Shown one piece after another: positions 1 through 32,000 of a DNA stretch of 32,000 bases. Within the stretch, counting starts at the first letter, position 1; every line of letters starts with the position of its first letter. A program made the translations under genes and the position numbers. The DNA lies in the NCBI RefSeq assembly GCF_000008625.1, contig NC_000918.1:1020001-1052000 (forward strand), given 5' to 3'. Source of the stretch: Aquifex aeolicus VF5 (lineage in GTDB: Bacteria; Aquificota; Aquificia; Aquificales; Aquificaceae). Below the pieces are notes generated by a model, which saw only the letters and a list, made by a program, of their open reading frames with translations, ran no database searches and was not told where the DNA came from.

Positions 1-344
1 GATTTACTTTAGTAGAAGTTCTTGTAGCACTCATGATCGTTCTCGTACTGGCAGGACTCGCCATTCCACTTTACGAGATCACTTTTAAAAGAAACGCTAT
101 GCGGGCAGTAGTTCTTAGCGATTTAAGACAATGTCTTTCTATTATCTCCGTACACATGAGTACCGGAGGGAACTCCCCTTCTGAAGTTTTGGGCGAGTGT
201 CCTAAATCTGACTACACGCAGGAAATAAGACTTCTTTCGGATAACCCTATAACCATAGAAGCTGTAGGAAGGAGTGATGTGGGAGAGGTCAGGTGTACCT
301 ATGACGGAAACACCGGAGAGATAAGCTGTGATAGTACTTTTTAA
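1..344 (+). CDS. type IV pilin / pseudopilin, 5'-truncated by the window edge
   Basis: Frame 3 from nt 3 reads FTLVEVLVALMIVLVLAGLAIPLYE. This is the prepilin N-terminal methylation motif with Glu at +5, followed by a hydrophobic helix. C-terminal cysteines (ECPKS, VRCTY, ISC) resemble a pilin disulfide loop. Stop at 342-344. Confidence 0.7.
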   Translation, partial: FTLVEVLVALMIVLVLAGLAIPLYEITFKRNAMRAVVLSDLRQCLSIISVHMSTGGNSPSEVLGECPKSDYTQEIRLLSDNPITIEAVGRSDVGEVRCTYDGNTGEISCDSTF

Positions 345-765
345 AAGGGGATTCACCCTTGTAGAACTTTTAATAGTAATAGGAATAATAGTTATTTTAA
401 GTACAGTGGGGATTTTAAAATTCAGGGAGTGGTACGAAAACTACAAATACCTTGAGGAAGTATCAAAACTCGAATACTTGGTTAGGAGGGCTAAGGTAAT
501 AGCCCTTGAGCGTTCTTCTTACGTAAAAGTGCGTGTTAATGGAAATAATTTAGTAATAGAAGATTGCGGAATAGACAACTCCTCCTGTACTCCCGTGGCT
601 TCTTACAGATTTGAGTTTAACTTGGATTCGACCAGATCTGTGACTTTCAGTCCGAGGGGCTTGGCACATTCATGGGGAAGCTTCTGTATTTCAAAAGATG
701 GAATGTCGTACAAGGTTATAGTAAACAGGGAAGGTATAAGGGTAGAAAAAGGAGGAACGTGTTGA
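328..765 (+). CDS. pseudopilin / minor pilin (GspH/FimT-like)
   Basis: GTG start at 328 overlaps the upstream gene. The N-terminus KRGFTLVELLIVIGIIVILS is a class III signal peptide / prepilin cleavage motif. Size (145 aa) and operon context fit. Confidence 0.7.
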   Translation: MIVLFKRGFTLVELLIVIGIIVILSTVGILKFREWYENYKYLEEVSKLEYLVRRAKVIALERSSYVKVRVNGNNLVIEDCGIDNSSCTPVASYRFEFNLDSTRSVTFSPRGLAHSWGSFCISKDGMSYKVIVNREGIRVEKGGTC

Positions 766-1103
766 AAAAAGGATTTACACTGATAGAGGTTCTCGTAGCA
801 TTGCTCGTTTTTATAATCGGCGTGGGGAGTATATTCTACGTTTTTTCTAAATTTTCCGATTTAATGAGAAACAGGTTCGTAATTACGTGTGTGACCGAAG
901 CCGCGTATTATGCATTGGATGCCTGTGCGGCGGGAGCGGCACCGCCCGGATCGTTGACGTGCGGAAATATAACAGTTGACATTAGTGTAAGCGGCTGTGA
1001 ACCTTCACCGGGAGCTTGCAGGAACGTTTCCGTAACCGCCTCTTACAATACTATTAGCTTTTCTTTAACTACGAAAAAGTGTGACTTAGGAGCTTCGCCA
1101 TGA
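759..1103 (+). CDS. minor pilin (PilV-like)
   Basis: The ORF track starts at 672, but the prepilin motif KKGFTLIEVLVALLVFIIG begins right after GTG 759 / TTG 762. An AAAAAGGAGG Shine-Dalgarno lies at 747-755. The C-terminal half is Cys-rich. I chose the downstream start. Confidence 0.6.
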   Translation: MLKKGFTLIEVLVALLVFIIGVGSIFYVFSKFSDLMRNRFVITCVTEAAYYALDACAAGAAPPGSLTCGNITVDISVSGCEPSPGACRNVSVTASYNTISFSLTTKKCDLGASP

Positions 1104-1930
1104 ACAGGGGAATGACGCTTATAGAATTACTCGTAGCTCTTGCACTTTCTATAATTCTCTCCCTTGGACTCTACTACTCTTTCCGTTATTCGGGAATATT
1201 TTTCTCTCAGGATAAAGCAATATCCGACCTGATAGAATACGCAAGAACTGCAGAGGAACAACTGAAGTTTTACTTCGACAGGTGGGGAAACGGTGTACCT
1301 GAGGGAGGTACTGATTGTACTTACTCATTTCCAAATGGATATCCCAAAAATAGATTCTGCATCATTAAAGGAAGTTCGGGTAATTGTGATGAGATAATTT
1401 TTTACGGAAACACACAAGGATTTTTGATAGTGCTGGATGAAAAAGATGAAGATGAATTTAACGCTTTAGCGTGTAGGATGACAAACGATGAAGACGATTA
1501 TTACTACATTTGGAAAGAAGATAAACCTGTGGATACAACAACCGGCAACAGAATAGGTGTAAGCGGAGGAGACTGTGGGATAAAAGGAATTATTCCTAAT
1601 GCGAGTGTAGCGAAAGAGATTAATACATTAGACAAAGGTACAGTTACTCTACAAACAGGGGATGCCATTATTCGGGTACCGAAGATTATCAAGATATATT
1701 GCAGTGAGACGAATGGAGAACTATATTTAAAGGTATCAGAACAAGAAGCTAATAAAGCTCCTGTAGAAAGTCCATTAGTCCCTGTAAAGGAAATGGAAGC
1801 GACGCTCCTGCCCGAGGGATGCGATCCGACAAACGGAGAATGTACAGCGGTAAGGTTTCGTATAACCTTCGTAAACAGAGTAGGCAACGAAGAATACACG
1901 CTTACGAAGGACATAGTTCTCGGGAGGTAA
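1100..1930 (+). CDS. minor pilin (PilW-like)
   Basis: The ATGA start/stop overlap with the upstream gene suggests translational coupling. The N-terminus [25 protein letters not shown] carries the prepilin motif. 276 aa. Confidence 0.6.
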
Positions 1931-1934
1931 TGAA

Positions 1935-3788
1935 ATGAAGGGTTTTTCTCTTGTAAACACTATAGTCGCCACATTTATATTTACAGCTGTTGGGTTTGCA
2001 TTACTCGTTATGTCCGACGAAGGTTTCAGGATTACCAAGAGTAGTATAAACGCAAATATCGCGGAAGCTAATGCGGTGTATGCCTTGAACACAGCCCTTG
2101 AACACCTTATAAACGGTGGAAATTGTGAAGGGAGTGCAAGTGGAAGTGTAAACGATGGTAGTTGGGAATACACTTTATACCCAACTCCTTCAGGACAGTG
2201 TTTTATCTTAGCATCCGGCAGAAAAGATAACGCTGTTAGGTACAAAATCGCTTATGCGGGATTCAGTGGTGGCGGAGGATTGGGAGCATTAACTATTAAT
2301 TATCTAAAAGGAGATGAATTTTCCTTACAGGGAAGTTCAAAGATTTCTAACGGAGGAACGAATTGCCCTGCGGTAGTTTATTATGAGAAAAAAGCAGATA
2401 TAGAATATAAAGGAAATGCAAAAATTGAAGGAGGTATAGTAAATAAAAAAATAAACATACCAAGCGAAATATTCAAGGAAGAGAATGCTTTTGAAGATAT
2501 AAAGACCTACTATAAGGAGTTATACGAGGATAGGTTTAATAATGTTTCTCTTCCTGACGTACCCTTAACTACCGAAGACTGTACTCTTGAGGTTGGAAAT
2601 TCTGATTGTTCTTTGAAAAATAATGAAATTAATTGTGGAAACACGAAGTTAACTGTGGAAAACTGCACAAGTGTCCTTATTAAGGGAGGAAAAATATCCC
2701 TGAACATAAATAATGGCGAATTAGACATACCTTTAGTGATAGAATCGGACGAGCTTGTTTCACTTACAACGGTGGGTGATACAAGCATTAACGACATATA
2801 TGTAATAACAAAAACTTTCGGGAAATTAGAAACAGGGGGATCAACAACTATAAACGGTAACGTTGTTATTAAAGCGGATAGTTTTAAAAACCTTGGAGAA
2901 GACGAACAAAATATTGTCCTAAGTGGAAGTACAAAAGTAGAAGGAGGTATGTACATATCAACTCAAGATAGCTCTCTTCCATCTTCTGGAAATGAAGCTA
3001 AAATAAAATTCGCTGGAAGCTCAGAAATAGGGGAGAACTTTTACTTTTTAGGATACGGTGTGGATTTACATTATACAGGTGGCAGTGGAATAAGCGGAAA
3101 TATCTATATAAAAACCTATCACGAATATGAGCTTGATATTAGCCACTATGGGAACTTTGTAGGGGGAAGTATTTATGCAAACTGTGTATCTTCGGATTGT
3201 GAAGGGGAAGTTGAAATACACAATGGAAACTTAAAACCCGCAGAGGGAAGTGAATTTGTGTTTCTAAGTGAAGGTAAAGAATTAGAGGCGGAGTTGAAGT
3301 CAGGTTCAGGAGGATTAGATGGGTATTTTGTTAATTTATCCGATAATGGGGAACTTAAACTTGAAATTAAAGCCGGAGGACTTGAAGCGAATGGATTATT
3401 CATAGGAAATAAAATAGAAATTGAAGGAGGGGAAAAAGAAAAATTAACAGGTAGTAATAAGATAAACGGAATTTTAGTTGGAAAAATTGTTGAAGGTCTA
3501 AAATTAGGAGGAAGTGCAGAAATAAACGGGTTAGTTGCTGCACTTGAGGAATTTGATGAATTAAATCTAAAAGGAAGATCAAAAATAAAAGGAATGGTTA
3601 TAGGAAATATACTAGAAGGTTCCGTTTCCTTAATTGGTAATTCTGAAATAACCCTTGATTTCGAAACGATAAATTCCTTTATTTCTAAATTTGGATTGGA
3701 GGACTTCTTTAAAACACTTACTTGTGAAAGTGAAAAAGGCAGTGGAAATCTAACCCTCCCACAACACTTAGTAGGTTCAATATACTAA
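1935..3788 (+). CDS. PilX-N-like anchored large protein with repetitive Gly-rich beta-helix-like body (putative pilus-associated adhesin)
   Basis: The N-terminus [25 protein letters not shown] is pilin-like but has Asn instead of Glu at +5. The body holds many degenerate units such as [58 protein letters not shown] and GNSEITL. It is the last gene of the pilin operon. Confidence 0.5.
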
Positions 3789-3794
3789 CATTGT

Positions 3795-5549
3795 ATGTTC
3801 GCCTTGATTTTGGCTTTCCTTATTATGTTTCTATCCTTCCTTCCCTTTCACCTTCTTTCTTCTCCTAAAGGTGAAAAACTTCAGATAATAAAAATAATAA
3901 AATTAGATATACAAAAAGCCTTTCCCGAAATTCCTCAGGAGATTTCTAAAAGAGTTTTGCGTTTTCATTTATCCTCCGATCCCAAAACCCTGAACCCTGC
4001 CCTTGCCATGGAAACCTCTTCCACCGCTGTAATCGGAGATCTTTTTAGCGGACTTACGAAGCTTGATCTAAAGACGATGAAAGTAAAACCGAATCTGGCT
4101 CAAGGCTGGGAAGTAAGAGAAGGGGGGAAAGTATGGATTTTTTACTTACGAAAAGACGTAAAGTGGAGCGATGGAAAGCCTTTTACCGCCGATGACGTTG
4201 TATTTACCTTTAACGAGGTTTACCTGAACGATAAAATTCCCACCACTGCAAGGGATATATTCACGATAAAAGGAAAAAAGATAAAAGTGAGAAAAATTGA
4301 CGAGTACACCGTTGAGTTTATTCTACCCGAGCCTTTCGCACCCTTTTTAAACTCCCTCGGAGTTGAAATACTCCCGAAGCACAAACTCGAAAATTACGTA
4401 AAGGAGGGAACTTTCTCAACAGCGTGGAACGTAAACACAAACCCTAAGGAAATAGTGGGAACCGGAGCCTACAAAATAGAGGAATACGTGAAGGGACAGA
4501 GAGTAGTTTACAGGGCAAACCCCTATTACTACGAGAAAGACGAAAATGGAAACAGACTCCCATACATTAAAGAAAAAGTAGGAGTAATAATTCCGGATCC
4601 CGATACCGCACTCCTTAAATTCGTAAACGGGGAGATTGATTACATAGGCGTCAGGGCTCAGGATTTGCTCTTTTTGGCTAATCAAAAGGATAAGGATTTT
4701 GTAGTTTACGACCTCGGAGCTACGCCTTCAACCACGTTTCTTGTCTTCAACCAGAACCCTAACGCAAAAATCCCGAAGTACAAAATAAAGTGGTTCAGGG
4801 ACAGGACATTCAGAATAGCCATTTCCCACGCAATAGACAGGGAGGGAATAGTGAAACTCGTTTACAACGGGCTTGCTCAACCGCTCTACACACCAATCAC
4901 ACCGGCAAACAGACCTTATTACGAGGAGAGTTATTACCCGAAATTTGAGTTTAACCTGAAAAAAGCCAGAGAACTTTTAGAGAGTATAGGTTTTAAAGAC
5001 AGGGACGGCGACGGAATACTGGAAGACCCTGAAGGACACGACCTTGAGTTTACACTCATCACAAACGCAGGAAACAAAGAAAGGGAAATGATGGGAGCTA
5101 TCATTAAGGAAGATTTAAGGAAGATCGGTATAAAGGTCCACTTCCAGCCCATAGACTTCAACACTTTAGTTTCAAAACTCACGTCTCCTCCCTACGAGTG
5201 GGAAGCGGTGATAATAGGACTCACGGGATCTATAGACCCTCACTTTGGCAGGAACGTATGGCACTCTTCGGGAAGTCTCCACATGTGGTATCCGAGACAA
5301 AAACAACCCTCAACAGAATGGGAGAAGAAGGTGGATGAGCTTATAGACAAGGGGGCAACGGAACTGAACTATGAGAAAAGAGTCCAGATTTACAGGGAAA
5401 TGTTCAGGATAATTACGGAAGAACAACCGATGATTTTCATAGCAGCTCCGAAGAGTATGGTAGCGGTAAAGAAACACCTCAAAAACGTATTTCCCACCGT
5501 GTGGGGCTGGTACGAGCCATACAGAGTTTACCTGATATCGGACAGGTGA
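3795..5549 (+). CDS. ABC transporter substrate-binding protein, family 5 (peptide/nickel, OppA/DppA-like)
   Basis: N-terminal hydrophobic signal. Family-5 SBP-like blocks are present (LRKDVKWSDGKPFTADDVVFTF, PYYYEKDENG, ITNAGNKEREMMG). 584 aa. Confidence 0.85.
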   Translation: MFALILAFLIMFLSFLPFHLLSSPKGEKLQIIKIIKLDIQKAFPEIPQEISKRVLRFHLSSDPKTLNPALAMETSSTAVIGDLFSGLTKLDLKTMKVKPNLAQGWEVREGGKVWIFYLRKDVKWSDGKPFTADDVVFTFNEVYLNDKIPTTARDIFTIKGKKIKVRKIDEYTVEFILPEPFAPFLNSLGVEILPKHKLENYVKEGTFSTAWNVNTNPKEIVGTGAYKIEEYVKGQRVVYRANPYYYEKDENGNRLPYIKEKVGVIIPDPDTALLKFVNGEIDYIGVRAQDLLFLANQKDKDFVVYDLGATPSTTFLVFNQNPNAKIPKYKIKWFRDRTFRIAISHAIDREGIVKLVYNGLAQPLYTPITPANRPYYEESYYPKFEFNLKKARELLESIGFKDRDGDGILEDPEGHDLEFTLITNAGNKEREMMGAIIKEDLRKIGIKVHFQPIDFNTLVSKLTSPPYEWEAVIIGLTGSIDPHFGRNVWHSSGSLHMWYPRQKQPSTEWEKKVDELIDKGATELNYEKRVQIYREMFRIITEEQPMIFIAAPKSMVAVKKHLKNVFPTVWGWYEPYRVYLISDR

Positions 5550-5593
5550 TTTAAGTAATGGAACAAAATTTTTAAAAATTTAAGATTTAATCC

Positions 5594-5884
5594 ATGCTCA
5601 AACTCGTACTCATAACAAAAGAAGACTGTCCGAGGTGTGAAAGGGCTAAAAAGCTCCTTCAAAAGGTAAAAGAGGAATTACCGATAGAGTGGGAAGAGGT
5701 AGACATGTACGAGTACATGGACGTACTTACTTACCTCGGTTACAAAACCGTACCTCTCCTGCTTCTTTACAATGAAGACGAGGATTACACCGAAGAAGAC
5801 GTTATATTTGTCGGTGAACTTCCGAGGATCTGGAGACTTAAAGAAATATTAAAATCAAAGCTGGAAGAAGTAAAAAGAGCCTGA
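5594..5884 (+). CDS. glutaredoxin/NrdH-like thioredoxin-fold protein
   Basis: A CPRC redox motif near the N-terminus and a later TVP (cis-Pro) element. 96 aa. Confidence 0.65.
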   Translation: MLKLVLITKEDCPRCERAKKLLQKVKEELPIEWEEVDMYEYMDVLTYLGYKTVPLLLLYNEDEDYTEEDVIFVGELPRIWRLKEILKSKLEEVKRA

Positions 5885-5897
5885 AAATTACATAATC

Positions 5898-5926
5898 TTG
5901 ACACAAACAACTTCAAAGGATAGTTT
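5898..5926 (+). promoter_or_regulatory. candidate sigma70-type promoter for the 5935 gene
   Basis: TTGACA (5898-5903), 17-nt spacer, TAGTTT (5921-5926). The ATG at 5935 lies only 8 nt after the -10, and no Shine-Dalgarno lies between them. Confidence 0.35.
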
Positions 5927-5934
5927 TATGGTAA

Positions 5935-8900
5935 ATGGAAGAGGTAGAAAAAATAAAAGTAGGGGGATGTCCACACGAATTTTTAGCAGATGGAAAAAAG
6001 TGGAGTGAATTACTCCACAGAATATCCGAAAAAACAGGAAAGGATATAAACCTTGTCATATACAGGGACTTTGAAGAAGAAAGGAAGAAGATAAAAGAGG
6101 AAGAATTTGACCTTTATTATGCAAGTCCAGAAATAGCGGTAGAGCTCTACAGGAAAGGATACGTTCCCGTAGGTGCGATAAAAGGACAGGAGGACGAAGT
6201 AGTTCTCGTATCCAAAGAGAACCTTAAGGAAAAGGAATTCTACAAGGTAGCACTTGTAAACCTGAAACTTTTTATGCTCGGACTTTTGAACTTTAAAAAC
6301 ATAGATAAAGATCGGATTGAGCTTGTTTTTACGAAATCCCACGAGGAAACTATTGAAAAAGTTCAGAACTGCGAAGTTGATTACGGGATAATTTACGGAG
6401 AGACGCTAAAAAGGCTGAAGCCCCAAAATTTAAAAATCGTTTCCTCAGGAACGCTGAAATCCAGACACTTTTTTATGGCAAAGAAGGAAAAAGCAGAGTA
6501 TTGGAGAAAAATTTTATCGGAATTCAAAGAAGTTGAAATTCTGAATGAAAGTGCAATAGAAGACACTTTAAAGCTTTTTGAGGAGCTTGAAGAACTCCTC
6601 ACATGTTGGCAGGAACACGACACAGCGAAAGCCATTCAGAACATAGAAGGAATAGGCGTTCTCATATACAGGGACAGGATAATTTACGCAAACAAATACG
6701 CGAGGGAAGTTTTGGGGTATTCGGAGGAAGAGATAAGGAACTTATCCGCTCTAGATCTTGTTTCAAAGGAATACAGAGAAACTATACAGAAAATCGTAGA
6801 AAGGAGACTCAAGGGTGAACGCTTTCCGGTAGTTTATAAAGAGCTGAAAGTCAAAACGAAGGAAGGAAAAAGTTTATGGATACTCGCCTTTTCTCAGACT
6901 ATACTTTACGAGGGGCAATACGCCGGTTTCGTCATTTTCGTGGATATAACAAAAAGAAAGAGGCTCGAAAAACTTTACAAGCTCCTCAGGGAAATAAACC
7001 AGACCATTACAGGGGTTTTCCACGAAGGGGAGATTTTTGAAAAGATATGCCATAATCTCGTAAAAAACCTAGACCTTAAGTTTGTATGGGTAGGCAAGCT
7101 CAGCGAAAAGGGAGAAGTAATTCCCGTGTACACGTGCGGTGAAGAGGAAGATTACGTAAAAAAGGTTAAGATCTCTATAAACCCTGATGAGCCCGAAGGC
7201 TGGAAGCCCACTGCAAAGGCTTTAAGAGAGGGAAAAATCGTAATAAACCCGAACACGTTGGAAAACCCTGATGTAGAGCCGTGGCGTGAAGAAATGCTGA
7301 AGAGAAACTTCCTATCTTCCTGTGCAATACCTATCCAGTTAGAGGGAGGAACAGGGTACGTTATAAACCTCTATGCCTCAGAACCATACTACTTTGAAGA
7401 AGAAAATAAAGAAATACTTTACGAGCTGAAGGAAGACGTTGAGTTTGTCCTGAGGCGTGTAAGGGAGTTGAGAAATTATTTAATCCTTTCAAAGGCTCTT
7501 GAAGAATCCAGAGAGTGGGTGCTCATAACGGACAGAGAAGGAAAGATAATATACGTAAACAAAGGAGTGGAGGAAATAAGCAAGTACAGTGCGGAAGAAC
7601 TTATCGGCAAAACGCCGAGGATTTTTAAGTCTGGTTATCATCCTCAAAGTTTTTTCAGGAAGTTGTGGCAAACTATCCTTTCAGGGAAACCCTTTCACGC
7701 TGTATTTGTAAATAAAAATAAGTACGGTGAACTGTTTTATTTAGATCAGAAAATAATTCCACTTAGGACTCCTGAAGGAGATTTGTTCTTCATAGGACTC
7801 TGCAGGGATATAACGAAGGAAGTGAAACTAACGGAAGAAGTGGAGTGGATCACTACTCACAACGTAGAAACCGGACTCCTAAACAAGGTAGGATTTCAGA
7901 AGGTTCTCAGTCCACTACTCGGTAAACTAAGTTCTACAGGTGCGTTAATTGCCCTCGATATGGTAGGTTTTTCCAGATTGATTAAAGAATTTGGAGAAGA
8001 AGCGATAAAAAAACTCCTTAAGGAAATAGCTGTAAGACTGGAGAAAACTTTCAGAAGGGGAGACATAATAGCGAAAGGGGATGGTGATGAGTTCTTAATA
8101 TTCGCCTACCCTCTTAAAAAGAAAGACGATGTACTCTCACTCATTGAAAAAATAAGACAAAAATTTTCCAAACCTCTAACAATTGACGGCAAAAAAATCC
8201 GCCTGTCCTTTTACATAGGAGTGGTTACGTACCCGTACGACGGAAGGACCTTTTCTGAGCTTTATTACAGAGCCATAACTGCCGTGAAGGAAGCAAAAAG
8301 GAGGGGAGCGGGAGAAGTTGTACTCTTTGACGAAGAACTGGACAAAGAAGTAGAAAGGTTAATTGAAGGAGAAAAGCTCCTCAGGAAAGCGGTAGAAGAG
8401 AACCTGTTTACCTTTCACTTCCAGCCCATATACAGACTTAGGGATATGAAAATCTTCTCCCTCGAAGCGCTCGTAAGGATAAAGGAAGGGGATAAGATAC
8501 ACTACCCCGGAGAATTTATAGAACTTTTGGAAAGAGGTGTATTTATAAAGGAGTTTGAGGAATGGATGATTAGGGAACTCAGAAGGCTCCTCGGAAAGTG
8601 GAACGTGCCGATTTCCGTAAACCTGAGTGCCATAAACTTCAAAAACGACGAATTTATGGAGAACTTAAACCTGGTCTGTAAAGAGTATCCGGGAAAACTC
8701 ATCTTAGAAATCACCGAAAGGCTCCTGATAGAAAACGTAGAAAGGACAAGAAGAATCCTTGGGGATTTCAGAGAGTGCGGACTTGTGGCGGTTGACGATT
8801 TTGGAACCGGGTACTCTTCCTTTTCCTACTTAAAAGAACTCCCCCTTGATTTGATAAAGATAGACATGATGTTTATAAAGAGTATGCTGGAGAGTTCAAA

Positions 8901-9099
8901 GGATCTTGCACTCGTTGAGGCTATAGTGTTCTTCGCCCAAAAGATAGGACTTAAAACACTCGGAGAGGGAATAGAAAACGCCAAGCAACTCGAAATGTTA
9001 AAGAGAATGGGATGCACTTACGGACAGGGCTTCTACCTTGCAAAGCCGATGCCCGAAGAAGAAGTGGAAAAGCTTTTAAGGGAAGAAGGTTTACTTTAA
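5935..9099 (+). CDS. multidomain c-di-GMP signalling protein: PBP-like (phosphonate-binding type) - PAS - GAF - PAS - degenerate GGDEF - EAL
   Basis: The N-terminus resembles a periplasmic-binding fold but has no signal peptide. Two PAS-like blocks are present (IIYANKYAREVLGYSEEEI and IIYVNKGVEEISKYSAEELIGK). The GGDEF site reads KGDGDEF, which is degenerate. EAL-domain motifs are intact (LEALVR, NLS, EITE, DDFGTGYSS, KID, EGIE, GQGF). Confidence 0.85.
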   Translation: MEEVEKIKVGGCPHEFLADGKKWSELLHRISEKTGKDINLVIYRDFEEERKKIKEEEFDLYYASPEIAVELYRKGYVPVGAIKGQEDEVVLVSKENLKEKEFYKVALVNLKLFMLGLLNFKNIDKDRIELVFTKSHEETIEKVQNCEVDYGIIYGETLKRLKPQNLKIVSSGTLKSRHFFMAKKEKAEYWRKILSEFKEVEILNESAIEDTLKLFEELEELLTCWQEHDTAKAIQNIEGIGVLIYRDRIIYANKYAREVLGYSEEEIRNLSALDLVSKEYRETIQKIVERRLKGERFPVVYKELKVKTKEGKSLWILAFSQTILYEGQYAGFVIFVDITKRKRLEKLYKLLREINQTITGVFHEGEIFEKICHNLVKNLDLKFVWVGKLSEKGEVIPVYTCGEEEDYVKKVKISINPDEPEGWKPTAKALREGKIVINPNTLENPDVEPWREEMLKRNFLSSCAIPIQLEGGTGYVINLYASEPYYFEEENKEILYELKEDVEFVLRRVRELRNYLILSKALEESREWVLITDREGKIIYVNKGVEEISKYSAEELIGKTPRIFKSGYHPQSFFRKLWQTILSGKPFHAVFVNKNKYGELFYLDQKIIPLRTPEGDLFFIGLCRDITKEVKLTEEVEWITTHNVETGLLNKVGFQKVLSPLLGKLSSTGALIALDMVGFSRLIKEFGEEAIKKLLKEIAVRLEKTFRRGDIIAKGDGDEFLIFAYPLKKKDDVLSLIEKIRQKFSKPLTIDGKKIRLSFYIGVVTYPYDGRTFSELYYRAITAVKEAKRRGAGEVVLFDEELDKEVERLIEGEKLLRKAVEENLFTFHFQPIYRLRDMKIFSLEALVRIKEGDKIHYPGEFIELLERGVFIKEFEEWMIRELRRLLGKWNVPISVNLSAINFKNDEFMENLNLVCKEYPGKLILEITERLLIENVERTRRILGDFRECGLVAVDDFGTGYSSFSYLKELPLDLIKIDMMFIKSMLESSKDLALVEAIVFFAQKIGLKTLGEGIENAKQLEMLKRMGCTYGQGFYLAKPMPEEEVEKLLREEGLL

Positions 9100-9717
9100 G
9101 TTTACTCTTTCAACCTCCCCGAAAGGCTCCTTTTCCTGGTAAACCTCTCCGCTGAAAACGTAAACTTTGGTCTCTTTGTCTTTCCAGCAGTCCTTAGGAA
9201 GACCTGCTTTTAAACACGTATACTCAAGAAACTCAACGGGACTCCAACCATATTCCACAGGGACTTGAGGAAGTAAGAGTCCCTTCTGTTCTCCCTTTTC
9301 AATTATTAATCCGTGTTTTCCTATTTCTATTTGTTCGGGGAGTTCTTCCTTTGGAACTTTCAGTTCCTCTGGAGGAGTTAGCAGAGTTATTTCCCACAGC
9401 ACTTTGTCAAACTCTTCCTTTTTCAGAGGATAAAACCTCGGATCCTGAAAAGCAGCCTGAAGGGAACTGTAAACCGTTGCGTACCATAGCGGATAAACGG
9501 GCAAAGGAACACCTATACATCCCCTTAAGTTGTGTTCGGGATAGGTTTTTAAAGTGGTAAACACTCCCATATTCCGGGAATACTTCTCCTTTAAAGCCTC
9601 GGGAACTTTTATTTCCTTGCCTTCAAATGCGTTCCAAACTGCATACCTCCCCAAGTGTACAAGCTCTCTGATATCCATAGTATCAAATAATTTAAGTTTC
9701 TTATTATAAGATTTCAA
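9091..9717 (-). CDS. AMMECR1 domain protein
   Basis: Carries the LRGCIGV motif typical of AMMECR1. The track start at 9717 is a TTG overlapping the copA stop (TTGA). An alternative ATG at 9678 (MDIRELVHLGR) is equally plausible. Confidence 0.75.
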   Translation of the reverse strand: MKSYNKKLKLFDTMDIRELVHLGRYAVWNAFEGKEIKVPEALKEKYSRNMGVFTTLKTYPEHNLRGCIGVPLPVYPLWYATVYSSLQAAFQDPRFYPLKKEEFDKVLWEITLLTPPEELKVPKEELPEQIEIGKHGLIIEKGEQKGLLLPQVPVEYGWSPVEFLEYTCLKAGLPKDCWKDKETKVYVFSGEVYQEKEPFGEVERVNLK

Positions 9718-18432: not shown

Positions 18433-19127
18433 AACTTCGCCTCTTGATGAACATAATTGATGAAGTAACGAGAAAGTACAACGAACTACTACACAACTAC
18501 AAAGTTCTTTTGAAAGAAACGGAGTTCGAAGCTACCCACGATCCTCTCACAGGCTTGTTCAACAGAACCGCACTCCAGCAACTCTTTAAATACGAAAAGC
18601 AAAGGGCGGACGTTTTGGGAAAAAAGGTGGCCTTCCTGTTTATAGACCTTGACAACTTCAAGGAAGTTAACGATAGATACGGACACGCTGAGGGGGACAG
18701 GGTACTGAAGGATATAGCCCGCATAATAAGAGAAAGCATCAGGGGGACGGATATAGCGGTAAGGATAGGGGGAGACGAGTTTTTGATAATACTGCCCAAC
18801 AGCAACATAGAAACTGCAAAGAGGGTAGGGGAAAGGATAAAGAACGCAATAGAGGAGACCTTTAAGGATTACGGAATTTCTGCGAGTTACGGTATTTCTA
18901 TTTACCCCAATGAAGGTGAAACCTTAGAAGAACTCATTAACTTAGCTGACAGCAGAATGTATCAAATGAAGAGGGAAAAGAAGCTAAAGACCGGGCGGTA
19001 TCTTAAAGGGAACGTTCATAAGGGGATTTTCCTCCTCCTGCTTCACTATCATTGCGTAAACTCCGAAACAGTACTTTCCTACTTCAACAACTCTTCCAAC
19101 TCTTATACCTGCGTCCTCCAGAATTAA
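18417..19127 (+). CDS. GGDEF diguanylate cyclase
   Basis: HDPLTGLFNR, a canonical RIGGDEFLIILP active site and ADSRMYQMK. The start overlaps the FIST ORF end. The last ~45 codons have no domain and run antisense into the methyltransferase gene. Confidence 0.85.
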   Translation: MREDVKLRLLMNIIDEVTRKYNELLHNYKVLLKETEFEATHDPLTGLFNRTALQQLFKYEKQRADVLGKKVAFLFIDLDNFKEVNDRYGHAEGDRVLKDIARIIRESIRGTDIAVRIGGDEFLIILPNSNIETAKRVGERIKNAIEETFKDYGISASYGISIYPNEGETLEELINLADSRMYQMKREKKLKTGRYLKGNVHKGIFLLLLHYHCVNSETVLSYFNNSSNSYTCVLQN

Positions 19128-19616
19128 TCCAACTTCCCATTCGGAGTAAACTTCTTCCGGCGGGGGTCCTTTGTCCCTCTCCTCCTTCTTCCAGTCTATA
19201 ATGGCAAGGTAGGCAAAGGGCTTTGCCACTCTCTTCAACTCTTCTAAGAACTTAAGTGGTTCGGAAAGCTCGTGAAAGGTAAAAGCCATGAATATAAAGT
19301 CGACTGTGTTATCAGGAAGGGGTATTTTATTCTCTTCAGACTTGAGGACTTCCACGTTTTTCAGACCGAGTTTATTTACCTTTTCCCATGCGTAATTTAC
19401 CATTTCCTCCTGAACGTCTATGGCGTAGACCTTTCCCTTTTCTCCTACCATCTTAGAAAGGTAAGGGAGGTAAAATCCCGCTCCCGTTCCTACGTCAAGG
19501 ACAGTCATACCTTCCTTCAGTCCGAACTCTTTTAAAACTTTCTCGGGGTCAAAGAGTTCTAAACGGGAAGGGTCATCTAGCTTCTTTATTTTTGAAGGGT
19601 CAAACTTGTGTGCCAT
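18984..19616 (-). CDS. class I SAM-dependent methyltransferase
   Basis: Motif I VLDVGTGAGFY, followed by VYAIDV and DFIFMAFTFHE. 210 aa. Confidence 0.8.
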   Translation of the reverse strand: MAHKFDPSKIKKLDDPSRLELFDPEKVLKEFGLKEGMTVLDVGTGAGFYLPYLSKMVGEKGKVYAIDVQEEMVNYAWEKVNKLGLKNVEVLKSEENKIPLPDNTVDFIFMAFTFHELSEPLKFLEELKRVAKPFAYLAIIDWKKEERDKGPPPEEVYSEWEVGLILEDAGIRVGRVVEVGKYCFGVYAMIVKQEEENPLMNVPFKIPPGL

Positions 19617-19632
19617 GATATTATTCTACTTT

Positions 19633-20666
19633 ATGCAAACTCCCCTTTACTATGTCCATAAACACCTGAAGGCAAAGTTCACGAACTTCGCAGGCTGGAC
19701 AATGCCACTCCAGTACACCTCAATAATAGAAGAAGTAAGGGCTGTAAGGGAAGAGCCGGAGTGTTTGACATCTCCCACATGGGCAGACTACTAATAGAAG
19801 ACCCTGAGAAAAAACTCCAGTACTTTACCACCAATAACTTGGATAAACTGAGCGTGGGAAAGGTTCAGTATAACCTCCTTCCAAACGAAAAGGGAGGAAT
19901 AAAGGACGACGTCACCGTTTATATGCTCTCAGAAATTGAGTTCTTTCTCTGCGTGAACGCCGCAAATAGACAGAAGGTAATAAATTGGCTCTCTCCTCAC
20001 TTAAAGTTAAGGGATTTATCTGGTGAACTTGTCCAGATAGCCCTTCAGGGCCCGAAAAGCGAGGAAATAATTTCTAAGTTTTATCCGGTCTCCGATTTAA
20101 AATACTACAGGTTCAAGGTTTTTGATAAAACCATTATTTCAAGAACCGGTTACACGGGTGAAGATGGATTTGAGATATACGTCTCTCCCGAAGAGGGAAA
20201 GGAGTTATTTTTAGAACTCGTAAAACTCGCAAAGCCCTGCGGACTCGGAGCGAGGGACGTTCTCAGAATAGAAGCGGGACTCCCACTTTACGGAAATGAG
20301 CTCTCCGAAGAAATAACGCCGATAGAGGTAAACCTTGAGAAGTTCGTGGACTTCTCAAAAGAATTCATAGGAAAGGAAGCGATGCTGAAAAAGAAAGTAA
20401 AGAAAAAGCTCTTTGGTCTGGAGCTGACGGAAAAAGGAATACCGAGGAAAGGCTACAGAGTGTTTAAAGGAGATAGAGAAATAGGCTGGATTTCGAGCGG
20501 TACTTACTCTCCGACGCTTAACAAAGGCATAGCCCTCTGCTTTGTTGATATTGAAGAGAGGAAAGAAGGCAACGAAGTGGAAATCGAGGTAAGGGGCAGG
20601 AGAGTTAGAGGGGTATTGAGAAAGTATCCCTTCGTGAGGACACCAGCGGGAAGGTATCAGAAATGA
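19633..20666 (+). pseudogene. gcvT: glycine cleavage system T protein (aminomethyltransferase) with an apparent 1-nt deletion
   Basis: MQTPLYYVHKHLKAKFTNFAGWTMPLQY...AVRE is in frame 1. The conserved continuation AGVFDISHMGRL is in frame 0. One purine appears to be missing in gggaagagccgg at about 19753-19755. The rest of GcvT is intact to the stop at 20664-20666. Confidence 0.75.
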
Positions 20667-20880
20667 GCAAAGGTAATTAAATCTGATACACTTCCCGCAA
20701 AGTGTCCTTCGCTGTCCCCTTTTGGGGAACAGGATTTACTACCCGCTATCTCCCAAAGAACCGGGAGACTCGCAGGATACCTGAATAAATTTACCTTCAC
20801 AGGTCTTGACAATTTGTCTAACCAGTTCCTTAAACTCAAAAACTCTTCCCTTACTTTCTTACCTAACGCTTTTATCGCTA
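20640..20880 (-). ncRNA. candidate omega RNA (reRNA) overlapping the tnpB 3' end
   Basis: Placed by analogy with characterised TnpB systems. Three consecutive hairpins are visible at 20749-20768 (tctccc/gggaga), 20712-20732 (ctgtcccc/gggga-cag) and 20646-20698. There is no covariation or expression evidence. Confidence 0.3.
20646..20698. repeat. imperfect inverted repeat / hairpin at the tnpB 3' end (candidate element right-end structure)
   Basis: gcgggaaggtatcag (20646-20660) pairs with ctgatacacttcccgc (20683-20698) as 8 bp + 6 bp stems with a small internal loop. The 22-nt loop contains the gcvT TGA. Confidence 0.6.
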
Positions 20881-22096
20881 AATTTAGTGCTCCGTTCAAA
20901 TCCGCATTAAATACCTTTTTTAGTCTTCGGTCTCTAAAAAGACCTCTCTTTATCCTTCTTCCTTCAAACTTCAGCTTCTTAACTTCTCCTTCAGGTATTT
21001 CTTCCTTCAAAACTTCTATGTTCCCGCTTACCGACGAAACCTTTGAAGTCCAGCTCTCGTCTTCTTTTACCACTTCTATACCACAAAGCTCACACTTGTA
21101 CTCTATCATTTTCACAAGCTCTCCAAGTGGTATAAACCTGAACTCCTGATTGAACCTCGCTCCCTTTTCGCTATCCTTTTGATATTCTTCGTTCAAAGAA
21201 TTCGGAATTATTACTCTCCCTATCCCTCTCTCAAGGCAAACTCTCACTATCAGGTTTGCCACCTGATGGAAAAATCCCTTTATCCTCTTTTTCCTGTATC
21301 TCCACAGTTTTCTTTCAAGTCTTTCTTTTCCCTCACTCCTTAGTTTCGCACTTAGTTTGTTTACCCACTGGTTGAACGACTTTAATGGATTTCCGTCAAC
21401 TATAAAACTTCTTAAATTTTCGTCATTTGAAATGCAGGAAACGAGGTTTCTTACTCCTAAGTCTATACTCAACCACTTTTCCTTTAGGAGTTCCTTTTGA
21501 GCTTTCGGAACTTCGTAGCTTATCCTGAATATAACCTCTGTATCTTCGTACCAAGTTATCTTTACATCTCGGATATTTATCCCCTGAGGAATTTTCACCT
21601 TTACAGCTCCGAAAGAAATTCCGAGTCTAACCACTATGGAGTTTTCCCTTCTTCTCTTTAGTTTTCTTTTGTCCACTAACATATTGGGATTTGTAGGAAC
21701 TGTGAATTTATGAACCTTCTTGAGTTTTCTTGGTCTCGGGAGGAAAGCTCTTTCTCCCTTCTTCCATTTTTCAAGGACGCTTTTTACTTCTTTTGAAACC
21801 TGACGAGCGAGAGCTTTTACCGTATCTGAACCTATCTCTTTTTCCCAGAGTTCTTTTAGCTTTTCCCTGTAGCTTTTAATTTTCTCGTTTTCAAAAGGTA
21901 GGTTTTCCTTTCCCTTTACGAACTTCTCAAGGAAAGAAACACTCAGGAAAGGTTTTACGTCTTTCGTGTTTTTATAGTATTCAAGCAAGCAAAGGTATAG
22001 AAGGTTTTTGAATTGTTGAAAGGTTAGGCTCGCTCTTTTGAGTTTATTTAGAACGCTTCTCTTTGTAGTTGATATTTCAAGTGTCAGAGTTTGCAT
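20657..22096 (-). CDS. tnpB: IS200/IS605-family accessory protein TnpB (OrfB, RuvC-like RNA-guided nuclease family)
   Basis: Start at ATG 22096 (MQTLTLEIS...). RuvC-I SID(212)LGVRN, RuvC-II EDE(347)SWTSK and RuvC-III FNAD(399)LNGALN are present. The canonical zinc-finger CxxC...CxxC positions read VSSVSG...FRDRRLKK, with no Cys. 479 aa. Confidence 0.85.
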   Translation of the reverse strand: MQTLTLEISTTKRSVLNKLKRASLTFQQFKNLLYLCLLEYYKNTKDVKPFLSVSFLEKFVKGKENLPFENEKIKSYREKLKELWEKEIGSDTVKALARQVSKEVKSVLEKWKKGERAFLPRPRKLKKVHKFTVPTNPNMLVDKRKLKRRRENSIVVRLGISFGAVKVKIPQGINIRDVKITWYEDTEVIFRISYEVPKAQKELLKEKWLSIDLGVRNLVSCISNDENLRSFIVDGNPLKSFNQWVNKLSAKLRSEGKERLERKLWRYRKKRIKGFFHQVANLIVRVCLERGIGRVIIPNSLNEEYQKDSEKGARFNQEFRFIPLGELVKMIEYKCELCGIEVVKEDESWTSKVSSVSGNIEVLKEEIPEGEVKKLKFEGRRIKRGLFRDRRLKKVFNADLNGALNLAIKALGKKVREEFLSLRNWLDKLSRPVKVNLFRYPASLPVLWEIAGSKSCSPKGDSEGHFAGSVSDLITFAHF

Positions 22097-22160
22097 CCTT
22101 CGATATACCTGATATATTTTGATAACGAAATTGTCAACTGTTGTGGAGGAGGAAGAAGTA

Positions 22161-23009
22161 ATGGAACTTCTCCTGTTTATCTGGGGAATAGTGGTGGGCA
22201 CAGTATTCTCAACGGTGGGAGCTGCAGGTGGGATACTCGCGGGCTTCGGGCACATATCCCTTTTTGGCATAAACGTAGCAAACTCAGTCAAAGTCATGAA
22301 CCAGATACTCGTGATAATATCCACACTCATTTCCGTTCCCACATACTGGAAACAGGGAAGGTTAATCTTTATTCTCGGAGGACTGCTCGGTATCGGTAGT
22401 GTCATAGGAGCTATCGTCGGTTCTACACTCTCCTACACCTACCTTTCGGGTTTAAAAGCCTACAAATTCCTTTTTGGTATTTTTACGCTAATAGTAGCCT
22501 TTAAAGTTTTCCACGACGTGTTTGTAAAGGAAAGAGAAAGAGTAAAGAGCATAGACAAAGATTTGAAGGAAGGCAAGGAAAGAAGGGTAAAGGTGCTAAA
22601 GAGAAGCATGAAAGAAGTAGAGTTTTCCTTTCTCGGGAAGAAATACTCTTTCAATCCAATTCTCCCCGTTCTGGCCGGCTTTGTGGTTGCGGTTATATCC
22701 TCCGCCCTAGGCGTAGGAGGGGGCTTCCTACTAGTTCCCTTTATGGTTTCCGTTCTGAAAGTTCCCATGTACCTTGTTCCGGGAACGAGTGCTTTTGCAG
22801 TTTTAATAACGACTACGATCAGTATGCTCAACTACATAAAGCTCGGGGCTGTGGTTTACTGGAAGGTAATCTTTGCGGAAGCACTCGGGGTTATAGTGGG
22901 CTCTTTCATAGGCCCCCACATTTCCCACATTCTGGGCGAAAGGAGGCTCAGACTTTTACTCGGCTTCATACTCCTCGGTATAGGACTTAAGTATATCTTT
23001 ATAAGATGA
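22161..23009 (+). CDS. TauE/SafE (DUF81) family anion permease
   Basis: ATG 22161 is preceded by GGAGGAGG at 22146-22153. The sequence MELLLFIWGIVVGTVFSTVGAAGGILAGFG and a second VGGGFLLVPFM repeat are typical of the two-fold TauE topology. Confidence 0.8.
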   Translation: MELLLFIWGIVVGTVFSTVGAAGGILAGFGHISLFGINVANSVKVMNQILVIISTLISVPTYWKQGRLIFILGGLLGIGSVIGAIVGSTLSYTYLSGLKAYKFLFGIFTLIVAFKVFHDVFVKERERVKSIDKDLKEGKERRVKVLKRSMKEVEFSFLGKKYSFNPILPVLAGFVVAVISSALGVGGGFLLVPFMVSVLKVPMYLVPGTSAFAVLITTTISMLNYIKLGAVVYWKVIFAEALGVIVGSFIGPHISHILGERRLRLLLGFILLGIGLKYIFIR

Positions 23010-23755
23010 TGGAAGTGAGGATAAATAAGTTCTTATCGGAAGCGGGAGTAGCGTCGCGCAGAAAAGCGGAAAAACTAATTCTGGAGGGCAGAGTAAAGGT
23101 AAACGGAGAAGTCGTAAGGAGCTTGGGAGTAAAAGTAAACCCAGAAGTGGACATAGTTGAAGTGGACGGAAAACCCGTAAAGCCCCAGAGAAAACGGTAC
23201 ATAATCCTGAACAAGCCCTGTTGCTATTTGACTCAGCTCGGAAGGTCCCCTGACGGGAGGAAGACTATTGAAGAGCTTATAAAGGACATACCCGAGAGGG
23301 TATTTCCTGTGGGAAGGCTTGATTACAACACTGAAGGGCTTTTGATACTAACCAACGACGGAGAGCTCGCAAACAGGATACTCCACCCGAGGTACAAACT
23401 GCCGAAGGTTTACCTCGCACTCGTTGAAGGGAAAGTAGACCAGAAAACTTTAAAGAGGATGAAGCAGGGAATAGAACTGGAGGATGGCTTTGCAAAACCC
23501 GACAACATAAGGATAGTACGCTACGAAGGGAAAAACACACTCCTTGAGATAACATTCCACGAAGGGAGGAAGCACTTAGTTAAGAGGTTTTTAGGAGCTT
23601 TCGGACATAAGGTAAAGCGTTTAAAGAGGATAGCTATCGGACCAATAAAACTCGGTAAGCTCTCTCCGGGCAAGTGGAGGGAACTTAATCAGGGGGAACT
23701 TGCCCAGCTCTTTAAAGCGGTGGGACTGAAGTACGTTCCGAGGAAGAGGAGATGA
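23006..23755 (+). CDS. pseudouridine synthase, RsuA/RluB family (S4 domain + catalytic domain)
   Basis: S4-like RINKFLSEAGVASRRKAEKLILEGRVKVNG. The catalytic Asp lies in GRLDYNTEGLLILTNDG. The start overlaps the TauE stop. Confidence 0.85.
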   Translation: MMEVRINKFLSEAGVASRRKAEKLILEGRVKVNGEVVRSLGVKVNPEVDIVEVDGKPVKPQRKRYIILNKPCCYLTQLGRSPDGRKTIEELIKDIPERVFPVGRLDYNTEGLLILTNDGELANRILHPRYKLPKVYLALVEGKVDQKTLKRMKQGIELEDGFAKPDNIRIVRYEGKNTLLEITFHEGRKHLVKRFLGAFGHKVKRLKRIAIGPIKLGKLSPGKWRELNQGELAQLFKAVGLKYVPRKRR

Positions 23756-24144
23756 TAAACAGGAAAGTTGTTTACGCACTTTCCGCCCTTTTGCTCTTCG
23801 TGTATTCCTATGCCTTTATAAGCGACTTTTCGGAATTTAAAAACTTCCTGAACATCCAGTACTTAAAGTTCAAGGAATTTCTATTCCTCCTGAACAACGC
23901 AGAGGAAAAAAGAAGGGGAACCCTAAACGAAGATGTTTTAAGGCAGTTGACCGAGAATTTAGAACTCGTGAGTATAAGGTACGAGTATGGGAAGTACGAG
24001 GTGAAGCTGAGAAAAGTAAACGCAGTAGAACTGGTAAGTTTATTAAAAGAACTTGAGAATTACGGTAAGGTTGAGAAACTGGAGGCTGTTGACAACACGG
24101 GAAGGGGGATTTTTGACGTAAAGTTCATCGTTTCTCCTTTATAA
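23752..24144 (+). CDS. hypothetical membrane-anchored protein
   Basis: ATGA overlap with the upstream stop. One N-terminal TM helix ([18 protein letters not shown]). No motif recognised. Confidence 0.4.
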
Positions 24145-24505
24145 CTGTAACGTTTACGTAGTACGGGTTTACCGCAACTGGTTGTATAAAGTAAGGCAGG
24201 GGAGAAACCACATCAACCCTTACCCTGTGAGTGCCTTCCTTCAGCTCGAAAACGTAAATTATCGCTCTTACTCTTTCAAGTAGTTTTGATTCTAGAAATC
24301 TTCTGGAAACGATAAGCGTAATGTCAACCGTTTGGGGCTCTACCCTGTAAACGTAACCTTCCCTCTTTCCCTGAATTTCTACAAACCTTACTATATCAAG
24401 GGGTAGTCTCTCTCCGAAGTTGACGACAAACCATATACTCAGGCTCAGAATCAGAGCTACAAGAACGTGTACTAAGTTTTCCTTACGAGCCATGTTTAAC
24501 CCCAA
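24125..24505 (-). CDS. CdaR/YbbR-like protein (assigned by position downstream of cdaA)
   Basis: N-terminal TM helix followed by a beta-rich ~90-aa domain. The start overlaps the cdaA end. The cdaA-cdaR arrangement is common. Domain identity is not verified. Confidence 0.45.
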
Positions 24506-25253
24506 GGAGTTCCATTAATTTGTCCTTTAAAAGCTCGTGATCCAGAATTTTTTCAATATTCCCTTCAACCGCCACGGATATTTCTCCGGTTTCTTCCGAG
24601 ACCACTATCGCCACGGCGTCACTCATCTCGGTAATCCCCACCGCTGCCCTGTGTCTCGTCCCGTACTTTTTGGGGAGCTCCGGGTTTTTGGATAGAGGCA
24701 AAACGCAGGAGGCAAAGGCTATCCTGTCGTCCCTTATAACAACAGCACCGTCGTGAAGGGGAGTGAGGGGGTAGAAAATCGTTATTATGAGTTCAGCAGT
24801 TATGTAAGCGTCTAGGTATATACAACCTTCTATTAAATCCTCTATGTTCTGCTGTCTCTCTATTACTATTAAAGCACCTATCTGTCTTTCCGCCATAAAC
24901 CTGCACGCTCTTACTATCCTGTCTATTGAACGCTCTTCGTACTCTTTTAGTTTTATTACCTTTGTCCTTTTTCCTATGTTTGCAAGTGTCCTCCTTATCT
25001 CGGGCTGGAATATGACTATGAGTGTAAAGAGGATAAGTGTCCAGAGTTTTTCAAACATCCAGGAGAGTGTCGTTAAGCTGAGTACTTCAGCAAAGAGCCA
25101 GAGTATACCCAAGTAAATCAGAAGCCTGAGAATGTAGAGTCCCTTAGCTATGTAAAGAAACCTTATAAACAGGTAGAAAAATAGGAATAAACCGAATATG
25201 TCTAAGATATCTCTCCAAGAAAAGAACTCTTTTAAAAACTCAAGAAACGTCAT
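24483..25253 (-). CDS. cdaA: diadenylate cyclase CdaA (c-di-AMP synthase)
   Basis: Three N-terminal TM helices, then a DAC domain with the LHDGAVVI and [12 protein letters not shown] motifs. Confidence 0.9.
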
Positions 25254-26439
25254 ACGTCCTCACAGCGTCAAGCAGAGCTAAAAATTCCCTCGTTTCCTTA
25301 ACGTCGTGAACCCTTACTATGCTAGCACCTCCCAGAACCGCGGGAGCAAGAGCTCCGAGACTTCCAAATAGCCTTTCCTTTGGCTCCGTCTTCCTGTTTA
25401 AGAACCCTTCTAAAATCAATCCTATAAAAGACTTTCTCGATACTCCAACCATGAGTATTTTTCCGAAAATTTTAAATTCGTGAAAGCGCTTGAGTATTTC
25501 AACGTTGTGCTCGGGCAGTTTGCCGAAGCCTATGCCTGGATCAAGAATAATTTTTTCCTCTTCTCTAAAACCTAACTCCTTTAATTTATTTATCTGATTT
25601 TTAAAAAATTGTGAAATTTCTTCCACCACGTCCTCGTAAATTATGGGCTCTTCCTTCCACGTTTCGGGTCTTCCCTTCATGTGGTTTATAACGTAAGGGC
25701 ACCTGTACTCTGTAACAACTTTCAGTATTTCCGGGTCAAACGTCCCACCGCTCACATCGTTTATTATGTCCGCTCCCTCGTCAAGGCAAGCCTTTGCAAC
25801 CTCCGCCTTGTAAGTGTCCACGGAAATCCATGTGTCAGGAAGTTCTCTTCTCACTTCCTTTAAAGCGGGTAAAACTCTATTTAGTTCTTCCTCAGCACTT
25901 ATCCTTTTTGAGCCCGGTCTCGTGCTCTCTCCCCCTATGTCTATAATCTCCGCTCCCTCCTGTGCCATCTTTACAGCCCTTTCAACCGCTTTCTTTGGTT
26001 CTAAGAACTCTCCTCCGTCGGAAAAGCTGTCAGGCGTAACGTTTAAAACTCCCATTATCGCGGTTTTTAGCCCCAGCGGAAGTATTTTCTGATTGTAATT
26101 TAATTGAAAGTACTTTTTTCTGTACCTTATAAAACTCTCAAGTATTTCCTGAGCGAGCTTCTTAGCCTCAGGGTATTTTACGAGTTCCGAACAAAAGTCC
26201 TTTAGCTTCGCTTCACTTCCGCAAACTACGGTTCTTCCGTCCTTGTGAAAAATGGAAACACAACTCTTCCTTGCAGATTCAAATAAGGCATTCGGAGGAA
26301 TAGAGGGATCGGAAAAGTAAACGCAGTGAAAAATACCCTCAAAAGCCCTCTGCTCAGCCTCTCTAAAAAATACGCCGATTTTCTCTTTCAGAAATTTGTA
26401 AAAGAGGTCCTTATCCTCAAAGTGTTTGATTAGAAGCAT
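25240..26439 (-). CDS. folP: dihydropteroate synthase with ~120-aa N-terminal extension
   Basis: The DHPS core starts near residue 125 (IMGVLNVTPDSFSDGG, IIDIGGESTRPG, DPGIGFGK). Residues 1-120 match no motif I recognise. Confidence 0.9.
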   Translation of the reverse strand: MLLIKHFEDKDLFYKFLKEKIGVFFREAEQRAFEGIFHCVYFSDPSIPPNALFESARKSCVSIFHKDGRTVVCGSEAKLKDFCSELVKYPEAKKLAQEILESFIRYRKKYFQLNYNQKILPLGLKTAIMGVLNVTPDSFSDGGEFLEPKKAVERAVKMAQEGAEIIDIGGESTRPGSKRISAEEELNRVLPALKEVRRELPDTWISVDTYKAEVAKACLDEGADIINDVSGGTFDPEILKVVTEYRCPYVINHMKGRPETWKEEPIIYEDVVEEISQFFKNQINKLKELGFREEEKIILDPGIGFGKLPEHNVEILKRFHEFKIFGKILMVGVSRKSFIGLILEGFLNRKTEPKERLFGSLGALAPAVLGGASIVRVHDVKETREFLALLDAVRTYDVS

Positions 26440-26463
26440 TTAAAAGAATATTTTAAAGGAAAA

Positions 26464-26673
26464 TCAGCAGGTGCACTCTTTCACCCCCAGAGCTCTGTAC
26501 AGGCTGACTACGGGACACCAGTTAGTGAAGGCCGACTGTATTTGATTTATTGACATAAACACTATAAACGCCTTCCAAAACCAGTGCACATCCTGAGCTG
26601 GCAGTATTCCGAATAAGAACACTATAAGCAGTACTACACCAGAAGTGAGTCTGAGGAGTCTGTCCATAGTCAT
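26464..26673 (-). CDS. DUF2892 (YgaP-like) small membrane protein
   Basis: 69 aa with two hydrophobic helices and the characteristic QSAFTNWCP motif. A strong AAGGAGG Shine-Dalgarno lies upstream. Confidence 0.7.
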   Translation of the reverse strand: MTMDRLLRLTSGVVLLIVFLFGILPAQDVHWFWKAFIVFMSINQIQSAFTNWCPVVSLYRALGVKECTC

Positions 26674-26799
26674 GTCCGTACCTCCTTATAAGTTTTTAAG
26701 GATATAAGAATATTCTAATATTTTGAATTTAGCTCCGGAAAGGAGTTTTTCAAGAGGGATTAGAAGGGATTACAAAACCAAGGAAAAAATATCTGATAA

Positions 26800-26900
26800 G
26801 CCACAATCCCTTACTGTTAGGGCGTAACCCAATCAACACTTTTTAGTAGCGGTATTCTCTGAACTCGCAGTCGCAATCCCTCACTATTAGGGCGTAACCC
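26800..26900 (-). CRISPR. two-repeat CRISPR-like mini-array (1 spacer), no cas genes in window
   Basis: The repeats at 26800-26830 and 26870-26900 are 27/31 identical with a 70-bp period and a 39-nt spacer. Minus-strand reading: GGGTTACGCCCTAATAGTGAGGGATTGCGAC, and the degenerate copy ...CAGTAAGGGATTGTGGC. Each has a small internal CCCT/AGGG stem directly before ATTGCGAC. Confidence 0.45.
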
Positions 26901-27113
26901 TGCGTGCCTGTGTCTAAAAAATAACGCTCTATCAATAACTTATTAGACTTCTTACCTTCACGAAACGAATGTTAATTTCCGCTAACCCGAGGTTCTGCAA
27001 AATTGAGTATGCCTTTATAAAGTTTTCATACTTGATTTTCAGTCTCTTAAAGCTTGCAGCATCATGATATCATTTCATCACATCATCAAAGCATCGCTTA
27101 TTAGACCCATCAT

Positions 27114-27160
27114 CCCTATTCAGTTGCCAAGGAGCCGGAATAGGGCGAAAAGCCTTTTTT
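27114..27160 (+). terminator. terminator-like hairpin plus T7 run with no assigned upstream gene
   Basis: ccctattc (27114-27121) pairs with gaataggg (27138-27145), followed by ggcgaaaagcc and ttttttt. It lies just upstream of a TATAAT (27161-27166) and the biotin carboxylase ATG. Confidence 0.3.
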
Positions 27161-27197
27161 TATAATTATACCTAAAAAAATTTTAAACTTATTAATT

Positions 27198-28631
27198 ATG
27201 TTTAGAAAAGTTCTCGTTGCCAACAGGGGTGAAGTTGCGGTAAGGATAATAAGGGCCTGTAAAGAGCTGGGAATAAAAACAGTTGCGATATATTCGGAAG
27301 CGGATGTGCGTTCCCTCCACGTTAAAAAAGCAGATGAAGCTTACCTCATTACGGGAGATCCGATAAGGGCTTACCTTGATTACGTGAGAATAGTTGACCT
27401 TGCAAAGCAGGTGGGGGCGGATGCCATTCACCCGGGTTATGGCTTTTTGGCGGAAAACGCCGACTTTGCGCGTTACTGCAGGAGGAGGGGGATAACTTTT
27501 ATAGGCCCTACTCCCGAACAAATAGAGATGTTCGGAGATAAAGTAAAGGCTAAAAAGGTTATGAAGGAGGTGGGGCTCCCTACAATACCTGGAACGGAAG
27601 AGCCAGTAAGAACTCTTGAAGATGCAAAACACGCCGTTAAGGAGATAGGTTTCCCCGTGATGCTGAAAGCCGCTTACGGCGGTGGCGGTAGGGGGATGAG
27701 AGTTATTAGAAACGAGGAAGAACTTGAAAAGAACTTCGAGAGCGCGTTCAGGGAAGCGGAAACCTTCTTCGGAAAAGGAGACCTATTTATAGAAAAGTAC
27801 GTGGAAAACCCAAAACACATAGAAGTTCAAATCCTCGGAGATAAGTACGGAAACATAATACACCTAGGAGAAAGAGATTGTTCAATTCAGAGGAGACACC
27901 AGAAGTTAATCGAGATAGCCCCGTCCCCTAAACTCCCTCAGGATCTCAGGATGAAAATCCTCGGAAACGCCGTAAGGGCGATGACAAGAGTAGGATACGA
28001 AAACGCAGGAACACTTGAGTTTTTGGTGGACCTCAAAACGGGAGAGTATTACTTCATTGAGATGAATACAAGACTTCAGGTGGAACACACAATTACGGAA
28101 GCAATTACGGGAGTGGACATAGTTGAAGCGATGATAAGGATAGCGGCGGGAGAACCTTTGCCTTACCTCCAAAGCGATATAACTTTCAGGGGATACGCAA
28201 TAGAGTTCAGGATAAATGCTGAAGATCCTAAGAAAAACTTTGCACCTGCACCCGGTAAAATTACCTCTTATTACTCCCCCGGAGGGCCTGGTGTAAGAAT
28301 AGACGCCTCCGTTTACAAGGACTACATTATCCCGCCCTACTACGATTCCATGATTGCAAAGATGACAGTATGGGCACTAACATGGGAAAAGGCTGTGGCA
28401 AGGGCAAGGAGAGCACTTGATGAGTTCGTAGTGAGGGGAGTTCCCACGAATATACCCCTCTACAGGGAAATAGTAAGAGACCCCGACTTCTTAAAGGGAG
28501 ACTTCGGAACAAGGTTCTTGGAAGAGAAAATAGCGAAGGGAGAGTACGACTTTGAAATAGAAGGCGAAAAGCCCATGGAAGACGTAGTTCTTGCAATATC
28601 GGCGGCTATAGCAGCCCACTACGGACTTTAA
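27198..28631 (+). CDS. accC: biotin carboxylase (AccC / pyruvate- or 2-oxoglutarate-carboxylase small subunit family)
   Basis: MFRKVLVANRGEVAVRIIRA, an ATP-grasp GGGGRGMRV loop and EMNTRLQVEH. 477 aa. No BCCP or carboxyltransferase partner is adjacent, so the physiological carboxylase is ambiguous. Confidence 0.9.
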   Translation: MFRKVLVANRGEVAVRIIRACKELGIKTVAIYSEADVRSLHVKKADEAYLITGDPIRAYLDYVRIVDLAKQVGADAIHPGYGFLAENADFARYCRRRGITFIGPTPEQIEMFGDKVKAKKVMKEVGLPTIPGTEEPVRTLEDAKHAVKEIGFPVMLKAAYGGGGRGMRVIRNEEELEKNFESAFREAETFFGKGDLFIEKYVENPKHIEVQILGDKYGNIIHLGERDCSIQRRHQKLIEIAPSPKLPQDLRMKILGNAVRAMTRVGYENAGTLEFLVDLKTGEYYFIEMNTRLQVEHTITEAITGVDIVEAMIRIAAGEPLPYLQSDITFRGYAIEFRINAEDPKKNFAPAPGKITSYYSPGGPGVRIDASVYKDYIIPPYYDSMIAKMTVWALTWEKAVARARRALDEFVVRGVPTNIPLYREIVRDPDFLKGDFGTRFLEEKIAKGEYDFEIEGEKPMEDVVLAISAAIAAHYGL

Positions 28632-28981
28632 GACTCCTTTTTTGCCCTCCTTTGTTTCTTCTTCTTTTCCTCTTCTTCGGCCATCTTTATCTGTTCTTCA
28701 GGGGAAGGATACGAAAGTCTTATTTCGCCGTTTTTGAGGAGTACGTAGGATTTCTCCAGGATGTCCCTTATACCTTTCTTGTTTTGAAGGAAGTTTTCTA
28801 TCTCCTTTGGTTCGCTGTAACCCTTCATTACGTACTCTCTTTCCTCTCCGTTGTCAAAAATTATCTTTACTTTTAAACACCAGAACTTTGAGTTCTCGGC
28901 GTCGTGACATCTTTCAGGCTCACCCAGCGGTTCTATCTTAACGCTTCTGGCCACTATATCTTCCTGTTTAAAGTCAAGCAT
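28628..28981 (-). CDS. hypothetical protein with poly-Lys/Glu C-terminal tail
   Basis: The internal ATG at 28981 is preceded by GGAGGCGG. The longer track ORF would overlap dnaB. 117 aa, ending in EEEEKKKKQRRAKKES. No motif recognised. Confidence 0.5.
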   Translation of the reverse strand: MLDFKQEDIVARSVKIEPLGEPERCHDAENSKFWCLKVKIIFDNGEEREYVMKGYSEPKEIENFLQNKKGIRDILEKSYVLLKNGEIRLSYPSPEEQIKMAEEEEKKKKQRRAKKES

Positions 28982-29036
28982 TTCCGCCTCCTTGAAGTTC
29001 TCGTAAAAACATTTTAACGACTGTAAATTAAATTTA

Positions 29037-30443
29037 ATGCAATTTGTGGATAAACTTCCCTGTGACGAATCCGCCGAGAGGGCGGTTCTTGGCAGTATGC
29101 TTGAAGACCCCGAAAACATACCTCTGGTACTTGAATACCTTAAAGAAGAAGACTTCTGCATAGACGAGCACAAGCTACTTTTCAGGGTTCTTACAAACCT
29201 CTGGTCCGAGTACGGCAATAAGCTCGATTTCGTATTAATAAAGGATCACCTTGAAAAGAAAAACTTACTCCAGAAAATACCTATAGACTGGCTCGAAGAA
29301 CTCTACGAGGAGGCGGTATCCCCTGACACGCTTGAGGAAGTCTGCAAAATAGTAAAACAACGTTCCGCACAGAGGGCGATAATTCAACTCGGTATAGAAC
29401 TCATTCACAAAGGAAAGGAAAACAAAGACTTTCACACATTAATCGAGGAAGCCCAGAGCAGGATATTTTCCATAGCGGAAAGTGCTACATCTACGCAGTT
29501 TTACCATGTGAAAGACGTTGCGGAAGAAGTTATAGAACTCATTTATAAATTCAAAAGCTCTGACAGGCTAGTCACGGGACTCCCAAGCGGTTTCACGGAA
29601 CTCGATCTAAAGACGACGGGATTCCACCCTGGAGACTTAATAATACTCGCCGCAAGACCCGGTATGGGGAAAACCGCCTTTATGCTCTCCATAATCTACA
29701 ATCTCGCAAAAGACGAGGGAAAACCCTCAGCTGTATTTTCCTTGGAAATGAGCAAGGAACAGCTCGTTATGAGACTCCTCTCTATGATGTCGGAGGTCCC
29801 ACTTTTCAAGATAAGGTCTGGAAGTATATCGAATGAAGATTTAAAGAAGCTTGAAGCAAGCGCAATAGAACTCGCAAAGTACGACATATACCTCGACGAC
29901 ACACCCGCTCTCACTACAACGGATTTAAGGATAAGGGCAAGAAAGCTCAGAAAGGAAAAGGAAGTTGAGTTCGTGGCGGTGGACTACTTGCAACTTCTGA
30001 GACCGCCAGTCCGAAAGAGTTCAAGACAGGAGGAAGTGGCAGAGGTTTCAAGAAACTTAAAAGCCCTTGCAAAGGAACTTCACATTCCCGTTATGGCACT
30101 TGCGCAGCTCTCCCGTGAGGTGGAAAAGAGGAGTGATAAAAGACCCCAGCTTGCGGACCTCAGAGAATCCGGACAGATAGAACAGGACGCAGACCTAATC
30201 CTTTTCCTCCACAGACCCGAGTACTACAAGAAAAAGCCAAATCCCGAAGAGCAGGGTATAGCGGAAGTGATAATAGCCAAGCAAAGGCAAGGACCCACGG
30301 ACATTGTGAAGCTCGCATTTATTAAGGAGTACACTAAGTTTGCAAACCTAGAAGCCCTTCCTGAACAACCTCCTGAAGAAGAGGAACTTTCCGAAATTAT
30401 TGAAACACAGGAGGATGAAGGATTCGAAGATATTGACTTCTGA
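29037..30443 (+). CDS. dnaB: replicative DNA helicase DnaB
   Basis: N-terminal AERAVLGSML, Walker A ARPGMGKTAF, Walker B VDYLQL, and QLSR...ESGQIEQDAD motifs. 468 aa with an acidic tail. Confidence 0.95.
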   Translation: MQFVDKLPCDESAERAVLGSMLEDPENIPLVLEYLKEEDFCIDEHKLLFRVLTNLWSEYGNKLDFVLIKDHLEKKNLLQKIPIDWLEELYEEAVSPDTLEEVCKIVKQRSAQRAIIQLGIELIHKGKENKDFHTLIEEAQSRIFSIAESATSTQFYHVKDVAEEVIELIYKFKSSDRLVTGLPSGFTELDLKTTGFHPGDLIILAARPGMGKTAFMLSIIYNLAKDEGKPSAVFSLEMSKEQLVMRLLSMMSEVPLFKIRSGSISNEDLKKLEASAIELAKYDIYLDDTPALTTTDLRIRARKLRKEKEVEFVAVDYLQLLRPPVRKSSRQEEVAEVSRNLKALAKELHIPVMALAQLSREVEKRSDKRPQLADLRESGQIEQDADLILFLHRPEYYKKKPNPEEQGIAEVIIAKQRQGPTDIVKLAFIKEYTKFANLEALPEQPPEEEELSEIIETQEDEGFEDIDF

Positions 30444-30461
30444 AAATTAAGGTTTTATAAT
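30433..30461 (+). promoter_or_regulatory. near-consensus sigma70 promoter for tRNA-Asn
   Basis: TTGACT (30433-30438), exact 17-nt spacer, TATAAT (30456-30461). The tRNA 5' end is 14 nt downstream. The -35 lies in the last dnaB codons. Confidence 0.6.
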
Positions 30462-30474
30462 TTTATCTTGGCTA

Positions 30475-30550
30475 TCCGGGGTAGCTCAATCGGCAGAGCG
30501 GGTGGCTGTTAACCACCTGGTTGGGGGTTCGAGTCCCTCCCCCGGAGCCA
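30475..30550 (+). tRNA. tRNA-Asn (GTT), CCA encoded
   Basis: The acceptor stem tccgggg/ccccgga, D-arm tagctcaatcggcagagc, anticodon stem ggtgg/ccacc with loop ctGTTaa, and T-arm ggggg-ttcgagt-ccctc are all present. Discriminator g followed by cca. Confidence 0.9.
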
Positions 30551-30572
30551 TTTCCACAATACAATAATTCCT

Positions 30573-31361
30573 ATGTACCTTGTATACGCCCTGAGTTTAG
30601 CTTTTACTTTATCCGTATTCCTCAGCGTGTTCAGTCTATATTACCTCTTTAACCGCTCCCTTGACATTAACTTCGTCCCGAAGGTTAAAAAAGAAGAAAG
30701 TGTGAATTTGGCAAATCTTCAGGGGAAATTGAAGGAGATATTCAATTACTCCGTTCAGGAAGTAAAAACCTCAAAACCTTCGGTGAGCTCCGCTGTTTCT
30801 CCGCCTTCGTTCAAGGTCAAAGGAATTATAATTTCGGAAAGGATAAGGGGTGTGATACTCGAAGAAGGTTCAAAAGATGTTTTCTTATCCGAAGGTCAAT
30901 CTTTCAAGGGCTACAAGCTTGCAAAGGTAGAAAACGATAGGGTAATTTTTGAGAAAAACGGTGTAGAATTTCCCCTAGAGTTTAAAGTAACGAAGGGAGA
31001 AAAGAGTTTAACTCAAGTAAACCCTACTCTTTCAAGCCTTCCCTCGGAAATCGTGGTAAGTAGGAGGGAAATTCTGGAACTCACCAAGGACCCCGCGAAG
31101 ATGTTCACTCAAATACGCTTAGTGCCTTACATAAAAAATGGAAAAACCGAGGGCTTTATATTCGAGTGGGTAAAGCCCGGAAGTTTGTTTTACAAGCTCG
31201 GGCTGAGGAGAGGAGACATTCTCGTTTCCATTAACAACACTACGATAAGGAGCGGAGAGGATGCCTTCAGGATACTGCAAATGATAAGGAACGAACCTAA
31301 CTTAAAAGTAGAGCTTATCAGAAGAGGTAAAAGGGAGGAGATAAATGTCCGAATTGAGTGA
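30573..31361 (+). CDS. GspC-like secretion-system protein with C-terminal PDZ domain
   Basis: N-terminal TM helix and a PDZ-like GLRRGDILVSINNTTIRSGEDAF. It lies directly upstream of, and overlaps, a GspE-family ATPase gene. Confidence 0.55.
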   Translation: MYLVYALSLAFTLSVFLSVFSLYYLFNRSLDINFVPKVKKEESVNLANLQGKLKEIFNYSVQEVKTSKPSVSSAVSPPSFKVKGIIISERIRGVILEEGSKDVFLSEGQSFKGYKLAKVENDRVIFEKNGVEFPLEFKVTKGEKSLTQVNPTLSSLPSEIVVSRREILELTKDPAKMFTQIRLVPYIKNGKTEGFIFEWVKPGSLFYKLGLRRGDILVSINNTTIRSGEDAFRILQMIRNEPNLKVELIRRGKREEINVRIE

Positions 31362-32000
31362 AAGCTTTGAGTACATAGTAGAAGAAGAAAACGAGAGGGA
31401 ACTCCTCGTAATCGTCCCTCAAAATTACAACTTTTTTGCAGTTGAGGAACTGAGATTTAAGAAGGGGAAGGACGTAAAACTAAAAGTTTTGAGCGAAGAG
31501 GAATACGCAAAGCTCATTCAGGACAGGATTTCCGGGGAAAACGTAGTACTTGAAGAGGAAGAAGAGAGGGAAGAAAAGAGCGAGGACATACTCTTCCAGA
31601 GGGACACATCACCTGCCGTAAGGCTGGTGAACACTGTTCTCATAAAAGCCTCTTCCGTTAACGCCTCGGATGTCCACTTTGAACCTTACGAGGACGAAGC
31701 GGTAGTCAGGATAAGGATGGACGGAGTTCTCCACGACTATACTAAGGTATCGCCTTCCCTCTATCAGGAAGTGGTATCCCGCATAAAAGTTATGGCAAAA
31801 CTGAACGTTGCGGAAAAGAGGATACCGCAGGACGGCAAAATAAGGGTGAAGATAGGAAAGAGGGACTACGATATCAGAGTTTCCGTAGTGCCGACCGTTT
31901 TTGGGGAAAGGGTAGTTCTGAGACTCCTTGAAAAGACTGGACAACTTTTAACACTCTCAGACCTCGGTTTATCGAAAGGAGACGAAGAAAAGGTGAGAAG
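31345..32000 (+). CDS. GspE/PilB-family type II secretion / type IV pilus assembly ATPase, 3'-truncated by the window edge
   Basis: Not in the ORF track because it has no stop in the window. ATG 31345 follows GGGAGGAG. My translation gives MSELSESFEY...SPAVRLVNTVLIKASSVNASDVHFEPYEDEAVVRIRMDGVLHDY...AEKRIPQDGKIRVKIGKRDYDIRVSVVPTVFGERVVLRLL, the N-terminal signature of GspE/PilB. Confidence 0.9.
   Translation, partial: MSELSESFEYIVEEENERELLVIVPQNYNFFAVEELRFKKGKDVKLKVLSEEEYAKLIQDRISGENVVLEEEEEREEKSEDILFQRDTSPAVRLVNTVLIKASSVNASDVHFEPYEDEAVVRIRMDGVLHDYTKVSPSLYQEVVSRIKVMAKLNVAEKRIPQDGKIRVKIGKRDYDIRVSVVPTVFGERVVLRLLEKTGQLLTLSDLGLSKGDEEKVR

Follow-up and report, generated by a model that had tools for sequence, protein, structure and literature searches.

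A tnpA-deleted IS607-family element of Aquifex aeolicus encoding a zinc-finger-less TnpB, a candidate RNA-guided nuclease

We analysed a stretch of 32,000 nucleotides of Aquifex aeolicus VF5 (NC_000918.1, positions 1,020,001 to 1,052,000), hereafter the window, whose own numbering is used throughout. The whole gap between gcvT and tauE is occupied by aq_1459 (WP_164930721.1), a tnpB gene encoding a protein of 479 amino acids (Table 1). A previous reading made from the letters alone (the sequence-only reading) had described tnpB as filling this gap, which was borne out at both sides: there is a 10-nt overlap of tnpB with the gcvT stop, and on the other side the left end of the element adjoins the ribosome-binding site (RBS) of tauE. 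The SIDLG, EDESWTSK and NADLN motifs that it had listed were confirmed at residues 210, 345 and 397, respectively. It had also reported that no tnpA lies beside tnpB, and our search of the window agreed, as no transposase gene was found near the element. The tnpB frame contains no frameshifts and no internal stops. The dN/dS of residues 1-420 was 0.055-0.073, a low value that covers the whole divergence between the elements and not necessarily the time since arrival in A. aeolicus, and that supports purifying selection on the TnpB protein. The gene was first annotated as a 'neutral protease' of 582 amino acids. A literature search on A. aeolicus and TnpB returned nothing specific to the locus, which is also absent from the main text of one paper on Aquificales ncRNAs.

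Table 1. Features of the aq_1459 element and its flanks in the window.
Feature	Position	Strand	Details
Whole element: left end, tnpB, omega-RNA/right end	20638..22144	minus	~1507 bp; tnpA-deleted IS607-family
Left end (LE) with promoter-like site for tnpB	22097..22144	minus	-35 TTGACA 22137-22132; -10 TATCAG 22114-22109
tnpB coding sequence	20657-22096	minus	479 aa; ATG at 22096, stop 20657-20659
Putative omega-RNA (reRNA) scaffold	20638..20836	minus	~185–200 nt; conserved core 20821-20638; overlaps tnpB 3' end
Predicted guide	20618..20637	minus	TCACGAAGGGATACTTTCTC; DNA just outside right end, inside gcvT 3' end
Left-flank CCTCC, candidate TAM/target	22145..22149	minus	Includes CC crossover (22145-22146); plus strand: tauE RBS GGAGG
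gcvT tail supplied by element	20638..20666	plus	Last 8 codons + stop, (R)TPAGRYQK*; gcvT ORF ends 20666
Weak outward promoter-like site toward tauE ATG 22161	22090..22118	plus	TTTGCA-17-TATATT, with TG; 9/12 matches

The results of our profile searches placed the protein in the TnpB family, with scores of 54.7 bits for Pfam OrfB_IS605 PF01385 (cutoff 30.5), 40.1 bits for Pfam Cas12f1-like_TNB PF07282 (cutoff 26.3) and 122.9 bits for NCBIfam guided_TnpB NF040570 (cutoff 100). The AlphaFold2 model (pLDDT 79.9, pTM 0.72) has the predicted WED-REC-RuvC-TNB fold, and Foldseek returned AsCas12f as its top match (E 4e-15), followed by ISDra2 TnpB, ISFba1 TnpB and Fanzor2, with a probability of 1.00. 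Residues ~441-479, predicted to be disordered in this model, probably have no structure and result from translation running through the omega-RNA region. The profiles, the model fold and the conserved 3' guide-RNA scaffold described below back the proposal of the sequence-only reading that aq_1459 is a TnpB-type candidate RNA-guided nuclease.

Comparison of aq_1459 with 25 aligned homologs showed that the RuvC triad residues D212, E347 and D399 are invariant, and that all 27 residues invariant across these homologs are retained in aq_1459. R381, also invariant, is aligned to an AsCas12f arginine that we take, by its position in the 8J12 alignment, to be the catalytic R383. The intact D-E-D triad claimed previously is present, but only by way of an alternative glutamate (Ealt), E347 of EDESWTSK, since the canonical RuvC-II glutamate is gone: P297 of 'IIPNSL' stands in its place, at a position without conservation in the clade. 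E347 lies exactly six residues ahead of the position of the first zinc-finger cysteine (E347-x6-S354), and Ealt is defined as a glutamate six residues before that cysteine (PMC10711439). In the Fanzor2 structure, a glutamate shifted by ~50 residues belongs to the Mg-binding triad (PMC11832414). Of the 120 closest homologs, 115 have Ealt, as do 148 of the 150 best cluster representatives. A TldR-like nuclease-dead protein, which was considered on account of the missing canonical glutamate, was excluded by the invariance of E347 at the published Ealt position. The RuvC-I motif is DLG, in which D and G are invariant among the 25 homologs and the middle residue is L, V, I or M; the proline of the DPG motif of Fanzors and pro-Fanzors never occupies this position. 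From these alignments and the model, we infer that the aq_1459 TnpB belongs to the large Ealt, D-Phi-G lineage.

The C4 zinc finger between RuvC-II and RuvC-III is usual in TnpBs though not found in all of them, and we located its four positions by aligning the sequence and its profile with AsCas12f (8j12). In this alignment, TSQRCSECG and FKCRACG of AsCas12f lie opposite TSKVSSVSG and FRDRRLK, and the four cysteines correspond to S354, S357, D389 and L392. The earlier statement that all four zinc-finger cysteines are replaced was thus upheld. The possibility that the cysteines are present at shifted positions was ruled out, as none of the six cysteines read from the translation of aq_1459 is located within residues 340-400 and the profile alignment leaves no ambiguity. 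The AlphaFold model shows a plain beta-hairpin in place of the second zinc knuckle. The CELCG motif (C335 and C338) was also ruled out as a substitute zinc site, because it closes a predicted alpha-helix (residues 324-337) and its second cysteine is not conserved, C338 being found only in the closest (Aquifex-type) sequences among the 25 homologs.

The first CxxC was found in none of the 120 closest homologs, and a full C4 finger in none of the 150 best cluster representatives that were inspected for it (1452 clusters match at E<=1e-30 in the representative library). The loss of the zinc finger, as judged from these sequences, is a stable trait of the whole lineage, not a lesion or a peculiarity of aq_1459. 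An adaptation to heat was ruled out, as the relatives from Fusobacterium and Leptotrichia, which are mesophiles, are also without the finger. Loss of the zinc finger in large branches of TnpBs has already been described (PMC10691335), while our literature searches found no demonstration of an active TnpB without one.

We then examined the 3' end of tnpB, where the predicted omega-RNA consists of a nested stem, a short hairpin and a long terminal hairpin closing at GGACAC...GGTGTCC. RNAalifold on 13 loci predicted 27 pairs, 14 of them with compensatory changes; the proportion of paired cells was 94.7%, compared to 83.2% in shuffles (0/500 reached the observed value) and 38-48% when the partners were slid. 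The MFE was -80 kcal/mol (z = -7.7), and dS collapses over tnpB codons 421-479. An omega-RNA is therefore supported by covariation, by the stability of the predicted fold and by the collapse of dS over the overlap. All of its helices are intact in the window, where comparison with the related loci L034 and L035 shows compensatory substitutions. The 3' RNA had no match in Rfam, tRNA-Asn being the sole Rfam family found in the window. In every copy, the predicted guide is the first non-conserved sequence past the right end, its length being assumed from other TnpBs. Pattern search and blastn detected neither a second match to the guide nor a second copy of the element in the window, and no match to an unoccupied gcvT/tauE site was found in metagenomes.

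The right boundary of the element is exact, as the window and 14 of the 14 related loci with a complete 3' end terminate in G(G/A)TGTCC (GGGAGTCC in L034) and the flanks diverge directly past this shared end. The left boundary, obtained from alignments to L034, L035 and L016, is uncertain by 1-3 nt. Across the copies, the left junction reads ...CTCC followed by LE and the right junction reads RE...GTCC followed by the flank, with CC at both; terminal inverted repeats and a target duplication are absent. IS607 has no terminal inverted repeats and exchanges strands through a 2-bp crossover (PMC6188088), and the CC found at both junctions fits such a serine-recombinase crossover. The sequence-only reading had described a TTGACA-17-TATCAG pair at 22137-22109, and we found it there, with the TTGAC box and the 17-nt spacing conserved in L016, L034 and L035 and with TTGACAC in the Persephonella-type copies. 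This pair was not listed by a consensus promoter scanner because the -10 box is without its final T.

Comparison with related loci showed which transposase belongs to these ends. Locus L003 encodes a TnpA of 210 amino acids (MerR-HTH + Resolvase) that overlaps the tnpB start. In L016, from an Aquifex sp. MAG and with a TnpB of 75% identity, the order is LE-tnpA-tnpB and the left end is the same as in the window. A serine-recombinase TnpA accompanies the same ends in L003, L005, L007, L026 and L016. A deletion scar of about 70 nt from the 3' end of tnpA remains in L035 and is found neither in the window nor in L034. Since the tnpA gene present in these relatives is absent from the window, where no IS607 TnpA was found, the window copy is a deletion derivative and not a complete member of the family. 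We assign the element to the IS607 family, as a tnpA-deleted transposon, and not to IS200/IS605. The sequence-only reading had noted that no Y1 transposase is present; as the cognate enzyme of the relatives is a serine recombinase of the IS607 type, the absence of Y1 is beside the point. Its alternative of a non-autonomous element fits the evidence, tnpA being absent and the ends retained.

Mobility was shown for relatives of the aq_1459 element. The two closest relatives, P0002 and P0004 (76-78% identity), are located at unrelated loci, rplI/rpoN and next to murC, one Persephonella MAG carries eight loci of element relatives, and Desulfurobacterium thermolithotrophum carries three paralogs on the DSM 11699 chromosome in addition to cluster representatives from another assembly. 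In A. aeolicus, one locus of the family was seen in the protein-database listings, where part of the entries are named, and no cognate TnpA from this species was found among the 120 best of 264 serine-recombinase matches, of which only some are named; the single copy and the lack of TnpA are read from these protein listings. Trans-mobilisation, which had been put forward previously, is unlikely at present, as no cognate A. aeolicus TnpA occurs in the best 120 of the 264 matches.

The motif CTCC was found in 16 of 17 left flanks. It abuts the conserved end in 11 of the 12 copies of the TTGACAC type and is 2-4 nt off in the 5 copies of the AAACAG type. A CAT is located 4-13 nt further upstream of the motif in 10 of the 17 copies; in L016, CCTCC is present and no divergent start codon was found next to it. 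Most of these CTCC/CCTCC motifs look like the complement of the RBS of a divergent neighbour, which suggests a candidate anti-Shine-Dalgarno TAM. This preference for sites next to an RBS is a modest, testable finding on how IS607 elements choose their targets. The outward promoter-like site toward tauE is a lead only, the shuffle background being ~2.3 sites per 2 kb. A broader proposal, which we put forward tentatively and hold to be possible but doubtful, is that this Aquificota IS607/TnpB lineage targets the Shine-Dalgarno complement (CTCC/CCTCC) both as TAM and as recombination site, would thereby insert only a few bases from the RBS of a divergent gene, possibly with LE as a bidirectional promoter, and would encode a zinc-independent Ealt TnpB active at ~85-95 C, at which A. 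aeolicus grows.

Our preferred explanation, which we hold to be likely, is that the locus carries an intact but stranded selfish element, a tnpA-less IS607 copy that has kept tnpB and its omega-RNA and was not recruited by the host. The element would have inserted between the end of gcvT and the tauE RBS through a 2-bp CC (GG on the other strand) serine-recombinase crossover, and would have replaced the last few gcvT codons. Transcription would start at the left-end promoter, and the 3' part of the transcript would give an omega-RNA of ~200 nt, the scaffold occupying 20836/20821-20638 and the guide running down from 20637. The TnpB-omega-RNA complex would recognise the TAM of the left flank (probably CTCC/CCTCC) and then the match to the guide, that is, the empty gcvT/tauE site; the predicted substrate is CCTCC+TCACGAAGGGATAC..., and the reconstructed unoccupied site is ...TTCGTGAGGAGGAGG...TAATG. 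Cleavage of the empty site by D212/E347/D399 would favour retention or homing of the element. As no cognate TnpA was found, the A. aeolicus copy is probably immobile and its nuclease without a target in the genome.

The same lack of a cognate A. aeolicus TnpA (best 120 of 264 matches) would also be expected of an inert fossil, in which the gene and the RNA are non-functional, through loss of the zinc finger or non-expression, and have not yet decayed. If the element does not excise, no empty site arises for cleavage and selection has no obvious basis; disorder is also predicted for the last 40 residues. We nevertheless find this reading unlikely, because the 27 residues invariant in the 25 homologs are all retained, the frame is free of frameshifts and internal stops, the promoter-like left end and the omega-RNA helices are intact, the latter with the compensatory substitutions noted above, and the same zinc-finger-less architecture occurs in copies that are clearly proliferating. 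Domestication, which the sequence-only reading had also offered, would make aq_1459 an RNA-guided regulator or defence nuclease kept by the host, similar to TldR, with the loss of the zinc finger as a sign of repurposing. The absence of an adjacent tnpA, the apparently single copy of the family in A. aeolicus, and the intact ORF and RNA structure would agree with this, and non-mobile TnpBs with active-looking RuvC sites have been described (PMC10691335). However, the loss of the finger and Ealt are lineage-wide and include multi-copy, transposase-linked relatives, there is no conserved synteny and the closest relatives are in unrelated loci, both ends are intact including the crossover dinucleotide, the guide is the adjacent flank with no second match in the window, and the catalytic residues are not inactivated as they are in TldR; we consider domestication quite unlikely.

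The name of the Pfam family, OrfB_IS605, and the long hairpin at the right end could point to a solo tnpB of the IS200/IS605 type, mobilised in trans by a Y1 TnpA acting on single-stranded hairpin ends. All transposases found adjacent to members of the clade are MerR-HTH/resolvase serine recombinases, no matching sub-terminal hairpin was seen in the sequence of the left end, and the identical CC at the junctions fits a serine recombinase; neither the Y1 partner nor the hairpins at both ends expected of an IS200/IS605 element were found. The right-end hairpin is moreover constrained on the sense strand, as G-U pairs indicate, and is RNA-like. This reading is extremely unlikely.

For the stranded IS607 copy, the annotation of aq_1459 is corrected and completed here with the element ends, the omega-RNA, a predicted guide and a probable TAM. 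The zinc-finger-less Ealt architecture is stably kept across a very large TnpB lineage, and aq_1459, if active, would be a test case for the role of the TnpB/Cas12 zinc finger. It would also be a compact, zinc-independent nuclease from a hyperthermophile, usable as a thermostable editing or diagnostic enzyme.

Comparison with the TnpB/reRNA systems of the IS607 family (ISXfa1 TnpB, PMC10711439; IS607, PMC6188088) showed that the aq_1459 element shares with them the serine-recombinase TnpA of its relatives, the absence of terminal inverted repeats and target duplication, the identical junction dinucleotide, the omega/reRNA over the tnpB 3' end, the guide directly beyond the right end, and an inferred TAM that includes the crossover dinucleotide. 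It differs from them by the loss of tnpA, by a protein without a zinc finger, by CC on the tnpB-sense strand instead of the GG reported for IS607 and ISXfa1, and by an inferred TAM of CTCC/CCTCC instead of GGG. With TldR and other immobilised nuclease-dead TnpBs, it has in common the absence of an adjacent transposase gene, the location between host genes and a 3' guide-RNA region, whereas its catalytic residues are intact, its transposon ends are retained, its relatives are mobile, and it has neither a partner gene nor conserved synteny.

AsCas12f and ISDra2 TnpB (PDB 8J12, 7WJU, 8H1J, 8EXA) share the predicted WED-REC-RuvC-TNB fold (Foldseek E 4e-15 to 1e-9, TM 0.5-0.66), the RuvC-I and RuvC-III aspartates and, for AsCas12f, the arginine aligned with R381, while they differ by the presence of the canonical glutamate and of a Zn-binding C4 finger; Cas12f is in addition CRISPR-associated and acts as a dimer. 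The active site resembles that of the Ealt, or RuvC-II-rearranged (RIIr), TnpBs (RIIr clades of Altae-Tran et al. 2023, PMC10691335; D-Phi-G + Ealt clade, PMC10711439; Fanzor2, PDB 9B0L), which have likewise lost the canonical RuvC-II glutamate, have an invariant glutamate placed ~50 residues further downstream and six ahead of the first zinc-finger position, carry a NADxN RuvC-III motif and have IS607-associated relatives. The DLG of aq_1459 is distinct from the DPG of Fanzors and pro-Fanzors, and the CxxC...CxxC required by the search pattern of the Ealt/RIIr papers is absent here. On these sequence comparisons, the aq_1459 element appears to be an ordinary transposase-less copy of the IS607 type, whose missing finger and shifted glutamate are normal for a large lineage.

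The original GenBank call for aq_1459 (AAC07400, 'neutral protease', 582 aa) starts from an upstream ATG. The added stretch overlaps tauE, which is encoded on the other strand, and is almost certainly untranslated. The current RefSeq entry for A. aeolicus, WP_164930721.1 (479 aa), is an 'RNA-guided endonuclease InsQ/TnpB family protein', and this protein exceeded the curated cutoffs of Pfam OrfB_IS605, Pfam Cas12f1-like_TNB and NCBIfam guided_TnpB. The AlphaFold2 model (25 homologs as input; pLDDT 79.9, pTM 0.72) matched AsCas12f best (E 4e-15), followed by ISDra2 TnpB, ISFba1 TnpB and mimivirus Fanzor2.

Coordinates of the tnpB element and of the adjoining genes in the window
Feature	Position	Strand	Remark
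Whole element	22144-20638	minus	about 1507 bp, one CC counted
Last base of right end	20638	minus-strand element	shared terminus
tnpB ORF	ATG at 22096, stop 20657-20659	minus	479 aa
Upstream-extended aq_1459 reading	20657-22405	minus	582 aa
gcvT, upper-coordinate end	ends 20666	plus	10-nt overlap with tnpB stop
TauE/SafE exporter gene	ATG at 22161	plus	flanks tnpB

Comparison with related loci showed that tnpB genes 57% identical to that of the window, in Hydrogenothermaceae and Persephonella MAGs, are preceded by an overlapping gene for a 210-aa MerR-HTH + Resolvase protein. An Aquifex sp. MAG locus (L016) has the order LE-tnpA(Ser)-tnpB, with a TnpB 75% identical over the part present and the same left end as the window (AAACAGTTGAC...). 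In the tnpA-less copy L035, a scar of about 70 nt from the 3' end of tnpA remains, while the window and L034, also tnpA-less, have none left. Remnants in tnpA-less copies are the first codons in L010 (4786-4905) and L008 (28-168) and the last ~70 nt in L035 (151-255); since these differ, tnpA was lost independently several times in the lineage.

The right end, G(G/A)TGTCC, is common to the window and to each of the 14 related loci with a complete 3' end (GGGAGTCC in L034), and the flanks past it are unrelated, making the boundary exact. CTCC was present in 16 of 17 left flanks, mostly as CCTCC. Of the 12 TTGACAC-type copies, 11 have it in direct contact with the conserved end; in the five Aquifex-type copies, among them the window, 2-4 nt separate it from the conserved AAACAG. 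As the right end closes in ...CC and the left flank has CTCC, CC is found at both junctions, in agreement with the 2-bp crossover of IS607, which leaves no target duplication and whose dinucleotide has been reported to be GG (PMC6188088; PMC10711439).

Left flanks with CTCC/CCTCC include window 22145-22163, L004:5900-5922, L012:5495-5515 and L028:4970-4991. In most copies this flank resembles the complement of the divergent neighbour's ribosome-binding site, and a CAT is located 4-13 nt further upstream in 10 of 17; with this arrangement the element would sit directly upstream of that site. In L016 the CCTCC motif is present, yet no divergent start codon was seen beside it. The left end also bears promoter-like hexamers on the outward strand (TTTGCA-17-TATATT at window 22090-22118, plus strand), and in Persephonella-type left ends (e.g. 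L009:5922-5965) the reverse complement of ..CATTATAAA.. reads TATAAT. Once the element has inserted, such candidate hexamers could promote transcription of the neighbouring gene.

The right end supplies the last eight codons of gcvT and its stop, (R)TPAGRYQK*. A reconstruction without the element, keeping a single CC, reads ...TTC GTG AGG AGG AGG AAG AAG TAA TG...; here gcvT would end RRRKK*, with a stop codon that overlaps the ATG of tauE. The reconstructed junction is plausible as the native operon junction and would also be the TAM and guide target; a search of metagenomes found no unoccupied gcvT/tauE site. In the window, gcvT (plus strand) is split into ORFs of 62 aa (19606-19794) and 301 aa (19761-20666). 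Assembly L032, which is nearly identical, carries an additional G at 19754 and encodes an uninterrupted GcvT of 344 aa; in L033 the sequence is exactly that of the window. Either the frameshift is genuine, or the reference contains a homopolymer sequencing error. In the FIST/GGDEF gene region (about 17256-19127), L032 differs from the window by three further single-base indels (18031, 18620, 18982) and by a substitution (18022), and the gene calls are 391 + 75 + 126 aa in L032 and 270 + 135 + 236 aa in L033. A tRNA-Asn (GTT) at 30475-30550 (plus strand) was the sole Rfam or ARAGORN match in the window.

The segment 20821-20638 is conserved as DNA across the clade and has a predicted fold of -80 kcal/mol (z = -7.7). 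RNAalifold on 13 loci predicted 27 pairs, of which 14 keep pairing through two-sided changes; 94.7% of cells were paired, versus 83.2% in shuffles (0 of 500 reached the observed value) and 38-48% with slid partners. An additional short hairpin in the window, CTGT(T)CCCC/GGGGACAG, also shows compensatory changes by eye, and G-U pairs indicate that the constrained strand is the tnpB-sense one. The dN/dS was 0.055-0.073 (dS 1.7-2.6) for codons 1-420 of tnpB and about 0.62 for codons 421-479. Because dS is only 0.33-0.45 in the latter and residues 441-479 have very low AlphaFold2 confidence, the ORF tail is constrained as RNA, not as protein, a codon pattern consistent with an omega-RNA overlapping the tnpB 3' end. 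The predicted guide begins at 20637 (TCACGAAGGGATACTTTC...) and matched only itself in the 32-kb window.

Sequence and profile alignments with AsCas12f (8J12) placed TSKVSSVSG of TnpB opposite TSQRCSECG and FRDRRLK opposite FKCRACG, the four zinc-ligand positions being S354, S357, D389 and L392. Since the translation has no cysteine in residues 340-400, the zinc-finger cysteines are truly absent, as the sequence-only reading had claimed for all four; that they were present but shifted was ruled out. The same alignments placed the canonical RuvC-II glutamate ('mEDL' of Cas12f) opposite P297 in 'IIPNSL', and D212, E347 and D399 were invariant in the aligned homologs. The triad which that reading called intact thus keeps its D-E-D residues, but only as a rearranged site. 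R381 was also invariant and is opposite an AsCas12f arginine which, by its count in the alignment, we take to be the catalytic R383. E347 is exactly six residues ahead of the first zinc-finger Cys position, the spacing by which the alternative glutamate 'Ealt' has been defined (PMC10711439), and an equivalently shifted glutamate forms a Mg-binding triad in the Fanzor2 cryo-EM structure (PMC11832414).

These traits were scored in the 120 closest database homologs (Aquificota, Fusobacterium/Leptotrichia, Desulfofundulus) and in the 150 best representative clusters, each at 50% identity; an exhaustive profile search matched 1452 such clusters at E<=1e-30. The first CxxC after [YWFH]TS was found in 0 homologs and 1 cluster, Ealt in 115 and 148, and NADxN in 114 and 125, respectively, while the full C4, scored in the clusters only, was found in 0. 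Judged from these homologs, zinc-finger loss and Ealt are traits of the whole lineage, wider than the window gene. A contig scan found relatives 26-32% identical on cyanobacterial contigs (L023, L024, L025, L027, L029) from Okeania, Potamolinea, Arthrospira and an uncultured cyanobacterium; the described IS607 'pro-Fanzor' Ealt TnpBs are from this phylum (PMC10711439).

Identical TnpB was seen only at the gcvT-tauE locus, in three A. aeolicus-like assemblies, and no A. aeolicus serine-recombinase TnpA was among the best 120 of 264 matches. The closest relatives are located between rplI and rpoN and beside murC; one Persephonella MAG has eight loci, and D. thermolithotrophum DSM 11699 has three chromosomal paralogs and a TnpA homolog (Dester_0266). 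The window copy is best read, with good probability, as a non-autonomous IS607 derivative that is intact but stranded. Of the main alternatives, we consider it improbable that the element is an inert fossil, and slightly less probable still that its TnpB has been exapted.

The new findings on this element are local: its exact ends, the structure of the omega-RNA together with the predicted guide, the history of tnpA deletion, the chimeric GcvT tail and the regular CTCC/CCTCC left flank. The TnpB annotation, the rearrangement of the glutamate, the lack of a zinc finger in large branches, the IS607 association and tnpA-less copies are already documented, and RuvC-II-rearranged clades with a compensating glutamate were reported by Altae-Tran et al. 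2023 (PMC10691335).
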